Sequence record: OR644643.1
DNA length: 64,000 nt
Strand: one strand, 5' to 3'
Origin: Klebsiella phage NU-KP11
The notes beneath the pieces are model-generated. The model had not been told where the DNA came from. It did no database searches and worked only from the letters and a program-made list of their open reading frames with translations. The position numbers and the translations under genes were made by a program. This document shows, in pieces, positions 1 through 64,000 of the stretch (within the stretch, counting starts at the first letter, position 1; each line of letters opens with the position of its first letter).

Positions 1-156
1 ATAGATCCATCAATCAAAGTATCTCGAATACTACCGATCGTGTTGTCAAGGATACGTGATGCAGGGCTGGTTGCAAATACAACGCTAAACAGGTTGCTAC
101 GCTGAAAATCGCGATTAGCCATACCTGATAAAAATTCATCTACGTTGTAAAACATC
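1..156 (-). CDS. 54: Baseplate tail-tube initiator gp54, N-terminal part. The gene runs off the window start.
   Basis: Minus-strand translation from the ATG at 156 (GGAG 5 nt upstream) gives MFYNVDEFLSGMANRDFQRSNLFSVVFATSPA. This matches the remembered T4 gp54 N-terminus (NADFQRNNMFSCVFATTPS). It follows gp48 as in T4. Confidence 0.6.
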
Positions 157-164
157 ATATCTCC

Positions 165-1238
165 TTAGTAATTTGTATCAAAAATAGAATCCTGACGCAT
201 ATCGATCAGTTCCATAAATTGAATTTCGACCTCAAGTGAGATCGGGGTATTTGGTGATTCTCTTAATGTATTTACAATATTATCAATAGAACGACCAAAG
301 CGAACACTGGTAATACCTGCTGGCCCAAAGGTTGAATGAGGTAAACGCAAGGAATCCCCAGACTGGAAATCACGAATAAACCAGACAGGAGGCGATTTAA
401 TAACCTCTACGTTTGAAATGAAGTCAACCACATCATTACCCAGACTATTATCAAAATCTGACGCTGTTACTGGGTTACTGGAAGGGCTAATTGCGTTCGC
501 GGTTTTAGCACCCAGAACACCGTAATATTGTTTAACCAATGCAGCAACCTCTTTAGCAGTACCGCCAGAAGTTGTACCATAACCCAGAACAGTAAACAGA
601 TAGTAGATTTTAATCAGTTCCAGCAAATCATTACGGCTTTCGATCACGAATGTATTGTAATACATCTTTGTTCGCTTGTCAGAACCCTGGAAAGCGGCTT
701 TAGTACCAACATCAAGGGCTTCTCTTCGGTCTGCCATAATACCGCCTGAAACGGATTCTACAGCGCCCCATACCATGTTTGAAACAACACGGCTCAACCC
801 TTTGGTTAAGAAACTATCGTTTGCATCTTGATAGCGGTGGCTGTTTACTTCGTTATCGTTCAGGCTTCGCGGTAGCAGGATCTGGCAAACAGGTTCCATA
901 GTACCAATAGAACTATTCAACACTTGTTTGTACTTAACATTACCCGTCGCAGATGATAGTATTTGTTTTGGGTTCTGTGCTGCCTGACGTAATGAACGAT
1001 AGTTGTCTTTACTACCAACACCATTAAAATCATATGCAGTGAACAGAAGGCCGTTATTATACAGACTCGAAGCATTATAAGCATTATCGATACCTGCTGC
1101 ACGTTGGGCCGGAAATTCGGCGGTAACGATAGTTTGCTTTAATACTGATTCTGTGATTGCGGCACCCCCAGAGGGGATACCGCGATTTTTAATATTTTTG
1201 AGAGTGTTTATACTGTCATCAATAATAGAAAACTTCAT
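165..1238 (-). CDS. 48: Baseplate/tail-tube junction protein gp48-like
   Basis: 357-aa ORF. Position between the gp29-like and gp54-like genes copies the T4 order 28-29-48-54. The size is close to T4 gp48. Confidence 0.55.
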   Translation of the reverse strand: MKFSIIDDSINTLKNIKNRGIPSGGAAITESVLKQTIVTAEFPAQRAAGIDNAYNASSLYNNGLLFTAYDFNGVGSKDNYRSLRQAAQNPKQILSSATGNVKYKQVLNSSIGTMEPVCQILLPRSLNDNEVNSHRYQDANDSFLTKGLSRVVSNMVWGAVESVSGGIMADRREALDVGTKAAFQGSDKRTKMYYNTFVIESRNDLLELIKIYYLFTVLGYGTTSGGTAKEVAALVKQYYGVLGAKTANAISPSSNPVTASDFDNSLGNDVVDFISNVEVIKSPPVWFIRDFQSGDSLRLPHSTFGPAGITSVRFGRSIDNIVNTLRESPNTPISLEVEIQFMELIDMRQDSIFDTNY

Positions 1239-1248
1239 TATATGTTCC

Positions 1249-3042
1249 TTATGCCAGCGCTACGAGCGGTTTATGCTCTGTGCGTTGTACTGAATGAGTT
1301 ACGTTGTTGTTAACAGTTTTGTTGTTAACCTGAATGTTGCTTGCTTTATCAGCATCCGGTTTATTTGCTGCTAACGGTGGCTGTGCGTCGATCGGGGCGC
1401 TGGATTCTGTACGGGCTGCAATCTTGTTTTGCAATTGCTCGATAAGGTCAGAGATTCTATCCTTCTGTACATCGTCCAGATTGCCTTCATTACGACGTTT
1501 TTCAAGCTGATCCAACAGTTCATCGTTAATGTATTTGATATCGGCTGCATCCAGATTTTCAGAGTTAGCATAGTTGGTTGCTTTACCCAACAGATCATCA
1601 CCTTTTTTCTCGGATCCTTCTGGCGGTTGTTTGCCTTCCTTACGCGCTTGTTTCAGGCGATCCGCTTCGATTTGTGCCTGACGAACACGCTCTCTGTTGC
1701 GTTTGTTTTCCTCATCGGCTAACTTCTGTGCTTCTTCTGCACTGCCTTCAATCAATTTCACCTGACTTTTTAATTCGTCGGTGTGTTTTTTCATAGTATC
1801 CAGACGTTCTTTGTCAGCATCGACAATCTTCTGATTTCTTTCCTGATAATCAGTAGGAGCTACTTTGTAGATCGAACCGTTAGGGATCTGGCTAGGAGTA
1901 ATCGTCAACGCCTGACGTGCTGCAATGGCTTTATCTTCTTTTTCCAATGCTTCCTGTTGTTCTGCCAGTTCTTGTTTCTTAATCATGATAATATCGTCTT
2001 TGGTCAACTCAAGACCAAATTTCTGTTTATCACGTAAAGCGGTGATCTGCATTCCGCGTCCGGCATTGGTAATGCTGTCTATGCCAGTTGATTCACCCAA
2101 TGATTGAATAAGACGACCGATACCCTCAGTGATTGCCGTTTGTACAGTTTGTCCCAACAACTTCATAGGCTCAACGAACAAATCACGGAGTGATTCTCCT
2201 AAGTTATTCATATTGAAGTTGTTCAAACCTTCTTCGATCTTTGTTACGATAGCCTTTACGTTACCCAGATATGTACCAAATAGTTTCTTTGAGGATTCCC
2301 CTTCTTTCAGGATATCTTCGAACCATTTGCGTATTGTGACGCGCAACACATCGAATGTAAAGATTAACGAACCAATAAGGAGCGTCCATTTAGCAAACTT
2401 TGCCATTGCTTCCAGAGAGTAACCAATGAAACGGCTAAGGATCTGCGATGTAAACCCTTTAATAGAAACCAGGCTTTTAGCAATGCTATCCAGAGTTTTG
2501 CTTCTTTTGTCTTCATCATCAATGATGCGTTTTTTCTTAGTGTCTACATACGGATCAGGTTCTTCCACTGGTTCAGGAAGCGGTTTATGCTTATCAGTAT
2601 TTTCATATAAATCAACAAGTTTGTTAATAGCATGAAAAATAGATTCGGTGTTTTCTTCCAGCTTACCGAACTGACCATTTTGGTTAACGTTTACTGTATT
2701 GTCAACAGTTTTTGAGTTATCATCGGTTAAGGATATAGGACGGATCGGGCCGACGAAATCAGGTAGCTGTTCGGCTAATGATTCCTTTTTATCCTCTTCG
2801 TATTGTTCTTTGAACCCCGCGAATTTGTCACGGAATTTTTCTTCGAACGATTTCAACCCTTCTTTGATATCAAGAGTATTGATTGCACTTTCAAGGGTGT
2901 TATCGTTGATTTCCTTTAGGTCACGGGCGCTTTCAGCATCAAGGGAGGCTGTTACTTTGGTGACCGCTGGTTGTTTGTTGCTGTTTCTGTTCAGAAACTT
3001 TTTCTTTTGTTCTTCGTTGAAATAAGAGTTAGCCATTATCAT
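1249..3042 (-). CDS. 29: Baseplate hub/tail length determinator gp29-like
   Basis: 597-aa ORF (T4 gp29 is about 590 aa). It has extended coiled-coil/charged regions plus a hydrophobic segment. It lies between the gp28 and gp48 homologs and makes an ATGA-type overlap with gp28. Confidence 0.55.
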   Translation of the reverse strand: MIMANSYFNEEQKKKFLNRNSNKQPAVTKVTASLDAESARDLKEINDNTLESAINTLDIKEGLKSFEEKFRDKFAGFKEQYEEDKKESLAEQLPDFVGPIRPISLTDDNSKTVDNTVNVNQNGQFGKLEENTESIFHAINKLVDLYENTDKHKPLPEPVEEPDPYVDTKKKRIIDDEDKRSKTLDSIAKSLVSIKGFTSQILSRFIGYSLEAMAKFAKWTLLIGSLIFTFDVLRVTIRKWFEDILKEGESSKKLFGTYLGNVKAIVTKIEEGLNNFNMNNLGESLRDLFVEPMKLLGQTVQTAITEGIGRLIQSLGESTGIDSITNAGRGMQITALRDKQKFGLELTKDDIIMIKKQELAEQQEALEKEDKAIAARQALTITPSQIPNGSIYKVAPTDYQERNQKIVDADKERLDTMKKHTDELKSQVKLIEGSAEEAQKLADEENKRNRERVRQAQIEADRLKQARKEGKQPPEGSEKKGDDLLGKATNYANSENLDAADIKYINDELLDQLEKRRNEGNLDDVQKDRISDLIEQLQNKIAARTESSAPIDAQPPLAANKPDADKASNIQVNNKTVNNNVTHSVQRTEHKPLVALA

Positions 3043-3614
3043 TCACCAATGATGTTAAGCCCTTTGATGGTTTTCCCCTCATGAATAATGTATACTTCCT
3101 GGAGGACACCACGCGATACCTGATCATATTCGAATCGGTACAGGCAATTAATTAATTCGTCTCGTTTATCCTCAGTTAATTCTACTGGCTTACCGTCAAC
3201 ATATGCCTCTTTGATGAGGAACGGAAGGTGAGCATTTAACAGGCTGGGTTTGTCAAAGACTAACCGCACATTGTCAAACGTAAAATCATAGCAAGGTTCG
3301 GAGATTTTGAGGTCATCAAGATTTAGCCCAATTTCTTTAAGCGTATTGGCATAATCAGCGTTATTGTGTGCATACATATGGATCAACACAAATTCAATTT
3401 CCGCTGCTGTTAGTTCACGCGGTTTGATGTCATCAATGATGAATCGCATGATCGCAACTGGGTCATCTTTCAGAGTCTTAATCTTTACAAAATGACGATA
3501 CGACATCTTAGGGATCTCAATGGCTGTTCCATCCGGAAGATGAACGGTTTTAACGTTAGTCTTCTTGATTTCAAGCCGTGTAGTCATAAATTTATCAAGA
3601 GTTTTATTTTTCAT
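3039..3614 (-). CDS. 28: Baseplate hub distal subunit gp28
   Basis: IPKMSYRHFVKIKTL aligns with T4 gp28 IPNKLSYRSFIHIINL. The start is placed at the second Met (MKNKTL), which has a GAGG SD. The first ATG at 3641 has no SD. Confidence 0.6.
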   Translation of the reverse strand: MKNKTLDKFMTTRLEIKKTNVKTVHLPDGTAIEIPKMSYRHFVKIKTLKDDPVAIMRFIIDDIKPRELTAAEIEFVLIHMYAHNNADYANTLKEIGLNLDDLKISEPCYDFTFDNVRLVFDKPSLLNAHLPFLIKEAYVDGKPVELTEDKRDELINCLYRFEYDQVSRGVLQEVYIIHEGKTIKGLNIIGE

Positions 3615-3683
3615 TATTGCCTCAAATTGAACCTGGGTCATTATTTACTATTTAGTAAATAGGATATATTAGGAGGGATTTTT

Positions 3684-4793
3684 ATGGCTGAAAAAATCGT
3701 CAATCGAGTCACATCGATTAAATTATATACATCATACGAAAAATACATTGATAACGCATATACTGAATTGCTACCCGCTCTTGTCTCGTTTAGTGAAAAG
3801 ACGATGATTAACGGCTCATCGGAAACGCTGATGCAGATATACGACGCACAGTTAATCTATCAGCAACTTATCCAGCCGATCATACAGGTATCTTTCCAGT
3901 ACAACGGTACACAGGAACAACATTATTACGGATTGCTTTACTCTAACGTAGATACCGACGATAAAAACCGCTCTGTGCTGCGTATGAACCTCTCTCCGCT
4001 GCATAAAACGTTCAGACGTAAGTTTGCCCGTTCATTTAGTAACAACGCCGTACAGACGATTACAGAGTGTATGACGGCACTGTATAGCAAAATGAAACTA
4101 CTTACCCCCGAAGTTGACGGCGGTAACATACGTATCCCTCCTGGATGTCTAAATGGCACATATCAGGATATATTTGATTATATCAGGGACAACGGGCAAA
4201 GTGTAGTTTCTTCTGACTTCTGTTATCTGTGGGAAGATGGTTCCGGTATTTTCCTTAAAAGTTCAACTGACATTCTGGCCCAGACACCGATCCCAGCATA
4301 CAAATTTAACGTTGATAACGTGTTTGTTGGTGATACTGTCATATTCACAGAAGCCCAGTATATTACCCATAAGGATAACACAACGCTGTTTAAAGATGCC
4401 AGTTTCTTTAGTCTGTCATTGACTGATAAAAAGATGTACGGTGATATACTGGCTGATACAGACACAGAAAATACATGGATCTTCACAAACCGTAATGCAA
4501 TCTATGATACCAACTTTCAGAACCCCGATTCAGAAGGTAAACCGTTCCAGGCGTCTAAAATGCAATTGCTATCCAGCTATGAACGCCGGATCAGATTCGA
4601 TATAAAGCAGGGTCGTTTAGATGTTAAGGTAGGGGCAATCATTGAGGTATTTGGGGAAGAGTATGCAGGAAAATATCTGATCGTTGAATGTGTTCGAGAC
4701 GTATCAAAAGATTTCCACCTGCAAACACTTGAATGTATACAGGTGGGGGAACCTACCAGCGCCGCTACTACGAACACAACTAGCAGTACTTAA
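3684..4793 (+). CDS. 27: Baseplate hub subunit gp27
   Basis: N-terminus SIKLYTSYEKYIDNAYTELLPALVSFSEKTMINGSSETLMQIYDAQLIY matches T4 gp27 [49 protein letters not shown]. A strong AGGAGGG SD precedes the start. It is divergent from 28, unlike T4. Confidence 0.65.
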   Translation: MAEKIVNRVTSIKLYTSYEKYIDNAYTELLPALVSFSEKTMINGSSETLMQIYDAQLIYQQLIQPIIQVSFQYNGTQEQHYYGLLYSNVDTDDKNRSVLRMNLSPLHKTFRRKFARSFSNNAVQTITECMTALYSKMKLLTPEVDGGNIRIPPGCLNGTYQDIFDYIRDNGQSVVSSDFCYLWEDGSGIFLKSSTDILAQTPIPAYKFNVDNVFVGDTVIFTEAQYITHKDNTTLFKDASFFSLSLTDKKMYGDILADTDTENTWIFTNRNAIYDTNFQNPDSEGKPFQASKMQLLSSYERRIRFDIKQGRLDVKVGAIIEVFGEEYAGKYLIVECVRDVSKDFHLQTLECIQVGEPTSAATTNTTSST

Positions 4794-5167
4794 TCCTCAA
4801 ACAATCCGAGGTGGAGATCGAAAACATTGTTATTGACCTTTTTACGGGCCTTTATGATGTTTTCGTAATGTTCGCGTGGTAACTCAACCAAAAAACACTG
4901 TCTGTCTTCTGGAGCATTCTCAACTTGTGCTTCCAGAAGCGGATAGTTCTTAGGATCATCATAATCAATGTTGTTATCGAGATCCAGAATAACACAACGC
5001 CAAATTTCCGGCTCTGCTGATGTTTTAACAGTTTGAACCAATGACGCGTTTTTCAATCCCAGTCGATGCGAAAGAATTTCATGGGCGAATTCGGGGTCAT
5101 CATAACGGATCTCTTCACCATTCCAACGAATAAGGCGAACGGTTGCACTCAGTTTAAATTTGCTCAT
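4790..5167 (-). CDS. Hypothetical protein
   Basis: 125-aa ORF that overlaps its neighbours' start and stop by a few bases. No recognisable homolog. Confidence 0.45.
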   Translation of the reverse strand: MSKFKLSATVRLIRWNGEEIRYDDPEFAHEILSHRLGLKNASLVQTVKTSAEPEIWRCVILDLDNNIDYDDPKNYPLLEAQVENAPEDRQCFLVELPREHYENIIKARKKVNNNVFDLHLGLFED

Positions 5168-5463
5168 TTCATTTTCCTTGTCATCAATTCACGTAATTTT
5201 TTAGTTGGCGCTGGAGGATTTTTAATGATTTCCTGGATCTGATCCCATGTTTCGGGGGATACTTGTTCCTTTTCCATCACAACTATATTTGGATTATCGC
5301 AACACTTACCAACAAGAACAGAACGCCCACAATTAAGGCAAATCGTATCAGGGCATTTTCCAAGTTTATCAGGGTCGATAGATTCAAGGAATCTTCTTGC
5401 TACCGATAACCGCTCTTTAACTTCTTCTTCGCTAACTTCCATTTGTAATTTTCCGCCATTCAT
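5164..5463 (-). CDS. Hypothetical zinc-ribbon protein
   Basis: 99-aa ORF with CPDTICLNCG ... CCDNP cysteine pairs. Coupled by overlap to both neighbours. Confidence 0.45.
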   Translation of the reverse strand: MNGGKLQMEVSEEEVKERLSVARRFLESIDPDKLGKCPDTICLNCGRSVLVGKCCDNPNIVVMEKEQVSPETWDQIQEIIKNPPAPTKKLRELMTRKMK

Positions 5464-5473
5464 AATAATACCC

Positions 5474-5764
5474 TTATGCGATTTCGTAGCACTTCATGAC
5501 TTCTTCGAATACCAACGGCATTTCCAGATCCCATGAATCCGCAACTGGGTCATATGTTGCTTGATCTACCAGGGAAACCGGAATTGCAGAAACCCAACCA
5601 GAACCACCCTGAACATCAACGCGCTTGACCGTCATCAACGATAAATTGTTATAGAATTCTTCACTGAATTTTTCGCCACCATTACCAAGACTCTCTAACA
5701 TTTCACGGTTAACGAGTTTGATGTTTTTACCTTCCAAATCTTTGTTGATATCGATGAAGTTCAT
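5474..5764 (-). CDS. Hypothetical protein
   Basis: 96-aa ORF followed on the minus strand by the GCCCCTTCGGGGGC terminator hairpin. Confidence 0.45.
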   Translation of the reverse strand: MNFIDINKDLEGKNIKLVNREMLESLGNGGEKFSEEFYNNLSLMTVKRVDVQGGSGWVSAIPVSLVDQATYDPVADSWDLEMPLVFEEVMKCYEIA

Positions 5765-5791
5765 GTGATGTTCCTTTTGTTGGGGTTAAAA

Positions 5792-5805
5792 GCCCCCGAA
5801 GGGGC
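5792..5805 (-). terminator. Intrinsic terminator (GCCCC-UUCG-GGGGC plus U-run on the minus strand)
   Basis: Plus strand reads AAAAGCCCCCGAAGGGGCAACTTTTT. T-runs on both sides mean it could act bidirectionally. Confidence 0.55.
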
Positions 5806-5811
5806 AACTTT

Positions 5812-6075
5812 TTAGTAAGATCTGATTCTTAACTTAGTGATAGTTACCAGGTTTTTAGCGTGGGCTTTACATGCCGCTGGGAGACTGCTTTTCTCCGCGC
5901 TATGCTGGCGCATCAACCAGTTAAACATCCCTTCCAGACTACGGTTACTGTAGTGAACTACGTTTTCAACAACCAGTACGATATCACCGTCACTGTCCAT
6001 CAACAGGATCATGCGTCCACCCATTGCATTAGAAATAATCTGGTCATCGTGGAAATCTTTGATTGTTCTAGCCAT
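5812..6075 (-). CDS. Hypothetical protein
   Basis: The start is moved to the internal MARTIKDF. That Met has a GGAAC/AAAGG SD and lies directly downstream of a TGGTATAGT extended -10 and the conserved CATCGAAACGAAACA leader. Confidence 0.5.
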   Translation of the reverse strand: MARTIKDFHDDQIISNAMGGRMILLMDSDGDIVLVVENVVHYSNRSLEGMFNWLMRQHSAEKSSLPAACKAHAKNLVTITKLRIRSY

Positions 6076-6111
6076 TTTCGTAGTTCCTTTTGTCTGTTTC
6101 GTTTCGATGAA

Positions 6112-6160
6112 CACACTATACCAAACAAGAACAAGATAATTTTAGCAAAAAGTGCTATTA
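6112..6160 (-). promoter_or_regulatory. Extended -10 promoter TGGTATAGT plus the conserved leader CATCGAAACGAAACA
   Basis: Minus strand reads TAATAGCACTTTTTGCTAAAATTATCTTGTTCTTGTTTGGTATAGTgtgttCATCGAAACGAAACA. Confidence 0.45.
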
Positions 6161-6322
6161 ATGGAGAATTTCAGCAGTCATCACGATCCATATAGAAAGA
6201 GGAAACCCGTGAATGAATACCCACAACCCAAAATCATCACGTTTATTGTAAATCAAAGCAGTTATGAATATCGAAGCCGCCCAAAGAGCAGTAAACAGAA
6301 GATAATCACTGAGTGTGATCAT
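6158..6322 (-). CDS. Small membrane protein, about 54 aa (below the ORF-track cutoff)
   Basis: Its ATG makes an ATGA overlap with the stop of the 6319..6510 ORF. Translation MITLSDYLLFTALWAASIFITALIYNKRDDFGLWVFIHGFPLSIWIVMTAEILH contains one clear TM helix. Its TAA stop is followed directly by the promoter module for the next gene. Confidence 0.4.
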   Translation of the reverse strand: MITLSDYLLFTALWAASIFITALIYNKRDDFGLWVFIHGFPLSIWIVMTAEILH

Positions 6323-6510
6323 TTCTTCACCTCAAACAAAATACCGTCTTTTGTTGCCAGATCGATTTCGGTTTCCAACACTGCCGCAAGTGTCCACTCA
6401 TCGGAACCAGGTAAGCGCCTTTCCACTTGTCCGTTATCCAGCTTCCGCCACTGTGCGCCATTAACGCGAGATTCATAAGAAACGTTAACTTTCATAATCA
6501 GCCCATCCAT
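6319..6510 (-). CDS. Hypothetical protein
   Basis: 63-aa ORF with translational coupling on both sides. Confidence 0.4.
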   Translation of the reverse strand: MDGLIMKVNVSYESRVNGAQWRKLDNGQVERRLPGSDEWTLAAVLETEIDLATKDGILFEVKK

Positions 6511-6701
6511 TTACGGTATTTGATTGATTGGTTCATTGCAGAGATAATGCCAGATTCTTGCATGTTAGAAGCGCAATAGACTTCGGCAACCTGGATTTCG
6601 CGGTCATAGAGGTAAACACTACCACGAAAAGTTTTCAAGTGAGCGAATCCGCAATCTTTAACCAGGTTAAGGAATTCTGCTTTCTTCATCATGTGAGCCA
6701 T
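6498..6701 (-). CDS. Hypothetical protein
   Basis: The start is moved to MAHMMKK. A full TTGCAA-17-TATAGT promoter and the CATTGAAACGAAACA leader lie immediately upstream. Confidence 0.5.
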   Translation of the reverse strand: MAHMMKKAEFLNLVKDCGFAHLKTFRGSVYLYDREIQVAEVYCASNMQESGIISAMNQSIKYRKWMG

Positions 6702-6735
6702 TTTGTTTATCTCCGTGTTTCGTTTCAATGAACAC

Positions 6736-6775
6736 ACTATACAAAAAAGCCCCCTGCATTGCAAGAGGCTTCTTT
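6736..6775 (-). promoter_or_regulatory. Terminator-promoter module (TTGCAA in hairpin, 17 bp, TTGTATAGT) plus leader CATTGAAACGAAACA
   Basis: Minus strand reads AAGCCTCTTGCAATGCAGGGGGCTTTTTTGTATAGTgtgttCATTGAAACGAAACA. Confidence 0.5.
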
Positions 6776-6789
6776 AACAAAAAGTGCTA

Positions 6790-7359
6790 TTAAACGGCTT
6801 CTGTTTTCACTTCTAAACCAAGTTTAGCAAGCGCTTCAACTGCCATGAAATGATTTTCAAACGGAACTTCAACAGAAATTCGAATTGTTGTCGGTGTTGG
6901 ATCAGTCAGATATTTTGTCATTTGACGATCTTTCTGGTTTTTGCAAAGGATATCCGCCAGCGCTTCTACCGCGTCAGAATTGAAATCGTATGCATAATCA
7001 AGTCGGGATTGCACATAACGCATGTTGCGTTGAACATAATCCGGATATTCTTCAACGATCGGGGTTGCAACAGCCGCTTCGCTCATGCATTCAAAGTTAG
7101 GTTTTCGGAAAATACCAACACACTTATCATCGGATTCGTTATATACGAAAATAAATGCGTTGCTGTTCATGATATGGACGCACTGATACACTGGATGTCG
7201 GTAAATCACTTTCAGTACTTTCTTCACAGAAGGTTTGATAATGTGATTGGTTTCGAAGCGGGAACCTTCGGTTACTGTCAGCAGAGATTTTACTTCGTCG
7301 ATATGTTTACCGGACAGGTTTGCCATAAGGGTTTTGTGTTTCTGATAACTACTAGTCAT
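6790..7359 (-). CDS. Hypothetical protein (about 189 aa)
   Basis: The ORF-track Met is a TTG. The first ATG is MTSSYQ (7359). A TTGACT-17-TATATT promoter and ATCGAAACG leader lie upstream. Confidence 0.5.
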   Translation of the reverse strand: MTSSYQKHKTLMANLSGKHIDEVKSLLTVTEGSRFETNHIIKPSVKKVLKVIYRHPVYQCVHIMNSNAFIFVYNESDDKCVGIFRKPNFECMSEAAVATPIVEEYPDYVQRNMRYVQSRLDYAYDFNSDAVEALADILCKNQKDRQMTKYLTDPTPTTIRISVEVPFENHFMAVEALAKLGLEVKTEAV

Positions 7360-7394
7360 AATATATTCTCTCAGTGATTTACGTTTCGATATGC

Positions 7395-7437
7395 AATATA
7401 ACAAAGCCCCCGACCGGAGTCAAGGGCTTTTTATTAA
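7395..7437 (-). promoter_or_regulatory. Terminator-promoter module after the ligase gene (TTGACT in hairpin, 17 bp, TGTTATATT) plus leader ATCGAAACG
   Basis: Minus strand reads TAATAAAAAGCCCTTGACTCCGGTCGGGGGCTTTGTTATATTgcatATCGAAACG. Confidence 0.5.
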
Positions 7438-8963
7438 AATAGATCTGCAAAGACAACATGAATATCGTCGGGTTCGGTCTTATCGCGTCTTATCTTCTTG
7501 ATAATAGGAAGGAAGAAACTGTATTCCGGTTCCCCTTTCTTACGCGTTTTCGACTTCTGGAGGCCGTCAACTTCCATTTCTACAATGGCCCCAATGTATT
7601 CATCTTTATGCGCCATGATGTATTCGCGATCCAGTTCACCACGTTCATCTAATGGAATGTATACACGGGTAATACCATCATCATCGTAACGATAATCGGT
7701 ATCAGTTAACCCAGATCCGGTATTCGTTCGAGCCATTCCGGATAAATCTTCCACCACAAACCCGCCGACCTTATGGTCTTCTTTAGTGTGCGCGTAGATA
7801 TCAATGATCCGTAGTTCAATCGGGGTTTTGTTTTTCAGCTTAACCTGATCGGCTACTCGCGAATCTTTCCATTTGAAGTTTCTGTTTTTGAGAATAGAAC
7901 CTTCTTTACCGTCATTGCGGTAATTGTTATAGTCCTGCTTCGCTTCTGCAATGTTATTAACCAGCTTAGACTGAATCAAACGAACAGAAGGCAGAGAAAG
8001 ATCCAAGAGGATATCACGCAACAGGCTAAACCGCTCATCATAAGTCTGAACACTTTCAGCTTCGCCGTAATACACCTCATATGGAATAATATCCCAAACA
8101 ACATAAACAATGTTTCGCTGTTCTTCTTCGGTGATCGTCCCTTTCAGAGATTTGTTTACGATCCCATTCCCTTCTTCGCGTTTTGCTTCGGCCTGTTCTT
8201 CTTCTGGGGTCGATACTTTGCGAACTTCTTCCGCAAATAACGCAATGTCGTTATCATCATCGTCCATGAAAGCAGATAAAGAAAAAGGCATGTCTGTTTC
8301 AGGTTCAGGTAATGTTGGTACGGTTCCGGAAGGAACATAAATCAATTCTCCATCCAGAACTACATCATATCCCAGATAATCGCGAATCTTTTTCAGATCG
8401 ATATCAAGCTGAGTTAACCCTTCGTACTCGTTACCCGCTCTCGATACCTTACGGTTTAATGCTTCCAGCAAATCAGCCATGCAACGCGCACCATCGGCTT
8501 TAAGCTGCGAGTAAGCAGGGAAAATGATGCGACGTAAAGCCTTTTCACTAAACGGCGTAGCGAGGCATTGAGGCTGTTCAGGAATGAGTTTCTTCCATAC
8601 CCGGTTTGGTAAGGTTGTGCCAGCACCACATTCCAGATCGCGGTTAATGATACGGCGTAGCACTTCACGATCGTTAATGTTCACTGACGATACGATATCC
8701 AGCAAACGATCACGCGCTGCATTACCTGTATATTTCCGGCTTGCTAAATCTTCCAGTAATGCTTTGATTGCATCGGAAAGCGGTGTTGTGCCTGGTTTCC
8801 CTTCTACCAGAGGAAATTGACGCACATAAAACATAATCTGTTTTGTATACGTAATGCGGAAAACTTCTTTCAACAATTCATTATCGGCATTACGTTTTAA
8901 AATTGCTTCTTTCTCTTTAGTTTTCAGAGTAGACGCAAGTTCATTAAGGATTGACAAGATCAT
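7434..8963 (-). CDS. 30: ATP-dependent DNA ligase gp30
   Basis: MILSILNELASTLKTKEKEAILKRNADNELLKEVFRITYT aligns with T4 ligase MILKILNEIASIGSTKQKQAILEKNKDNELLKRVYRLTYS. The LKADGARC adenylation motif is present. Confidence 0.9.
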   Translation of the reverse strand: MILSILNELASTLKTKEKEAILKRNADNELLKEVFRITYTKQIMFYVRQFPLVEGKPGTTPLSDAIKALLEDLASRKYTGNAARDRLLDIVSSVNINDREVLRRIINRDLECGAGTTLPNRVWKKLIPEQPQCLATPFSEKALRRIIFPAYSQLKADGARCMADLLEALNRKVSRAGNEYEGLTQLDIDLKKIRDYLGYDVVLDGELIYVPSGTVPTLPEPETDMPFSLSAFMDDDDNDIALFAEEVRKVSTPEEEQAEAKREEGNGIVNKSLKGTITEEEQRNIVYVVWDIIPYEVYYGEAESVQTYDERFSLLRDILLDLSLPSVRLIQSKLVNNIAEAKQDYNNYRNDGKEGSILKNRNFKWKDSRVADQVKLKNKTPIELRIIDIYAHTKEDHKVGGFVVEDLSGMARTNTGSGLTDTDYRYDDDGITRVYIPLDERGELDREYIMAHKDEYIGAIVEMEVDGLQKSKTRKKGEPEYSFFLPIIKKIRRDKTEPDDIHVVFADLF

Positions 8964-9558
8964 TTAGTTTCTCTTCAATTTCAAACCATGATTTTACTAA
9001 CTGGTGAGGTGCATTTGTTTCTTCACGTTCACCACGTAACATATGGAATAACGGCAACTGACTAATGACGTTATGACATTCGTTTAAGTTTATCGCGAGA
9101 TCATCAACAAAGCAAACCAGACGATTACCATACTTTGCTTTCGCTTCCAGGTAACGATGAGTTTTTGTTTCACCGTGGCCCACGACCATCACCTCTTTAA
9201 ACGCAGACGGGAAAAGAGTATTCAGGTTAGCAATTCGGTTAAGGCTTGCCGTTGGTGTTGTTCCCAGAGCGGTAACGGCAACGAAATCATACTGCGTTTT
9301 CAGACGGTTGATCACAATCAATGCATCATCATACGCATTCAGATAACGAATGAAAGAACTGTTATTGTATTCTTCCATAAGGATTTTAGCCAACTGCTGA
9401 TCACATCCGAAGATTTCGGTCATATCACGAAATTTTTCATCTGTAACCATTTCTAATGCAATATCAGTAGGCATGTTGTGCTTAGACAAAAAGAACGGGA
9501 GGCCGCTTTGCCATTTTACGGCGATCCCGTCAATATCGGTAAGAATAACAGGTTTCAA
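8944..9558 (-). CDS. HAD-superfamily hydrolase-like protein
   Basis: N-terminal ILTDIDGI (DxDG motif I of HAD phosphatases). Overlaps the ligase gene by 20 nt. Confidence 0.5.
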   Translation of the reverse strand: MKPVILTDIDGIAVKWQSGLPFFLSKHNMPTDIALEMVTDEKFRDMTEIFGCDQQLAKILMEEYNNSSFIRYLNAYDDALIVINRLKTQYDFVAVTALGTTPTASLNRIANLNTLFPSAFKEVMVVGHGETKTHRYLEAKAKYGNRLVCFVDDLAINLNECHNVISQLPLFHMLRGEREETNAPHQLVKSWFEIEEKLNDLVNP

Positions 9559-9803
9559 GATATAACCTCATAACGATCAAAGAAAAGGGTACTTTTGAAT
9601 GCATTCAATTCACCCAGGAAATAATCACGCTCAAATGTCCGATAATATTCAAATTCGATGCACAACATATCATCATTTGTTACACCAATGCCAACGACAT
9701 CTTGATGATATTTCTTTGCCTGTTGAAGCACGAACGGATCGAGATCCGAACAATCGAAATAAACTACGTAACTCATATCAACCCTTATACATATAAACAG
9801 CAT
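9555..9803 (-). CDS. Hypothetical protein
   Basis: 82-aa ORF. An alternative start at MSYVVYF (9776) has an AAGGG SD. Confidence 0.4.
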   Translation of the reverse strand: MLFICIRVDMSYVVYFDCSDLDPFVLQQAKKYHQDVVGIGVTNDDMLCIEFEYYRTFERDYFLGELNAFKSTLFFDRYEVIS

Positions 9804-10041
9804 CTACCCCAGCATCAAAATCGACTTTATCAAAGACAACGCCGTTTGATGCACATTCCTTAACATAGGATTCAATAACAACCATGTTATTTGCGCCGAT
9901 GGTAACATAATACACACCTGCTTTATAGATAACACTCTGAATCAGCGTTGAACGTAGTGCATGTTGCGCATACAGTAACGCTAATGGATTAATCGCGCCT
10001 TTGAACAGGAACACGCATTCTACTCTTTCTTTTTCACTCAT
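9778..10041 (-). CDS. Hypothetical protein
   Basis: 87-aa ORF with overlap coupling. Confidence 0.4.
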   Translation of the reverse strand: MSEKERVECVFLFKGAINPLALLYAQHALRSTLIQSVIYKAGVYYVTIGANNMVVIESYVKECASNGVVFDKVDFDAGVDAVYMYKG

Positions 10042-10478
10042 AACAGATCTCTCAATCGGGTTAAGTTGCGTACAAACTCTCTTTCAGTCAGTACAGTTTC
10101 ATTTATTTTATTCTTTCCCATTGAATGTGTCAAGGTACTTTTTCCGGTTGCTGCCAGCGCACGGCGAAACCCTTCATTAAGGAATAACGCATTATATGCG
10201 TTTTCAATCAGGATTTGATACGCCTCAGAGGAACGATGAATAGGGATACCTTTCCAGTATAGGGTCTGGTTAGTCCACCATTTTTTCTTTTTGCCTTTGA
10301 ACTTTGCAGCCTTACCTACCAGAGTACATACATGGGCTTGCATATCGGGATTACTGAATTTAAGGCTTTGTAAAAAGCCCTCCATTGATGCACATTCTAC
10401 CCCGTCAAACGTGAATGGATGAGGGGCGAAGTTGCTCAACGCGCATGATGGGTATTGGCTACCCGAACCAATGTCCAT
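10038..10478 (-). CDS. NADAR/YbiA-like domain protein
   Basis: SNFAPHPFTFDGVECASMEGFLQSLKF aligns with E. coli YbiA SNFAAWPIKVDGKTWPTSEHYFQAQKF. The length (146 aa) is typical for the family. Confidence 0.65.
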   Translation of the reverse strand: MDIGSGSQYPSCALSNFAPHPFTFDGVECASMEGFLQSLKFSNPDMQAHVCTLVGKAAKFKGKKKKWWTNQTLYWKGIPIHRSSEAYQILIENAYNALFLNEGFRRALAATGKSTLTHSMGKNKINETVLTEREFVRNLTRLRDLL

Positions 10479-10936
10479 AATGAACCCCCGCCGAAAAGAT
10501 TAAATCATACAAACCGCGACCGATGATAACACCAACAATAATTGATATCCACGTTTTCCAATTATCCACGATCTTCACCTTCTTTCTTCCCTTCCTGGCG
10601 AGCGCGTTTGCGTCCCGCTCGTACTAAAGAATCATAGTAAGGACGTTTGCGGTCGATGTTTTCTGTACGATACGCTTTACCAAAATGACTCGTTTTGAAT
10701 CCGTAGTATTTCATGATGCGGCCCAGTATCCCAACATAAAAGATACTATGACAAGAATCACGTTATTTGTTTCGATATCAATCACACTTCCACCTCATGG
10801 GGGTTATTGTGCAAACCACGGGCCGGATCATAACGATCATAAGTTGTTTCGTACTCTGATTTAATGGATACATCACAGCGAGTGTTCCATTGTTCCAGAG
10901 CGCTTTTAATTTCTTTCACTGAGTCGGTGAAAAATT

Positions 10937-11176
10937 TTACAATACTCGCCATACACTACCACCTTCATAAAATGCATTTAGTTTATGTAACATTTCTACA
11001 CGGGCTGATTCTTTTGCGGGGCTGCAAGATAATGTCAGAACCAACCCAACAGGACAATCAAAAGCAGTATCAATCGTTACTCTTTCCAGACGTTGCCCGT
11101 GATCACGAATCATCTTCAAAAAGGTATCAGATAACTCGGTATTTTCATATTCCACTTTATATATGAATCGTGCCAT
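10937..11176 (-). CDS. Hypothetical protein
   Basis: The start is moved to MARFIYKV, which has an AAGGGG SD. Confidence 0.4.
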   Translation of the reverse strand: MARFIYKVEYENTELSDTFLKMIRDHGQRLERVTIDTAFDCPVGLVLTLSCSPAKESARVEMLHKLNAFYEGGSVWRVL

Positions 11177-11178
11177 AG

Positions 11179-11472
11179 TTAACCCCTTGCACATGAAAGA
11201 TAAGAACGCTTCTTGAACACTTTAACTTCGTGGCCCCTACCGCTTGCAGCAGTGTTAAGAGTTTCGGCGTGACGCGCACCAAGTACCAGAGTTTTAACCG
11301 GAGTAACCGGAGCAGCGATAACGATAACAGCGGCCCAACGAGCACCAACAGCTTTATCAGTACCCATATCGATAGCAGCAGAAGTATTTTTACCAGCCGC
11401 CAGAACGTAAGCACGTGCTTCACGACGAGTTTTGAAGAAAACCAGTTCATTCATGTTGTAAGAGCGTTTCAT
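11179..11472 (-). CDS. Hypothetical Ala-rich protein
   Basis: Preceded on the minus strand by a consensus TTGACT-17-TATAGT promoter and a GAGGA SD. It overlaps spurious ORFs in the other frames. Confidence 0.5.
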   Translation of the reverse strand: MKRSYNMNELVFFKTRREARAYVLAAGKNTSAAIDMGTDKAVGARWAAVIVIAAPVTPVKTLVLGARHAETLNTAASGRGHEVKVFKKRSYLSCARG

Positions 11473-11513
11473 AATGTCATCCTCATAAAAGTGTTTTCTT
11501 GTCTACGGGATTA

Positions 11514-11592
11514 ACTATAATGAAATGTGCGAAGGGAGTCAACAACTTTTTATGTAAAAAACGAAAAAAGCCGCTACCTTTCGGCAACGGCT
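11514..11592 (-). promoter_or_regulatory. Terminator hairpin plus U-run, followed by a consensus TTGACT-17-TATAGT promoter (minus strand)
   Basis: Minus strand reads AGCCGTTGCCGAAAGGTAGCGGCTTTTTTCGTTTTTT ... TTGACTcccttcgcacatttcatTATAGT. Confidence 0.5.
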
Positions 11593-11598
11593 TGATTT

Positions 11599-11868
11599 TT
11601 AATATTTTTCGTCAGGCTGAAACACCGCACGACACGCCCACATAGAGGCTTCTTTCAGTCGGTCTTTCGCTAGTTGAATTTGATGGATACGTTCAAGCAC
11701 CTCATCTAATTCTTCCTCTATCAGTGAATCAATATCTGAATTTGATAGTCGCTGTTCGATATCTTCCAGGATTGCACCTAATGCATTTTCAGCATCTTTG
11801 ATACGGTTTACTGTTTCTACTTTTTTATCAGTATGGGGTTTATAACCCGTAATATCAGAAATTGCCAT
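11599..11868 (-). CDS. Hypothetical acidic coiled-coil protein
   Basis: 89-aa ORF followed on the minus strand by a hairpin plus T-run terminator. Confidence 0.45.
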   Translation of the reverse strand: MAISDITGYKPHTDKKVETVNRIKDAENALGAILEDIEQRLSNSDIDSLIEEELDEVLERIHQIQLAKDRLKEASMWACRAVFQPDEKY

Positions 11869-12230
11869 TATAGACTCTCTGTAAAAGTACGGGCAATAAC
11901 ATCGCGTTGCTGTTCCGGCGTCAGGGAGTTAAAACGCACTGCATAACCAGATACACGGATCGTCAACTGCGGATATTTTTCAGGATGTTCAACCGCATCC
12001 AGGAGAGTTTCGCGGCGCAACACGTTAACGTTTAGATGTTGTCCACCTTCCACTTTAACAGTTGGCTGATATTCGATCTCGATCTCTCGCTTTGCAAACG
12101 GAGTAACGCGAGCTTTACCGATTACAGAATCCATAGTTAATGTTTTTGATACTACGATCCGAACGTCGTTACCTTCTTCCAGATAGATTGTGCCCGTATG
12201 CAAACCTTCTAAAATTTGAAATGCTTTCAT
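11868..12230 (-). CDS. grcA: Autonomous glycyl-radical cofactor, GrcA/YfiD-like (the T4 Y06I analog)
   Basis: The C-terminal 58 aa ([59 protein letters not shown]) is nearly identical to E. coli GrcA, including the radical glycine motif RVSGY. Confidence 0.85.
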
Positions 12231-12240
12231 TGTATTACCT

Positions 12241-12813
12241 TTACTTGATTACATAATACCTGAATGGATTGAAATGAAACGCCAGCATTGCGCGATCCAG
12301 GTTAACAGGGTCGCTAACTTCTTGTTTCAGCTTCCATCCAGCATAAACGCGCAAACAGAATTGCACCTTGTGGATCCGTAGCCACGGTTTATAGACATAC
12401 AACCCCCATGCTGATTCATTCCACATGAGCAGATATCCATGATTTACGGGGTTTGGCCCACCTTCTGTTTTTGGGTTGCCTTTCCAGTTGAATTTGCTTG
12501 TCGCTTCACGTCCTAAAACGTGATATGCGAAGTTATAAGCCTTGTTTCTCCACAACCAGCCAACACGCTGCATGTATACCCCAAAATCCCCCAGATGATA
12601 GCGTATAGACGCCCAACGGCGGATATGTCCACCATCACCATCAATAGGGTTATCGAAGGTTTCCATCCACCGGAAGCCTTTAGGAAGATGCCCTGTTTTC
12701 TCGTTGTAGAACGGTACAACAAACGGGGCAAACAGAATTGCTAATACTCCAGTAATAATGTCAAGAGGGACGAGTACGATCCAACTTGCATACTTTAAAA
12801 AGCGCATAGACAC
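12241..12813 (-). CDS. Hypothetical membrane protein
   Basis: 190 aa with an N-terminal hydrophobic segment ([25 protein letters not shown]). Confidence 0.45.
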
Positions 12814-12848
12814 CCCAAAAATAAGGCTATCCGAAGATAGCCATTTGA

Positions 12849-13271
12849 TTATTTGTTTGTGTTGATGTATACAAATGATTCATCAAATTCACTGCTAACC
12901 GCTTCATTTGTAAACGGAATTTCAGGATTTTTGAAACCACCACTGATAAGATACTGGATAAAGAATACCGAAGTATCAAGAGAAATCAATTGGTGATTGC
13001 TCGGAGATATATTTGTTCTACGAACGAGATTGACAATCTCCCAATCAAAGAATCGTTCGCTATACTCTTTCTTGCTATTTACTTGCGGCGATGCAAAGAA
13101 CCCTTGTTTGGAATATGCCTCAAGCGCTTTATGAAGTTCAGAATCAAAATCATCGAACTCTTTTACAAAAAGTTCCATCAATTTTTTATTGCGATTCGTT
13201 GGGTTGCTATTTTCTCCGATGATTTTTCTAATTGCCGGAGACATTTCAAACAGTTTTTGTAAATTTTTCAT
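12849..13271 (-). CDS. Hypothetical protein
   Basis: 140-aa ORF. Confidence 0.4.
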   Translation of the reverse strand: MKNLQKLFEMSPAIRKIIGENSNPTNRNKKLMELFVKEFDDFDSELHKALEAYSKQGFFASPQVNSKKEYSERFFDWEIVNLVRRTNISPSNHQLISLDTSVFFIQYLISGGFKNPEIPFTNEAVSSEFDESFVYINTNK

Positions 13272-13280
13272 GATATCTCT

Positions 13281-13562
13281 TTAAATTTCGTATGCGGAAT
13301 CAATACAAGATTCGTAAAGCTGTTCTGGCGAATTCTCAATGAGAGGTGTTGTTTTACCGAAAATATCCTGATCGTAAGGATCGTCATCTACATAACATTC
13401 ACTGAATTTGAAGTTTTTTCGATAATCCCCATCGGGTAATCCATTTTTCCATTCATTAAATGTCATACCATAGCGTTCTTTGAATTTTGCAGGAGACATA
13501 TCAACAAAAATCTGCGTATGTTCGACCGCATTATGGTATTTCACAGTTTCACGAAATTTCAT
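13281..13562 (-). CDS. Hypothetical protein
   Basis: 93-aa ORF. Confidence 0.4.
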   Translation of the reverse strand: MKFRETVKYHNAVEHTQIFVDMSPAKFKERYGMTFNEWKNGLPDGDYRKNFKFSECYVDDDPYDQDIFGKTTPLIENSPEQLYESCIDSAYEI

Positions 13563-13709
13563 ATAAACCTCATTAAATTAGTGGGCTGGAAGTTTCTTTA
13601 CTTCACCCCGCATTCCGGGGAACCTATTACCGGATACCAACAGAGCCTTTCCCGTGGATAAGGTTGCATATTCCGAACCATTTAACGGCATTGCGCTCGC
13701 ACCCAAATT

Positions 13710-13786
13710 TGGTGGCAAGGGTAGGATTTGCACCTACAACCAACAGAATCAGATTCTGTTCCTCCCGCTTCTCTAAGTGCCTTGCC
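13710..13786 (-). tRNA. Putative tRNA, anticodon CUG (Gln-like) by hand folding
   Basis: The reverse complement folds with a perfect 7-bp acceptor stem (GGCAAGG/CCTTGCC) and a T arm GTAGG-TGCAAAT-CCTAC. The anticodon arm is ACAGA-ATCTGAT-TCTGT and a 3' CCA is encoded. The D arm is weak (3 bp). Confidence 0.5.
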
Positions 13787-13791
13787 TTGTT

Positions 13792-13868
13792 TGGTGGCCC
13801 CTCCCGTGACTTGAACCGGGAACCTAACCATTATGAGTGATTAGCTCTACCTATTGAGCTAAGGGGCC
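13792..13868 (-). tRNA. Putative tRNA, anticodon CAU (Met or Ile2 type)
   Basis: The reverse complement is GGCCCCT-TA-GCTC-AATAGGTA-GAGC-T-AATCA-CTCATAA-TGGTT, followed by a T arm CCCGG-TTCAAGT-C(A)CGGG, then AGGGGCC-ACCA. The D and anticodon arms are canonical. The T stem carries a one-base bulge. A 5-nt spacer separates it from the neighbouring tRNA. Confidence 0.55.
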
Positions 13869-13875
13869 GATATTT

Positions 13876-14127
13876 TTAGAACTGTTTGCGGTAGATTTCG
13901 CGAACAGCCGGATCAACAGCTTTGGCGTATTTGCATACATCCTCGAACTGTACGATGTATTCCATTACTTCCGAAGCACGGGAATTCAGTTTTCCCTGGT
14001 GAGCATCAATGATCATTGAAGTCATTACATCGATGCGGGTCGGTGCTTCGAGGATGTCGCCTTTGTCGAAAAGTTTTTTGGATTTTGCGACGGTATCGGC
14101 GATGATTGCTTGAATTTGTTTAGCCAT
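13876..14127 (-). CDS. Hypothetical protein
   Basis: 83-aa ORF upstream of gene 31. Confidence 0.4.
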   Translation of the reverse strand: MAKQIQAIIADTVAKSKKLFDKGDILEAPTRIDVMTSMIIDAHQGKLNSRASEVMEYIVQFEDVCKYAKAVDPAVREIYRKQF

Positions 14128-14137
14128 GTTGGATCTC

Positions 14138-14491
14138 TTATTCGTAAATTGCTTGAATCGCTTTATAGTGTGCGGTTACATATTTAACCGGATACTTGCG
14201 AGCTTCTTCTTTTGTTGCCTTTCCTGCAATCAGTTCAGGATCCGGCACGTTTGCCATTTGTGCATGAGGAAGCGGTACACGCTTACCCATAAGCAGGGTT
14301 TTATATTCTTCCGGTACATCCGGCCCACATGATAACACTGTGCCGTAGATCGGTTCCTCGCCGTGTTGACGAACACCAGTCACAATACCAGAAGGTGATA
14401 CAATTTCAGTTCCAGCCGCTTTAGCGTTGGTTTCAATCAGAACATATTCAAAGGATGCTTTTACACTCAGTTCAGACATACATTTACTCAT
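14138..14491 (-). CDS. 31: Co-chaperonin gp31 (GroES analog)
   Basis: VSPSGIVTGVRQHGEEPIYGTVLSCGPDVPEE and the C-terminal VTAHYKAIQAIYE align with T4 gp31 ([31 protein letters not shown] and VTCHYKAIPCLYK). Confidence 0.85.
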   Translation of the reverse strand: MSKCMSELSVKASFEYVLIETNAKAAGTEIVSPSGIVTGVRQHGEEPIYGTVLSCGPDVPEEYKTLLMGKRVPLPHAQMANVPDPELIAGKATKEEARKYPVKYVTAHYKAIQAIYE

Positions 14492-14494
14492 TGG

Positions 14495-15001
14495 TTATTT
14501 GATCCGGAAATGTTTATTCATTTCTTCGGGGTCAAGTTGTACTACTTCGGCACCGTATTGCTGTAGACGCCATATCCACTCGATGCCACCACGATCGTAT
14601 TTATGTAGATATACTACACGCTTAATCATACCTGTTGCAACACAAAATTCGATATTTTTCGCACATTGTGAGCAAGGGGAATGAGTTGTATACAAAGTTG
14701 CGTCTTTGATTTGTTCATGAGACGCCGCCAGCATAATAACGCGCATTTCTGCGTGTACTTCGTTGCGATCTGACCATTGTGAATGTTCAGGGCGCTTTTC
14801 TTCACTCAGTTTCCCATTATCATCTAATAAGTGATTGCACTGATCTGTACAACGATGACTAGGATCAACCGTATTATTTGCGCCTACAAACACACGCCCG
14901 TTACCATTTCTCAATGCAGCACCAACATTAACAGAGACACATTGAGAGAACTTAGAAGCACTTATTGCTCTAAGCATAAACATAATATCATCAATCTTCA
15001 T
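14495..15001 (-). CDS. cd: dCMP deaminase
   Basis: Has the HAEMRV and SPCSQCAK zinc-binding motifs of cytidine/dCMP deaminases. The start is placed at MKIDDIM (ATG at 15001), which begins just upstream of the preceding gene's TGA stop. The longer ORF-track N-terminus has no homology. Confidence 0.8.
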   Translation of the reverse strand: MKIDDIMFMLRAISASKFSQCVSVNVGAALRNGNGRVFVGANNTVDPSHRCTDQCNHLLDDNGKLSEEKRPEHSQWSDRNEVHAEMRVIMLAASHEQIKDATLYTTHSPCSQCAKNIEFCVATGMIKRVVYLHKYDRGGIEWIWRLQQYGAEVVQLDPEEMNKHFRIK

Positions 15002-15275
15002 GATACACCACGTGATAAAGAACTTTCCAGTAAACTTGAATCTTTCCATCATCTAACACTCGATGATGTGCAGAAACAGAACTGATTACTACTTTTTCTG
15101 GACTCGGTCGAAAACAACTTGTGAATTTTCGAACAAGACAAGCAATGAAAGTATTTGGGTTGTCGATTTCGTCAATGATAGTATTAACAGTTACTTCACC
15201 GAAATGACAAGGGATATCATATGCTTTTAATGCTTCCAGGAGCGCCATACTCATAGAGCCAGGATGATCAAGCAT
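14991..15275 (-). CDS. Hypothetical protein
   Basis: 94-aa ORF. Confidence 0.4.
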   Translation of the reverse strand: MLDHPGSMSMALLEALKAYDIPCHFGEVTVNTIIDEIDNPNTFIACLVRKFTSCFRPSPEKVVISSVSAHHRVLDDGKIQVYWKVLYHVVYHED

Positions 15276-15534
15276 CTTTCATCACCTTTAGTAGCTGTTT
15301 GATAAAATCAGGAGTCGCTTCAACGATATATTCTGAACCGTTGATTGTAGTAACGCGAACTTCTGTCTGATTTTTGTTGATATCATATTCTGCAATCGGA
15401 CTTGTTACTACATCAATATCAGTTCCTTTGATGTATCCGAAAACACCGCCATAATAACGAGGATCCGGGTATACAGATTCGTCCGTAATTACCGCTCTAT
15501 CAATAATTTTTACGTTCATAATACAGCCGCCCAT
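15268..15534 (-). CDS. Hypothetical protein
   Basis: 88-aa ORF. Confidence 0.4.
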   Translation of the reverse strand: MGGCIMNVKIIDRAVITDESVYPDPRYYGGVFGYIKGTDIDVVTSPIAEYDINKNQTEVRVTTINGSEYIVEATPDFIKQLLKVMKDA

Positions 15535-15803
15535 GTAACGTAGCCAGTAATAGGATTTAACACCAGCCCGAAAGATTGGGTGCTGTTAGTATCCACGTCA
15601 TGAATATACACAATATAGGAGTACTGAGAAACCGGAGTGGCGCTAACTTCAAACCCGCCCGGAGCTTTACCCTGTTCCTGAATTTTGTTAGCAATTTTTT
15701 GGCACAACAAACGAACTTTTTGGTTAAAATCGCCCAGATTTTCTACGCGAATGCGATCGCCAAGTTCAACCATGATGTGTTTATCTTCACGAATAACGTT
15801 CAT
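15516..15803 (-). CDS. Hypothetical protein
   Basis: 95-aa ORF. Confidence 0.4.
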   Translation of the reverse strand: MNVIREDKHIMVELGDRIRVENLGDFNQKVRLLCQKIANKIQEQGKAPGGFEVSATPVSQYSYIVYIHDVDTNSTQSFGLVLNPITGYVTWAAVL

Positions 15804-15855
15804 AATATAATCCTCTTTTGTGTGGGTACTTTAACATACCCACATTATATGTCAA

Positions 15856-16740
15856 TCAGAAATCACCATAATCGACTTGTAAGCACGGAATCCCGTTTGC
15901 TCGCCACATTCCGACCGGAGTGTCTCTATCGTCCACTGCAATAACAGGATAATACTTATCTAAAATCTTGTCAAACAAAATTTCTTCTTTTACTTCAAAA
16001 TCTGTCCTGGTATCACCTTCTTGACGCATAAAAATTTCATCCGGTTCAACGCCATAACTCAACAGGCTAACCCATGTATCATGTGCGCATTGCGGATTAC
16101 CTTCACGCCCAGACACAACAACACATTTATACCCTGCATTTTTGTACAGGTGAAACAGTTGCTGGATCGGGATGTTTGGCGGATCATTGATCACTTTGGT
16201 AAAGTCATACGGGCTACGTTGTCCCACTTTGGTTAGAGTACCATCGACATCAAAGATCACACACTTCTGATTGTGGGGATTAACAATTTCCATTGCTGGT
16301 ACGAACCCACGGATCTTACGATACTGGTTAAACATTTCCCAAAGACGAGAAACGGGTAATGCATCACGACCGCGTTTGTGGTTACGGCGAAGCAGTTCAA
16401 CAATAGACACATCAAAATATTCAATATGAAAATCAGCTTTGTGTTCCAACGCAATTTCACGCCAGTGATTTTTATCACTTTCTTTCAGATGTGTGTTGTG
16501 TATGATCACGTTTTTACCATCTTTCAGAGTGGAGATAACAACGTGATCCTGCATTTCTGCAATCATGTCTTCTTTCGCTTTGGTGTATTTGTATCCGCCA
16601 GCACCTTTACCCGCATTATACAAAGAGCTACGCAGATCATCGCGAGAGATCGTAACAGTATTACCCAATTCACGGGCTTTCTCATGCGCCCAGGTAGTTT
16701 TTCCACTACCCGGAACGCCAATAGTCATAAACAGATTCAT
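15856..16740 (-). CDS. pseT: Polynucleotide 5'-kinase/3'-phosphatase
   Basis: Walker A TIGVPGSGKTTWA and the phosphatase VIFDVDGTL motif are present. It is collinear with T4 PseT (IGCPGSGKSTWA ... AVIFDVDGTL). Confidence 0.88.
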   Translation of the reverse strand: MNLFMTIGVPGSGKTTWAHEKARELGNTVTISRDDLRSSLYNAGKGAGGYKYTKAKEDMIAEMQDHVVISTLKDGKNVIIHNTHLKESDKNHWREIALEHKADFHIEYFDVSIVELLRRNHKRGRDALPVSRLWEMFNQYRKIRGFVPAMEIVNPHNQKCVIFDVDGTLTKVGQRSPYDFTKVINDPPNIPIQQLFHLYKNAGYKCVVVSGREGNPQCAHDTWVSLLSYGVEPDEIFMRQEGDTRTDFEVKEEILFDKILDKYYPVIAVDDRDTPVGMWRANGIPCLQVDYGDF

Positions 16741-16910
16741 TTCACTATCTCATATTCAATTAGTTCTTTGTTATACTCATTCGTCAGATTGAGCCATATA
16801 TCACGATTCCAATCGTTTTCTATCCATAGACCTTCTTTATCCTTTTTCGCAGTATAAACTTTTCCTTCTGTTATGTCACGAAAAAACGTTTTGGTTATTT
16901 TGATTTGCAT
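16737..16910 (-). CDS. Small protein, pseT.1-like position (57 aa)
   Basis: ATG at 16910. The stop makes an ATGA overlap with the pseT start. Translation is MQIKITKTFFRDITEGKVYTAKKDKEGLWIENDWNRDIWLNLTNEYNKELIEYEIVK. Below the ORF-track cutoff. Confidence 0.4.
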   Translation of the reverse strand: MQIKITKTFFRDITEGKVYTAKKDKEGLWIENDWNRDIWLNLTNEYNKELIEYEIVK

Positions 16911-17212
16911 TTCTCAGGGTATCCCAACGTACACAGAACATTATCGGTTTGATCCTTTTGTCTTTTAACGTCATTCATCCAGCTACGAAAAATCAATGAA
17001 TCTGGATATGATAATGCAACATAAGGATTTCCGTCATAGGGCATTACAAGGTATTTTTTACCGTCAATCTCTCGGACTTCTGCAACCACTTTCCATTTCA
17101 CATTCACCGGATTCACCTTAGCGGGGAGCGTAGGCAAAATCTTTTCTGGGGGCTTCTCAGCACACCCGACCAACAGAACTCCCAGAACAAGGGCTAACGT
17201 TGCAATTTTCAT
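16895..17212 (-). CDS. Outer-membrane lipoprotein, o-spanin-like (T4 pseT.2 analog)
   Basis: Signal peptide plus lipobox (LLVGC). It sits beside an inner-membrane partner next to pseT, as the T4 spanins do. Confidence 0.55.
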   Translation of the reverse strand: MKIATLALVLGVLLVGCAEKPPEKILPTLPAKVNPVNVKWKVVAEVREIDGKKYLVMPYDGNPYVALSYPDSLIFRSWMNDVKRQKDQTDNVLCTLGYPEKCKSK

Positions 17213-17532
17213 TTGTCGTATTCCGCCATATACTCTTCGAAGGACTTGTTGATCTTGATTTCGATCAGTCCTGGTTTTTTAAACAGCAGATCTTTACGTC
17301 CGGCATCCTTGACCAACTGCTGATCCTTACCTTTTTGTTCGACATAGATCACAGTATTGCTTGTATTTGTCTCTTTTACTTTCTTCACATCGTCTTGCAA
17401 AGATTTTATATCCTTGCGTAATGATGCATTTTCAATTTTGGTATCGACTGCAATGTAAAAAAGGGCTATCAAAGATAGCCCCACGATCACAGGCCATACC
17501 CAAGATGATATCTTAGGCATTATGAACCTCAT
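17209..17532 (-). CDS. i-spanin-like inner-membrane coiled-coil protein (T4 pseT.3 analog)
   Basis: N-terminal TM (WVWPVIVGLSLIALFYIAV) followed by a coiled-coil. Makes a 4-nt overlap with the o-spanin gene. Confidence 0.5.
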   Translation of the reverse strand: MRFIMPKISSWVWPVIVGLSLIALFYIAVDTKIENASLRKDIKSLQDDVKKVKETNTSNTVIYVEQKGKDQQLVKDAGRKDLLFKKPGLIEIKINKSFEEYMAEYDK

Positions 17533-18686
17533 TTATATTGTTCAGGAATGAACTGGTCGTAATTTTTAACCATCATTTCAATGATGCGGTCGACCAGTTT
17601 TTGCGGATCGGTTTCTTCGAAATACTTCATAAGAGGCCCGAAGATGATCCGACCGTCGTTTGACAAATCCGCGCTTAGACTGATAGCAAAATCTTTACGC
17701 GATTTCCCTTTGTTATCTTCAATAGCTTTGAATGCTTTTGCACTCAAACGATTGAGACTATCAAGGAAAAGTTTTTCGAAATCGTCAATCTTTTTCAGAG
17801 AGACCAGATCCGAACTGAATAGCTGTTTCAGGTCATCGACCGTATTCTCAACAATATTTAGGAAAAGATCCTTATTGTTGGTGATGCTATCTTTTGTGCG
17901 ATGCAGGTTGACATACCAGTTTGTTTTGATTTTTACAAACCCTTTCGTTGTCAGAACAACATAGCCTTCGAATCCTTCATTCTGATATGCTTCTTTTGCG
18001 AATGCATCCAGATCCAGTACTTCGATATTCTCACGCTTAACCAGATACGCACGTAACAGCGCGTCAGCAAAGAGTTCATCATAAGGGATGTATTCACCCG
18101 TGATGTTGTGACGAACGTTCAGGATACGCAGATCAGGAGAATCATAACCAACGACAATACGGTTTTTCGGGGAAACGTATTCCATGTTCACCGTATAGTT
18201 TTCTTTAGCGATCTCAGTTAAGCGGGTCAGCAATTCACGATTTGCCATTAACACGCTGTGCGCATCCATAGCTTGTTCTGATTTAACCGAACCTTTAGAC
18301 TTGACCGCCAGAAATCCACCGTCAAGGAAAGTTGAGATCAAGGAACCATCTTCTTTAATCATCACGTCTAAAACTTCGCCTAATTCAATAGGAGACTCGT
18401 TAAGCGCTTCCCATGCCTTTACCTCGGCATAGTTAAAAAACTTCTCCATAGGGCGGCTGATGATTGATACGGGGGTATCTCCATCCATTTCAAACATGAT
18501 ACCGCGACATTCCAGAGCACCAGGCTTTAGCCAGTCTGTATATGAGGCCATGCGATAGTTAAAGATTCTAACAGGTGTACCCATCACGGTTACTTGATCA
18601 ACGAAGAAAAATGTTTCGGATTCACCACACAACTGCATGAGTTGTTTGTAAAGGGTATTGATAATTTTAGTTTGTGCCTTTGTCAT
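17529..18686 (-). CDS. rnlA: RNA ligase 1
   Basis: [37 protein letters not shown] aligns with T4 Rnl1 [37 protein letters not shown]. Confidence 0.9.
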   Translation of the reverse strand: [385 protein letters not shown]

Positions 18687-19032
18687 AGTGCTGTTTATTC
18701 CATTCAGGGTTGTATTTTCGTATCATGTTGATTTCATAATCATGATATGTATTTTCATCGTGAGTAGTCACGATAAGTTTCACAGTTTTTCGTTTTTTGA
18801 TAGCCATTTCCAATCGACACGTTTTTAAGATGTTACTGGGGTTGGCTTCTCTCCAATACTTTGCATTGCGATATGTGTCTAAACGCTTCCACATATCCCT
18901 ACACTTACCAACATATACTATTTCATCGTTAATTGCAATAAAATAAACACAATGCCTAAGTTCACCACACTTAACAAAACTTCGATCGATGCGACCACAT
19001 TTATCAAGGGTTAAGTTGAATTCAGATTTCAT
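18667..19032 (-). CDS. denA: Endonuclease II (GIY-YIG)
   Basis: CVYFIAINDEIVYVGKCRDMWKRLDTYR aligns with T4 DenA NVIYAIAINDELVYIGKTKNLRKRINYYR. The C-terminal KYNPEWNKQH matches LFNPPWNIQH. Its position relative to rnlA and nrdB is as in T4. Confidence 0.8.
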   Translation of the reverse strand: MKSEFNLTLDKCGRIDRSFVKCGELRHCVYFIAINDEIVYVGKCRDMWKRLDTYRNAKYWREANPSNILKTCRLEMAIKKRKTVKLIVTTHDENTYHDYEINMIRKYNPEWNKQHYDKGTN

Positions 19033-19035
19033 ACA

Positions 19036-19365
19036 TTATATATCCAAAAAGTCAAGTGATCTTTTCTTACCACACAAAACATTAACCACATGCGCGATGT
19101 AATCACCGTGACAGGGAAGAGGCGCACAGGTACAACCAAGCCTCTTTCCATCAAGTTCTTTCAATTCTTCAATCGTGATCGCCCCAGTACGAACCTGATT
19201 CTGGAACCAGGGGATAAACGCTAAAATGTTTTCTCCCCTGGTTCCTGTGTGATAAGGGTTGCCGAACTTCGTACCTCTTTGAATATCGACATCCCAATCA
19301 GTTTTGTACTTGTTTACTACCCGACAATCACGCGTATTTGCTGGCCCATTTTGCATACGCTTCAT
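19036..19365 (-). CDS. DUF4326-like protein
   Basis: Motifs TKFGNPY and LGCTCAPLPCHGDY match what I remember of the DUF4326 signature. The first ATG follows a GTG. Its 5' end overlaps the nrdB 3' end by about 38 nt. Confidence 0.5.
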   Translation of the reverse strand: MKRMQNGPANTRDCRVVNKYKTDWDVDIQRGTKFGNPYHTGTRGENILAFIPWFQNQVRTGAITIEELKELDGKRLGCTCAPLPCHGDYIAHVVNVLCGKKRSLDFLDI

Positions 19366-20503
19366 CACTGATTTCAGTATTCAGGTTTCCGACGAGGTAA
19401 GAACTTACTTCAACCTCTTGCGGGGCAACCTGTACGTTATCACTTTTGAGCCATTTATTCATCCACGGATACGGGTTAGGGATCGGGGTGAATGGCGAAT
19501 CAAGCCCTACCGCTCGCATACGCTGATCTGTAAGGTGTTCAATATAAGCGATAGTGCTTTTCAGCGATACACCTTCTACATCACCAACAGAGAATAAATG
19601 TTCAGCCCATTCTTTTTCCTGTTCATATACTTCCAGGAAGATAGCCGTTGCTTCTTTTTTCAGCCTACGGGAGATTTCAACCATTTCTGGATCATCTTTA
19701 CCCATTTGCCACAAACGGATTTTACTCTGAGTACCTTTCTGATGCAATGCTTCATCACGCGCAATCAGGCGCATAATTTTCGCGTTGCCTTCCATCTTGC
19801 CTTGTTCAGCAAAGTTAAAGGTGAAACTAAACGACACATAGAAACGGATCGCTTCCAGAGCGTTCACAGCGTGCATACACAGGTACAGAGCTTCTTTGCA
19901 CTTAGTGGCCTGTTTAGTGTATTGCTCGTTATAATACACGACAGCCGGATCATTTGGTTTATAGCCGCTAACCTGTTCCTGTAGCATCATGATGGTTTTC
20001 AGCTTATGACATTCATCAATCAGAGTATCATAATACCGTGTCATTGATGCGGAACGTTTCATAATCGCTTCATTGCGAAGGATTTGGTCGAACTGTACAG
20101 AAGGATCAATGTGCAAGTTACGTTGAATATGCGTGTAACTACGGCTGTGGATGGTTTCACTAAACGCCCACGTTTCGATCCAGGTTTCCATACTCACATC
20201 GGATGCAATTGGCAAAAATGCGAGGTTAGGCCCACGTCCCTGAATGGTATCTAACAGGGTTTGATACTGTAGGTTAGAATCGAAAATGATTTTTTCATGT
20301 TCAGGAAGTTTTGCATACTGCATACGGTCAGTAGACAGATCGACTTCTTCCGGACGCCAGAAGAAAGAAAGCTGTTTTTGCGTCAGGCTTTCGAAAACTT
20401 TGTGTTTCTGCGATTCATAACGTGCAACACCAGTATCTTCACCAAAAAACATAGGTTGTTCTAAGTGGTTATGATCTGGGTTTGTATTCATTACTGTTAA
20501 CAT
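19328..20503 (-). CDS. nrdB: Ribonucleotide reductase beta subunit
   Basis: MNTNPDHNHLEQPMFFGEDTGVARYESQKHKVFESLTQKQLSFFWRPEEVDL aligns with T4 NrdB. The start at MLTVMNTNP (20503) has an AAAGG SD just after the terminator hairpin at 20521-20534. The reading frame is continuous, with no intron. Confidence 0.88.
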   Translation of the reverse strand: MLTVMNTNPDHNHLEQPMFFGEDTGVARYESQKHKVFESLTQKQLSFFWRPEEVDLSTDRMQYAKLPEHEKIIFDSNLQYQTLLDTIQGRGPNLAFLPIASDVSMETWIETWAFSETIHSRSYTHIQRNLHIDPSVQFDQILRNEAIMKRSASMTRYYDTLIDECHKLKTIMMLQEQVSGYKPNDPAVVYYNEQYTKQATKCKEALYLCMHAVNALEAIRFYVSFSFTFNFAEQGKMEGNAKIMRLIARDEALHQKGTQSKIRLWQMGKDDPEMVEISRRLKKEATAIFLEVYEQEKEWAEHLFSVGDVEGVSLKSTIAYIEHLTDQRMRAVGLDSPFTPIPNPYPWMNKWLKSDNVQVAPQEVEVSSYLVGNLNTEISDEAYAKWASKYA

Positions 20504-20520
20504 GTCTTTACCTTTAAAAA

Positions 20521-20534
20521 GCCCCCGAAGGGGC
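20521..20534 (-). terminator. Hairpin plus U-run between nrdA and nrdB
   Basis: Minus strand reads GCCCCTTCGGGGGCTTTTTAAAGG, followed by the nrdB SD and ATG. It is probably an attenuating, partial terminator. Confidence 0.5.
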
Positions 20535-20539
20535 ATTAA

Positions 20540-22792
20540 TCAAATCTTACAACCCGCGCAATCTTCGGCGGCTTCTTCTTCATCACCAGCACCATCACGC
20601 GTATTATGATAGTACAGAGTTTTAACACCGTAGTAGTTAGCATACAGCAGATCATCAATGATGTCTTCTGTTTTAACTTTCCCGTCTTCATAGTTTGCCG
20701 GGTCATAATTGGTGTTTGCAGAAATAGACTGATCGACAAACTTCTGCATAACTGCTACATGAGACAGATACCCTTTGTTACCGCGTTTAGCCATATCCCA
20801 GAGCAGATCATAGAAATCAATCTGGTTATTCTGGTTAGGCACAACCTGGTTATAGTGTCCTTCTTTCGAAGATTTGATACTCACTAAACCGCGCGGAGGT
20901 TCGATCCCGTTGGTAGAGTTACTAACCTGTGAACTACTTTCACAAGGCATTAAAGCAGAAAGAGTAGAGTTGCGCAAGCCGTATTTCTTAATCTGACTAC
21001 GTAACCATTCCCAATCGCAATTATAAACAGGTGCTACCAGTTCATCAACGGTTTTGCAATACCAATCGATAGGCAGTAACCCGCGAGCGTATTTGGTATC
21101 GTTGTACAATCCACATGCACCACGTTCTTTCGCCAGTTCCATAGAAGCAACGAGAAGGTTAAACTGAAACGCTTCCATTAGCTCATGAACTTTGTCTGTA
21201 TACGCTTCTGAGTAGTCGCAATAGTTGCTCGCTAACCATGATGCATAGTTGGTGATACCAACACCCAGAGAACGGCGCTGTTTAGCTTTCAGAGCGGCTT
21301 TTACAGGGTAGTTCTGGTAATCCAGCAGGTTATCAAGCGCACGTACTGCAATACGCGTGAGTTTCGGGAATTCGCTGATATCAGCGTTATCCAGAACGAT
21401 AGCCATTAGCGTACACAATCCGATTTCACCAGCCATTTTATCATCGTCATCCAGCGGCGACGTTGGGATCGCAATCTCACAACACAGGTTAGACATACGA
21501 ACAGGAACCGTAAAACTACCCTGTTGGTTGACGTGATGAGTGTTGAAAATGTATTTGCGTCCTGTCTGTGCGCGTTCCTGTGCTAACAGTTGGAACAGGT
21601 CAACCGCTTTGATGCGTTTCTTACGAACAGTTGGATCTTTTTCCAGGCTTTCATACAGTTCTTCAAATGCAGTCTGATCAGCTTCATAGAACAGATCATA
21701 CAGACGATCGTTAGCAACATCCGGACTAAACAGCGTAATGTAATCACGATTCATTAAGCGTTTATACATCAACTGGTTAAGCTGTACACCATAATCAATA
21801 TGACGAACGCGGTTTTCTTCTACACCTTTGTTGTTCTTCAACACCAGAAGGTTTTCAACTTCCAGATGCCAGAAAGGATAATACAATGTTGCAGCACCAC
21901 CACGAACGCCACCCTGTGAACAGGATTTAACAGCGGTTTGGATATGTTTCCAGAAAGGAATCACACCAGTATGAACAGCTTCACCACCACGGATTTTAGA
22001 ACCCATTGCGCGAATATGTCCCGCGTTAACCCCAATACCAGCACGTTGTGAAATATACTTCACGATCGCAGAGGTTACAGCGTTAAGAGAACCAAGAGAA
22101 TCACCCGATTCAATTACTACACAACTGGAGAACTGGCGCGTAGGAGTACGTACACCCGCCATAATTGGAGTTGGTAGAGACAGTTTGCGATCGGAAATTG
22201 CGTTATAAAAATCAACGATATGCGTAACCTGTGCTAATCCAGTTTCTTCCTGATGCAGACACATCGCAATAAGCATAAACGCATACTGAGGGGTTTCAAA
22301 GATTTCGCCAGTATCGCGATCCTGAACCAGATATTTCCCGATTAACTGTTGGGAACCAGCATACGAAAATTCAAAATCCTTATCATGATCAATTGCACGT
22401 TCGAAAACTTGAATATCTTGCTTGCTGTATTTTTCCAGGATCTCTTTATCGTATTTCCCCGCTTCAACCATTTTAACGATGTGATCGTAGAACGGGATAG
22501 GATCGAACTGACCGTAAACGTCTTTACGCAATGCAAACATTTCAAGATTCGATGCTACGTATTGCCAATCCGGTTCTTTAACAGAAATATGATCTGCTGC
22601 ATACTTGATAGCGATACGTTGAATTTGTTTGGTAGTCATACCATCGCGTATCAGTTCTAATACATTTTCAAGGAATGCACGAACATCGATATTATGACCA
22701 TCACAGGCCCACTTGAGCACTTTGTATATTTTTTCTTTGTCAAACGGCTGGCGTACACCAGAGGATTTTACTACTACTTTAATGTCATTCAT
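20540..22792 (-). CDS. nrdA: Ribonucleotide reductase alpha subunit
   Basis: N-terminal ATP-cone (VVKSSGVRQPFDKEKI). 750 aa. C-terminal CAGCKI tail. Sits in the T4 order with nrdB. Confidence 0.9.
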   Translation of the reverse strand: MNDIKVVVKSSGVRQPFDKEKIYKVLKWACDGHNIDVRAFLENVLELIRDGMTTKQIQRIAIKYAADHISVKEPDWQYVASNLEMFALRKDVYGQFDPIPFYDHIVKMVEAGKYDKEILEKYSKQDIQVFERAIDHDKDFEFSYAGSQQLIGKYLVQDRDTGEIFETPQYAFMLIAMCLHQEETGLAQVTHIVDFYNAISDRKLSLPTPIMAGVRTPTRQFSSCVVIESGDSLGSLNAVTSAIVKYISQRAGIGVNAGHIRAMGSKIRGGEAVHTGVIPFWKHIQTAVKSCSQGGVRGGAATLYYPFWHLEVENLLVLKNNKGVEENRVRHIDYGVQLNQLMYKRLMNRDYITLFSPDVANDRLYDLFYEADQTAFEELYESLEKDPTVRKKRIKAVDLFQLLAQERAQTGRKYIFNTHHVNQQGSFTVPVRMSNLCCEIAIPTSPLDDDDKMAGEIGLCTLMAIVLDNADISEFPKLTRIAVRALDNLLDYQNYPVKAALKAKQRRSLGVGITNYASWLASNYCDYSEAYTDKVHELMEAFQFNLLVASMELAKERGACGLYNDTKYARGLLPIDWYCKTVDELVAPVYNCDWEWLRSQIKKYGLRNSTLSALMPCESSSQVSNSTNGIEPPRGLVSIKSSKEGHYNQVVPNQNNQIDFYDLLWDMAKRGNKGYLSHVAVMQKFVDQSISANTNYDPANYEDGKVKTEDIIDDLLYANYYGVKTLYYHNTRDGAGDEEEAAEDCAGCKI

Positions 22793-22813
22793 TCTCTTAC
22801 CTTGTTAAGAAAG

Positions 22814-22827
22814 GGGCCGAAGCCCCA
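22814..22827 (-). terminator. Hairpin plus short U-run between td and nrdA
   Basis: Minus strand reads GGGGCTTCGGCCCCTTTCTT. Confidence 0.45.
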
Positions 22828-22831
22828 TTTT

Positions 22832-23707
22832 TCATACTGCCATTTCAGCTTTTAGAGAGCCGTGATTATGATACCCTTCTAAGGTTATCGAGTCAAAGAA
22901 TTCTTGATCTAAATCAAGTAAGCTATTTACCTTCGGCATTTTTAGAATCGGTAATGGCATTGGTGAACGGTTAGGCTGTAAAAGTTCTTTTGCCTGTTCA
23001 ACCGCATTTTTATAGATATGGACATCACCACCAGTCCAAACCAGATCGCCCACTTCGTACCCGCAAATATCAGCGATAATATGCGTCAGGAGAGCATAGG
23101 AGGCGATATTGAACGGCAACCCTAAGAAGACATCAACTGAACGCTGATACCACTGTAGAGACAGTTTACCGTTGATTACAACGAACTGGAAGAAACAGTG
23201 ACACGGACGCAACGCCATATCATCAAGATCAACAGGGTTCCAGGCAGAAACGATGATCCCGCGATCGTCTGGGGTTGATTTCAGTTGTTCAATGACTTTT
23301 GCGATCTGATCAACACCACTACCGCCATAATAACTATCATCATCCCCATAAAGAGAACCAAATGAACGCCATTGATGACCATAGATTGGCCCCAGATAAC
23401 CATCTTCATAGCCTAAATCAATAGCTTGTTTCTCATAGTTATCGTCCCAGATCGTGCGCTTATCGCTATTTTCACCCCAGGTCATCCGGCGAAGTTCTTC
23501 GACATTAGTCGAACCGGACAGGAACCATTGCAATTCATGCTTGCACGGCTTGAAGAACAGTTTTTTACAGGTAGTTGCGGGGAAACCTCTGTTTAGATCC
23601 CATCGGGCTTGTGCGCCGAAAATACGAATAGTACCTACACCAGTGCGATCGGTTGATTCAACACCGTTATCAAGTACAAGTTTAATAATATCCAGATACT
23701 GTTTCAT
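22832..23707 (-). CDS. td: Thymidylate synthase
   Basis: ThyA motifs are present (ALRPCHCFFQF, LGLPFNIASYALL). 291 aa with a continuous frame, so no group I intron. Confidence 0.9.
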   Translation of the reverse strand: MKQYLDIIKLVLDNGVESTDRTGVGTIRIFGAQARWDLNRGFPATTCKKLFFKPCKHELQWFLSGSTNVEELRRMTWGENSDKRTIWDDNYEKQAIDLGYEDGYLGPIYGHQWRSFGSLYGDDDSYYGGSGVDQIAKVIEQLKSTPDDRGIIVSAWNPVDLDDMALRPCHCFFQFVVINGKLSLQWYQRSVDVFLGLPFNIASYALLTHIIADICGYEVGDLVWTGGDVHIYKNAVEQAKELLQPNRSPMPLPILKMPKVNSLLDLDQEFFDSITLEGYHNHGSLKAEMAV

Positions 23708-23708
23708 T

Positions 23709-24299
23709 TTATACCTTTTTATATCGATCGACTACGATTTTTTCAATGCGTTCATGTTCTTTGATGTACTGAGTTTTGAAATCAGTAAATTCATATTTTA
23801 ACAATGCATCACCCAATTCAGAAGCAGTAAACGAAACATCGCGTTTAAATGCTGGGGCATTATATACATGATGTCCGTAAATGTGCGTCAAAACTACTTC
23901 ATCAACCATTTTATTATTGATTGAATCTAAAAGCAACCCCTTACCACCGATGACACATACATTTTTATCTGGGTGTGTTGCTTGCATTGTACCAATAGCA
24001 GCAGACAACCCGCCACCGTGGATCACATAATCAGCAACCTCTCCTTTTTTGGTTTTCAAAAAACTACCGGAACCAGACAGAACACAATGGATCCTACCAG
24101 GTAGTTTACCCGGAAGAGAGATAAACGTATTTGCACCCATGATCAAAACGCTATCGGCGGTTTCTTCTTTGAAGTTCTGTAAATCTTCTTTACAGTGGCC
24201 CCACGGCAAGCCTTGCTGATATCCAAAAGCGAAATCATCGTGGTAGATATCATGCCCCAGCGCAAACACCGCTTTTACTATGCTCATATTGCGATCCAC
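23709..24299 (-). CDS. frd: Dihydrofolate reductase
   Basis: DHFR motifs are present (GLPW, ... LIMGANTFISLPGKLPGR). It is adjacent to td, as in T4. Confidence 0.85.
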   Translation of the reverse strand: MDRNMSIVKAVFALGHDIYHDDFAFGYQQGLPWGHCKEDLQNFKEETADSVLIMGANTFISLPGKLPGRIHCVLSGSGSFLKTKKGEVADYVIHGGGLSAAIGTMQATHPDKNVCVIGGKGLLLDSINNKMVDEVVLTHIYGHHVYNAPAFKRDVSFTASELGDALLKYEFTDFKTQYIKEHERIEKIVVDRYKKV

Positions 24300-24541
24300 A
24301 TTTTGTTGTCTTCAACAGTTACAATATAGCCTAATGCTTCAATCATAACTTTCAGTTTTTCTTTGTACTTCTCATCATACCCGCGAATCTTCTCGAATTC
24401 AACAGAGAAAATACTACACCCCTGATATTTTGCATTGATCACGCGAGATTCAATATCAAAAATCATGATATCCAGAGGACACCAATCAACAGAGTGAAGT
24501 TTTTCGCGGGTTAGTAGTGTTGTGTTCTTAGGGAGTTTCAT
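24284..24541 (-). CDS. Hypothetical protein (frd.x position)
   Basis: 85-aa ORF coupled to frd. Confidence 0.4.
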   Translation of the reverse strand: MKLPKNTTLLTREKLHSVDWCPLDIMIFDIESRVINAKYQGCSIFSVEFEKIRGYDEKYKEKLKVMIEALGYIVTVEDNKMWIAI

Positions 24542-24768
24542 TCCGTTTCCTGTTCATTCAGCCATGATTCGATACGAGATAGTTCTTCATCTCGCGGGGT
24601 AAATCCATATGATGCGTCGATCATCCCAATCTGATCCCAAACATCAATTTCCAGGATCTCAGTCACTGGAGGATTTTGTGAGATATGGTCGCGACATACA
24701 GCAAGAGCGGTATTGATGGATTGTGTGACAGTCAGAGTGTCACCCTGTACAGATACTTGAATAATCAT
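24538..24768 (-). CDS. Hypothetical protein
   Basis: 76-aa ORF. Confidence 0.4.
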   Translation of the reverse strand: MIIQVSVQGDTLTVTQSINTALAVCRDHISQNPPVTEILEIDVWDQIGMIDASYGFTPRDEELSRIESWLNEQETE

Positions 24769-25100
24769 TCAGAACTCCATGCATTTTTCAAAGTAAATCT
24801 TTGTTGGGAATTAATAATCGTAGCGCGAATAACAGCAAGTTTCATTTCTTCAAATTTATTTCGCGTCATATACAAACCAATCAAAGGAAAATAGAGCCTT
24901 TCCCATTTGTAAGTGTCGCTTACTTCTTTAACAGCATTGATTAAAATCTCAGCCATTTGAAAATCGGTAGGAGGAACCCAACCAAGATTAATATAAATCC
25001 GTTTTTGTGTACCTTCTTTCAGATTTTCCAAACGTAACCATGTTGGACAACTCATAATATTTTCCTCAAATAAAAAGGGAACTGCGTTAACAGTTCCCAT
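24765..25100 (-). CDS. Hypothetical protein
   Basis: 111-aa ORF with a GAGGAAAA SD, directly after a terminator hairpin. Confidence 0.45.
   Translation of the reverse strand: MGTVNAVPFLFEENIMSCPTWLRLENLKEGTQKRIYINLGWVPPTDFQMAEILINAVKEVSDTYKWERLYFPLIGLYMTRNKFEEMKLAVIRATIINSQQRFTLKNAWSSE
25078..25099 (-). terminator. Intrinsic terminator downstream of the J-domain gene
   Basis: Minus strand reads GGGAACTGTTAACGCAGTTCCCTTTTTATTTG. Confidence 0.55.
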
Positions 25101-25114
25101 TATAGTTCATTTGA

Positions 25115-26824
25115 TTAGTAAGTCAAGCGCCACAATTGAATTGCTGCATCAACTTCCTTCTTGATATCTTCCGGAGTGTCTTTGCGCTGTGCTTTGACTA
25201 ACATAGTCATCATTTTACGAATAGTGTTGTTCATATTCGCTTTCTCACGTGCTGCATGAACAGCCTGTGATTTTTCCACTTCCGGTGTATCTTTCTTAGC
25301 CGCCTGTGGTTTGGTAGGCTGTGCGCCGATTTCGTCTTTCTGTTTAGGTGCTTTTTGCTCTGCTTCCTTCTTCACATGAGGCGCGGAGAATTTACCCGCT
25401 TTGAAGTTAGAATTCATTTGATCTAAAGCGCTCTTAACAGTGTTCCAGTCAGAGATCCCGCGTAAAGATTTCAGAGTATCAGTGAGCAGGCTAATGCTTG
25501 CGCCTTTGGTATCTTCTGCGATATCGATTCCTTTCAACCACTCAATGTGTTTCTGACCAGAGTACGTGAAATTAAAGCTACTGAATGAGTAGTATGCTTT
25601 ACGGTTTACAACAATACGCTTGAAGTTGATAGTAACACCAGCGCCGTTATCAAATTCAACATAACCGCTGGTAGGCATTACACGAGCACCAATATCTTTT
25701 AGTGCTGCGAAGTATTCCTCTTTACCGATACGATTAACAGTGCGTTTTGGCTTCTCTTCTGGTTTTGGTGCGGCTTCCTGAGCAGCTACACGTTTAACAA
25801 AAGATGCTGAACGATGTCCCGCCGCAAACTCTGCGTTCATCTTATCGATCGCGTTCACAACTCCTTGAACACTCGGTTTCAGTTTCTGCAACTCTTTGAA
25901 CGTATCAACGATCATATCCAGGCAAGCGCCGTCCTCATCTTCGAACATTGTTCCGCGAAGTTGTGCAGCCGGACGATACTTAGATACAGCAGGATCATAC
26001 ACCGCGCTAAACACATAAGCACCTTTGCGCATGAATACGTGACGATAGAAACGAACTTTCAGTGTACCAACTTCAACAAAGATATCGTTTCCGCTAATGT
26101 CAGCGCCTAACAGCTTACGGAATGATGCCAGGTAATCAGCACGTTTGTACTTGATATTTTTCTGTACAGGGCTGAAAATGCTTTCCAGTTTTTTAGACGG
26201 GAACAGGCTTTCCGGAGTGATCTTATCTGGGTTTTTGCCCCATTGATAATCACGGCTTGCCATTTTATGTTTTTTAGTTCCAACCAGTACAAAGGTACTA
26301 ACAGAAACGCTACCCAGTGCAGATGAATCCGGAGCGGCTAACCCTTGTCCATTCGGAGGGGTGCAGTTGAAACCGAAATCAAAGTAAGCATCACCAGAAG
26401 TGAAACGGAACGAAGCATAAACACCGTGACTACCTTTTGTTACTTCCTGTTTGAAAGTGGTAGGCAATCCAGTGTATTTGGTGAAGTATTCCGCAAATTC
26501 CTGTGCGTTAAATTTGGTGCTGAAATAGTTTTTCGCCACTACAAAGTAAGCATCAACTTTTTCTTCCCATTCTTTCTTTTGACGTGCATAACGTGCGCGA
26601 ACGTCACCAGCAGTCTCAGAACGTGCGCCACTAGGCCCAGTTTTTGTAACGACGTCGTAAGCCTGGTTAATTTTCTGCATTAATTCATTGCTACCACCAC
26701 GGTCGGGGTGATTGCGTAAGGATGCACGTTTGAAGAGTCTGGACATTTCGGCGCTGGTTTCGCTACCAGTTGCGCCCAAAACTTTCAGTGCTTCCTGATA
26801 AGTCATTTTGGATTCGGTGATCAT
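25115..26824 (-). CDS. J-domain (DnaJ-like) protein with two tandem ~150-aa internal repeats
   Basis: N-terminal MTYQEALKVLG...RLFKRASLRNHPDRGGSNELMQKINQAYDVV is a J domain carrying the HPD motif. Residues roughly 190-345 and 350-500 are clear duplicates (ADYLASFRKLLGA/EEYFAALKDIGA, RKGAYVFSAVYD/NRKAYYSFSSFN, AIDKMNAEFAAG/ALDQMNSNFKAG). GAGGAA SD. Terminator hairpins flank it on both sides. Confidence 0.75.
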   Translation of the reverse strand: MITESKMTYQEALKVLGATGSETSAEMSRLFKRASLRNHPDRGGSNELMQKINQAYDVVTKTGPSGARSETAGDVRARYARQKKEWEEKVDAYFVVAKNYFSTKFNAQEFAEYFTKYTGLPTTFKQEVTKGSHGVYASFRFTSGDAYFDFGFNCTPPNGQGLAAPDSSALGSVSVSTFVLVGTKKHKMASRDYQWGKNPDKITPESLFPSKKLESIFSPVQKNIKYKRADYLASFRKLLGADISGNDIFVEVGTLKVRFYRHVFMRKGAYVFSAVYDPAVSKYRPAAQLRGTMFEDEDGACLDMIVDTFKELQKLKPSVQGVVNAIDKMNAEFAAGHRSASFVKRVAAQEAAPKPEEKPKRTVNRIGKEEYFAALKDIGARVMPTSGYVEFDNGAGVTINFKRIVVNRKAYYSFSSFNFTYSGQKHIEWLKGIDIAEDTKGASISLLTDTLKSLRGISDWNTVKSALDQMNSNFKAGKFSAPHVKKEAEQKAPKQKDEIGAQPTKPQAAKKDTPEVEKSQAVHAAREKANMNNTIRKMMTMLVKAQRKDTPEDIKKEVDAAIQLWRLTY

Positions 26825-26848
26825 TTATTGTTCCTCAAATAAAAACAA

Positions 26849-26872
26849 AGCCCACGTTTCGTTACATGGGCT
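26849..26872 (-). terminator. Intrinsic terminator upstream of the J-domain gene
   Basis: Minus strand reads AGCCCATGTAACGAAACGTGGGCTTTGTTTTTATTTG. Confidence 0.5.
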
Positions 26873-26897
26873 ACTTTACTGTATTTATGGATTTCGG

Positions 26898-27089
26898 TCA
26901 ATAGATTTTTTCGAGGAACCAAACAGAACTTTTGTTGTTCTTGATTCGCGTCAACTCTATAGGATTATTTTTGAATGCTTCCTCAACATCTTTCATAGTA
27001 ACTATATGTTTTTCTTCAAGAAAATTGTTGTGGAGATAAAACCGCTCTATTTCCGGAGCGGTTTCTAATTCAAATTCTCTTTCTAACAT
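26898..27089 (-). CDS. Hypothetical protein
   Basis: 63-aa acidic ORF downstream of gene 46. Confidence 0.4.
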   Translation of the reverse strand: MLEREFELETAPEIERFYLHNNFLEEKHIVTMKDVEEAFKNNPIELTRIKNNKSSVWFLEKIY

Positions 27090-28789
27090 TATGCACCTCG
27101 ATCATTGATAGTACACTTTGTGAACCGTCCAACTTTCTGCATGGTGATATGTCGGTCGAAATCTTGCGGATCCAGATCCTGATGACTGATAATGATAGTG
27201 TTTCCTTCAATGCTGTCAAGTAAAGTTTTGATTGCATATGAACCTTCTCGGTCAAGTGGCCCGTCAAAAACTTCATCCAGGATCAGAAGGGATAAATCAA
27301 CACCAGAAATTTTACTGGTTACATCGCGCCAGGTGAACAATAAAGCAAGGTTAATACGTGCTCTTTCGCCTTGACTGAACGATGCGTAACTAAAATCATT
27401 ACGACCCAGCGATTTAATAGATTCGTTAAATTCGTCATCCAGAGTGAACTGATAATCAGCACCCAACAGATCCAGATAGTACGCAATCTGTTTATTGAAG
27501 TAAGGAATATAACGTTTAACGATGCTCGCTTTAACGCCGGAATCTTTCAGCAGATCCGTAACAATACCTCTGAAATATTTTTCCTTGACAAATCCGGAAC
27601 GTTTAGAATCAAGTTCCTTTTCATCTTCACGGAGTTTTTCAACTGGGGATTCATCGATCACCACGTCTTCCTGTGCTTTATCCATGACAGCCCGAACACG
27701 TTTAGCCGCTGCAACTTCATTTTGAAGTGTACCGCGTAGTGATTCGTATTTGGATTTCAGCCCATTTAGTGTACGTTGTTGTGTTAGTAAATCATCCATG
27801 ATTTTCTGTAGCTGATCTTGTTTGTTCTTAATCAGCGTAAGTTTCTGAGTACCGTTTTTAATATTCTCGGCAATCTCTTCCATGCGTTCAGGAGTGGGGC
27901 TAATTGGCTGTTTACAGGCCGGACATTCACCACCCTTGCGATACATCACCTCAAGACGCTGCAACTGTTCTACGTTCATTGAGAGGCGTGTATAGCCATC
28001 ACGCAGTTTTTGAATATTTGCTGTTTGGTCTTCACCATTGATCACACATTCTGCGATCTGGGTTTGAAGTTCAACTAATTGCGCTTTAATCTGTTTTGCT
28101 GTTTCTACGTGGGAATCGTAGATATCCTGGTAACGCGCCGTATTCTGATTTGCTTTTGCCCGTTGTTCGTCAATGAACTTTTGATGTGTTGCGATCTGCT
28201 GTTGTACGTGTCCAATCTGCATTGAAAGCGTATCCAGTTCACGGTTAACACCACGGATGTATGATTTGTTCAGTTTGTCCATTTCACTGATGATAGACAA
28301 AGACAACAAATCTTCAACCAGTTTACGGCGATCTGGTGTTTTCAGTTCCATGAAAGGTACATAACCAGCAGTACCCAGAACGATAACCTGTTTAAAGCCC
28401 ACCAGGTTAATATTCAACATTGATTCAAGCTGTGACTGATAATCACCAGCGGCTGAATCTTCCGGCAGTTTTTCGCCATTCTTCCAGATCTCAAATACTT
28501 TCGGCTTTTGTCCACGGATGATTTTATATTCATCATTGCCGTATTCGATCAACAGTTCAACCAGACATTTTTTCTTGTTGATACTGTTCACCAGTTGCCC
28601 GACTTTCAGATCGCGAAATGACTTACCAAAGAGAGCATATGTAAGCGCTTCGATCATGGTGGATTTACCACCGCCGTTTTTACCCGTAATGAGGGTTTTC
28701 TTTGCTGAATCAAAATCAATGACGATCGGTACGTTACCAACCGACAAGATATTTTGATAAGTCAATGTTTTAAATTTGAGTTTCATCAA
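27089..28789 (-). CDS. 46: Recombination endonuclease subunit gp46 (SbcC/Rad50-like)
   Basis: Walker A ITGKNGGGKST. Long central coiled-coil with a CPACKQ zinc hook. C-terminal LILDEVFDGPLD (Walker B/D-loop). 566 aa. Confidence 0.85.
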   Translation of the reverse strand: MMKLKFKTLTYQNILSVGNVPIVIDFDSAKKTLITGKNGGGKSTMIEALTYALFGKSFRDLKVGQLVNSINKKKCLVELLIEYGNDEYKIIRGQKPKVFEIWKNGEKLPEDSAAGDYQSQLESMLNINLVGFKQVIVLGTAGYVPFMELKTPDRRKLVEDLLSLSIISEMDKLNKSYIRGVNRELDTLSMQIGHVQQQIATHQKFIDEQRAKANQNTARYQDIYDSHVETAKQIKAQLVELQTQIAECVINGEDQTANIQKLRDGYTRLSMNVEQLQRLEVMYRKGGECPACKQPISPTPERMEEIAENIKNGTQKLTLIKNKQDQLQKIMDDLLTQQRTLNGLKSKYESLRGTLQNEVAAAKRVRAVMDKAQEDVVIDESPVEKLREDEKELDSKRSGFVKEKYFRGIVTDLLKDSGVKASIVKRYIPYFNKQIAYYLDLLGADYQFTLDDEFNESIKSLGRNDFSYASFSQGERARINLALLFTWRDVTSKISGVDLSLLILDEVFDGPLDREGSYAIKTLLDSIEGNTIIISHQDLDPQDFDRHITMQKVGRFTKCTINDRGA

Positions 28790-29057
28790 TTATCCTTTGG
28801 GATATATCACTAATCATGTTTGTAATCGTGCTATCAAAGCAGTATATCACGGAATCTTCATCCATGCTATTCAGGACAGTAAATGTCCAAACCTTTGTTT
28901 CGTGATAGTTGTCTTTAATCAAAGTGAACCCCAATGACACATACTCATTATGGGAATCCTGCTGTACTGCAACAATCACATCAAATCCAAACATTTTATA
29001 AAGGGCTTTATATCGCCCTTCTTCGTTTAAAATATTAACGTAATCAACTATTTCCAT
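28770..29057 (-). CDS. Hypothetical protein (46.1 position)
   Basis: The ORF-track start is a GTG. A likely ATG start is at MEIV. Overlaps the gp47 3' end. Confidence 0.35.
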   Translation of the reverse strand: MEIVDYVNILNEEGRYKALYKMFGFDVIVAVQQDSHNEYVSLGFTLIKDNYHETKVWTFTVLNSMDEDSVIYCFDSTITNMISDISQRIIDETQI

Positions 29058-30090
29058 TGCTCGTAACCTCTGCATACAATGCACTCATTATTGCAGATAC
29101 TTCGGTCTTTTCTTCTGGAGTGATCTGCATGTTGTTGATGTACTCACTAATCAATCCAGATACACTTTTGATTTCAAAATCAGTATCGACTTCTGAATCA
29201 GTGATCACGCGATCGACAATGTTCAATTCATAAACTGTTTCTTCCAGTTTTGTTTGAAACTTAGGCAAATCGTTATCAACTTCGCGTACAATCAAGCGAA
29301 CAGAGCAATTTTTGTAATCTGCAACATCAACATCTTTTTGATCCGGATAGGTGATCCGGCGATGGTGGCATACTGGGTTAGCAATGAAAGTTAATTCACG
29401 TTTACCGTCGCCATAAGATAGCTCATAGAAGCCCCTGGTTTCGTCCTCATCGTTCGCGCTCATGGTCAGAGGTGTACCGATATAGAAAACGTTAGCGCCT
29501 TCGTTAGCGTGATGATAGTGGCCTGAATACACGATATCATATTTCTTTAAGAAATCAGGTTCAAGCCCATGATCCGCTTTACTGTTCTTATAGAAATAGT
29601 ATCCGGACAGTTCAAAGTGTCCTAAGCAGTATTGAGATTTTGACTTTTTGATGAAATCAAAAATCTGTTGTGTGTTTTCTTGACAAATCCACGGGATCAA
29701 ATCGATTGATTGCAGCGGAGAAGTATCAAGATTTACTGTCATCGGTTCATCAACAACCGTGAAGCAATCATACTGATCAAGAATCTCTCGCGGTGAGTTA
29801 GGGCGGATCTTGTCTTTAAACTGGCAATCGTGGTTCCCAACCAGAACATAGATATGTAATCCGGCTTCTTCCAGTAGTGGCACAATACGTTCACGAATGA
29901 ATTTCATCGTGGTTTGTGTGGTGGCCTTGCGCACATCAAAGAAATCACCAGCATGGAAAGCCTCGGTAATGCCGTTTGCTTTGCAGTGTTCTACGATTTG
30001 TACGAATACATTGTATAGGTTTTCTTCATTCCAGGGGTTGTCCTGACGCAAGCCAGCGTGAGTATCCCCGATCATTAAGTACTTTCTCAT
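29044..30090 (-). CDS. 47: Recombination endonuclease subunit gp47 (SbcD/Mre11-like)
   Basis: Phosphoesterase motifs MIGDTHAG, GDFFD, GNHD and GHYH are present. 348 aa. Confidence 0.85.
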   Translation of the reverse strand: MRKYLMIGDTHAGLRQDNPWNEENLYNVFVQIVEHCKANGITEAFHAGDFFDVRKATTQTTMKFIRERIVPLLEEAGLHIYVLVGNHDCQFKDKIRPNSPREILDQYDCFTVVDEPMTVNLDTSPLQSIDLIPWICQENTQQIFDFIKKSKSQYCLGHFELSGYYFYKNSKADHGLEPDFLKKYDIVYSGHYHHANEGANVFYIGTPLTMSANDEDETRGFYELSYGDGKRELTFIANPVCHHRRITYPDQKDVDVADYKNCSVRLIVREVDNDLPKFQTKLEETVYELNIVDRVITDSEVDTDFEIKSVSGLISEYINNMQITPEEKTEVSAIMSALYAEVTSNGNS

Positions 30091-30101
30091 AAGACCCTCA
30101 T

Positions 30102-30117
30102 AGCCCCTTTCGGGGCT
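30102..30117 (-). other. RNA hairpin AGCCCC-GAAA-GGGGCU just upstream of the gene 47 RBS, with no U-run
   Basis: Read directly from the sequence. Confidence 0.4.
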
Positions 30118-30126
30118 ACTTGTTTG

Positions 30127-30453
30127 TTATTGCTTCTGTTGTGAAGCTACGATATTTCGAATTGATGCTAGTGAAGTGTTCCACATCGTATCAATGAAAT
30201 CCTCTGTATACGGCTGTTTGAGCATATCACGAAGTTTCTTAACCGCATACACATACTGAACTTTATTACCCCTGAATAGGGCTTCCTCTGCGTGTCTACG
30301 GAGGCGTTTGATCTCAGTCCGGTTCTTCTTAATGAATTTTTGTGCTCGCTTCAATGCATCGGCTTCTACACGTGCCTGGATCTTTTGTCGAATTTCCTCT
30401 TCTGGATCCACTTCTTCCACACTGGTTAGTACTTCTTTCTCTTCATCAATCAT
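30127..30453 (-). CDS. Hypothetical protein
   Basis: 108-aa charged ORF between 55 and 47. This is the slot alpha-gt/47.1 occupies in T4. Confidence 0.4.
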   Translation of the reverse strand: MIDEEKEVLTSVEEVDPEEEIRQKIQARVEADALKRAQKFIKKNRTEIKRLRRHAEEALFRGNKVQYVYAVKKLRDMLKQPYTEDFIDTMWNTSLASIRNIVASQQKQ

Positions 30454-30661
30454 AAGTGATCTCCATGATCATAGTTTCGGCGTTTATCATATAAGACAAA
30501 ACCCCTTCTTCTACTTCGAAATCGGGGTTTCTTACGTCAGTTGGATCGATGATAACCGGGATTCCCACGTTTTGCAACTCTAATTTTACGAAGTAGGGTA
30601 GCAAGTCAATTTCGTAATCGATATCAGTTAATATTTTGTTTAAGTCAATTATTGCTTTCAT
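30446..30661 (-). CDS. Hypothetical protein
   Basis: 71-aa ORF. Confidence 0.4.
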   Translation of the reverse strand: MKAIIDLNKILTDIDYEIDLLPYFVKLELQNVGIPVIIDPTDVRNPDFEVEEGVLSYMINAETMIMEITYD

Positions 30662-31185
30662 AGAAAATCTTCCAATGTTGGGAATACTTCCGCTTCCTTG
30701 TCTTTGGTTTTGGTGGCGGAAGCCTCGTACTGAGATAGTTTGTCATGTAGATCTTGAATGAAACCTTCGTCTGCAATACTAACCATATCTGAATCTTCGC
30801 AGTCGTAAACGTGCTCAAGGAAGAATTTATATTTCTTCGCGTTCTCTTTTTTCTCGTACAGAATACGTGTTACGAATGCTTGCCAACATGCTTTGTTAAT
30901 GTAACCGTAAACGTTGGTATAACGAGTTTCATCGAAGTTATGCAGTCCTGAGATTGCAGCGGAAATTCCGTCATCGATCATATCCATTTTCCAATCTTCG
31001 GAATAACGGTTGAAGTTGTAACGACGTGATAGCCCGTTTGCAATATCCATAATAGCAGCACCTAACTCATTAGGCATTTTGCGATCACCTGTTTCGGCGA
31101 TTTGCTTTTTCCATGCACAGAGGATAGGGTATAATTTTTCATTGTCTGCGTAGATATTGGTTGTTTCTTTAGTCATAGTATTCAT
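30658..31185 (-). CDS. 55: Late-transcription sigma factor gp55
   Basis: [64 protein letters not shown] aligns with T4 gp55 [73 protein letters not shown] SD. Confidence 0.88.
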   Translation of the reverse strand: [175 protein letters not shown]

Positions 31186-31208
31186 ATTTCCTCTTTGAAG
31201 TTAAGAAT

Positions 31209-31236
31209 ATTATATAATAACTGTAGACAAAATCAA
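31209..31236 (-). promoter_or_regulatory. Sigma70-like promoter for gene 55 (TTGATT-16-TATAAT, minus strand)
   Basis: Read directly from the minus strand: TTGATTttgtctacagttattaTATAAT, about 30 nt upstream of the gp55 SD. Confidence 0.5.
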
Positions 31237-31261
31237 ATTTCATTCTATATTATTTAAGGTT

Positions 31262-31412
31262 AAAGTAGATCTAATGATCTATAGATCAGATCTAAATTAT
31301 ATAAAATTTATTGATTTTAGTACTTGACCTACAATGATCATTGTAGTAAAATAATTATTAATTAATAAATTATAGATCATAAATTTGATCAGATCAAGTA
31401 TTATTGATCAAA
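31262..31412. promoter_or_regulatory. GATC-rich palindrome array in a 300-bp AT-rich divergent intergenic region
   Basis: Nine GATC sites in about 140 bp. Perfect palindromes TGATCTATAGATCA and CTACAATGATCATTGTAG. TGATCA occurs three times and AGATCT twice. Confidence 0.5.
31324..31352 (+). promoter_or_regulatory. Sigma70-like promoter P1 for rnh (TTGACC-17-TAAAAT) with an 18-bp palindrome in the spacer
   Basis: TTGACCtacaatgatcattgtagTAAAAT. The spacer is the perfect inverted repeat CTACAATGATCATTGTAG, which looks like an operator. Confidence 0.5.
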
Positions 31413-31431
31413 ATTTTTATGGTCTTTTGTA

Positions 31432-31459
31432 TTGACTTCATTTCGTAAGTTACTACAAT
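31432..31459 (+). promoter_or_regulatory. Sigma70-like promoter P2 for rnh (TTGACT-16-TACAAT)
   Basis: TTGACTtcatttcgtaagttacTACAAT, about 30 nt upstream of the rnh SD (GAGG) and the ATG at 31490. Confidence 0.55.
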
Positions 31460-31489
31460 AACCCCGTTCTTTGAAAAATTGAGGTATGT

Positions 31490-32425
31490 ATGAGCAGTTT
31501 TGCAAGCATGTTTAACTTGAACAAGCTGATGCAAGATGAAGGGGAACCCGATGATACTATGGTCATCGATATCTCTAACATTTCCATCGCTACACTGATG
31601 AACAACTTCAAACCAAAGGAACAAGCATCCATCACGATCGAAATGATTCGTCATCTGGTGCTTGACACTTTACGGTTTAACGTTGTAAAATTTAAAGGTG
31701 AGTATCCAGAAATCGTGATTGCCTTCGATGACAGAAATTACTGGCGTAGGCAAAAAGCCTGGTACTACAAAAAACGTCGTCAGATCGAACACGAAGAATC
31801 AGAATGGGATTGGGATCGTCTGAACAACTTCCTGAATCCTGTGTTCGAAGAAATCCGTCAGAATATGCCTTATCTCGGATTAAAGGTTGAATTCGCGGAA
31901 GCTGATGATATAATTGCTGTTGTTACGAAAAAAGCTGTTGGTGAAGGTAGACGAGTATTAGTGGTTTCTGCTGATAGCGACTTTACACAACTACAGAAAT
32001 ATAACGGTGTTCGTCAATGGTCGCCTCCCCAGAAAAAATGGGTAACGCCTAAGTACGGTTCACCACGTAACGATCTGCGATACAAAAATATCAAAGGCGA
32101 TAAAAAAGATAGTATCGCTTGCATTAAAATTAGAAATGATTATATTGTGACGAAGGTTGAAGGTGAACGCGCCCCAGCGGTAAAATCCTCTGAGTTAGAG
32201 GCATGGCTGGAGGCAGACGATCCTACAACATTGATGACCCCTGAATGGGCCGCACGTTACAAAGAAAATGAGGAACTACGCGATTTCGAATTTATACCAA
32301 AAGATATTGAAAATTCGATTATTGAAGCGTATAATACTCCAAAATCCGGAAGTAAAGCCAAAATGGAACGTTACTTCATGGATAACAAACTTTCCCGTAT
32401 GTTCGAAAAACTGAGTGATTTTTGA
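31490..32425 (+). CDS. rnh: RNase H (5'-3' exonuclease/FEN)
   Basis: MVRHLVLDTLRFNVVKFK...YWRRQKAWYYKKRR aligns with T4 RNase H MVRHLILNSIKFNVKKAK...YWRRDFAYYYKKNR. 311 aa. Confidence 0.88.
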   Translation: MSSFASMFNLNKLMQDEGEPDDTMVIDISNISIATLMNNFKPKEQASITIEMIRHLVLDTLRFNVVKFKGEYPEIVIAFDDRNYWRRQKAWYYKKRRQIEHEESEWDWDRLNNFLNPVFEEIRQNMPYLGLKVEFAEADDIIAVVTKKAVGEGRRVLVVSADSDFTQLQKYNGVRQWSPPQKKWVTPKYGSPRNDLRYKNIKGDKKDSIACIKIRNDYIVTKVEGERAPAVKSSELEAWLEADDPTTLMTPEWAARYKENEELRDFEFIPKDIENSIIEAYNTPKSGSKAKMERYFMDNKLSRMFEKLSDF

Positions 32426-32434
32426 GGTAACAAA

Positions 32435-32698
32435 ATGAGTGTAGAATTTTTACAAACAAACCCTGATGTAGCAAAACAGGTAAAAGAACTGATCAAAGAA
32501 GCATCCAACGTGAAAACTCAAGTTGAGATCTTCAACGGCACGTTCAAGGATATCAAATCCAAAGCAAAAACTGATTTCGGTATCGATGGAAAAACCTTCG
32601 GGAAACTGTTCAAACTGTATCACGAACAGGCCCGTACCGCTTTCGAAGAAGAAAACAACGAACTGATCGAACTGTATGATATGATCGATAAGGCGTAA
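32435..32698 (+). CDS. dsbA: dsDNA-binding protein DsbA
   Basis: LIKEASN...IKSKAKTDFGIDGKTFGKLFKLYHEQ aligns with T4 DsbA FIKEASD...IRIRAKDELGVDGKMFNRLLALYHKD. 87 aa. In T4 position after rnh. Confidence 0.75.
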   Translation: MSVEFLQTNPDVAKQVKELIKEASNVKTQVEIFNGTFKDIKSKAKTDFGIDGKTFGKLFKLYHEQARTAFEEENNELIELYDMIDKA

Positions 32699-32701
32699 AG
32701 C

Positions 32702-32947
32702 ATGATCGGAAATAAGACCGAAGTCGGTTTGTATATCGAAAATCTGGTTGCCTCTGAGGGGGCAACCTACATGGAAGCAACGCTACAATGGATGGATGAA
32801 AATTCTATTGATTATGCGATGCTGAATAAAACGGTTCCTCGCGCGATCCTTGATAAGATTAGCGACGAAGCGATCAAAGGGAACATGCTTCGCCCATCGG
32901 TTGCGCTTGAACATAGTTCATCAACCACTCTGGACGGCTTCATGTGA
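32702..32947 (+). CDS. 33: Late-transcription accessory protein gp33
   Basis: TYMEATLQWMDENSI and NMLRPSV match T4 gp33 SYLEATTAFLEENSI and NLLRPSV. In T4 position. Confidence 0.7.
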   Translation: MIGNKTEVGLYIENLVASEGATYMEATLQWMDENSIDYAMLNKTVPRAILDKISDEAIKGNMLRPSVALEHSSSTTLDGFM

Positions 32948-33603
32948 GATTCAAAGCTCCGTTTGCTGATAGCGAGGCGAATTCACGGCTTGTGCCTTTG
33001 TCTGTATACAAGTTATATCTGGCGATGAAAACTCATTTCCAGGGGCGTTTTGATGTCCTTCAATACAACTGGCAGATCAAAGTTAGTGAAAACGCCTTTA
33101 ACAAGCGAAAGGATAGATATTTCTTTGTAAAATTAGCTCAACGCTTTACATTCAAAGAAATCTATTTTATATTCCTCTCCAACTTCGTAGCCAATCCGGA
33201 TTTCTGGGTAGGCGATGTTGATGAAGATAGTATTGTCTTTTACAGGCAGTACATAGGAAAGTTACAAAGACTAGATAACGTGTTTGTGGATGACGTTAAA
33301 AACGTGTACGAATTCGCCAAAATGAAAGAGATCCCCGTGTCTCTGGTGTTCAAGTACAGCGAAAAATCATCAACGTCCTACATAAGCAAACTTGTCCTGT
33401 CAAATGTGATATCTTACGAATCGTTTTTGATTTTTGACTCATTTTTAGGTATCATAAATAAACACGATCAAGTAGCTGATGATATTATTTGGTCTGACTT
33501 TAGCATTAAGTTAAAGGCATACAGAAAAATATTTGACCTTACTGAAAAAGATATCATAAAATATCGAAACTTAATGAAACAAACGTTAATCAAACTAAAC
33601 TAA
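32944..33603 (+). CDS. 59: Helicase loader gp59
   Basis: 219 aa (T4 gp59 is 217 aa). It sits immediately upstream of gene 32, as in T4, and overlaps gene 33. Confidence 0.7.
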   Translation: MRFKAPFADSEANSRLVPLSVYKLYLAMKTHFQGRFDVLQYNWQIKVSENAFNKRKDRYFFVKLAQRFTFKEIYFIFLSNFVANPDFWVGDVDEDSIVFYRQYIGKLQRLDNVFVDDVKNVYEFAKMKEIPVSLVFKYSEKSSTSYISKLVLSNVISYESFLIFDSFLGIINKHDQVADDIIWSDFSIKLKAYRKIFDLTEKDIIKYRNLMKQTLIKLN

Positions 33604-33618
33604 ACGAGAAAACAGAAT

Positions 33619-34590
33619 ATGAGCAGCATTTTTAAACGTCAAGATCCCGCTAAACTCCAGGCACAGGTAGCAAATCTGAAAGGTGGTTCCGGCTTCCAGA
33701 AAGATGAGAAAGAATGGAAACTGACCCTGGACGCACAGAAAAACGGTTCCGCCGTTATTCGATTCCTCCCAGCACGTTCCGATGATGAACTGGCGTTCGT
33801 CCGTATCGTGAGCCACTCTTTCAAGAAAAACAACCAGTGGTATATTGAGAACTGTTCCTCTACCCACGGCGATTATGACGGCTGTCCTGCATGTAAGTAC
33901 ATTTCCGAAAACGATCTGTATGAGAAGGCTAAAGCCAACAAAAACGGGCCAGAAGATAAGCTACTGAGCCAGATCGGTCGTAAACAAAGTTTCTGGGCTA
34001 ACGTCCTGATCGTTAAAGACCCAGGCGCTCCAGAAAACGAAGGTAAGGTGTTCAAATACCGCTTCGGTAAGAAAATCATGGACAAGATCACCGCCGCAAT
34101 TAACGGTAATCCAGAACTTGATGAACCGGGTATTGCTGTAACCTGTCCGTTTGATGGTGCTAACTTCACCCTGAAAGCGAAAAAAGTTGGTGATTGGCCT
34201 AACTATGACGATAGCTCGTTTGGTGTTCCGGCTAAGATCAAAAACATCGACGATGAAGAAGTTCAGAAAGCAATTTTCGAAGGTATGAGCGATCTTCGCC
34301 CAATCACTGCCGAAAGCGAATTCAAACCGCTGGCTGACCTGACTACTCGCTTCAATAAAGTTATGGGTAGTTCGATTGGTTCTGCTGGTTCCAGCGCTTC
34401 CGCTGACCTTGATAGCGAACTGAGCAACTTCGATAACGAAATGGCTAAGTTTGACAATCAGACATCTGATGTGAAATCATCTGGTGGTGTTGCATCGGTT
34501 CCGGTAGGCGAAGATGACGGCGTACCGTTCGACCTGGATGATTCTGATAGCTCCGGTGATGACGACCTGGATAAACTGTTAGACATGTAA
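33619..34590 (+). CDS. 32: ssDNA-binding protein gp32
   Basis: EWKLTLDAQKNGSAVIRFLP, YIENCSSTHGDYDGCPAC, SFWANVLIVKDPGAPENEGKVFKYRFGKKI and the acidic C-terminal tail all align with T4 gp32. Confidence 0.92.
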   Translation: MSSIFKRQDPAKLQAQVANLKGGSGFQKDEKEWKLTLDAQKNGSAVIRFLPARSDDELAFVRIVSHSFKKNNQWYIENCSSTHGDYDGCPACKYISENDLYEKAKANKNGPEDKLLSQIGRKQSFWANVLIVKDPGAPENEGKVFKYRFGKKIMDKITAAINGNPELDEPGIAVTCPFDGANFTLKAKKVGDWPNYDDSSFGVPAKIKNIDDEEVQKAIFEGMSDLRPITAESEFKPLADLTTRFNKVMGSSIGSAGSSASADLDSELSNFDNEMAKFDNQTSDVKSSGGVASVPVGEDDGVPFDLDDSDSSGDDDLDKLLDM

Positions 34591-34596
34591 TACAAG

Positions 34597-34612
34597 CGGG
34601 GGCTTCGGCCCC
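34597..34612 (+). other. Stable RNA hairpin GGGGGC-UUCG-GCCCCC directly after the gene 32 stop, with no U-run
   Basis: Perfect 6-bp GC stem with a UUCG tetraloop. No T-tract follows, so it is more likely an mRNA-stability or processing element than a terminator. Confidence 0.5.
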
Positions 34613-34645
34613 CACTCAAAGAATTCTAAGTTAGAGAAGAAATAT

Positions 34646-34915
34646 ATGAATGAAAGTAATGTTTTTGTTGACTACATGAACCGCGTCCGTAAATCTTGGG
34701 TTGCTAAACTCTCGGACGAAACAAAAGAACTGTTTAAAGCTATGCCTCAAGAGGAACGTTTTAAACACTATCGTGACATTGATGAAAAAGTGGTTGCGGA
34801 ACATCGTAAACTTACCAGCGAACGCCGCGAAGATCCGAAGCGTACAACCGTTAAAGAAATGGCTGATATGCTTGACACAGCAGCGGAAACCGTTGTAAAA
34901 TCACTTATTAAGTAA
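34646..34915 (+). CDS. Hypothetical protein (possibly RpbA-like by position)
   Basis: 89-aa charged ORF between 32 and 45. Confidence 0.4.
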   Translation: MNESNVFVDYMNRVRKSWVAKLSDETKELFKAMPQEERFKHYRDIDEKVVAEHRKLTSERREDPKRTTVKEMADMLDTAAETVVKSLIK

Positions 34916-34941
34916 CACTTATTGAAAACTAAAGGCTGAAT

Positions 34942-35607
34942 ATGAAATTCTCTAAACAAACTATTGATATCCTGAAAAACTTTTCTCAAATCAACTCTTC
35001 GATCATGCTGACCAAAGGTTCATTCATCATGACGAAATCAATCAACAGCGTTGTATACGCAGAAGCTGAAATTGCTGATGTGATTGATGAAGATGTTGGT
35101 ATCTACGATCTCAACTCATTCCTGAACATGCTGAACATCGTCGGCACTGACGCGGAAATCACTCATGATATTTCCACTGGTGAAATCGTGATTCGCGGCG
35201 ACAAGATGAAGATCATCGAACGTTCAGCAGACGCAACAACGATCCCGAAACCGAAAAAACGTCTGGTGATGCCAGTAGCAGATCTGATTTTCCAGATTAC
35301 CGCTAACGATTTCGAAAAACTGATCAAAGCGTCTCGCATGATGAAACTGACCGACCTGTCCGTTGAACCGATTGATGGTAAACTGGTCATCACCGCGAAA
35401 AGCAAAGAAAGTCAATCAACTTTCTCCGTTGAAGTCGGTGAGTATGAAGGCGACAATGTTTTCAATTTCGATATGAAGATTGATAACATGCAGTTCATCA
35501 ACAGCGATTACAAAGTAGAGATTTCCTCCAAAGGGGCTGCAAAATTCTCTTCTGATAACGGCGTTGCTTACGTCGTTGTACTTGAAGCAAGTAGCACATT
35601 CAAGTAA
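34942..35607 (+). CDS. 45: Sliding clamp gp45
   Basis: MKFSKQTIDILKNFSQINSSIMLTKGSFIMTKSINSVVYAEAEIADVIDEDVGIYDLNSFL aligns with T4 gp45 MKLSKDTTALLKNFATINSGIMLKSGQFIMTRAVNGTTYAEANISDVIDFDVAIYDLNGFL. Confidence 0.92.
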   Translation: MKFSKQTIDILKNFSQINSSIMLTKGSFIMTKSINSVVYAEAEIADVIDEDVGIYDLNSFLNMLNIVGTDAEITHDISTGEIVIRGDKMKIIERSADATTIPKPKKRLVMPVADLIFQITANDFEKLIKASRMMKLTDLSVEPIDGKLVITAKSKESQSTFSVEVGEYEGDNVFNFDMKIDNMQFINSDYKVEISSKGAAKFSSDNGVAYVVVLEASSTFK

Positions 35608-35616
35608 GATAGTTTT

Positions 35617-35640
35617 AAGGGGCTACGGCCCCTTTCTTTT
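35617..35640 (+). terminator. Intrinsic terminator after gene 45
   Basis: AAGGGGC-TACG-GCCCCTT followed by TCTTTT. Confidence 0.55.
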
Positions 35641-35665
35641 ACACCATTTATTTTGAAGGTATATT

Positions 35666-36664
35666 ATGGAACTTAGTGAAAATATTGAAATCATCGAAAC
35701 CAAATACGGTAAAATCTCCCGATCTCCTGATGAATTTGCATGGGATCAGCGCTATCGCCCAACAACGATTGAAGAGTGTATTTTACCTTCTGGTGACAAA
35801 GCCGCTATGCGGGGCATAATCAAATCTGGGCGTGTTGAGAACATGACCCTTGTATCTGATTCCCCTGGCACTGGTAAAACGACCCTCGCGCTTGTGTTGG
35901 CCCGTGAGGTTGATGCTGAGGTGTTCTTTGTCAACGGTTCGAACTGTGGTGTAAACTTCATTCGTAATGAACTGGATCGTTTTGCTTCATCAATGACGCA
36001 GAAACCAGGCGGAAAGATCATCATCATTGATGAATTCGATCGTTCTGGTATGGCGGAAGCACAGAAACACTTGCGTAGCTTTATCGAAGCATACAGTAAA
36101 AACGTTTCTGTTATTGTAACAGCGAACAACATTAACGGTGTGCATAGTGCTCTGCTTTCTCGTTGCCCTCCTGTTAAATTCGGTGTTCCGTCTGATGCTG
36201 AACGTATCGAACTGATGAAACAGTTAATCAAGCGTTGTTTCGGTATCCTTGAAATCGAGAATATCAAGTATGATCCTAAAGTCATTGCAGCGTTTGTTAA
36301 AGAGCATTATCCGGATGCGCGTTCTATTATCAAAGCGATCGGGTTCTACTCGAAACGTGGTGAAATTGATGCGGGGATCCTAAATGAGATCGTTGGTTCT
36401 GATGTGTCTCATATCATTACCCTGTTGAAAGAAAAGAACTATAAAGGGTTGCGCTCTGAGGTTATTAAATATGCGTCAGAATACGATACCTTTATCGGAA
36501 AATTGACTGATACGATTTACCCTATCGTGAATCAGGATTCGAAAATCGCACTGATCCAGATTGTAGGCGAAAACAACGCGCAATACGGGCTGGCAATGAA
36601 TAAAGAAATTCATCTGCAATATCTGTTGATGAACCTGATGCTTTCTATGGTCTGGGAGGCGTAA
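35666..36664 (+). CDS. 44: Clamp loader large subunit gp44 (AAA+)
   Basis: Walker A SPGTGKTT, Walker B IIIIDEFD and a sensor (SRC-like) motif. 332 aa. In T4 order 45-44-62. Confidence 0.85.
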   Translation: MELSENIEIIETKYGKISRSPDEFAWDQRYRPTTIEECILPSGDKAAMRGIIKSGRVENMTLVSDSPGTGKTTLALVLAREVDAEVFFVNGSNCGVNFIRNELDRFASSMTQKPGGKIIIIDEFDRSGMAEAQKHLRSFIEAYSKNVSVIVTANNINGVHSALLSRCPPVKFGVPSDAERIELMKQLIKRCFGILEIENIKYDPKVIAAFVKEHYPDARSIIKAIGFYSKRGEIDAGILNEIVGSDVSHIITLLKEKNYKGLRSEVIKYASEYDTFIGKLTDTIYPIVNQDSKIALIQIVGENNAQYGLAMNKEIHLQYLLMNLMLSMVWEA

Positions 36665-36666
36665 TC

Positions 36667-37230
36667 ATGAGCCTGGCGGAATTTCTGGATGAAGAAGAGT
36701 TATCCCCGCATGAATCCGCTTGGCTTTCTAAAGATTGGGATAAGGTTGAAGAACTGGTCAAAGAGTACGGCAAGGATAAAGAAAACACCTTGTTTAACAT
36801 CATAGACGAAATCAACAACGGTAAAACGCCGTTGGTTATCGATGAAGTGTATGATAAGTACTTTGTAGACAACGCAATGAGCCAGCACATAGACACGATA
36901 TACAACGCGTATGTGATGAATCTGGTAGGCGGTAGTATCTCTGACCAAATGCACTATAACTATTATCTCAACTCTGTTAGGAAGGCTAAACGCTTCGGTG
37001 CATGGGCTAAACTATCGGAAGATTTTGAAGAGAAAATTATTATCGAAATCCTTCGCGAAAAATACAGTGTAAATACACGTACAGCGATGGAATATTTGCA
37101 GGAACTTAAAGACCTCGGAATGTTCGAGGATTGGAAAAGAAAACACGCAAAGGTCGCTCTGTCTTTGTTGGGTATTGTGAAAAACAAAGCTGAACAAAAG
37201 AAATTGGAAAAATTGATTAAACAATGGTGA
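36667..37230 (+). CDS. 62: Clamp loader small subunit gp62
   Basis: 187 aa, the same length as T4 gp62. Makes an ATGA overlap with gene 44. Confidence 0.7.
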   Translation: MSLAEFLDEEELSPHESAWLSKDWDKVEELVKEYGKDKENTLFNIIDEINNGKTPLVIDEVYDKYFVDNAMSQHIDTIYNAYVMNLVGGSISDQMHYNYYLNSVRKAKRFGAWAKLSEDFEEKIIIEILREKYSVNTRTAMEYLQELKDLGMFEDWKRKHAKVALSLLGIVKNKAEQKKLEKLIKQW

Positions 37231-37233
37231 TGT

Positions 37234-37596
37234 ATGTTAGAAATTCAACTAATCAGCGACGATTCTTTTTTAAAGATCCGTGAAACGCTAACCCGTATTG
37301 GTATTGCAAACAACAAAAAGAAAATGCTCTGGCAATCGTGCCACATTCTGAAAAAGCAAGGTAAGTATTTTATCGTGCATTTTAAAGAACTGTTGAAACT
37401 CGATGGTCGTCAAGTCGATATGACGGAAGAAGACGAACTACGCCGGAACAACATTGCGCGACTTCTCGAAGAGTGGGGCATGGTTAAGATCGTAACCCCT
37501 GGGTTGAAGTTTGCAGAAGAAAACAACTTCCGCGTACTGACTCACTCGCAAAAAGCAGATTGGATCCTCAAGTACAAGTACCGGATCGGTCACTAA
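37234..37596 (+). CDS. regA: Translational repressor RegA
   Basis: 120 aa (T4 RegA is 122 aa). MLEIQLISDDSFLKIRETLTRIGI resembles the T4 RegA N-terminus. It follows 62, as in T4. Confidence 0.7.
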   Translation: MLEIQLISDDSFLKIRETLTRIGIANNKKKMLWQSCHILKKQGKYFIVHFKELLKLDGRQVDMTEEDELRRNNIARLLEEWGMVKIVTPGLKFAEENNFRVLTHSQKADWILKYKYRIGH

Positions 37597-37600
37597 TCAA

Positions 37601-37636
37601 AAAGCCCTTGCATTCTTGCAGGGGCTTTGTTATATT
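37601..37636 (+). promoter_or_regulatory. Terminator-promoter module (hairpin containing TTGCAT -35, 17 bp, TGTTATATT)
   Basis: AAAGCCCTTGCAttcTTGCAGGGGCTTTgtTATATT. The hairpin plus T-run follows the regA stop. The -35 TTGCAT lies inside the stem and the T-run runs into the extended -10. Confidence 0.5.
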
Positions 37637-37664
37637 GGGTGTACACCATTGAGAGGGATATATT

Positions 37665-37952
37665 ATGACTATTAACGAAATCATGGATTCAATCAAATCC
37701 AACGAAACTTTGATCATCCCGATTGTAAAAGATGACATCTTGTTATCGTTAACTTGCAATCTGTCAGATACCCGCACTTACAGCTATGCACAACACTACT
37801 TTCCTGGATTTTACGATCGTAACATTTCAGAGTACACGTTGTTATGCAATCAAGTTGAAACCACTCATTTCTATGAGCGTATTAAAAAATCTCTGGACTT
37901 GATCCAACAAGCAAAAGAAGTCTTTATGAAAAGAATGGAGGACGCGCAATGA
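37665..37952 (+). CDS. Hypothetical protein
   Basis: 95-aa ORF inserted between regA and 43, with a GAGAGGG SD. Confidence 0.45.
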   Translation: MTINEIMDSIKSNETLIIPIVKDDILLSLTCNLSDTRTYSYAQHYFPGFYDRNISEYTLLCNQVETTHFYERIKKSLDLIQQAKEVFMKRMEDAQ

Positions 37953-38278
37953 TCCGCACTTACATGAATAAAATTTTCGCGGCCCGTATGGATAACGTTA
38001 TTGATCAACGTGCTTATGATGATCTGGTTTCCCTTGCAACCTGTCAACTGGATGAACATACAGTAACGGAAAGGAAACTACTGGTTAACAAAGCTATCAT
38101 GATGGTTAATCAGGGCATTGCAGAAGCAAAATATCATAGTATCAATTCCAGTATTTTTAGCATGTTATTCGACGGGTTTAAACTTGAACGCCAGCTTGTT
38201 CAACTGAGAAAGATCCGTGACTTGTTAGCAGAAGGTTTGTTGGTTTTAGAACATCGAGTAAACTTGAATTTGCTGTAG
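37949..38278 (+). CDS. Hypothetical protein
   Basis: 109-aa ORF coupled to the preceding gene. Confidence 0.45.
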   Translation: MIRTYMNKIFAARMDNVIDQRAYDDLVSLATCQLDEHTVTERKLLVNKAIMMVNQGIAEAKYHSINSSIFSMLFDGFKLERQLVQLRKIRDLLAEGLLVLEHRVNLNLL

Positions 38279-38324
38279 GTGGTGTTACAATGGAACATTA
38301 TATTAATGGAGAAGACAAGATCCA

Positions 38325-41024
38325 ATGAATGAATTTTACCTATCAGTTGAACAAATGGGAGATACCATTTATGAGCGCTTCGTTGACTCTAACGGCACCG
38401 AACAGGTACGTAAGACGAAATATGCGCCCGTAATGTATCAACACGCTATGAATGGCGTAGAAACCCCATACAAAGACATTTACGGCAAGCCTTGCCTCAA
38501 AAAACAGTTTGACAGCATCAAAGAAGCTAAAAATTGGATGCAGCGTATGCGCGATGTTGGGATGGAAGCGCTAGGTATGGACGATTACCGACTGGCTTAC
38601 ATTTCTGACATGTACCGGAATGAAATCGAATACAACCGCGAACACATTCGCATTGCTTCTATCGATATCGAGGTGACCGCTCCAGAATTTCCGGATCCGC
38701 GTGAAGCAAAATATCCAATCGATGCGATCACCCATTACGATAGCATTGAAGATAAATTCTATGTATACGATCTGGTTGAGGGTGGCCTTGCGGAATGGTG
38801 CGCGGCAAACGTTGATCGCAAAGACATTAGCGAAGAAGATTTAAACAAAATTGTTTATCGGTCTTTCCAGACCGAGAAGTCGTTATTGTCTGCGTATATC
38901 AAAGATTGGAAAGAGCGAACCCCTGTTATTGTAACCGGATGGAACTCTGACAAATTCGATATTGCATATATCATCACGCGATACCTGAACATTTTCGGTC
39001 AAAACGTGGTAAGGCATTTTAGCCCGTTTGGTAAAGTAACCGCCAGAACCACTACTGACGCTTACGGCAACGAACAATTAGGATATGATATTTCCGGCGT
39101 TGCTCAAATGGATGGTATGGCGCTGTATAAGAAATTCAGCTTTACCCCGCAACCGTCTTACCGTCTGGACGCGATCGCGGAATACGAAACTGGTAAAAAT
39201 AAAGTTGAGTATGAAGGTTCCCTGTCTGAACTACGCCAGCGCGATCACCAACTGTACATCACGTACAACATTGTTGACGTTATCCGCGTACTTGATATCG
39301 ACGGTAAACGAAACTTTATTGAACTGGTTCTGTCTGTAGCGTACTATGCAAAAATTAACTTCCCAGGGGTTATGTCTCCGCTGAAAACGTGGGACGCGAT
39401 CATTTATAACTCTCTGCGTGAAGATAAGGTTGTTATTCCGGAAAACAGACGCCATACTAAAACCCCTTACCCTGGGGCATTTGTGAAGGATCCGGTTCCT
39501 GGGCCTTACAAATACATGGTATCGTTTGACTTAACAAGCCTGTACCCTTCCATCATCCGACAGGTGAATATAAGCCCTGAAACGATTATGGGAAGTTTTG
39601 CGGTACGTGCTCTTGAAGAGTATATTAATAAGACCGCGCCGCGCCCTAGCGATGAATTTAGCTGTTCTCCTAACGGGTGGATGTTCCGCCGTGATATCAA
39701 AGGCGTGATCCCAGTAGAGATCAAGAAAGTATTTGATCAGCGTAAGATGTGGAAAAAACGAATGATGGCGGGTGAGCGAAATCTTGAACTCATCAAGCAC
39801 GAACTCGAACACTTAACAGACGCGCATAACCAAATGGTTGATCCTGACTTTGATTTCTATACAGATTTCAGTGATGAATCTAAAGCAGTTCTGAAAACTC
39901 TTACAAAACAAATGCTTAAAGCAGTTAAGCGCGTATGTGAGAAGAAGATCGCACAAGCGAACACAGCACAACTTAACCGTAAGATTTCTATCAACTCCCT
40001 TTATGGTGCGTTGGGTAATGAACACTTCCGATACTTCGATCTACGAAACGCCAGCGCGATCACCATGTTCGGGCAGTTGGCTATCCAGTGGATTGAACGT
40101 AAGGTAAACGAATACCTTAACGACCTGTGCGGTACTACGGATCATGCATATGTGCGGTACTGTGATACTGACTCAATTTATGTTTGCATGGATAACGTGA
40201 TTGCAAAAGTTGGTGGTGAGGCTAAATTTAAGGATAATAACCATTGGGTTGACTTCCTGGATCGCTTTGCTAAAGAAAGAATGGAACCGATGATCGATAA
40301 AGGGTATCGTGAACTTTGCGAATACATGAACAACGTAGAACACCTGATGTTTATGGATCGTGAAATCATTTCTGGGCCTCCGTTGGGTTCCGAAGGGTTG
40401 GGAAGTTTCTGGACTGCTAAAAAACGATATGCGGCTAACGTGTGGGACTCCGAAGGAACCCGCTATGAAAAACCGAAACTGAAAATCATGGGTATGGAAA
40501 CACAGCGATCGAGTACTCCGACCTCTGTGAAAGTATTCCTGAAAGAAGCGATCCGCCGTATCCTGCAAGAAGGTGAATTATCTTTGCACGAACATTATAA
40601 AAAGTTCGAAGAAGAATATAAGGCACTTGACTACAGGGAAATTGCTGGTGTATCATCTGCCAACAACATTTCGAAATATCGTGATGGGGCTGGCTATCCA
40701 ATCAAGGGAACACCAAACCATATTAAAGGGGTGTTGTTCTTTAACCGTTTCACTGCTGGTATTGATGGTGTTACACCAATCATGGAAGGTGAAAAGGTAA
40801 TGGTTCTACCACTAAGGGATAAAAACCCGTGGCAAGCCGATTGCATCGCGTGGCAATCCGGAAATAAACTACCGTCAGAGATCGAAAGTGATATTCTGGC
40901 ATGGGTAGATTATCCGGGTATGTTTGAAAAACATGTTATTAGTCCATTGACTAATATCACGGAAGTATGTAAAATTGATTATGAAAAACGTGCCAGTTTA
41001 AACGATCTGTTCGGTGACTGGTAA
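38325..41024 (+). CDS. 43: DNA polymerase gp43 (family B)
   Basis: 899 aa. Exo I IASIDIEVT, Pol motif A DLTSLYPSII, motif C YCDTDSIYV and the KKRY motif are all present. Confidence 0.95.
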   Translation: MNEFYLSVEQMGDTIYERFVDSNGTEQVRKTKYAPVMYQHAMNGVETPYKDIYGKPCLKKQFDSIKEAKNWMQRMRDVGMEALGMDDYRLAYISDMYRNEIEYNREHIRIASIDIEVTAPEFPDPREAKYPIDAITHYDSIEDKFYVYDLVEGGLAEWCAANVDRKDISEEDLNKIVYRSFQTEKSLLSAYIKDWKERTPVIVTGWNSDKFDIAYIITRYLNIFGQNVVRHFSPFGKVTARTTTDAYGNEQLGYDISGVAQMDGMALYKKFSFTPQPSYRLDAIAEYETGKNKVEYEGSLSELRQRDHQLYITYNIVDVIRVLDIDGKRNFIELVLSVAYYAKINFPGVMSPLKTWDAIIYNSLREDKVVIPENRRHTKTPYPGAFVKDPVPGPYKYMVSFDLTSLYPSIIRQVNISPETIMGSFAVRALEEYINKTAPRPSDEFSCSPNGWMFRRDIKGVIPVEIKKVFDQRKMWKKRMMAGERNLELIKHELEHLTDAHNQMVDPDFDFYTDFSDESKAVLKTLTKQMLKAVKRVCEKKIAQANTAQLNRKISINSLYGALGNEHFRYFDLRNASAITMFGQLAIQWIERKVNEYLNDLCGTTDHAYVRYCDTDSIYVCMDNVIAKVGGEAKFKDNNHWVDFLDRFAKERMEPMIDKGYRELCEYMNNVEHLMFMDREIISGPPLGSEGLGSFWTAKKRYAANVWDSEGTRYEKPKLKIMGMETQRSSTPTSVKVFLKEAIRRILQEGELSLHEHYKKFEEEYKALDYREIAGVSSANNISKYRDGAGYPIKGTPNHIKGVLFFNRFTAGIDGVTPIMEGEKVMVLPLRDKNPWQADCIAWQSGNKLPSEIESDILAWVDYPGMFEKHVISPLTNITEVCKIDYEKRASLNDLFGDW

Positions 41025-41029
41025 ACTCT

Positions 41030-41052
41030 AGGGGCTTCGGCCCCTTTCATTA
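41030..41052 (+). terminator. Intrinsic terminator after gene 43
   Basis: GGGGC-TTCG-GCCCC followed by TTTCATT. Confidence 0.55.
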
Positions 41053-41098
41053 ACTAGTGAGATATATAGAATGAGAATGAATAAATCGGAAAAATTAA

Positions 41099-42256
41099 AT
41101 GTCAAACAAAGCACTACTAAAAAAACTGATCAAAAACTCGAATAGCCAAACTGCATCTGTACTTTCTGAAAGCGACGTATTCAACAATATTACCATCACG
41201 CGAACCCGTGTGCCGATTCTGAATCTGGCGTTGTCCGGTGCGTTTAACGGTGGCCTAACTTCTGGTCTTACCCTTTTCGCTGGCCCGTCCAAACACTTCA
41301 AATCCAACTTGGGTTTGCTGACTGTAGCGGCTTATCTCAAAACGTATGAAGATGCTGTGTGCCTGTTCTACGATTCAGAAAAAGGTGTTACTAAATCCTA
41401 TCTGAAATCAATGGGTGTTGATCCGGATCGTGTTGTGTATACTCGTATCACGACGGTCGAGCAGTTGCGTAATGACGTTGTAAGCCAGCTTAACGCGCTT
41501 GAACGCGGTGATAAGGTGATTGTATTCGTTGACTCAGTAGGCAACACGGCAAGTAAAAAAGAACTTGCTGACGCGCTGTCTGATAACGATAAACAGGATA
41601 TGACGCGAGCAAAAGCATTAAAAGGTATGTTCCGTATGGTTACGCCTTATCTGGCTGACCTGGATATCCCGATGGTTTGTATCTGTCATACCTATGACAC
41701 ACAAGAAATGTACAGCAAGAAAGTTATTTCCGGTGGTACTGGTTTAATGTATTCCGCTGATACTGCGATCATCCTGGGTAAACAACAGGTGAAAGAAGGT
41801 ACTGAGGTAGTGGGTTATGATTTCATCATGAACATCGAAAAATCTCGATTCGTGAAAGAGAAATCAAAATTCCCGCTGCATGTTACCTATGAAGGCGGTA
41901 TTAGTATGTATTCTGGCCTTCTGGATCTGGCAATGGAAATGAACTTTGTACAGACCGTAACCAAAGGCTGGCGCAACCGTGCTTTCCTGAATACCGAGAC
42001 TGGCGAACTCGAAGTTGAAGAAAAGAAATGGCGTGAGTCAGAAACAAATAGCGTTGAATTCTGGCGTCCTCTGTTTACTCATCAACCATTCTTGAAAGCT
42101 ATCGAAGAAAAGTATAAGATCCCTGATCGTGAAATCAGTGATGGTTCCGCGCTGGAAGATTTATACAGCACTGATAGCATCCCAGATCCTGATCTGGATG
42201 ATGACGATATCCCAGAATCATTTGATGATATCGAAGAAGACAACGAAATTTTATAA
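41099..42256 (+). CDS. uvsX: Recombinase UvsX (RecA-like)
   Basis: TRVPILNLALSGAFNGGLTSGLTLFAGPSKHFKSN and CLFYDSEKGVT align with T4 UvsX TKIPMMNIALSGEITGGMQSGLLILAGPSKSFKSN and CLFYDSEFGIT. Acidic C-terminal tail. Confidence 0.92.
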   Translation: MSNKALLKKLIKNSNSQTASVLSESDVFNNITITRTRVPILNLALSGAFNGGLTSGLTLFAGPSKHFKSNLGLLTVAAYLKTYEDAVCLFYDSEKGVTKSYLKSMGVDPDRVVYTRITTVEQLRNDVVSQLNALERGDKVIVFVDSVGNTASKKELADALSDNDKQDMTRAKALKGMFRMVTPYLADLDIPMVCICHTYDTQEMYSKKVISGGTGLMYSADTAIILGKQQVKEGTEVVGYDFIMNIEKSRFVKEKSKFPLHVTYEGGISMYSGLLDLAMEMNFVQTVTKGWRNRAFLNTETGELEVEEKKWRESETNSVEFWRPLFTHQPFLKAIEEKYKIPDREISDGSALEDLYSTDSIPDPDLDDDDIPESFDDIEEDNEIL

Positions 42257-42258
42257 AA

Positions 42259-42276
42259 TATGGGGCTTCGGCCCCA
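42259..42276 (+). other. Stable RNA hairpin AUGGGGC-UUCG-GCCCCAU after the uvsX stop, with no U-run
   Basis: Read directly from the sequence. It is not followed by a T-tract. Confidence 0.45.
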
Positions 42277-42291
42277 TAACCGAGGCAATGT

Positions 42292-42612
42292 ATGGATATC
42301 GAGAGCAAAGCAAAGAATTATATTGATGAAGCGATGAAAGATGTTATTCAGGAACTTCTGATTAACGATGAAAAAGGTGTTGCGCATCTGGTTTATATTC
42401 ATAAGGTGTTTTGGGATCATGGTCTGAAAGTAGAATTCAGTACCCCAGACGAAGACAAAGAAGCGTTGATCCCGCTGGTGCATGATGCAATTTATGCACA
42501 GATTAAAGAGCTTGAAAAGGGTTCAGTTGTCCCAAAGCCTAAGCTGACATTATGGGATGTATTCAAACAAAAGGTTTACAACTTTTTCATGATGTTCAGC
42601 AACCTGGTATAA
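42292..42612 (+). CDS. 40: gp40-like protein (by position)
   Basis: 106-aa ORF between uvsX and 41, where T4 has gene 40. It has a hydrophobic C-terminus. Confidence 0.45.
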   Translation: MDIESKAKNYIDEAMKDVIQELLINDEKGVAHLVYIHKVFWDHGLKVEFSTPDEDKEALIPLVHDAIYAQIKELEKGSVVPKPKLTLWDVFKQKVYNFFMMFSNLV

Positions 42613-42621
42613 GGCAATACA

Positions 42622-44058
42622 ATGATCGTTGATACAATATTTTCTAACCTGATTTATAACGGGACATATTTTGTCCAAGCATGGCCCCATCTGAAAAAGG
42701 AATATTTCGAAGGCAATGCACAAGTTTTGTTTGACCTCATTGATAAACATGTACAGGAATTCAACGGCATTCCGTCAAAAACTGCTTTAGAGGTTGCGCT
42801 TGACAAACGAAATCTAAGTGATGTAGTCTACGAAGACACGAAAAAGGCGATTCAGTCGCTGAAAAATGCGCCAGAAGATTTAGATTGGCTAATGAAGGAA
42901 ACGGAAACATATTGCAAAGATAAAGCAATGTATCGTGCTCTTTCTCGTGCAATCGAAATCCAGGCGAACGCAGAAAAACCACTGGCAGAACAAAACAAGA
43001 AACTTCCTGGTGTTGGGGCTATCCCTGAAATCATGGAGGAAGCATTAGCAATTTCATTCGATAGTTCAGTAGGTCATGACTATTTCGAAGATTATGAAAA
43101 ACGGTGGATGCTTTACCAATCGAAGGCGATGAAAATTCCGTTTGGTATCCCGATCCTGAACGCAATCACCAAAGGCGGCGCGGAACGTGGTACACTGAAT
43201 ATCATCATGGCTGGTGTTAACGTTGGTAAATCACTGGGCTTATGTTCTCTTGCGGCTGATTATCTGCAACAGGGTAAAAACGTTCTTTACATTTCTATGG
43301 AAATGGCAGAGCATGTTTGCTCTAAGCGTATCGATGCTAACCTTCTTGATGTGACTATGGATGACATCGACGAAGGGAACATTACATACGCAGACTATAA
43401 GAACAAAATGGAGCGCCTTAAAGCGGGTAAGGTTGGGCGTTTGGTGGTCAAGCAGTACCCTACATCGGGTGCGGGTGCAAACCACTTTAGAGCGCTTGTG
43501 AAAGAGCTTAAATTGAAGAAACAGTTTGTGCCGGATGTGATCATTGTCGATTACCTGGGGATCTGTACTTCAACCCGCGTTAAAGGTGCTGAAAATACCT
43601 ATATTCTGGTTAAAGCAATTGCCGAAGAACTACGCGGTCTTGCTGTTGAAACTAATACCGTAATGTGGACAGGCGCACAGGTTGGGCGTTCTGCATGGGA
43701 TAGTTCGGATGTGAGTATGGGTGATGTTGCGGAATCCGCTGGTTTACCTGCTACGGCTGATTTTATGTTAGCTGTAATCGAGACGGAAGAGTTAGCTGAT
43801 CAGGGTATGCAACTGTTCAAGCAAATCAAATCCCGTTATGGCGATAAGAACACTTTCAACAAGTTCAAGTTGGAAGTTCGCAAGGGTAATCAGCGCTGGA
43901 TGGATACCGACAACAGCGAATACGGGTTTAAATCTGACTACCACGGCAACACTATGCCTAAAACAGTAGAACAGACACAAGGCCCGATGATTAAACAGGC
44001 TGAATCTACCAGACGTGAAAAAATGGCACAGATTGCAAAATCTGACATTCAATTTTAA
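42622..44058 (+). CDS. 41: Replicative DNA helicase gp41 (DnaB-like)
   Basis: 478 aa. Walker A GVNVGKS. It has a DnaB-family arrangement. It follows uvsX-40, as in T4. Confidence 0.85.
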   Translation: MIVDTIFSNLIYNGTYFVQAWPHLKKEYFEGNAQVLFDLIDKHVQEFNGIPSKTALEVALDKRNLSDVVYEDTKKAIQSLKNAPEDLDWLMKETETYCKDKAMYRALSRAIEIQANAEKPLAEQNKKLPGVGAIPEIMEEALAISFDSSVGHDYFEDYEKRWMLYQSKAMKIPFGIPILNAITKGGAERGTLNIIMAGVNVGKSLGLCSLAADYLQQGKNVLYISMEMAEHVCSKRIDANLLDVTMDDIDEGNITYADYKNKMERLKAGKVGRLVVKQYPTSGAGANHFRALVKELKLKKQFVPDVIIVDYLGICTSTRVKGAENTYILVKAIAEELRGLAVETNTVMWTGAQVGRSAWDSSDVSMGDVAESAGLPATADFMLAVIETEELADQGMQLFKQIKSRYGDKNTFNKFKLEVRKGNQRWMDTDNSEYGFKSDYHGNTMPKTVEQTQGPMIKQAESTRREKMAQIAKSDIQF

Positions 44059-44063
44059 TTGAC

Positions 44064-44080
44064 TGGGGCGAATAGCCCCA
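44064..44080 (+). other. RNA hairpin UGGGGC-GAAUA-GCCCCA after gene 41
   Basis: Read directly from the sequence. No clear U-run follows. Confidence 0.4.
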
Positions 44081-44101
44081 TAAAGAATGTAAGGTAATGA
44101 A

Positions 44102-44371
44102 ATGACTAAGACTATAACGATTCCGATTCCGGCTATCAAACTGCTGACTGGACTAACTCTGATTTTTGCAGCCGCTAAAGTGTTTGGCTTCTCGCAAATG
44201 TCATGGTTCTGGGTTCTCTTCCCAGTTCTATTACCCGTCTACATTGTTGTAGGCGTTGTGTTGGTGGGTATTGCGATCTATCTGCTGTTCTCACTGATTT
44301 CCAGTGACAAGGCCGAAGATATGTATCGCTGGGTAAAAGCCAAATACGAAAAATTTTTCAAAAAATCGTAA
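44102..44371 (+). CDS. Hypothetical small membrane protein
   Basis: 89 aa with two TM segments. Confidence 0.45.
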   Translation: MTKTITIPIPAIKLLTGLTLIFAAAKVFGFSQMSWFWVLFPVLLPVYIVVGVVLVGIAIYLLFSLISSDKAEDMYRWVKAKYEKFFKKS

Positions 44372-44378
44372 AAAGGTA

Positions 44379-44406
44379 TTGACCTGAATCTCCATTGTGG
44401 TAATAT
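44379..44406 (+). promoter_or_regulatory. Sigma70-like promoter (TTGACC-16-TAATAT)
   Basis: TTGACCtgaatctccattgtggTAATAT, upstream of the 44451 ORF (AAAGGAG SD). Confidence 0.5.
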
Positions 44407-44450
44407 AACTCACGTAGACAAGATACTGAGTTAAACAAAGGAGATTCAAA

Positions 44451-44705
44451 ATGAACGTATTCAACAACCCTTACAACGAAATGCTGAACCCGAATGTTGA
44501 TTTCAGCGATGGTTATTTTGACGCAATCGTAAACAGCATCAAAAACAAAGGTTTACTGTTAGCGATGCTGGAAAAAGGTAAAGATGACGTTGAAGGAAGT
44601 GTTGATTTCCTCTGGAACTTCCTCCCTATCGAACCTGGTTTCAAAGTTGGTTGTAATGAGGAACAAGCGAAAAACGTTCTTCGGTATCTCATCAATAACG
44701 CATAA
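44451..44705 (+). CDS. Hypothetical protein
   Basis: 84-aa ORF with its own promoter and SD, followed by a strong terminator. Confidence 0.5.
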   Translation: MNVFNNPYNEMLNPNVDFSDGYFDAIVNSIKNKGLLLAMLEKGKDDVEGSVDFLWNFLPIEPGFKVGCNEEQAKNVLRYLINNA

Positions 44706-44712
44706 AAAATTA

Positions 44713-44734
44713 AGCCCCGAAAGGGGCTTTTTTG
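44713..44734 (+). terminator. Intrinsic terminator
   Basis: GCCCC-GAAA-GGGGC followed by TTTTTT. Confidence 0.65.
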
Positions 44735-44746
44735 TATCTGTAGGTA

Positions 44747-45034
44747 TTGCATTCTTTCGCAAAAGATGATACCTTAATCATAACAAAGGAGGACATTATG
44801 AAAATCGCATTCGTTATCACTTTCTTACTTGCAGCACTCAACATCGTAACTGGTAATTCTTTTAGTTGGTGGGTGGTGGCAATGCCTTACATTTTCGTGT
44901 ATAGCAAAATCATGGTGATTGCTGGCGTGAATCTTGTCCTTGCTATCTTACTATTTGTATTCGCCGCCCTGAATGGTGAAGCAGGTTCTACCTGGAAAGC
45001 CATGAAAGAGGGTGTTAAAGAGGGTTTGAAATGA
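44747..45034 (+). CDS. Hypothetical small membrane protein
   Basis: 95 aa with two TM segments and an AAAGGAGG SD. Confidence 0.5.
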   Translation: MHSFAKDDTLIITKEDIMKIAFVITFLLAALNIVTGNSFSWWVVAMPYIFVYSKIMVIAGVNLVLAILLFVFAALNGEAGSTWKAMKEGVKEGLK

Positions 45035-45420
45035 ATATTGATTTTTGTAAGGCTGAAATAAAAGCGGATATGGACGAAAAAGAACCGAAGTTCGATAGTC
45101 CTCACAGTTCGCGCTGGATCGTAGCTGTTGACGATGAAGGTTATGTTACGGTATTATCTCGACCATTCATTCATGATGCATTCTTTGAATGTGGACGCAG
45201 CGCGGAAGATATCGGGCTTCCTGATTCTATCGAAATGCCTCCGGGTGTGTATGAATGGATCTGTGGTTTTGAACAAACTACTGACTGGGAAACCGGATAC
45301 GTGGACGGATGGGAATTCTATCCGAATGAAACAACATTATTGTATAGCTGGGACAATGGCAAAGTTAACGAAAGCGGAAACCAAGAAGCACAATCAGATA
45401 ATGGATCTGGTTCACTCTGA
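45031..45420 (+). CDS. Hypothetical acidic protein
   Basis: 129-aa ORF. Its 3' end overlaps the methyltransferase start. Confidence 0.45.
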   Translation: MNIDFCKAEIKADMDEKEPKFDSPHSSRWIVAVDDEGYVTVLSRPFIHDAFFECGRSAEDIGLPDSIEMPPGVYEWICGFEQTTDWETGYVDGWEFYPNETTLLYSWDNGKVNESGNQEAQSDNGSGSL

Positions 45421-46132
45421 CAAAGCGCTAACTTACGAAGAGAAGTTGTTCATCATTGAAAACTTTCATGAAGGCGCGTTTACAAATAATTCCGAATTAG
45501 GGGCGTTCTTTACCCCTATTGGACTTGCTCGCGATTTCACAATCGATGCTTGCACAGGTGGAAGTGTTATTGACCTGTGTGCTGGTATCGGTGGGTTATC
45601 TTTCGCTATGGTTCATTACATGATGTACAATACACCGCGTGAAATCGTCTGTGTTGAGTTAAATCACACATACTATGAGTTAGGTAAGCGTATCGTACCA
45701 GAAGCCTCCTGGGTGCATGGAGACGCCTTAACAACTGAATTTAATCAGGTGTTTGATATGGCGATCAGTAACCCGCCTTTTGGTAAAATCAAAACCTCTG
45801 ATTTTAAGGGTAAGTATACAGGGGCAGAATTTGAGTATAAAGTAATCGAACGTGCATCACAGATCGCGCGTCAGGGAACTTTTATAATCCCTCAAATGTC
45901 TGCAAATTTCCGGTATTCGAAAGCCCATTGTTTCCGACAAGATGACAGCACAACATCAAGTAAATGTAAAAAGTTTCTTGATGAAACTGGCCTTGTTATG
46001 AATCCTGGATGCGGTATAGATACTGGGTATTACCTGGAGGATTGGAAAGGGGTTAAACCACTATGCGAGGTTGTTTGTATGGAGTTTGAACCCGAAACCA
46101 AATCTGATTTATTCACTTTCACAATAGAGTAA
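45356..46132 (+). CDS. Gamma-class amino-methyltransferase (putative DNA N6-adenine MTase), unrelated to T4 Dam
   Basis: Motif I VIDLCAGIGGLSFAM (FxGxG) lies upstream of motif IV SNPPFG. The start is placed at MAKLTKAE. An alternative start is MDLVHS at 45401. The ORF-track extension back to 45128 has non-protein-like composition. Confidence 0.7.
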   Translation: MAKLTKAETKKHNQIMDLVHSDKALTYEEKLFIIENFHEGAFTNNSELGAFFTPIGLARDFTIDACTGGSVIDLCAGIGGLSFAMVHYMMYNTPREIVCVELNHTYYELGKRIVPEASWVHGDALTTEFNQVFDMAISNPPFGKIKTSDFKGKYTGAEFEYKVIERASQIARQGTFIIPQMSANFRYSKAHCFRQDDSTTSSKCKKFLDETGLVMNPGCGIDTGYYLEDWKGVKPLCEVVCMEFEPETKSDLFTFTIE

Positions 46133-46137
46133 TAATC

Positions 46138-46626
46138 ATGAGTGATCAATTAGTTAAAAATATGGATTTAACATATAGCGTCCGGATGATCCGGCTACTC
46201 AAAAAGCCCTGGACTGAATGGACTGCTTACAAACTGGGGATCCTTGATGGACAAGGCGAAGTAATTCGCAACCCCAAAACAAAAGAAGAGTTAGAAGCGT
46301 ATTCTCCTTTTCATCGTTCAGTACGCCATATCAAGCGTAGAATGAATTCTGTTCCGTATATGACTGGGTTTATGAACCTAACCAGTTCATATGATACCCT
46401 ACGCAATCGCTACAATCTGACAGAACAAGAGCATGAAGAAATCATGTTGAACGTTCCACGCCTCAAAGAATATTATGATAAGGGGCGCATGTTAGAGGAT
46501 ATGGTCGCGGGTGATTCTGGCGGCGATACAGAAAAGATTGCTTCTGGTGTGACTACTGGAGCAGTAACCAACATCGGGCCGAAAGTATTAGGCGTTACCC
46601 GTGCAGGGAAAAGGAAAAAGAAATGA
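46138..46626 (+). CDS. Hypothetical protein with a basic C-terminal tail
   Basis: 162-aa ORF immediately downstream of the MTase. Confidence 0.45.
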   Translation: MSDQLVKNMDLTYSVRMIRLLKKPWTEWTAYKLGILDGQGEVIRNPKTKEELEAYSPFHRSVRHIKRRMNSVPYMTGFMNLTSSYDTLRNRYNLTEQEHEEIMLNVPRLKEYYDKGRMLEDMVAGDSGGDTEKIASGVTTGAVTNIGPKVLGVTRAGKRKKK

Positions 46627-46841
46627 TAATTCCTCCGCTGAATATCACTATCTGGGCTACTGCTAACGATTATACATGGTTTCCAATTTGTATCATGTAT
46701 ATGAGTGACAACGCGACCGTTTATCAGAATCGTCGAAAAGGTTCTGATAAAATTGATATTGCAATAAATTATTCGTTTAAACAGGCATTTCGTGGTTGGA
46801 AGTTAATGCTTGACGGAACAGAAAAGCAAGTAAGTTCTTGA
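46623..46841 (+). CDS. Hypothetical protein
   Basis: 72-aa ORF. Confidence 0.35.
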   Translation: MIIPPLNITIWATANDYTWFPICIMYMSDNATVYQNRRKGSDKIDIAINYSFKQAFRGWKLMLDGTEKQVSS

Positions 46842-46866
46842 CAGAAAAATCCTCTTAGTCTATGAT
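46838..46866 (+). promoter_or_regulatory. Near-consensus sigma70 promoter (TTGACA-17-TATGAT)
   Basis: TTGACAgaaaaatcctcttagtcTATGAT, upstream of the TraR-like gene (AGGAGGA SD). Confidence 0.55.
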
Positions 46867-46896
46867 ATTGAAATCATTTGATTAGGAGGATTTACA

Positions 46897-47157
46897 ATGG
46901 CGGTTGGATTTGGCCCTGCTGACGGTGTTCAAGATACCATTCAGGCAACAATAGACAATGCGATAGATTTTGCACGTTCTCAAATCAGAAACGGAGAATC
47001 ATTAACGCATTGTTTTGATTGTGGGGATCCGATACCCGAAAAGCGTAGGGCTATCGTGAAGGGTTGCCGTTATTGTATTGAATGCCAAAAAGAACATGAC
47101 GAAATGATCAGCGCCGGGTATAATCGACGAGGATCGAAAGATAGTCAACTGAGGTAG
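46897..47157 (+). CDS. TraR/DksA-family C4 zinc-finger protein
   Basis: CFDCGDPIPEKRRAIVKGCRYCIECQ carries the CxxC-17-CxxC spacing and the conserved IPxxRR of the TraR/DksA family. 86 aa. Confidence 0.65.
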   Translation: MAVGFGPADGVQDTIQATIDNAIDFARSQIRNGESLTHCFDCGDPIPEKRRAIVKGCRYCIECQKEHDEMISAGYNRRGSKDSQLR

Positions 47158-47159
47158 AA

Positions 47160-48185
47160 ATGTATCTTGATATAGAATTTGCAACCCGAATTATGGGATC
47201 ATTGCCTCAAAGCGAAATCGTTCGTAAATCAGGGGCATTAAGCATCAATGCGCGTTGCCCTATTTGCGGCGACTCAATGAAAGACAAGTACAAAAAACGA
47301 TTTTGGATCTACCCTTCCAAAAAGGGCGATCACATGAATTGTGGTTGTTTTAACTGTGGTTATGGTGTACCGTTTAGCGTATTCCTGAAAGAATATTATC
47401 CAGATGATTACCGTGATTATCTCATGGAATCGTTTAAGGATCGCAATTCGTTAAAGCCAACACATACAGAACAACCGAAGGAAGAGAAGAAATTTATTCC
47501 TACTCTTCAATTCTGCGAAAGGTTAGATACCTTGCCGGATGAACATCCGATCATAAAATATGTGCAAAATCGTTGTATTCCCCGTGACAAGTGGGATCGG
47601 TTGTGGTTTACTCGCGAATGGCAACAACTGGTTAATACTGTGAATCCGGATACCTATCCGATTGCAAAACCAGAACCGAGATTAGTGATCCCTATCTTCG
47701 ATAAGAAAGGTAAAATAGAATCTTTCCAGGGCCGTGCTTTACGTGATGGTGCTAAGTCGAAATATATCACAATCAAAGCCTGTGAGGAATCAACTAAGAT
47801 TTACGGACAGGATACGATAGATCCGCTAAAAACGGTTTATCTTCTTGAGGGGCCATTAGATAGCCTGTTTGTTGATAATGCTGGCGCTATCACTGGTGGA
47901 CAGCTTGCACTTTCTGAGGTTCCGTATAAAAATATGCGTGTCTGGGTTCTTGACAATGAAGCACGTCATCCGGATACTACTCACCGCCTCTTTAAATTGA
48001 TTGAGGCTGGAGAAAAGGTTGTAATGTGGGATAAATGCCCGTGGCCTTCCAAAGATATCAACGAAATGATAAAAACGGACGGCGCAACTAAACTTGAAAT
48101 TATGCAGTATTTGAAAGATAATACTGTTTCTGGACTCACGGCAAAACTTCGATTTAAGTCGTGGGACAAATCACCGAAAAAATGA
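47160..48185 (+). CDS. 61: DNA primase gp61
   Basis: Zinc ribbon CPICGDS...NCGCFNCGY. ASWVLEGPLDSLF-type TOPRIM region (YLLEGPLDSLFVDNAGAITGGQL). Aligns with T4 gp61 throughout. Confidence 0.9.
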   Translation: MYLDIEFATRIMGSLPQSEIVRKSGALSINARCPICGDSMKDKYKKRFWIYPSKKGDHMNCGCFNCGYGVPFSVFLKEYYPDDYRDYLMESFKDRNSLKPTHTEQPKEEKKFIPTLQFCERLDTLPDEHPIIKYVQNRCIPRDKWDRLWFTREWQQLVNTVNPDTYPIAKPEPRLVIPIFDKKGKIESFQGRALRDGAKSKYITIKACEESTKIYGQDTIDPLKTVYLLEGPLDSLFVDNAGAITGGQLALSEVPYKNMRVWVLDNEARHPDTTHRLFKLIEAGEKVVMWDKCPWPSKDINEMIKTDGATKLEIMQYLKDNTVSGLTAKLRFKSWDKSPKK

Positions 48186-48192
48186 GATTGAT

Positions 48193-48729
48193 ATGACTAC
48201 TGATAAAACTCCTGTATTTAATTCATGTGCGCACCTGGTTAACCCGGAAGATCTGGAATTTGTAGATTCCGAATATCAAAAGATTCTGGCCCGTAATGGT
48301 GATCCTTTACAATCCATGCTGGATTTACAAAACCATGCACAACAAAGCCTGTCTGATACCCTGCATTGGGTTCCGCGTCCGGATAATCTGGAAACTTGTG
48401 GAGAAATCCTTGATTGGCTGAAACTGCAAGACGACGCGATCGCCGATGAAACCCGCGAATTGTATACCGCTCTGGGTGGAATGTCTCGCGGTGTTAAACC
48501 TGCTTCCGGTGTTTGGAAACCGTGGAAAGCAAATCACCAGGAATTGCGCAATACTAAATTTGCGGATCTGAGTGAAGAGGATCGTTTAGAAGTTCTGTTT
48601 GAACTTATCGATCAGTGGCATTTCTTTATGTGCAAATTCCTGGCGCTGGGTATGGATGCGGAAACCATATACAAACTGTATGCACTGAAACAAGCCGAAA
48701 ACCTCCGCCGTTGGGCTAACAACTACTAA
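48193..48729 (+). CDS. 56: dCTP pyrophosphatase gp56 (MazG-like all-alpha NTP-PPase)
   Basis: CAHLVNPED..ILARNGDPLQSMLDLQNHAQ...PDNLETCGEILDWLKLQDDAIADETRELYTALGGMSRG aligns with T4 gp56 CAHLIEGVD..ILGDEKDPLQVMLDMQRFLQ...PDKLETAGDVVSWMREQKDCIDDEFRELLTSLGEMSRG. Confidence 0.85.
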   Translation: MTTDKTPVFNSCAHLVNPEDLEFVDSEYQKILARNGDPLQSMLDLQNHAQQSLSDTLHWVPRPDNLETCGEILDWLKLQDDAIADETRELYTALGGMSRGVKPASGVWKPWKANHQELRNTKFADLSEEDRLEVLFELIDQWHFFMCKFLALGMDAETIYKLYALKQAENLRRWANNY

Positions 48730-48914
48730 TGGATCCGATCATCGCGCTATTAGCTGTTGGGGTTCTTTCTTATGGTGTTTGCGCGATGATCACATATCTT
48801 TTCGGTTGGTGTGTGTTTCACGTAAATGGCGTTGAAAGAAAACTTTTACTGATTATACTATCAGTGTTTTGGTTTGTTGGAATATTCTACGTTTGTTATG
48901 AGGGGCGAGAATGA
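48729..48914 (+). CDS. Hypothetical small membrane protein
   Basis: 61 aa with two TM segments. Confidence 0.4.
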   Translation: MDPIIALLAVGVLSYGVCAMITYLFGWCVFHVNGVERKLLLIILSVFWFVGIFYVCYEGRE

Positions 48915-49201
48915 TTACAAAATATTATATCGTCGTTAGTAAGGATAAAGACGGGTTTAAAATCCCCTTCATTAAGGAGGGAGAGTTAACACCTTTGTTG
49001 TTTCTATCTCCGGACGATGCTAACGAGTATAAAAATTCGATTATCAAAGAATATAATGATAAGATGAATCCAGTTAAACAAAGTGGTCTTAGCCGATTCT
49101 TTCGAAAGGAAGAAGTGGAAACCGTAACCGAAAAGAAAAAGAAAGATATGCGTTGGTTTATTGAACACGCAAGTATTCAAGGGGTATTGATTAAAGTATG
49201 A
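48911..49201 (+). CDS. Hypothetical protein
   Basis: 96-aa ORF. Confidence 0.4.
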   Translation: MITKYYIVVSKDKDGFKIPFIKEGELTPLLFLSPDDANEYKNSIIKEYNDKMNPVKQSGLSRFFRKEEVETVTEKKKKDMRWFIEHASIQGVLIKV

Positions 49202-50526
49202 GCGAATTAACTTTTGACGATCTGAGCGAAGACCAGAAAAACGCACATGATCGAGTGATTAAAAATATCAGAAACAAAATCCATACTACTATCACAGGTG
49301 GGCCGGGTGTTGGTAAAACTACTCTGGTAAAATTTGTGTTTGAAACATTGAAAAAACTGGGTATTAGTGGGATCTGGCTGACAGCGCCGACACACCAGGC
49401 TAAAAACGTTCTCTCTGAGGCGGTGGGTATGGATGCAACGACCATTCACTCAGCACTGAAAATCAGCCCCGTGACCAACGAAGAGTTACGAGTATTTGAA
49501 CAGCAAAAAGGCAAAAAGGCCGCTGATCTGTCTGAATGTCGTGTGTTTGTGGTTGAAGAAGTATCGATGGTTGACAAAGAACTATTCCGTATCATCAAGC
49601 GTACTATTCCTAGTTGTGCGGTGATCCTGGGATTGGGTGATAAGGATCAGATCCGTCCGGTTAATACCGAAGGGATCACCGAGCTTTCACCGTTCTTTGA
49701 TGAGGAAATTTTTGATGTCATTCGCATGGATAAGATTATGCGTCAGGCAGAAGGAAACCCAATCATCCAGGTATCACGCGCTATACGCGACGGTAAGCCG
49801 TTAATGCCCCTCATGAATGGTGAACTAGGGGTAATGAAGCACGAAAACGCTGGTGACTTCCTGAGACGTTATTTTAGCCGTGTTAAGACTCCGGATGACC
49901 TGAACAATAACCGTATGTTTGCTTACACTAACGCAAACGTAGACAAGTTAAACGCAGTGATCCGCAAACACTTGTACAAAACTGATCAGCCGTTCATTGT
50001 TGGTGAAGTGGTTGTGATGCAAGAACCGTTAGTGACAGAAGGCCGTGTGAATGGGGTTTCGTTTGTTGAAGTTATCTATAACAACAACGAGCAAATTAAA
50101 ATTCTTGAAATCATCCCGCGTTCTGATACTATCAAAGCTGACCGATGCGATCCGGTGCAAATCGATTATTTCTTGATGAAAACAGAATCGATGTTCGAGG
50201 ATACGAAAGCGGATATTCAGGTTATCGCGGATCCGGTTATGCAGGAACGTTTAGGCGATTATTTGAACTACGTCGCGTTTCAGTATAAGAAGATGAAACA
50301 GGAAACCGGATACAAAGCCCCCTGGTATTCGTTCTGGCAAATCAAAAACAAGTTCCAGACGGTTAAGGCGCTTCCGGTTTGTACGTATCACAAAGGTCAG
50401 GGAAGCACGTATGATCATTCATACATGTATACGCGCGATGCATACGCATACGCCGATTATGAATTGTGTAAGCAGTTGCTTTATGTAGGAACTACCCGCG
50501 CACGATTCACTGTTGATTATGTCTAA
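49198..50526 (+). CDS. dda: DNA helicase Dda (SF1B)
   Basis: LTFDDLSEDQKNAHDRV...ITGGPGVGKTTL aligns with T4 Dda MTFDDLTEGQKNAFNIV...INGPAGTGKTTL. The C-terminal LLYVGTTRARFTVDYV matches LLYVGVTRGRYDVFYV. Confidence 0.92.
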   Translation: MSELTFDDLSEDQKNAHDRVIKNIRNKIHTTITGGPGVGKTTLVKFVFETLKKLGISGIWLTAPTHQAKNVLSEAVGMDATTIHSALKISPVTNEELRVFEQQKGKKAADLSECRVFVVEEVSMVDKELFRIIKRTIPSCAVILGLGDKDQIRPVNTEGITELSPFFDEEIFDVIRMDKIMRQAEGNPIIQVSRAIRDGKPLMPLMNGELGVMKHENAGDFLRRYFSRVKTPDDLNNNRMFAYTNANVDKLNAVIRKHLYKTDQPFIVGEVVVMQEPLVTEGRVNGVSFVEVIYNNNEQIKILEIIPRSDTIKADRCDPVQIDYFLMKTESMFEDTKADIQVIADPVMQERLGDYLNYVAFQYKKMKQETGYKAPWYSFWQIKNKFQTVKALPVCTYHKGQGSTYDHSYMYTRDAYAYADYELCKQLLYVGTTRARFTVDYV

Positions 50527-50545
50527 GGGCTTCGGCCCTTTGAGG
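50527..50545 (+). terminator. Hairpin (weak terminator) after dda
   Basis: GGGC-TTCG-GCCC followed by TTTGAGG. Confidence 0.4.
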
Positions 50546-50550
50546 TTCTT

Positions 50551-50859
50551 ATGAAAATTATTGTTAAAGTCAAAGATGTAGAAAAGATTTTGCGAGAAGT
50601 TGACCGTATTGGTAGAGAGGGGCTTGATTATCTCGAAGGGTTCAATTCTATCGATATCAATTTGTTGTTTGCAAAATTGCGCTGCGTTGTCAACGCAAAC
50701 AAAGAAGTTGGGTTATACTGTCCTAACGGGCCGACCTATACGTGGGGAAACATTTCACAAGATATCGAATTCACTTTTGAAGAGTATGCAGTTATCATTG
50801 ATACTTTGAAAATGGGTCGTAACATTCGTGAAAACAAAAACATGCTTGAGGGGTTTTAA
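50551..50859 (+). CDS. Hypothetical protein (dda.1 position)
   Basis: 102-aa ORF. Confidence 0.4.
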   Translation: MKIIVKVKDVEKILREVDRIGREGLDYLEGFNSIDINLLFAKLRCVVNANKEVGLYCPNGPTYTWGNISQDIEFTFEEYAVIIDTLKMGRNIRENKNMLEGF

Positions 50860-51144
50860 ATGAATATTCACCTTCCGCGCCTTTATGCTGAATTGGTTGC
50901 CGATCTGATTTTGAAAAGTGATCGTTCTACAATGGAAGATTACCACGATTGGGAACATCTGGACAATTTTGCAGAGGCTGTAGAAAACATGATCCGACTG
51001 GAAAAATCGATTGCTCGTTGTGGGCTTCGTCAGTTCGGTATGATGGCGGTAACTCCAGGCATGATCGAATCCGTTGATGTTGCTCCGGAAGTCGCGCTAT
51101 CATTGGCCTATTTCATGGAATCGTATAAGCGGGGTCGCGAATGA
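50860..51144 (+). CDS. Hypothetical protein
   Basis: 94-aa ORF. Confidence 0.4.
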   Translation: MNIHLPRLYAELVADLILKSDRSTMEDYHDWEHLDNFAEAVENMIRLEKSIARCGLRQFGMMAVTPGMIESVDVAPEVALSLAYFMESYKRGRE

Positions 51145-51812
51145 GTCATTTACCCGTAGATTTTGTATTTGATTATGAAAGTATTGGCCCGTTTCCAAAA
51201 GGAAAACTAGCTGAACTTAGCTATGTTCCGTTTGTTGATGATCCTTATGATCCGCCTACCTTTCAGGAACTGATTGCTAAAGGAAGAAAGTACAAATTTG
51301 ACATCCGGAAACAACCAGAACGCATCAAAGATGAAAAAACGATCGAATGGTGGAAACAGCAATCTAAAGAAGCACAAAGGGTTTTGTTCCCTTCCGATAT
51401 TGACATGGATTTGTACGAAGGTCATCGACAATTCTTTGCTGATTTAGCGGCTGACGGTGTGAGTCGTTGGCAGTCATACGATTATACGCGCGGCCCTGAA
51501 TTCGATCGTTCTATGCTAACCGATGTTGTACGAACTATGACAGGGAAACTTGACACGTTTGAAGATATGCCGACAGTGTTCTGGAATAGTCGTGATGTGC
51601 GTACAGCTATTGAAAACCGTTTACTGACTCGCGGAGTGACCACGTGTCCACTGCGTAAAGGCATGTTAGATGGATTCATTCAGCATGATTCGATTCATGA
51701 TTGCGCTAAAGATGCATTGATGCTAATCTATGCTAAACGTTATGCTCTGGGGCTGGAAGAACCTCCATCCTTAGAAGAGACAGACGAAAACAGCATAGGA
51801 AAGAAACGATGA
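51141..51812 (+). CDS. dexA: Exonuclease A (DEDDh 3'-5' exonuclease)
   Basis: VDFVFDYESIG and RTAIENRLLTRGVTTCPLRKGMLDGFIQHDSIHDCAKDALMLIYAKRYALGLEEPPS align with T4 DexA DFIIDFETMG and RTRIEALLLVRDMTTCPLPKGTLDGFVAHDSIHDCAKDILMMKYALRYAMGLEDAPS. Confidence 0.9.
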   Translation: MSHLPVDFVFDYESIGPFPKGKLAELSYVPFVDDPYDPPTFQELIAKGRKYKFDIRKQPERIKDEKTIEWWKQQSKEAQRVLFPSDIDMDLYEGHRQFFADLAADGVSRWQSYDYTRGPEFDRSMLTDVVRTMTGKLDTFEDMPTVFWNSRDVRTAIENRLLTRGVTTCPLRKGMLDGFIQHDSIHDCAKDALMLIYAKRYALGLEEPPSLEETDENSIGKKR

Positions 51813-52090
51813 TCACATTAACTATTATGGATCGCCATTACTACGGGAACACGATTAACGAAGCGAAAGCAAAAGCCTTTGATGATATCATTAACCAGGA
51901 TCTGGTTAAAATTGAATCTGATCGCTATGTCGTGCAACCAGGTGATAGCCTATATTCTATAGCAAAGAAACTGTATGGTGTTGGTGAACTTTGGCCTGAT
52001 ATCGCCAAAATCAACCGTGATTCTATTCCGGATGCACGTCTGATCCATCCTGGTATAGTTCTTCGATTGCCAAAACTGGTAAAAATTTAA
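51809..52090 (+). CDS. LysM-domain-like small protein
   Basis: YVVQPGDSLYSIAKKLYGVGELWPDIAKINRDSIPDARLIHPGIVLRLP resembles a LysM fold. Confidence 0.45.
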   Translation: MITLTIMDRHYYGNTINEAKAKAFDDIINQDLVKIESDRYVVQPGDSLYSIAKKLYGVGELWPDIAKINRDSIPDARLIHPGIVLRLPKLVKI

Positions 52091-52100
52091 AACAAAGCCC

Positions 52101-52130
52101 TTGACTTCGGTTGAGGGCTTTTGTTATATT
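52101..52130 (+). promoter_or_regulatory. Terminator-promoter module (TTGACT inside hairpin, 18 bp, TATATT)
   Basis: AAAGCCCTTGACTtcggttgAGGGCTTTTgtTATATT. Confidence 0.5.
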
Positions 52131-52303
52131 GGGTTCTCAGAAAGGAGATTGATATGAATTTTACTAAATTTGAAATCCGGCTGTTGATTACGCTGGCTAT
52201 TTGCGGAGCGGTATCATTGATTAGTTTGTTAACGTATATCGCTGTAAGAACAACGATATGGCTTCATGACTGGTTTACTGTACTTGACACAATTAAGGGG
52301 TGA
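52121..52303 (+). CDS. Hypothetical small membrane protein
   Basis: 60 aa, one TM segment, AAAGGAG SD. Confidence 0.4.
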   Translation: MLYWVLRKEIDMNFTKFEIRLLITLAICGAVSLISLLTYIAVRTTIWLHDWFTVLDTIKG

Positions 52304-52306
52304 TTT

Positions 52307-52531
52307 ATGCGTATAGCGATTATTGGGGCGGCTTTGGGTGTAATCGGTGACCGTTTAGTAAACTGCATGATCGAAGAGTTAAAGTCACCACCCTATCCAT
52401 TTTCTATAGAATGGAACAACCAATTTCCTAATTTGGTTGGGGAAGAACCCACGATCCATAAAGTCAAACCATACCGAAATCCGGTTGTGCCTAAATCATT
52501 GCACCGTCAATCAGTAAACAGGGGTAAATGA
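52307..52531 (+). CDS. Hypothetical protein
   Basis: 74-aa ORF. Confidence 0.4.
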   Translation: MRIAIIGAALGVIGDRLVNCMIEELKSPPYPFSIEWNNQFPNLVGEEPTIHKVKPYRNPVVPKSLHRQSVNRGK

Positions 52532-52830
52532 TGTCAGAATTCGCGTTAGCTATCCTTGTCGTGATTGCTGTAATGGGTTCGATCCTGTTTTGTCGCATGT
52601 ATCAGTTAGATGATACACAGGAATGGTTGGACATTAACGAAAAACAGTTCCGTAAGCACTTTGCAGGTGAATTTGTTTTTGTGAAATTTCGTAGTGACTA
52701 CAAGGTCGAGTTTGAGTTTTACGGAAAAGGGAACAACTACCACATAATCACTTCTGTTATTGATGCAAAGAAAATCTTTGATAAGACACAGGGCGGCGGG
52801 ATCCGTAAATTGCTCAAAGAAATAAAATAG
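52528..52830 (+). CDS. Hypothetical protein
   Basis: 100-aa ORF with an N-terminal hydrophobic segment. Confidence 0.4.
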   Translation: MMSEFALAILVVIAVMGSILFCRMYQLDDTQEWLDINEKQFRKHFAGEFVFVKFRSDYKVEFEFYGKGNNYHIITSVIDAKKIFDKTQGGGIRKLLKEIK

Positions 52831-52845
52831 CACTTTTTGTTAAAG

Positions 52846-52881
52846 AAGCCTCTTGCATCGCGGGAGGCTTTTTGGTATCTT
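52846..52881 (+). promoter_or_regulatory. Terminator-promoter module (TTGCAT inside hairpin, 17 bp, TGGTATCTT) plus the conserved leader CATCGAAACGAAACA
   Basis: AAGCCTCttgcatcgcggGAGGCTTTTTggTATCTTgtattCATCGAAACGAAACA. Confidence 0.5.
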
Positions 52882-52918
52882 GTATTCATCGAAACGAAAC
52901 AGAGAAAGGAATACGAAA

Positions 52919-53182
52919 ATGGTTAAAGTAAAATATGCAGCACACGTTAAAGCAGGTGAGATTGTTGGTTTAACTTTCGGTGCTGAAATTGGTTCTCAGT
53001 GGGCGCTGGTTGAAAAGGTAGAAGACCTGGGCGATAAAGTAGCAATCACTGTGAAAATGCAAAAACGTTTTACTAACCGTCCTGTAATCACTAAGAAAGT
53101 GAAGAAGGAAAAACGTGTTAATACTCAGACTTTCGAAGAATTCATGAACTGGTGCAAAATGTATAAACTGGATACCTACTAA
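52919..53182 (+). CDS. Hypothetical basic protein
   Basis: The start is moved to MVKVKYAAH, which has an AAGGAA SD, downstream of the conserved leader. Confidence 0.45.
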   Translation: MVKVKYAAHVKAGEIVGLTFGAEIGSQWALVEKVEDLGDKVAITVKMQKRFTNRPVITKKVKKEKRVNTQTFEEFMNWCKMYKLDTY

Positions 53183-53216
53183 TAGCACTTTTTGTTAAAA
53201 TATTCTGGGGTAGCTT

Positions 53217-53240
53217 TGGTATAGTTACCCCATCGAAACA
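53217..53240 (+). promoter_or_regulatory. Extended -10 promoter TGGTATAGT plus leader CATCGAAACAAGG
   Basis: TTTGGTATAGTtacccCATCGAAACaagggagg. No recognisable -35. Confidence 0.4.
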
Positions 53241-53255
53241 AGGGAGGAAATTATT

Positions 53256-53480
53256 ATGATGGTTAACGGTTCTCTTTATCAACAAGCAGTTGCACAGTGG
53301 AAACAGAAAGTTCAGGATGCAGAACGCGGGATCGCTTATTGTGATGAAGCGTTGGCAAGTAATCTTGAAAACTGGGAACGCAAAGAGTATGAGAAAGTTA
53401 AGCAACGCCATTTGAACGAACTCCCTGCATTAAAAGAACACTTAAAATATTTGATGGATAACGAAAAAATCCTTGCATAG
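53256..53480 (+). CDS. Hypothetical protein
   Basis: 74-aa ORF with a GGGAGGAAA SD. Confidence 0.45.
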   Translation: MMVNGSLYQQAVAQWKQKVQDAERGIAYCDEALASNLENWERKEYEKVKQRHLNELPALKEHLKYLMDNEKILA

Positions 53481-53515
53481 AATAACCATCTTTGATATAG
53501 TACTTACATCGAAAC
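53473..53515 (+). promoter_or_regulatory. Sigma70-like promoter TTGCAT-17-TGATATAGT plus the conserved leader CATCGAAACGAAACA
   Basis: ccTTGCATagaataaccatctttgaTATAGTacttaCATCGAAACGAAACA. Confidence 0.5.
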
Positions 53516-53539
53516 GAAACACACTTTAGGAGATATACC

Positions 53540-53869
53540 ATGAACACTTTCGAAATCCTCGCAGAAAAAGCAGCCCCTTTCATGGAAGCAATGTACAAAG
53601 CGCGTAACGCTCGTTTCCAAGATTCTCCTTTCGAAACTGTTTTCGTTCTGGAGAAAGGCCGCAAATATCATCGTGTTGTTCAGGATACTCGCAACAAAGA
53701 AACAGGCGAAATGTTCAATCAGCGTTCTGTTGCCGCCTTCATCGATAATGATGGTAATATCCTGAAACCTGCAAGCTGGAAAGCACCAGCAAAAGGAATT
53801 CGTGGCAATATCTTCAATGACGCAGACCGTGCGATTGACCAAAGCGGTTATGTGGTTTATCTTCGTTAA
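53540..53869 (+). CDS. Hypothetical protein
   Basis: 109-aa ORF with an AGGAG SD. Confidence 0.45.
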   Translation: MNTFEILAEKAAPFMEAMYKARNARFQDSPFETVFVLEKGRKYHRVVQDTRNKETGEMFNQRSVAAFIDNDGNILKPASWKAPAKGIRGNIFNDADRAIDQSGYVVYLR

Positions 53870-53874
53870 CAAAA

Positions 53875-53891
53875 GGGCTTCGGCCCTTTTT
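53875..53891 (+). terminator. Intrinsic terminator
   Basis: AAAAGGGC-TTCG-GCCCTTTTT. Confidence 0.6.
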
Positions 53892-53908
53892 CTTAAAAGG
53901 AATATAGC

Positions 53909-54505
53909 ATGAGTAACAAAAACGAAGACGCTAAAATCTGGAAAGCTGTAGGGGTTATGGCTGTAATCGCTGTTGTGGGTTACTATGCGTATAATTCCTG
54001 GCAAGAAACGATTGATGCGCAAGTACAGGAACAACAAAAAGCCGACGCAATCGAACAGCATAACCAGCTTATGCAATTGCGCTCGCTGGGATATACCACA
54101 AAGGAAGATTTTAAAAATTCCTTTGGTGACTATACCGGATCCCTTTATACCGCGTGGGGAATGGCTGACGGCGATTACATGTACATCGAAACAGACCGTT
54201 ATAATGTCCCACAAAGTGTATGTTTCTATAGTACGCCGAGAGACAACGGCAAAATCACGTCATATGCACCAGAATTCAAAACGATTTCTGTTGATATGAA
54301 GATTGACGGGGGAGAAACCCTATCATTTGCCGCTAAAGGAAACAACGGATCCGAGCGGTTGTGTCTTCTTTCTCCTACTCGTTTCTTACGCAACATTCAA
54401 GATGCGAGTAATTTAAAAATTGCTTTACCATACATCAACCATTATGATATTGTTGATGAAGTAAAAGAATGGAACGTATCGCAAATAGGGGTGAAATTCA
54501 AATGA
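53909..54505 (+). CDS. Hypothetical membrane-anchored protein
   Basis: 198 aa. An N-terminal TM anchor (AVGVMAVIAVVGYYAY) precedes a soluble domain. AAAGGAA SD. Confidence 0.45.
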   Translation: MSNKNEDAKIWKAVGVMAVIAVVGYYAYNSWQETIDAQVQEQQKADAIEQHNQLMQLRSLGYTTKEDFKNSFGDYTGSLYTAWGMADGDYMYIETDRYNVPQSVCFYSTPRDNGKITSYAPEFKTISVDMKIDGGETLSFAAKGNNGSERLCLLSPTRFLRNIQDASNLKIALPYINHYDIVDEVKEWNVSQIGVKFK

Positions 54506-54780
54506 GAAAAGCACGTAAAACTAATGCAGTGTTGATGATCAACGGTGAAGTAGGAAAACCTTGCACCAATTCTAAATTCATGCACATTGCAGGGCTTCCT
54601 GGCATGACGCTTAAAACGTCGTATGATACCCATTACAACGAAGAAACTACTTCGGTATACATGGGAGAAGATCTAATGGCCGAACGCATCATGCAATGCA
54701 TTCACTTCCCTGGTGAACGTCCTTCAATTGATTGTTATATTTTTGGCTACCATAAAGGTATTGTAAATGAATCTGTATAA
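54502..54780 (+). CDS. Hypothetical protein
   Basis: The start is moved to MRKARKT. It makes an ATGA overlap with the previous stop. Confidence 0.4.
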   Translation: MRKARKTNAVLMINGEVGKPCTNSKFMHIAGLPGMTLKTSYDTHYNEETTSVYMGEDLMAERIMQCIHFPGERPSIDCYIFGYHKGIVNESV

Positions 54781-55351
54781 AGAAAATGATCTCTATGTTC
54801 CTGCATTTGGCCTACTCACGTATCACAGTATGTTGGCTGGATACGGGAAAGAGTTCGATTTTGTAGCAAGCGTTAAACGACATTTGGAACGCAGCGGCGG
54901 GTTGTCTATTCCGCGCCAAATCCATTATGTTTGTAAAGAAGGGGTGTTTTTGAATGGTGTTCCTCATGTGATCCCTTTCAACGTGTTTGAAAACTATTTT
55001 ACAAAATACGTTGTTCGCCAAACGGAGACGACATCCGAGAATACTGCAACGCGAGAAGAAACGGCGATCGTACTTGATAAGTTTTTCGAAATCGCTCATA
55101 AAGTGAAGAAACGCACGAAGAGTGATGTGGTTCATCACCTATCAGCGGAAGTTGGCGAGATCAGCGAATGCCTCATTCAGCCTCAACGCGGCGGTAATAT
55201 CGTTGAAGAAAGTGTTGATGCGATTGTGTGCGCACTTGATGTGATTTACCTGGAACTGGGTACTACTCACGGACGGTACGAAATTGCAAAAATTATCAAC
55301 GAAATGCTTGCAGAAAAATTAGATAAGTGGTATCGTACTTGTAAACCTTGA
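54767..55351 (+). CDS. Hypothetical protein with a MazG-like C-terminal helical motif
   Basis: C-terminal LSAEVGEISECL...EESVDAIVCALDVIYLELG resembles the EExxE...ExxD signature of all-alpha NTP pyrophosphohydrolases. Confidence 0.4.
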   Translation: MNLYKENDLYVPAFGLLTYHSMLAGYGKEFDFVASVKRHLERSGGLSIPRQIHYVCKEGVFLNGVPHVIPFNVFENYFTKYVVRQTETTSENTATREETAIVLDKFFEIAHKVKKRTKSDVVHHLSAEVGEISECLIQPQRGGNIVEESVDAIVCALDVIYLELGTTHGRYEIAKIINEMLAEKLDKWYRTCKP

Positions 55352-55373
55352 GTTTACTTGTGAGGATTATATC

Positions 55374-55814
55374 ATGTTCGTATATCGTGTGGAATTTTCT
55401 TGTTCTTTCTGGAATGATTGTACAGAAAAATGGCAAACAAAAAGCGGCCCATATGTCAATCGTTATTTGTCAATGGATACTGCTGAATGGTTGGATCAAT
55501 TCTGTATGAATCCTGATATCTATATTGATATGGATGATAACCGACATCCAGCGCCGGATGACGATAATCGATTGATGCGCAACCTTGAAAAAGATAACAT
55601 AGACTTTCAAGCGGCTGGGTTATACTTTGGTTTTCAGTCAATACAGCGCCTTTCTCGTTGGTTCAATGCATATGAACGCGAGTACATGCACAATGTTGGT
55701 TTCGTCTGCATGGTATACGAAGTTGAAAAGTTGTATCCGGGCGCACGTCAATGTGTTTTTGACATAGACAAAGCCCGTTTAGTTAAGATGTTAAGTTTAA
55801 AAGAGATTTATTAA
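55374..55814 (+). CDS. Hypothetical protein
   Basis: 146-aa ORF. Confidence 0.4.
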   Translation: MFVYRVEFSCSFWNDCTEKWQTKSGPYVNRYLSMDTAEWLDQFCMNPDIYIDMDDNRHPAPDDDNRLMRNLEKDNIDFQAAGLYFGFQSIQRLSRWFNAYEREYMHNVGFVCMVYEVEKLYPGARQCVFDIDKARLVKMLSLKEIY

Positions 55815-55978
55815 TGCCTACCTATACCTATAAATGCACCAAGTGTAATAAAGAATTTCCAAAAATGGCAAGCATTGCTACCCGTGATGCACCGAAAGAT
55901 TGTGATTGCGGAGGCGAAGCAAAACGAACGGTTGATAAACCTCAAATGGTTCGTGATGGTTTCCCTTATAACAAGTAA
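55814..55978 (+). CDS. Small zinc-ribbon protein (FmdB-like CxxC...CxCG), 54 aa
   Basis: A TAATG overlap with the upstream stop gives MPTYTYKCTKCNKEFPKMASIATRDAPKDCDCGGEAKRTVDKPQMVRDGFPYNK. A strong terminator follows. Below the ORF-track cutoff. Confidence 0.45.
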   Translation: MPTYTYKCTKCNKEFPKMASIATRDAPKDCDCGGEAKRTVDKPQMVRDGFPYNK

Positions 55979-56002
55979 ACCCCGAAAGGGGTTTTCTTTT
56001 TC
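55979..56002 (+). terminator. Intrinsic terminator before gene 39
   Basis: ACCCC-GAAA-GGGGT followed by TTTCTTTTT. Confidence 0.6.
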
Positions 56003-56045
56003 ATAGAACCCTATATAATGTCAGTGATTAAACAAAGAGGTGAAT

Positions 56046-57944
56046 ATGAGTTTAGATTTTCTTCTGGCAGATGATGAACCAGAACAGAAACCACAACCAG
56101 CCAAAAAAGGCGCAAAGGTTGACGAATCATTTTGTATGAGCGATCGCGATCATATTCGGTTGCGTCCAAATATGTACGTCGGATCGGTTAACAAAGAAGC
56201 GCATGAACGTTTCATAATGGGCCAATATCGCAAGGTTGAGTACGTGGAAGGGTTGGTTAAAATCATCAACGAAATCCTTGATAACTCGATTGATGAAGCG
56301 ATCCGAACTGAATTCAAACATGCTAATAAGATTGATGTAACCATTGATCATAATCTGGTTAAAATCTCTGATAACGGGCGCGGTATTCCCCAGGATGATG
56401 TAAAAACCCCAGATGGGAAAATAGTTCCTAAACCAGTTGCGGCATGGACTATGGCAAAATCGGGTTCTAACTTCGATGATAAAAACCGCGTAACGATGGG
56501 TATGAATGGTGTTGGTTCTTTCCTGACAAACTGTTATAGCTCGATTTTTATTGGCGAGACTGCAAACGGGAAACGCAAAGTAACCATTAACTGTACGGAC
56601 GGCGCACAGAACATCGATTACCGAACCAGCCCCAGTAAAGAACAAGGTACTACTGTTAAGTTTACTCCAGACTTCTCTATGTTTGGTGTAACTGGTATCG
56701 ATGAAGAAACCAAAGAAGTGATTAAGGATCGCTTAATGGCCCTTGCCGTTGCTTTCCCGTCTGTGAAATTCACATATAACGGCGAAACGCTCTCTAATCG
56801 CTTCCCGCTGTACGCTTCCATGTATGGGGATAAAACCATTGTCCAGACAAATAATCGCCTCAGCTTCATTCTGGCGAGCACTGAGGACGGGTTTAAACAG
56901 AAATCCTTTGTTAACGGTCTGGATACGAAAAACGGCGGTGTTCATGTTGAGTGTATGATTGATGGTATCTATTCTGAACTTGAACCGATGATCAAGAAAA
57001 AGCATAGTATCGAGATCCCGAAAGCACGTGTAAAAGAATGCTTAACTCTTGTGGTATTCCTGCATAACTTTAATGCACCTGCATTCGATAGCCAAACAAA
57101 AGAGCGATTAGCAAATACAGCAGGTGAGTTTAACAATCATGCGAATTTGAACTACAAAAAGATCGCAAAAATGATTATGGATACCCCAGAAATCATTACT
57201 CCGATCATTGAATCCGCATTGATTCGTAAACAAGCAGCAGAAGCCGCCGCGATCACCAAAGCGAAAAAGAAAGCAAAAAAGGCAAAAATTGCTAAACACG
57301 TTCCGGCTTCCGGTATTGATACCCCTGGGGTAGAAACAACATTGTTTCTGACAGAAGGCGATTCCGCTGTTGGTCAGTTCATCGAATGCCGTAATGAAGA
57401 AACACAAGGCGCTTTCCCGCTACGTGGTAAGCCTCTGAATACATGGGGTATGAGTTTTACAGACATTATCAAAAACAAAGAACTGTTTGAGCTAATGGCT
57501 ATCCTCAATATTCATCCTGGTGATACTTCCGGAATGACTTATGATAATATCGGCATCATGGTCGATGCTGACGTTGACGGCGGCGACATTTTAACTCTGT
57601 TGCTTGCATTCTTTAGCCGTTGGCCTTCTTTGTTCACTGAGAAACGGATCCGATATATTCGAACCCCGATCGTTATCGCTAAAGTTGGGCGCGAGGAAAA
57701 ATGGTTCTATTCTCTTGATGAGTTTGCGCCGTTCCGCGATAAAGCAAAAGATGTACGATATATCAAGGGGCTGGGTTCTTTACGCAAAGAAGATTACGAC
57801 CGTGTTCTGGGTGATCAGTTGAAGTATGATGTCATTGTACTTGACGACGAATACAAAGAAGTGTTAGAACTATGCTTCGGCGACGAATCTGATCCGCGTA
57901 AAGATTGGGTTAATGGAAAACACAAATTTTCTAAGGTTGACTAA
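56046..57944 (+). CDS. 39: DNA topoisomerase II large subunit, fused 39+60 type (GyrB-like)
   Basis: GHKL ATPase motifs (EILDNSIDEA, DNGRGIP) and a TOPRIM region (LFLTEGDSA). 632 aa from the first ATG (the ORF-track start is a GTG). It is continuous through the region that T4 splits into 39 and 60. AGAGGTGA SD. Confidence 0.88.
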   Translation: MSLDFLLADDEPEQKPQPAKKGAKVDESFCMSDRDHIRLRPNMYVGSVNKEAHERFIMGQYRKVEYVEGLVKIINEILDNSIDEAIRTEFKHANKIDVTIDHNLVKISDNGRGIPQDDVKTPDGKIVPKPVAAWTMAKSGSNFDDKNRVTMGMNGVGSFLTNCYSSIFIGETANGKRKVTINCTDGAQNIDYRTSPSKEQGTTVKFTPDFSMFGVTGIDEETKEVIKDRLMALAVAFPSVKFTYNGETLSNRFPLYASMYGDKTIVQTNNRLSFILASTEDGFKQKSFVNGLDTKNGGVHVECMIDGIYSELEPMIKKKHSIEIPKARVKECLTLVVFLHNFNAPAFDSQTKERLANTAGEFNNHANLNYKKIAKMIMDTPEIITPIIESALIRKQAAEAAAITKAKKKAKKAKIAKHVPASGIDTPGVETTLFLTEGDSAVGQFIECRNEETQGAFPLRGKPLNTWGMSFTDIIKNKELFELMAILNIHPGDTSGMTYDNIGIMVDADVDGGDILTLLLAFFSRWPSLFTEKRIRYIRTPIVIAKVGREEKWFYSLDEFAPFRDKAKDVRYIKGLGSLRKEDYDRVLGDQLKYDVIVLDDEYKEVLELCFGDESDPRKDWVNGKHKFSKVD

Positions 57945-59230
57945 TGGAAAGAAGTATTAAAGATGTTGTACAGGTGGAAGGGCTAACGTTTGCCCTTTAC
58001 ACGATTTATTCACGTGCGATCCCGCACCTGGTAGACGGGTTTAAACCCGTTCACCGTTTCTTTATTCACTCTGCTATGCAGGGCGGAACGGGATTTCAGA
58101 AAGTAGCTTCTATCGCTGGCGGTGTTGCTATGTATGGGTATCACCACGGGGAAACCTCTGTAGAAGAAGCGTTATCCCTTATGGCGGCGCACTGGTGCAA
58201 TAACATTCCGTTATTCGACCGTGATGGGTTCTTTGGTTCCCGTTTGGTTAAGAAACCTGGCGCACCTCGTTACATCAAGTGTAAACTATCGCCAATATTC
58301 AAAGCAATTTATATGGATGGTGATTTAACGCCAGTTCATGAAGATCCGGAACATGTACCGCCAGCTTACTATCTCCCGATCATCCCGATGGTACTGGTTA
58401 ACGGGTTTAGCGGGATTGCAAAAGCATATGCAACAAACATTCCGCCTCATGATCCTAAATCGGTTGTTAACGGGTGCATTGCATATCTGAATGATAAAGA
58501 TTTCACACTGGATCTGAAATACCCTTACTTTAAAGGTGAAATCACAGACGGGACAATTTACGGCACGTATGAATTGCAAGGTAAAACCAAATTGGTGATC
58601 ACCGAGATCCCAGTGAAGTATGACCGTGTGAAATACATTGCAATCCTTGACAAGCTGGAAGAAAAAGGCGTTATCGTTAGCTACAAGGATCTATCGAAAG
58701 AAGATTTTCGTTATGAAGTAACGCTCAAGCGAGAGTATGCCAACGGGTTAACCCGCGAAAAGATCCTGAAAGATTTCGGGTTGATTGAAAATTCAAACCC
58801 AAACATTAACGTTATCTTTGAGGGTAAATTATACTCATATGAACGCCCCGAAACGCTTCTAAAGGATTTCGTTGATATTCGTATGAATGTATATCAACAG
58901 CGTATCAATAAGCGTATCCAGGAAACTAAGGAAGCGTTAGATAAAGCACTGGCAAAGGTTGCGTTTATTGCTCAAATGGTAGAATCTCCTGATTCTCTGC
59001 GTGGCCTTAGTCGCAGCGAAGCGGTTAAATTCGTGTCTACGTGGATAGGTTGCGAGAATCATGCCGAAATGTTAGTGGCTATGAACATCTACCATCTAAC
59101 CACGGACGAAAGCAAAAAGCTGGAAGACGAAGCCGAAGAATTGCGTAAACAGTTGAAATACTGGGAAGAAACAACCCCTAAAATTGAGTATCTCAATGAT
59201 TTAAAAGAACTTTCTAAGAAGTTGAAATAA
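57944..59230 (+). CDS. 52: DNA topoisomerase II medium subunit gp52 (GyrA-like)
   Basis: N-terminal AIPHLVDGFKPVHRFFIHSA is the GyrA/ParC-type region upstream of the active-site Tyr. 428 aa. Makes an ATGA overlap with 39. Confidence 0.85.
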   Translation: MERSIKDVVQVEGLTFALYTIYSRAIPHLVDGFKPVHRFFIHSAMQGGTGFQKVASIAGGVAMYGYHHGETSVEEALSLMAAHWCNNIPLFDRDGFFGSRLVKKPGAPRYIKCKLSPIFKAIYMDGDLTPVHEDPEHVPPAYYLPIIPMVLVNGFSGIAKAYATNIPPHDPKSVVNGCIAYLNDKDFTLDLKYPYFKGEITDGTIYGTYELQGKTKLVITEIPVKYDRVKYIAILDKLEEKGVIVSYKDLSKEDFRYEVTLKREYANGLTREKILKDFGLIENSNPNINVIFEGKLYSYERPETLLKDFVDIRMNVYQQRINKRIQETKEALDKALAKVAFIAQMVESPDSLRGLSRSEAVKFVSTWIGCENHAEMLVAMNIYHLTTDESKKLEDEAEELRKQLKYWEETTPKIEYLNDLKELSKKLK

Positions 59231-59242
59231 TAACAAAGCCTC

Positions 59243-59271
59243 TTGCAATGCAAGAGGCTTTTTGCTATATT
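59243..59271 (+). promoter_or_regulatory. Terminator-promoter module (12-bp hairpin containing TTGCAA, 17 bp, TGCTATATT)
   Basis: AAAGCCTCTTGCaatGCAAGAGGCTTTTTgcTATATT, directly after the gene 52 stop. Confidence 0.55.
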
Positions 59272-59301
59272 GGTTTTGTACCAAGCAAAGGAGATTCTAA
59301 A

Positions 59302-59856
59302 ATGTTGAAAACTCGTAGTGCAATGGAAGTAACCCACTGGGCGCGTACCATGATGGAAAAACACGGTTTGATCAGTAATGGTTGGACATTCCGGATCAAT
59401 GGACGCATTACAAAAACTCTGGGCCGTTGCAGTTATACCAAAAAACTGATCGAACTATCTGGTCGTCATGTTGCGGAAGATATCTACGAGGATATTTTAG
59501 ACACTCTTTTACACGAAATCGCTCATGCTCTTGTCGGGCGCGGTTATGAACATGGTAAAGTGTGGCAAGCTATGGCCTTGCGCCTGGGTGCTAAACCTTC
59601 ACCGAGTAAAACAACTACAAAGGATGCTAATCTGGTTGATAAGAATGAGATCCTTTACTGTTTGTTCATGAAAGATTATCAAGGCCGTGAAGTCTATCAG
59701 GCTAAAGCTGATAAGAAGTTTTACAACGATGTGATGAACGGTGTTAAGGATATGAAAAACATTTGGATCAGTGGGCGCAAGGCATATACAAAAGGCCGTC
59801 TGTATATCCGTCCAGTAACCCATGAAGAACTTGCATACATTCGCAAAGAGGGGTAA
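59302..59856 (+). CDS. SprT-like zinc metalloprotease domain protein
   Basis: HEIAHAL (HExxH) lies in a SprT-like context (WTFRINGRITKTLGRCSY...LLHEIAHALVG). The start at MLKTRS has an AAGGAG SD. Confidence 0.6.
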   Translation: MLKTRSAMEVTHWARTMMEKHGLISNGWTFRINGRITKTLGRCSYTKKLIELSGRHVAEDIYEDILDTLLHEIAHALVGRGYEHGKVWQAMALRLGAKPSPSKTTTKDANLVDKNEILYCLFMKDYQGREVYQAKADKKFYNDVMNGVKDMKNIWISGRKAYTKGRLYIRPVTHEELAYIRKEG

Positions 59857-59859
59857 GGT

Positions 59860-60096
59860 ATGACACGTTATAATGCGCCTAAGTTGGGAAAATATCTGAC
59901 CATATTCGGATTTTGTGCGTTCTTTTCTATCATTATCGGGGCTATCGTGTGGGGTATACTTGATATGAAGAAACAGCAGGTCGAGGAAGAAAAATTGGTA
60001 AAATTCCTTGACACTTATTGCGAAGTAGTAGAATATGGCCTGAACAAAAAGCCAACGAAGTACTCTTGTGACCAAGTTATTTTTAATGTTAAGTGA
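59860..60096 (+). CDS. Hypothetical small membrane protein
   Basis: 78 aa with one TM segment. Confidence 0.4.
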   Translation: MTRYNAPKLGKYLTIFGFCAFFSIIIGAIVWGILDMKKQQVEEEKLVKFLDTYCEVVEYGLNKKPTKYSCDQVIFNVK

Positions 60097-60106
60097 GAAA
60101 TAAACA

Positions 60107-62368
60107 ATGAAATTACGCGAAGATACACCGCAAACAATCTACCGAGTTGGTACAGATACCAGCAAGGGACGAAACAAACTATCTCTACGCGCAAACAAGA
60201 AAGCGTATAAGATCCTTTCTTCGACAGTATACAAATACAAGATCCGCGCAATCATTCGCGAACTGTCTTGTAATGCGATCGATGGACACAAAGAAGCGGG
60301 AAATCAGAACCCGTTTGATGTCCAGTTGCCAACTGCTGTTGATCCTCGTTTTGTTATTCGTGACTACGGGATCGGTATGTCTCCTGATTTCGTTAGTGAT
60401 GCGTTTACCGTTTACTTCGAATCAACCAAAAATGATTCAAACGACCTGATCGGTTCTATGGGTCTGGGTTGCAAATCTCCGCTTTGCTATGCCGATGCGT
60501 TCACAGTTGAATCTGTAAAAGACGGTATCAAATGCGGTTACACAATCTATATGGATGATGGGGAACCGTTCTGCGATCCTCTGTATGAGATTGAAAGCGA
60601 TGAACCTAACGGGGTTACTATCACTGTTCCGGTTAAGGTTGAAGATATCAAAGAATGGGAAAACGAAGCAGCAAGGGTATACGAATCATTTACTGATATT
60701 CGTCCTAACTTTGTTGGTGCTTCTATTCTCAAAATCAACTATCAGCCGAAAGAAGCAACCAACGATAGTGGGGTGATCCGTCATAAATCAGCATACACTA
60801 GCGGTGTATATGCTCGCATGGGTAACATCATTTATCCTCTGGATAAAGATTTGTATGATACCTCGATGTTCTATTGCTATACAGAAAGCCAGTATACGTA
60901 TATTATTGACTTCCCGATCGGTGAACTTGATTTCATGCCTTCTCGCGAAGAGTTGAGTATGGATAAAATGACAGTAGGGATTATTAAAGAACGTCTGAAA
61001 CAAATCAGCCGGGTGTATTTCAATCGAGTTAAATCAGAATTCGATAAGTTACAAACCGTTCGTGATAAACTGACGTGGTTCCATTCTCTGCCTTCAATGG
61101 TACAAAACTTTGTTGGTAAAGATGCTAATTTTCGCATCAACGGTGATTCTATTGGCTGGATCCATAGCGAGCTAGTCAAACCCAACAAATATAATGATGA
61201 TTATATTGCTGGGTATTGGGCGAACGAATACGACGGTAAAGATGCATGGTATCAGGTAACGGGTAGCGGAGGCCGCTGGAGCAAGTATAAGCCAGAAACA
61301 ACCAAACGCCAGGACATCACACGCATTTATTATCCGTGGAAACAAAAGAAACTCATTCTGTTAAAAGTGGATACCAACACGGTTAAACCGTATATCGTCG
61401 GGTATGCTAAAATGCATAACCTAAGCCGTGTTAGCTTTGTTGCATATTACGATAGTGATTCAAAGCGTGAGATTGTTAATGATATCGTTCGGAAAGGTCA
61501 TTTTGATGAATCGGAAATTGTGTATCTCCGTACCAGTGAAATGACAAAAGAAAAAGAGATCTATGATGCAGATCGCGAAAAATCAAAAGCGCTATATGCA
61601 CCGAAAAATTCAGAACCGCGCCCAAAAACCCCGACCGTATATCGTTATGAGTTGGATAGTAACGGCAATCTGGCAAAAACTTCTCTGTTTATGACAAAAT
61701 CAGAGTTTTTATCACTGGATAAAGCCCCAGGTGTTCGGTTGTATGGTATTGATGAATATAGCCGCTTAGATGGTGAAAATTCCAGGTTGTCTATGGATTC
61801 AGCAATGAAAGAATCTACTTTATCGCGTATCATGCGCCATACTGGGATCCCTGTTGTGTTTGCTATCCGTAACAGCCTATGGAAGTGGATCCCTGATTCA
61901 AATCTGGTATGCTTTGATGATATGCTGTGCAAGCAGTATGTTAAATCCGAAAAGGCATTGAAAGATAATTGCTTGCCTGGATGGATTGGTAAGGAACACT
62001 CAACAGAAACAGACGCATTGCATAGCCGTTTTGGTGTATCGCTTGATCGGATTGTGAAAAACCGATATAATGAAAAACTGTATAAGATTGTTGATACCCT
62101 CGAACGTATAGTGTGTCTGGAAGGGTATGAGAAAGATGGTAAAAATCTTTCCAGGGCGCGTTGTCCGATTCTGCGTGAATCTGTAGCATCAATGCGCGTT
62201 AAACGCAGCAATATGAAAAAACGTGTTGATCAGGCATGGGAAATCTTTAAATCACTAAACCCGTTACTGGCTTCACTTGTTGAACATAGCGATTCTTATT
62301 CAATTCGTCCGATTTACAACAACGAAAAGAATCTCAGTGAGTTTAAGAAATTAATACGGTGGAAATAA
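60107..62368 (+). CDS. rIIA: rIIA protein (GHKL-ATPase-fold membrane-associated protein)
   Basis: N-terminal GHKL motifs RELSCNAIDGH, RDYGIGM and GSMGLGCKS. 753 aa. It is immediately followed by rIIB with a TAATG overlap. Confidence 0.8.
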   Translation: MKLREDTPQTIYRVGTDTSKGRNKLSLRANKKAYKILSSTVYKYKIRAIIRELSCNAIDGHKEAGNQNPFDVQLPTAVDPRFVIRDYGIGMSPDFVSDAFTVYFESTKNDSNDLIGSMGLGCKSPLCYADAFTVESVKDGIKCGYTIYMDDGEPFCDPLYEIESDEPNGVTITVPVKVEDIKEWENEAARVYESFTDIRPNFVGASILKINYQPKEATNDSGVIRHKSAYTSGVYARMGNIIYPLDKDLYDTSMFYCYTESQYTYIIDFPIGELDFMPSREELSMDKMTVGIIKERLKQISRVYFNRVKSEFDKLQTVRDKLTWFHSLPSMVQNFVGKDANFRINGDSIGWIHSELVKPNKYNDDYIAGYWANEYDGKDAWYQVTGSGGRWSKYKPETTKRQDITRIYYPWKQKKLILLKVDTNTVKPYIVGYAKMHNLSRVSFVAYYDSDSKREIVNDIVRKGHFDESEIVYLRTSEMTKEKEIYDADREKSKALYAPKNSEPRPKTPTVYRYELDSNGNLAKTSLFMTKSEFLSLDKAPGVRLYGIDEYSRLDGENSRLSMDSAMKESTLSRIMRHTGIPVVFAIRNSLWKWIPDSNLVCFDDMLCKQYVKSEKALKDNCLPGWIGKEHSTETDALHSRFGVSLDRIVKNRYNEKLYKIVDTLERIVCLEGYEKDGKNLSRARCPILRESVASMRVKRSNMKKRVDQAWEIFKSLNPLLASLVEHSDSYSIRPIYNNEKNLSEFKKLIRWK

Positions 62369-63267
62369 TGGTCAAAATTCTTGACGAAGTACAACAGAAA
62401 GCTATCTATAATGGATGGTTGACGGGGGCAAGTAAAACAGCACTGGCCCAACAGTTCAACGTAAGCGCCCGAACCATTGGGCGCGTTATCAACCGCAAGT
62501 TAGCGGAATTCCCTAAGAAAAGGGATGTAAAACAAAAGCCTAAATTATCAGACACTGTACCGCGTATGATCGGATCTGAATCGTTCATTACGGTTGTATA
62601 CGAAGGGCGCGTTTTCATGGCGGGTGAAACACATCCGAACTTTAAGAAAGCGCATGAAATGCTGAAAGCTGGTGATGTCAAAGGTGCTGTAACTTGTTTG
62701 GATACTCAAGAAGCGATCCGAACCTATAGCAAAGGCAACATTAAAATCATTGGTCATCAGCTTCTATATAAAGATGTAGTGTTTGATTCTGATATCACTC
62801 AACGAATCATTCGCGAAATGTATAACGATCGTCCGTATGAACATCTGGTGAACTTCTTTGAACGGTTGATGCGAAACCCTTCACGCGATGCTGTATACCA
62901 GCTTTACGGGTTCCTTGTACATAATGACATTGAACTGACCGATGATGGTTGTTTTCTTGCCTGGAAACGTGTACGCGATAACTATAAAGATCTCGCTACT
63001 GGCAAATTTGATAATAGTCCTGGTGTGACTGTCTCCATGCCTCGAAACATGGTAGACGAAGATAAAACGCGCACCTGTTCTACTGGCCTACACGTTGCGG
63101 CTAAATCATACCTTCCACACTACGGGGGCGGTGTTGGTAGAGTCATTCAGGTAAAGGTGGATCCTGCTGACGTGGTAGCGATCCCAGTGGATTACAATAA
63201 CGCAAAAATGCGTGTATGCCGTTATAAAGTCATGATTGATGTTACATATGGTTTTAGCCATTACTAA
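62368..63267 (+). CDS. rIIB: rIIB protein
   Basis: FLVHNDIELTDDGCFLAWKRVRDNY...FDNSPGVTVSMPRNMVDEDKTRTCSTGLHVAAKSYLPHYGG...VIQVKVDPADVVAIPVDYNNAKMRVCRYKV aligns with T4 rIIB FLVANDIEITEDGYFYAWKVVRSNY...FDNSPGKVVKMPRTRVNDDDTQTCSRGLHVCSKSYIRHFGS...VVKVKVHPRDVVSIPIDYNDAKMRTCQYEV. The ORF-track start is a GTG. ATG at 62368. Confidence 0.88.
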   Translation: MVKILDEVQQKAIYNGWLTGASKTALAQQFNVSARTIGRVINRKLAEFPKKRDVKQKPKLSDTVPRMIGSESFITVVYEGRVFMAGETHPNFKKAHEMLKAGDVKGAVTCLDTQEAIRTYSKGNIKIIGHQLLYKDVVFDSDITQRIIREMYNDRPYEHLVNFFERLMRNPSRDAVYQLYGFLVHNDIELTDDGCFLAWKRVRDNYKDLATGKFDNSPGVTVSMPRNMVDEDKTRTCSTGLHVAAKSYLPHYGGGVGRVIQVKVDPADVVAIPVDYNNAKMRVCRYKVMIDVTYGFSHY

Positions 63268-63312
63268 CTAAACAACCGCGCCCGGAGAGTTCTGGGCGCA
63301 TAGGAGACTATC

Positions 63313-63687
63313 ATGAAATTTAAAAACATGCCTTCGGCTAACGAAACCCGCGCTAGTGGTGAATCTATTCTGAAAACTGCCCGTGAAATGTGGGCCGACG
63401 ACCGGATAGAATCCGGGAAAGGTTACGTATTTCGTAAAGGATTTGGTGAATTTTATATTGCATCAACCTTTATAGTAGGGTATAGTTGTTTAGGAATCGC
63501 GTGGATGCAACGATATCTTGAACGTGCTGTTCTTTTTGTGATACGTTTTCTGTTTACATTGATCAGCGTAGTGATTAGCATCCCATTTCTGAGCATCGCC
63601 TTGTTTGTTAACGTAAAAACAGGCGAAATTACAAAATTAGGCAAACTGGTATCTAAAAAATATGAAAAGAATTCTGACAAGACTTGA
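63313..63687 (+). CDS. Hypothetical membrane protein
   Basis: 124 aa with two TM segments. GGAGA SD. Confidence 0.45.
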   Translation: MKFKNMPSANETRASGESILKTAREMWADDRIESGKGYVFRKGFGEFYIASTFIVGYSCLGIAWMQRYLERAVLFVIRFLFTLISVVISIPFLSIALFVNVKTGEITKLGKLVSKKYEKNSDKT

Positions 63688-64000
63688 CATTCACAAATAT
63701 GCAATTAAAATTGGTGACATGAAACGCGGAACCTTCAAGAAATTCGAAGGCGTGGATCTGAAAGAAAACGGGTTTTACCTGGTAGTTGATGATAAAACAG
63801 GGCGCGTAGTATTCCGTTTCTACGTAGCACCAAATCAACGCCGTAAAACTGGTGCTAGTCGTACTCTGTTACGTATCAAGCGCCGCGAACACGAACCGTC
63901 TGCGATGGTTGCGATGCTGGAAAGTGCTTCTCTGTACTATGTAGCACATGACAAAATCAAAAACCTGTTCGGTTTCCCGAACCTCAACGGATCAACGTTC
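63662..64000 (+). CDS. Hypothetical protein, 5' part (runs off the window end; possibly in the denB/ndd-region slot)
   Basis: Open frame MKRILTRLDIHKYAIKIGDMKRGTFKKFEG... continues to the window end. An alternative start is at 63720. Confidence 0.35.
   Translation, partial: MKRILTRLDIHKYAIKIGDMKRGTFKKFEGVDLKENGFYLVVDDKTGRVVFRFYVAPNQRRKTGASRTLLRIKRREHEPSAMVAMLESASLYYVAHDKIKNLFGFPNLNGSTF

What the first reader, a model, noticed from the sequence alone, without database searches (positions are those of the whole stretch)
31186..31489. A 300-bp AT-rich divergent control region packed with GATC-containing palindromes: candidate origin or Dam/SeqA-regulated switch
This is the only long non-coding stretch in the window. 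It lies between the divergent genes 55 and rnh. It carries nine GATC sites in about 140 bp, against roughly one per 100 bp or more elsewhere. All nine sit inside palindromes: TGATCTATAGATCA, the 18-bp perfect CTACAATGATCATTGTAG, TGATCA three times, and AGATCT twice. Three sigma70-like promoters fire outward, one toward 55 and two toward rnh. The 18-bp palindrome lies exactly in the spacer of rnh promoter P1, so it looks like an operator. Some T4 origins are promoter-plus-unwinding-element units, and as I recall T4 has an origin near this rnh/32 region. Clustered GATC sites are also the hallmark of Dam/SeqA-controlled elements such as oriC.
Basis: seen in the sequence. Interest (0 to 1): 0.6.

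Follow-up and report, generated by a model that had tools for sequence, protein, structure and literature searches.

The report
GATC-studded AT-rich promoter/unwinding cassette
The GATC cluster between the late-sigma gene 55 and rnh of this T4-like Klebsiella phage is real, and it is one of three related cassettes that are the most easily melted DNA in the genome, so it is a good but unproven candidate for a methylation-sensitive promoter and replication-origin element.

Summary
There are nine GATC in 142 bp (31268-31409), against about 0.9 expected from the window's GATC density and about 0.24 from local base composition. This is the densest GATC cluster in the window and in a whole related genome.

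The window comes from a Slopekvirus, the KP15/KP27/phiEap-3 group of T4-like phages. All nine sites lie in a central cassette of about 165 bp (31258-31425). This cassette has two paralogues, one upstream of uvsY and one beside gene 3. Together the three are the most A+T-rich and least stable spots of the 177-kb genome. In their cores GATC occurs 22 times; every other arrangement of A, C, G and T occurs 0-3 times.

The cassettes share a four-member promoter family (CTTGA-N15-GATCTATAAT), each followed by a run of pure A/T. In the sister RB43 group the same three loci carry three copies of an unrelated dyad-symmetric element.

T4 oriF sits at the uvsY promoter, and T4 oriG and oriE lie 2-3.5 kb from the other two positions. 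T4 origins have no GATC clusters. I found no DnaA box and no MotA/AsiA homologue here.

Best reading: a promoter plus unwinding element, probably an origin, with Dam sites as the recurring signal. Function is inferred, not shown. The 18-bp "operator" idea is weak.

The parts
30658..31185 (-). Gene 55, the late-transcription sigma factor (175 aa). It is the left flank of the divergent region.
   Evidence: ORF found. Annotated as gp55 in the Matisse, KP27 and RB43 records.
31209..31236 (-). Proximal sigma70-like promoter for gene 55 (TTGATT-N16-TATAAT).
   Evidence: Annotated in the KP27 record. A counterpart, TTGAAA-N17-TATAAT, is present in RB43 (read by eye from the sequence; one search confirms only that this flank aligns between the genera).
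31244..31257 (.). The 14-mer TCTATATTATTTAA, conserved between Slopekvirus and the RB43 group. It marks the left edge of the lineage-specific cassette.
31258..31425 (.). Central Slopekvirus-specific cassette. It holds all nine GATC, has GC about 19%, contains three local dyad symmetries, and has paralogues at the uvsY and gene-3 loci.
   Evidence: MAFFT aligns the two flanks but not the centre with the RB43 group. Paralogy is shown. Folded as single-stranded DNA it gives z = -3.9 against shuffles. It lies among the three least stable sites of the genome.
31267..31293 (.). GATC cluster 1, AGATCTAATGATCTATAGATCAGATCT (four GATC). It includes the 14-bp palindrome at 31275-31288.
   Evidence: The block TTTAGATCTGATCT is identical in the gene-3 cassette.
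31324..31352 (+). Promoter P1 facing rnh, TTGACC-N17-TAAAAT. The 18-bp palindrome (31329-31346) fills its spacer, with a GATC at the spacer centre.
   Evidence: KP27 annotation. The paralogue in the gene-3 cassette is TTGATC-N17-TAAAAT with GATC at the same spacer position but no palindrome.
31347..31374 (.). A 28-bp run of pure A/T between two facing -10 hexamers. Its centre is the palindrome TTATTAATTAATAA (31355-31368). This is the candidate unwinding element.
   Evidence: All eight A/T-only runs of 20 bp or more in the related 177-kb genome lie in the three cassettes.
31369..31397 (-). Promoter of the GATC-TATAAT class facing gene 55 (TTGATC-N17-TATAAT). It carries three GATC, two overlapping or next to the -35 hexamer and one touching the -10 hexamer.
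   Evidence: KP27 annotation. It is one of four copies of CTTGAnnTnATAAAnTnTnTGATCTATAAT.
31375..31409 (.). GATC cluster 2 (four GATC). It lies within an imperfect dyad with arms at 31376-31391 and 31405-31420.
31432..31459 (+). Proximal rnh promoter P2 (TTGACT-N16-TACAAT). It is conserved with the RB43 group.
   Evidence: KP27 annotation.
31490..32425 (+). rnh (RNase H / FEN, 311 aa). It is the right flank and the first gene of the rnh-dsbA-33-59-32 operon.

Best explanation
The region is a composite. At its two edges are ordinary sigma70-type promoters for gene 55 and for rnh. These are conserved with the RB43 group.

Between them lies a Slopekvirus-specific cassette of about 165 bp. It is one of three paralogous cassettes in the genome. 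I propose that it acts as a promoter plus DNA-unwinding element, working like T4 oriF and oriG.

Proposed mechanism:
1. A near-consensus host-RNA-polymerase promoter, CTTGA-N15-GATCTATAAT, fires straight into a run of pure A/T. A second promoter faces it.
2. The transcript, or the open complex, keeps this least-stable DNA unwound.
3. That supplies a primer, or an entry point for the phage replisome. At the same time the promoters drive expression of the flanking replication, recombination and late-sigma genes.
4. The GATC tetranucleotides sit on or next to the -35 hexamers, the -10 hexamers and the spacer centres. They are read as Dam sites. Fully methylated parental DNA would differ from hemimethylated or unmethylated daughter DNA in melting, in promoter strength or in SeqA binding. 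That would tie firing to the replication state.

Shown here: the anatomy, the paralogy, the extreme instability, the specificity for GATC, the conservation of the positions across genera, and the presence of a phage Dam gene.

Inferred only: promoter activity, methylation, R-loop formation or unwinding, and origin firing.
For: (1) GATC enrichment is specific. In the cores of the three cassettes GATC occurs 22 times and the other 23 permutations of A, C, G and T occur 0-3 times each. Between 37% and 58% of all G/C bases there lie inside a GATC. Shuffles never reach the observed counts.

(2) The three cassettes are the three lowest-GC 150-bp windows of the genome (9%, 11% and 17%; the next is 25%). 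They are also the three least stable 100-bp windows (-93, -96 and -101 kcal/mol; the genome mean is -132 +/- 6). They contain all eight A/T-only runs of 20 bp or more.

(3) Paralogy. Cassettes B and C align colinearly over about 140 bp (z = 11). Cassette A aligns to B and C with z = 5.5-7.8. Database BLAST with one cassette finds the others.

(4) There is a four-member promoter family with an invariant TGATCTATAAT, each followed by pure A/T. The copy upstream of uvsY points away from uvsY and runs antisense into late gene 24. It therefore has no gene to express. The primer RNAs annotated at T4 oriG and oriE are likewise antisense to late genes.

(5) Positions. The T4 record places oriF at the start of uvsY, oriG 2.2 kb upstream of rnh, and oriE 3.4 kb from the gene 3/2 junction. 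[quoted passage not shown] Here the cumulative GC skew has a local minimum 57 bp from cassette B.

(6) The RB43 group carries, at the same three loci, three copies of a different dyad-symmetric element. These copies are 80% identical with a 45-nt invariant core. The element is conserved at 84-100% across 62 of the 64 phage records that match it; the other two, Yersinia phage JC221 and Pantoea phage Phynn, match at 72-76%. So these three loci hold a cis-acting element family that has been replaced as a whole between the two genera.

(7) The phage encodes a Dam-family methyltransferase.

(8) The ordinary early promoters of this phage are promoter/stem-loop cassettes without GATC. GATC is therefore not part of the general promoter consensus.
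Against: - There is no experimental evidence of any kind for initiation, R-loops, methylation or binding.
- T4 origins have no GATC clusters. The correspondence with oriG and oriE is only to the neighbourhood, at 2.2 and 3.4 kb.
- GC-skew minima also follow from gene orientation alone.
- Promoter-like hexamers are only about twice as frequent as chance in such A+T-rich DNA.
- Individual GATC sites vary within the genus. One record keeps 4 of the 9 sites and one metagenomic genome keeps 8 of 9. The number of sites is therefore not tightly fixed.
- The RB43-group element does without GATC clusters. Dam sites are thus not needed for whatever the three loci have in common.
Confidence: 0.45

Rival explanations
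1. It is purely a transcriptional control region. On this reading the cassettes are clusters of a special promoter class that drives the genes T4 expresses from MotA-dependent middle promoters (uvsY, rnh-32, 55-47-46). The GATC sites make those promoters sensitive to Dam methylation or SeqA. Expression would then change once the DNA has been replicated. There would be no role in starting replication.
For: - GATC sits at fixed promoter positions: touching the -10 hexamer in four promoters, at the spacer centre in two P1-type promoters, and in or next to -35 hexamers.
- No MotA or AsiA is detectable, so another way of timing these genes is needed.
- The flanking genes are of the replication, recombination and late-sigma class.
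- A phage Dam gene is present.
Against: - The promoter copy at uvsY points into the end of a late gene and has no gene to serve.
- This reading does not explain why these are the three least stable sites of the genome.
- It does not explain why the sister genus keeps an unrelated repeated dyad element at the same three loci.
- It is not exclusive of the origin reading, because T4 oriF is itself the uvsY promoter.
Confidence: 0.3
2. It is an array of binding sites for a specific dimeric DNA-binding protein, phage or host. The palindromes would be operators, with the 18-bp palindrome repressing rnh promoter P1.
For: - Perfect 14-bp and 18-bp palindromes are present, and the 18-mer fills the P1 spacer exactly.
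- The cassette has more self-complementarity than shuffles, z = -3.9.
Against: - The 18-mer, and even its 14-bp core, occur only once in the 177-kb genome.
- The paralogous promoter in the gene-3 cassette keeps only the central GATC.
- Beyond (A/T)GATC(A/T) and a preference for GATCTA, the 24 GATC sites share no extended consensus.
- No candidate repressor was identified.
Confidence: 0.1
3. It has no dedicated function. On this reading A+T-rich spacer DNA accumulated GATC by chance, by repeat slippage, or by copying among the three loci.
For: - Sites are gained and lost within the genus.
- Short tandem or dyad duplications are visible, such as GATCNGATC and AGATCTAA occurring twice.
Against: - The enrichment is about 40-fold over local expectation at three separate loci, and it is exclusive to one of 24 equivalent tetranucleotides.
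- Four GATC positions are kept between paralogues B and C although the sequence around them has diverged.
- The loci also hold a conserved element in another genus.
Confidence: 0.05

Closest known systems
Phage T4 origins oriF (ori-uvsY) and oriG (ori-34): a promoter plus a downstream unwinding element that forms an R-loop
   Same: - A prereplicative promoter is followed directly by an A+T-rich unwinding stretch, all within about 100-170 bp.
- One paralogue sits at the uvsY promoter, exactly where oriF is annotated.
- This copy lies upstream of rnh, in the neighbourhood of oriG.
- It sits at a transcriptional divergence and skew switch, as described for oriE, oriF and oriG (PMC3016281).
   Different: - The T4 origin promoters are MotA-dependent middle promoters. 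Here there is no MotA box and no detectable MotA or AsiA.
- T4 origins share no motif and have 0-1 GATC per 400 bp. Here the three elements are paralogous and packed with GATC.
- oriG is 2.2 kb away, inside gene 34, which is located elsewhere in this genome.
E. coli oriC and plasmid-prophage P1 oriR: A+T-rich unwinding regions with clustered GATC, controlled by Dam and SeqA
   Same: - From my own knowledge, oriC has 11 GATC in about 245 bp. Here there are 9 in 142 bp, a higher density.
- Many sites begin GATCT followed by an A/T run. GATCTA is the commonest hexamer of the cassettes, with 17 copies. This resembles the oriC 13-mers, GATCTnTTnTTTT.
- A Dam enzyme is available.
   Different: - No DnaA box within one mismatch occurs in any of the three cassettes.
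- T4-type phages do not use DnaA.
- Origin sequestration that limits re-initiation would be counter-intuitive for a lytic phage, unless it serves to switch off origin use once recombination-dependent replication takes over.
Dam-sensitive promoters (IS10 pIN, Tn5 transposase, Mu mom, P1 cre) and the P1 pac site with its TGATCA/G repeats
   Same: GATC lies inside -35 hexamers, -10-adjacent positions or spacers, so the methylation state could gate promoter use after replication. The clustered TGATCA hexamers recall P1 pac. Both comparisons rest on my own knowledge.
   Different: - Those elements have one to seven sites. This one is triplicated and embedded in extreme A+T DNA.
- T4-type phages package by the headful mechanism without a pac site of this kind.
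- No dependence on methylation has been tested.
The three-copy dyad element of the RB43 group (Pseudotevenvirus), apparently undescribed
   Same: It occupies the same three loci (rnh|55, gene 3|next ORF, 24>uvsY) in the same orientation. It has an A+T-rich core and is flanked by the same conserved proximal promoters.
   Different: - The sequence is unrelated. Its arms carry GCGAAGC motifs, and there is a 45-nt invariant core. GC is 31-33%. Each intergenic region holds only two GATC, one or both in the flanking promoters.
- It has much stronger long-range dyad symmetry (z = -8.2).

Membership tests
T4 oriF/oriG-type R-loop origin | A prereplicative promoter that directs transcription into the element | tested here: inconclusive
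   Near-consensus sigma70-type promoters are present (31397-31369 on the - strand, 31324-31352 on the + strand). Promoter-like matches are only about twice the chance level in this DNA, and no transcript data exist.
T4 oriF/oriG-type R-loop origin | The promoter is a MotA/AsiA-dependent middle promoter (MotA box at -30) | tested here: not met
   There is no (a/t)3TGCTT(t/c)A, and not even a TGCTT, in 31186-31489. No MotA or AsiA homologue was found by tblastn or phmmer, and Pfam gave no match on the ORFs at the corresponding positions.
T4 oriF/oriG-type R-loop origin | An A+T-rich unwinding element immediately downstream of the promoter | tested here: met
   A 28-bp run of pure A/T (31347-31374) starts at the -10 hexamers. 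The cassette is among the three least stable sites of the genome.
T4 oriF/oriG-type R-loop origin | Supports initiation: a persistent R-loop, autonomous plasmid replication in infected cells, and bubble arcs on 2D gels | not testable with these tools
   This needs infection experiments.
oriC / P1 oriR-type Dam-SeqA controlled origin | A cluster of GATC sites well above background inside the A+T-rich unwinding region | tested here: met
   There are nine GATC in 142 bp against 0.24 expected locally, and this is the top cluster genome-wide.
oriC / P1 oriR-type Dam-SeqA controlled origin | Binding sites for the initiator protein (DnaA boxes or iterons) | tested here: not met
   No TTATCCACA within one mismatch occurs in any of the three cassettes. 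No evenly spaced iterons were found.
oriC / P1 oriR-type Dam-SeqA controlled origin | GATC sites are methylated by Dam and bound by SeqA when hemimethylated | not testable with these tools
   Only the enzyme could be checked. The phage encodes a D12-class Dam-family methyltransferase, which scores above the TIGR00571 cut-off.
Dam-regulated promoter | GATC lies within the -35 hexamer, the -10-adjacent position or the spacer of the promoter | tested here: met
   GATC touches TATAAT in four paralogous promoters. It is inside the TTGATC -35 hexamer here. It is at the spacer centre of the P1-type promoters in cassettes B and C.
Dam-regulated promoter | Promoter activity depends on the methylation state | not testable with these tools
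   This needs reporter assays in dam+ and dam- backgrounds.
Repressor-operator switch (18-bp palindrome) | The operator sequence recurs at co-regulated or paralogous promoters and has a cognate regulator | tested here: not met
   The 18-mer and its 14-bp core are unique in the genome. The paralogous promoter keeps only the GATC. No regulator was identified.
Promoter-early stem-loop (PeSL) cassettes of T4-type phages (PMC2839356) | A strong sigma70-like promoter combined with a G+C-rich stem-loop terminator | tested here: not met
   There are no terminator-like hairpins in 31100-31600. PeSL-like cassettes do exist elsewhere in the window, at 7406-7429 and 52095-52118, and they carry no GATC.

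The most novel reading that the evidence does not exclude
Slopekvirus and its RB43-group relatives each carry a recognisable family of three replication origins at conserved map positions (uvsY, rnh, gene 3). The element has been swapped as a whole set between the two genera. In Slopekvirus these origins would be gated by methylation: Dam sites built into the origin promoters and the unwinding element would let only fully methylated parental DNA fire. Daughter DNA would be silenced or sequestered, and replication would be handed over to the recombination-dependent mode. This would be the first sequence-defined and epigenetically controlled origin family in T4-type phages.
Probability: 0.2. Interest if true: 0.8.

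Novelty: new variant of a known kind. Interest (0 to 1): 0.6.

Why it matters
T4 origins share no sequence motif. The main T4 review still lists as open questions what makes a T4 origin and what governs origin usage (PMC3016281).

This phage group offers a triplicated, easily recognised cassette: a promoter, a pure A/T stretch and Dam sites. A sister genus has a different triplicated element at the same three loci. That gives concrete 150-200 bp targets for marker-frequency, plasmid-replication and methylome experiments.

If the GATC sites prove functional, this would link phage-encoded Dam, whose role in T4-type phages is poorly understood, to the timing of replication or transcription. Slopekviruses are widely used as therapeutic candidates against Klebsiella, so their replication control also has practical interest.

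If the cassettes turn out to be only promoters, they still define a new promoter class in a T4-like phage that lacks MotA and AsiA.

Tried and rejected
- Rfam scan of 30500-32500 at E <= 1: only a chance snoRNA match at E = 0.6. No RNA family.
- Terminator scan: none found.
- DnaA box, IHF consensus, MotA box and the T4 late promoter TATAAATA: all absent from the region.
- GATC as part of the general early-promoter consensus: rejected. The recurrent early promoters are stem-loop cassettes without GATC.
- An extended consensus around GATC, or helical phasing of the sites: none beyond (A/T)GATC(A/T) and a preference for GATCTA. The spacings are irregular.
- GATC clusters at the T4 origins: none.
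- MotA and AsiA homologues: none found by tblastn, phmmer or Pfam.
- The conserved ORF next to the gene-3 cassette as a possible initiator: it matches only phrog_7322, of unknown function.
- Spread of the GATC-type promoter outside Slopekvirus: the IMG/VR pattern scan found it only in Slopekvirus contigs, plus two unrelated single promoters.
- Relatives of rnh in IMG/VR gave only six loci. The two distant ones have a different upstream gene and no GATC.
- Literature: nothing on GATC clusters, origins or repeated intergenic elements in KP15/KP27, Slopekvirus or RB43. One search was uninformative. The T4 genome review PMC150520 is not held.
- A phage C5-cytosine methylase acting on GATC, as the cause of GATC-to-GATT changes: not supported. 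The second methyltransferase-like gene (window 45398-46129) has an NPPF motif and weak N6-methylase matches.

Full report
**Identity and setting**

The window is from a Slopekvirus, a T4-like Klebsiella/Enterobacter phage of the KP15, KP27, Matisse and phiEap-3 type. The locus is 99-100% identical to more than 100 GenBank genomes.

The finding lies between gene 55 (late sigma factor, minus strand, 30658-31185) and rnh (plus strand, 31490-32425). rnh heads the rnh-dsbA-33-59-32 block.

For genome-wide comparison I fetched a complete genome whose sequence is identical over window 31000-31700: RCIP0052, 177,464 bp. The full window is not an exact substring of that record, and the window runs in reverse orientation relative to it.

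**Checking the observation**

There are nine GATC between 31268 and 31409.
- The window holds 429 GATC, one per 149 bp. That matches its Markov expectation.
- No other 150-bp stretch has more than 5 GATC in the window or more than 7 in the genome.
- Random placement gives a cluster of 9 or more in 0.2-0.3% of simulations.
- Given the local composition, about 0.24 GATC are expected, and 20,000 shuffles never reached 9.

The stated palindromes exist, and the 18-mer does fill the spacer of TTGACC-N17-TAAAAT.

Three small corrections apply:
- Seven of the nine sites, not all nine, lie in perfect palindromes.
- There are four, not three, 10-of-12 sigma70-like matches with a TTGAnn first hexamer. 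The same four are annotated in the KP27 record.
- Promoter-like matches in DNA this A+T-rich are only about twice the chance level, 8 against 4.2 +/- 2.3.

**The region is a composite**

Alignment with RB43, GAP161 and Yersinia phage JC221 shows that the two edges are conserved across genera. On the gene 55 side this is TCTATATTATTTAA plus the proximal gene 55 promoter. On the rnh side it is the proximal rnh promoter TTGACT...TACAAT. The central stretch of about 165 bp (31258-31425), which carries all nine GATC, has no counterpart there.

**It is one of three paralogous cassettes**

A genome-wide scan found two more very A+T-rich intergenic regions with GATC clusters.
- One lies upstream of uvsY (RCIP0052 11772-12075, 5 GATC).
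- One lies between gene 3 and the next ORF (154729-155097, 10 GATC).
- Other intergenic regions have 0-4 GATC, the highest count being in two regions at 40-44% GC.

Further properties of the three:
- They are the three lowest-GC and the three least stable windows of the genome, 5-6 standard deviations from the mean.
- They hold all eight A/T-only runs of 20 bp or more.
- In their cores GATC occurs 22 times, and each of the other 23 permutations of A, C, G and T occurs 0-3 times. GATC accounts for 37-58% of all G/C bases. GATCTA is the commonest hexamer.
- The rnh and gene-3 cassettes align colinearly over about 140 bp (z = 11 against shuffles), with four GATC at aligned positions. The uvsY cassette aligns to both with z = 5.5-7.8.
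- BLAST with one cassette finds the others in database genomes.

**Shared promoter class**

Four copies of CTTGAnnTnATAAAnTnTnTGATCTATAAT exist: one at uvsY, one here and two at gene 3. Each is followed by pure A/T. The window copy is 31397-31369 on the minus strand.

The uvsY copy points away from uvsY and runs antisense into the end of late gene 24, so it has no gene to express.

The P1-type promoter facing rnh has a paralogue in the gene-3 cassette (TTGATC-N17-TAAAAT). That paralogue has GATC at the same central spacer position but lacks the palindrome. The 18-mer is unique in the genome. So GATC itself is what is conserved, and the operator reading is weak.

The ordinary early promoters of this phage are promoter/stem-loop cassettes that carry no GATC.

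**Comparison with the sister genus**

In RB43 the same three loci carry three copies, in the same orientation, of an unrelated element.
- Its arms contain GCGAAGC motifs and flank an A+T-rich core with a 45-nt invariant stretch. The copies are 80% identical.
- Its dyad symmetry is strong (z = -8.2).
- It is conserved at 84-100% across 62 of the 64 phage records that match it. It is also recognisable in Yersinia phage JC221 and Pantoea phage Phynn, at 72-76% identity. The GCGAAGC motif is also present in the 55|rnh intergenic region of Pectobacterium phage POP12.

So the three loci hold a family of cis-acting elements, and that family has been replaced as a set between the genera. The Slopekvirus cassette is also more self-complementary than chance (z = -3.9).

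**Comparison with T4**

The T4 GenBank record annotates three origins relevant here:
- oriF at the start of uvsY, with the uvsY transcript as primer.
- oriG 2.2 kb from rnh inside gene 34, with a primer antisense to gene 34.
- oriE inside gene 5, 3.4 kb from the gene 3/2 junction, with a primer antisense to gene 5.

[quoted passage not shown] It notes that oriE, oriF and oriG lie at transcriptional divergence and skew-shift points (PMC3016281). Here the cumulative GC skew has a local minimum 57 bp from this cassette, although gene orientation alone could produce that.

Against strict membership of the T4 origin type:
- T4 origins have no GATC clusters.
- There is no MotA box.
- No MotA or AsiA homologue is detectable.

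Against an oriC-type origin, there is no DnaA box.

The phage does encode a Dam-family methyltransferase.

**Variation within the genus**

Individual sites are not fixed.
- One metagenomic genome has AGATCT changed to AGATTT.
- RCIP0021 loses two GATC in the uvsY cassette.
- The records CPRSA and CPRSB lose 5 of 9 and 6 of 10 GATC. In CPRSB the changes are mostly C-to-T or G-to-A within GATC; in CPRSA they are more mixed. Few other differences occur in the intergenic regions. These two records have many broken genes, so the changes may be artefacts of basecalling at methylated sites.

**Interpretation**

The anatomy fits best a promoter plus unwinding element that works like T4 oriF and oriG, with Dam sites as the lineage-specific recurring signal.

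The main rival is a purely transcriptional role: a promoter class sensitive to Dam or to replication state, standing in for the missing MotA system. The two readings are compatible, because T4 oriF is itself the uvsY promoter.

Operator and chance explanations are poorly supported. No paper I could search describes any of this. All functional statements are inferences from sequence. The decisive experiments are listed separately.

Noticed in passing
RB43 NC_007023: 32496-32816 (L012), 103622-103903 and 138361-138599 (L013 3622-3903 and 38361-38599): There are three copies, in the same orientation, of a dyad-symmetric non-coding element of about 180 bp. Its arms carry GCGAAGC motifs, and it has a 45-nt invariant A+T-rich core, TATTTTATATATAGAGAAAAATGTAGTTTTTGGTAT. 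The copies sit at the rnh|55, gene 3 and uvsY loci. The element is conserved across Pseudotevenvirus. I found no description of it in the literature.
   Followed up: partly
L030 (CPRSB, gene-3 cassette), L010 (CPRSA, this locus), L027 (RCIP0021, uvsY cassette), L015: Differences between Slopekvirus genomes in these cassettes fall disproportionately on GATC sites. In CPRSB most are C-to-T or G-to-A at the GATC cytosine (GATC to GATT, AATC or AATT). CPRSB loses 6 of 10 sites with no change in 282 bp of coding flank. This is either real site-directed loss or nanopore basecalling error at methylated GATC. The CPRSA and CPRSB records have many broken genes.
   Followed up: partly
GenBank phiKp_9, phiKp_15 and phiKp_23 (about 140.9 kb, plus 35.0-35.1 kb second contigs held for phiKp_9 and phiKp_23), KLB10, phiKp_1; IMG/VR contigs of 142,227 and 143,983 bp: Several independent assemblies end exactly at the uvsY cassette or the gene-3 cassette; phiKp_9 ends at both. 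The 143,983-bp contig is of RB43 type. Likely causes are loss of coverage in DNA of 9-11% GC or the repeats themselves, but real ends were not excluded.
   Followed up: no
window 7406-7429 (-) and 52095-52118 (+); RCIP0052 30617, 47768, 61000, 108048, 118406, 135173, 145743: A recurrent promoter/stem-loop cassette, AAAAAGCCCTTGACTTCGGTCnGGGGCTTTTGYTATATT, in which the hairpin spans the -35 hexamer and the spacer. It resembles the PeSL cassettes described for RB49 and phi1, and it is the common early-promoter type in this phage.
   Followed up: partly
window 45398-46129 (+): A second DNA-methyltransferase-like gene (244 aa, NPPF motif, weak N6_Mtase and MTS Pfam matches). It is 87% identical to RB43 ORF030c. 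It is probably what the KP15/KP27 paper calls 'Dcm', but it looks like an amino-methyltransferase of unknown specificity.
   Followed up: partly
whole RCIP0052 genome (L003-L006): No MotA or AsiA homologue is detectable by tblastn, phmmer or Pfam. An 89-aa ORF does sit next to the holin gene t, exactly where asiA sits in T4. TATAAATA, the T4 late-promoter core, does not occur at all in the 64-kb window.
   Followed up: partly
RCIP0052 155098-155886 (L006 5098-5886) and RB43 ORF200w: A conserved ORF of unknown function (phrog_7322) is inserted between gene 3 and gene 2, directly downstream of the gene-3 cassette, in both genera. It is absent from T4 at this position.
   Followed up: partly
RCIP0052 2078-2260 (tail sheath gene): A coding-region GATC cluster (7 in 211 bp) that includes a fifth GATCTATAAT. 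It has no -35 hexamer and no A+T-rich context, so it is probably chance.
   Followed up: no
window 31394-31654 (-): An 86-aa ORF that runs antisense across the rnh start and into the cassette. It is almost certainly spurious, and some records annotate 'hypothetical protein' here.
   Followed up: no

Follow-up and report, generated by a model that had tools for sequence, protein, structure and literature searches.

Recurrent superimposition of terminator-like hairpins on early-promoter sequences in a Klebsiella Slopekvirus: probable PeSL-type cassettes

In the DNA analyzed here, a stretch of 64,000 nucleotides from Klebsiella phage NU-KP11 (OR644643.1; hereafter the window), six intergenic modules share the order stop codon, A-tract, GC hairpin and T-tract, with a −35-like hexamer inside the hairpin and a −10-like box just beyond it. 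The modules are real and highly non-random. We consider it very probable that they are cassettes of the promoter-early stem-loop (PeSL) type, in which an intrinsic terminator is superimposed on a TG-extended σ70-type early promoter, and we infer from their sequence that they would both end and start transcription in this phage.

The phage is a T4-like Klebsiella phage of the genus Slopekvirus with ~99% identity to R6_1, PMBT1 and KP15. A 2-kb stretch around the focal site matched >100 Klebsiella myoviruses, including R6_1, PMBT1 and AYL, at 99.5–99.7% identity, and these relatives are classified in Straboviridae, genus Slopekvirus, KP15 group. Because of these relatives and the gene context (regA, gene 43), the phage is T4-like but not T4, which corrects the T4 framing of a first-pass annotation of the window. 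Two early-gene arms, divergently transcribed, make up the window. Between gp55 (−) and rnh (+), an AT-rich divergent intergenic region (31180–31490) is dense in promoter-like hexamer pairs on both strands and likely serves both arms as their divergent early control region. At 37601, the focal site immediately follows regA and precedes the DNA polymerase gene 43, from which two small ORFs separate it.

Anatomy and recurrence of the modules

The first-pass annotation had listed seven sites at which a GC hairpin and T-run follow a stop codon. Six are fused modules, and the seventh (53473–53501) lacks the hairpin. In the six, an A3–6 tract directly precedes the GC stem and the stop codon lies 1–14 nt upstream; in some copies of the related R6_1 genome, the stop codon abuts or overlaps the A-run. 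The hairpins comprise 12–14 pairs, including 5–6 G-C pairs, and loops of 3–4 nt, followed by at least five T among the nine nucleotides counted from the start of the T-run. Folding of 45–50-nt segments gave RNA minimum free energies of −18.3 to −21.4 kcal/mol (−16 to −21 kcal/mol being given for the hairpin) and z-scores of −4.0 to −4.9, with 0–1 of 200 shuffles folding equally well. In a terminator scan, the fused hairpins were the longest-stemmed candidates in the window. Hairpin, loop, U-tract and post-stop position all agree with the definition of an intrinsic terminator. Since the U-tracts are interrupted (for example, UUUGUUAUA), termination may be partial and attenuation-like.

Promoter sequences are threaded through the same bases. 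The −35-like hexamer (TTGACT, TTGCAT or TTGCAA) forms the apical 5′ arm and loop, the 3′ arm and T-run occupy the promoter spacer, and the T of TGn is provided by the final T of the stem. The T-run had been described as the upstream part of the extended −10, and the U-tract does supply this T. A TATAnT-like box starts 2–4 nt past the hairpin. The reported spacing of 17 bp with one exception of 18 was reproduced (17 nt at six sites, 18 nt at 52101), and the motifs themselves proved more variable than stated: all seven sites carry TTGNNN and, beyond it, a TAnnnT box, with TTGCAA as a third form of the hexamer besides TTGACT and TTGCAT, and TGnTATAnT is exact at five of seven, the others reading TGgTATCTT (52846) and ttgTATAGT (6775(−), with the TG off by one base). 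TG at −15/−14, the mark of an extended −10, is present at six of the seven sites, the exception being 6775(−). From the −10 to the next ATG is a distance of 23–38 nt, and a GGAG-like Shine–Dalgarno (SD) sequence precedes the ATG.

The focal module after regA (37599–37636, +) has its A-tract and hairpin at 37601–37628 (−20.4 kcal/mol, z −4.2), the −35 TTGCAT at 37608–37613, TGt at 37628–37630 and the −10 TATATT at 37631–37636, between the regA stop (37594–37596) and the next ATG (37665). On the same strand, the module at 52094–52130 has a hairpin with a UUCG loop (52094–52121, −18.7 kcal/mol), TTGACT at 52101–52106, an 18-nt spacer and TATATT at 52125–52130; the upstream stop codon is at 52088–52090 and the next ATG, 52154, opens a 49-aa ORF. 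This hydrophobic ORF (52154–52303, +) has a good SD sequence and is unannotated in R6_1 and named KP15_14B in KP15. In several other records, a ‘tail protein’ or ‘peptidoglycan-binding protein’ CDS overlies the 52094 module, probably through mis-annotation. The third plus-strand module (52842–52881) combines a hairpin at 52843–52873 (−19.6 kcal/mol) with TTGCAT (52853–52858), TGg and TATCTT (52876–52881). After topoisomerase gp52, a module at 59235–59271 (+) contains a perfectly palindromic hairpin (59235–59261, −18.3 kcal/mol), TTGCAA (59243–59248), TGc and TATATT (59266–59271), followed by the ATG at 59302 of an ORF with an SprT-like domain.

Two modules lie on the minus strand. The one after DNA ligase (7395–7432) has its hairpin at 7430–7403 (−20.7 kcal/mol), TTGACT at 7423–7418, TGt, TATATT at 7400–7395 and the next ATG at 7359. 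The other (6736–6775) has the most stable hairpin (6775–6745, −21.4 kcal/mol), TTGCAA at 6764–6759 and TATAGT at 6741–6736, with no properly placed TGn and the next ATG at 6701. This copy and the 52842 module have ~95 nt in common, including the upstream flank TAGCACTTTTTGTT.

The seventh site (53473–53501, +) is a promoter-only relative without a hairpin (−0.7 kcal/mol, z +0.7). It consists of TTGCAT (53473–53478), TGa and TATAGT (53496–53501) and thereby keeps the arrangement TTGCAT-17-TGaTATAGT together with the leader of the fused modules. Its TTGCAT overlaps the TAG stop of ORF 53256–53480 at the last base of the −35. At the equivalent site, the KP15 record annotates a promoter and no terminator. 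The site resembles a decayed module (AAAAAATCCTTGCAT versus AAAAAGCCCTTGCAT).

A genome-wide motif scan, which the first-pass annotation had proposed, bore out the recurrence. For this census, we used a regular-expression pattern combined with a folding check on R6_1, a complete genome near-identical to the window. R6_1 contains 13 copies fitting the operational pattern and one with an ACCCC stem, 13–14 in total; a bulged copy is located at 88066. In all 13–14, the start of the −35 is 7–10 nt inside the hairpin, and the −10 begins 0–4 nt beyond it. Their upstream neighbors include DNA ligase, regA, topoisomerase gp52 and nrdD, and six copies are situated among small hypothetical ORFs in the 55–88-kb arm.

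Among 78 hairpin-plus-T candidates in R6_1, 11 carry an in-register promoter, compared to 0.30 expected from the genome-wide density of comparable promoter-like matches (Poisson P ~4e-14). In the window, the pattern matched 19 times versus 0.16 per window expected under a first-order Markov null, the 19 being overlapping matches from the six real modules plus one hairpin-less false hit. Generic σ70 promoter-like matches occur in the window at chance level (39–50 versus ~36–40 expected per 16 kb); promoter counts are therefore uninformative, and significance attaches only to the in-register combination.

Pairing in the hairpin and identity of the promoter

To distinguish structure in RNA from structure in DNA, we compared copies of the hairpin with each other and between genomes. 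Across eight distinct GCCC-type copies, 100% of the cells of the 12-pair helix form standard pairs. Two apical pairs, at −35 positions 4 and 5, vary on both sides (A-U to C-G; C-G to A-U or G-C), and three further pairs switch between U-A and U·G or between G-C and G·U. None of 500 shuffles scored as high as the real copies in pairing or covariation, and the signal was lost when partner columns were slid by 1–3; as the copies are paralogs, this covariation counts as support and not as proof. G·U pairs, 1–3 per hairpin, occur in five of the six window hairpins and become C·A mismatches on the opposite strand, and in five of the six modules the antisense hairpin is weaker than the sense hairpin by 5–9 kcal/mol. 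Within the hairpins, the window and R6_1 differ at four positions, two in loops and two converting U-A to U·G. Thus, the regA module has a UUCU loop in the window (37616) and the stable tetraloop UUCG in R6_1 (131366), and the gp52 module, a perfect palindrome in the window, has two U·G pairs in R6_1 (153880–153882, corresponding to 59253–59255 of the window). Covariation and sense-only G·U pairs are what selection for RNA pairing in an intrinsic terminator would leave. The pattern supports an RNA hairpin in the sense transcript, acting as a terminator, and counts against a symmetric cruciform or a palindromic protein operator.

The first-pass annotation had suggested that hairpin formation in the RNA or cruciform extrusion in the DNA might control access to the −35, a proposal that fares poorly here. 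Under such a model, a DNA cruciform or other folding would mask or expose the −35 and tie promoter strength to supercoiling or upstream transcription. The −35 does sit within an inverted repeat of 12–14 bp with a 3–4-nt loop, and the copy at 59235–59261 is a perfect palindrome. We nevertheless regard this reading as very unlikely. Mismatch counting and antisense RNA folding, on which the argument is based, showed that the G·U pairs of five of six copies correspond to A·C mismatches on the complementary strand and that the antisense hairpin loses 5–9 kcal/mol, so a symmetric cruciform is disfavored. What is preserved where copies or genomes differ is RNA-type pairing (U-A to U·G) and not DNA palindromy, the hairpin and ensuing U-tract directly after a stop codon are an RNA terminator signature, and an RNA hairpin would form on the upstream transcript rather than on the promoter DNA.

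A second alternative, to which we assign a slightly lower probability still, concerns the promoter class. In the GenBank records of KP15 (GU295964) and KP27 (HQ918180), these sites already bear ‘promoter’ (MEME) features that overlap with ‘terminator’ (ARNold) features, for example, promoter 593–634 and terminator 602–621 in locus L009, with the feature text ‘putative middle promoter; discovered using MEME’. According to this label, the sites would be MotA-type middle promoters and TTGC(A/T)T an activator box rather than a σ70 −35; TTGCAT indeed matches the T4 Mot box core TGCTT at four of five positions. The T4 Mot box, (a/t)(a/t)(a/t)TGCTTtA, lies near −30 and only 11–13 nt from the −10 (PMC1524935), whereas the 17–18 nt between hexamer and −10 represent σ70 −35 geometry, and about half of the copies read TTGACT. 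Neither Mot box spacing nor the MotA and AsiA on which a MotA-dependent middle promoter relies was found: a tblastn search of R6_1 with T4 MotA and AsiA yielded no homolog (E > 2; control gp52, 2e-110), a result that very distant homologs could escape. RB43, whose genus carries the same module, has no motA (PMC1524935). The ‘putative middle’ label is, therefore, doubtful on the grounds of geometry, the TTGACT copies, the missing MotA and AsiA in R6_1 and the motA-less RB43.

The gene following gp52 (59302–59856, +) occupies the slot held by motA.1 and motA in T4. Considered as a MotA candidate, it was rejected, as it encodes an SprT-like metalloprotease domain (Pfam E 8e-14).

An early σ70-type promoter is in better agreement with the conserved features on either side of the −10. 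All copies have an invariant TTG at one and the same position of the stem, with TATAnT at a fixed distance of 17–18 nt, and most have TGn. As −35 elements, TTGCAT and TTGCAA match weakly (3–4 of 6 positions), so some copies may rely mainly on TGn and the −10. Downstream, a conserved leader, CATCGAAACGAAACA at 52887–52901 (+), begins ~6 nt past the −10, close to where transcription is expected to start; further copies are at 53507–53521 (+), 7391–7383 (−) and 6730–6716 (−). Across window and R6_1 copies, it takes the form (C)ATCGAAAC(GAAACA) with an onset 5–7 nt after the −10, and it is also kept in KP27 and a Cronobacter Pseudotevenvirus. TCGAAA occurs at the leader position in 7 of 13 R6_1 modules (P ~3e-13). 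The heptamer TCGAAAC is not enriched window-wide (14 versus 13.3 expected), and only its position after the −10 is significant. The leader could represent an initial transcribed sequence or a 5′ UTR element; the T7 A1 transcript likewise starts AUCGA.

Two further readings seem to us the least credible and equally so. If the modules were only terminators, the −35 and −10 would be by-products of the hairpin and its T-rich tail, an idea favored by the ability of a U-tract followed by AT-rich sequence to mimic a −10 and by the chance frequency of generic promoter-like matches noted above. It does not account for the fixed distance between TATAnT and the invariant TTG in every copy with TGn in most, for the promoter and leader that exist without a hairpin at 53473, or for the conserved leader, SD sequence and ATG that always lie downstream, and the other terminators of the window, mostly of the GGGGC-tetraloop-GCCCC type, lack TTG and all other promoter features. 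Alternatively, the palindrome might be an operator through which a dimeric phage or host DNA-binding protein shuts off early promoters, the RNA hairpin being incidental; an inverted repeat over the −35 with arms highly alike among many copies is a classic repressor-site layout, yet the half-sites covary for complementarity without a fixed sequence, stems vary (GCCC, GCCTC, ACCCC), loops of 3 or 4 nt shift half-site spacing, the G·T asymmetry breaks the DNA dyad, and the flanking A-tract and T-tract and post-stop position are terminator features.

Relation to PeSLs and cassette exchange

Composite elements of this kind are known from other T4-type phages. PeSLs were described in RB49 and phi1 by Arbiol et al. 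2010 (PMC2839356) as repeated, intergenic units comprising an AT-rich stretch with an upstream stop, a σ70-like early promoter, a stable stem-loop, an SD sequence and an ATG. Five subclasses were defined by stem-loop position, including overlap with the −35 or −10, and lacZ fusions of RB49 and phi1 elements demonstrated both terminator and promoter activity (PMC2839356). Mini-circle formation is a further trait of the published elements. Hyperplastic regions are rich in PeSLs, which also flank gene 43 and nrdD, and crossovers between the −10 and SD sequence of a PeSL lead to gain and loss of cassettes (PMC2839356). A later study, by Comeau et al. 2014 (PMC4122927), added T4/PST and KVP40/nt-1 to the phages covered by the concept. 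Slopekvirus was analyzed in neither paper (PMC2839356, PMC4122927), and PeSL-like sequences at the g43 locus of the Pseudotevenvirus RB43 were mentioned in passing by Arbiol et al. (PMC2839356). Our literature search found no PeSL description or transcript map for Slopekvirus. The KP15 and KP27 annotations concern the very same sites in sister phages, with features overlapping as in the fused modules; in the corresponding publication, Maciejewska et al. 2016 (PMC5219037), promoters and terminators are listed separately and no composite element, register or role is described.

The claim that the arrangement had not been described for T4 early promoters, therefore, fails: composite promoter/stem-loop elements, including a −35-overlap subclass, were published in 2010 and 2014, and the overlapping KP15/KP27 annotations also precede it. 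At the level of sequence, the Slopekvirus modules belong to the PeSL class on every count, differing in degree. They have the stop codon and AT-rich stretch, an early promoter with −35, 17–18-nt spacer and −10, a stem-loop, which at six window sites encloses the −35, and an SD sequence and start codon, all in an intergenic position. Both types occur in tens of copies, mostly among small ORFs of unknown function. The 13–14 R6_1 copies include some among small ORFs and others after regA in the gene 43 locus and after nrdD. In both types, close relatives differ by cassettes that were gained, lost or replaced, the crossovers falling between −10 and SD sequence, which for Slopekvirus is documented by the AYL and KP27 junctions and by the cross-genus module described below. 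That one element ends an early transcript and starts the next, as the first-pass annotation had stated outright, is a probable function in view of the anatomy, covariation, sense-strand specificity, promoter-only and terminator-only variants and the RB49/phi1 reporter assays.

The differences in degree emerged from a scan of the first 50 kb of phi1, where the position of the stem-loop varies widely and most lie over the −10 or in the stretch from −35 to −10. In contrast, the register is the same in nearly all fused copies of Slopekvirus, the 5′ arm containing the −35. The phi1 stems consist of G-runs and C-runs, and its regA-43 copy (ATAGGGGtaTTGACA...CCCCTATAAT) has no U-tract after the stem; Slopekvirus hairpins are textbook intrinsic terminators with an A-tract, GC stem, tetraloop, often UUCG, and U-tract. 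The TG-extended −10 and conserved ATCGAAAC leader likewise set them apart from phi1 PeSLs.

Comparison among relatives revealed cassette swaps that break at modules, as predicted by the PeSL model. In BLAST analysis of the ligase-proximal region, groups of close relatives lose similarity to the window at module boundaries. For AYL, KpF2, P61_1 and RCIP0052, similarity ends in the −10/leader of the 6775(−) module, at ~6716; AYL equals the window through this module up to the −10, after which the leader diverges into a different downstream gene. KP27 lacks the cassette consisting of a module and a 189-aa ORF and diverges from the window exactly at the ligase module (7395–7432). There, its ligase stop codon is followed immediately by a module that has the TAGCACTTTTTGTT flank and the same leader and precedes an RB43-like ORF.

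The window and R6_1 differ by no indel at fused modules, which are therefore occasional and not obligatory breakpoints. Indels or replacements between the two were located at 5780–6083, 9555, 10038–10478 (a 440-bp stretch with only 80% identity to R6_1), 17469–17543, 19037–19330, 27074–27147 and 48725–48746, and several adjoin other hairpins, such as 17462–17482(−) and 27038–27065.

Modules also occur across genera. The ~40-nt 52094 module recurs in Pseudotevenvirus phages of Cronobacter, Enterobacter and Citrobacter, where intergenic DNA matches it at 95–100% identity, these matches being confined to the ~40-nt module alone within a 2.3-kb query. In the copy that we read, from Cronobacter phage SemperBestia, the leader and SD sequence are near-identical and the gene downstream is a different one. 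The module was present in 179 phage records altogether, including >110 Slopekvirus genomes and RB43-like phages, and none of the BLAST matches to it fell outside enterobacterial T4-like phages. Among the full-length Slopekvirus genomes listed, 4–6 copies were BLAST-detectable.

Proposed mechanism and its implications

The superimposed arrangement suggests how PeSL-type cassettes of this form might operate. The A-tract would serve both as the outer 5′ arm and as an AT-rich, UP-like region upstream of the −35, TTGNN of the −35 as the apex of the 5′ arm, and the promoter spacer, whose sequence is otherwise free, as the source of the 3′ arm, with the terminator U-tract providing the T of TGn and leading into the −10. 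A polymerase arriving from upstream would transcribe the hairpin and release its RNA within the −10 region, while a new transcript would start ~7 nt after the −10, at the conserved CATCGAAAC. As this start lies past the hairpin, the new transcript would not contain it and would not terminate itself. With terminator and promoter superimposed, each small early gene would thereby form an insulated, self-sufficient cassette of terminator, promoter, leader, SD sequence and ORF, and the ~40–95-bp cassette ends, repeated round the genome, would offer patches of homology for swap, gain and loss.

A more far-reaching idea, which we consider unlikely, is that the fixed register is an adaptation for polymerase hand-off and not mere compaction. 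Single-molecule studies have shown that E. coli RNA polymerase frequently remains DNA-bound once it has terminated at an intrinsic terminator and can reinitiate at promoters nearby (PMC6978380, PMC10372574). In a hand-off, the polymerase would free its RNA on the U-tract while already occupying the next promoter at its −10 and −35. If true, cassettes would be insulated at the RNA level and coupled at the polymerase level, mobile cassettes would inherit transcriptional flux from upstream, and the conserved ATCGAAAC start and leader could belong to the design.

Independently of hand-off, the modules would define early-region transcription units in a genus widely isolated against Klebsiella, and what is likely a GenBank mislabel (‘middle promoter’) can be corrected. 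The concept of PeSLs as mobile regulatory cassettes would reach the Slopekvirus/Pseudotevenvirus lineage, where they take an unusually uniform textbook-terminator form. They reveal no new principle, this kind of element being already known as PeSLs. For applications, the ~40-nt unit might serve as a ready-made, compact insulator-plus-promoter part, and module copies would mark likely recombination breakpoints for comparing or engineering these phages.

Each half of a module agrees with the sequence definition of its own class, the canonical intrinsic terminator and the extended −10 σ70 promoter. In the modules, the two are superimposed base for base instead of being arranged in tandem. The window also provides an unfused tandem at 11514–11593 (−), in which a hairpin (11593–11568) with T-run is followed by an AT-rich stretch and TTGACT-17-TATAGT (11542–11514). 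The reverse order, with the hairpin after the promoter, occurs at 25077–25126 (−): TTGACT-16-TATAAT (25126–25099) is separated by 1 nt from a hairpin and T-run (25098–25077), and the upstream stop codon (25117–25115) lies inside the promoter spacer. The transcript of this promoter would start in the 5′ arm and escape termination, and read-through transcripts would terminate.
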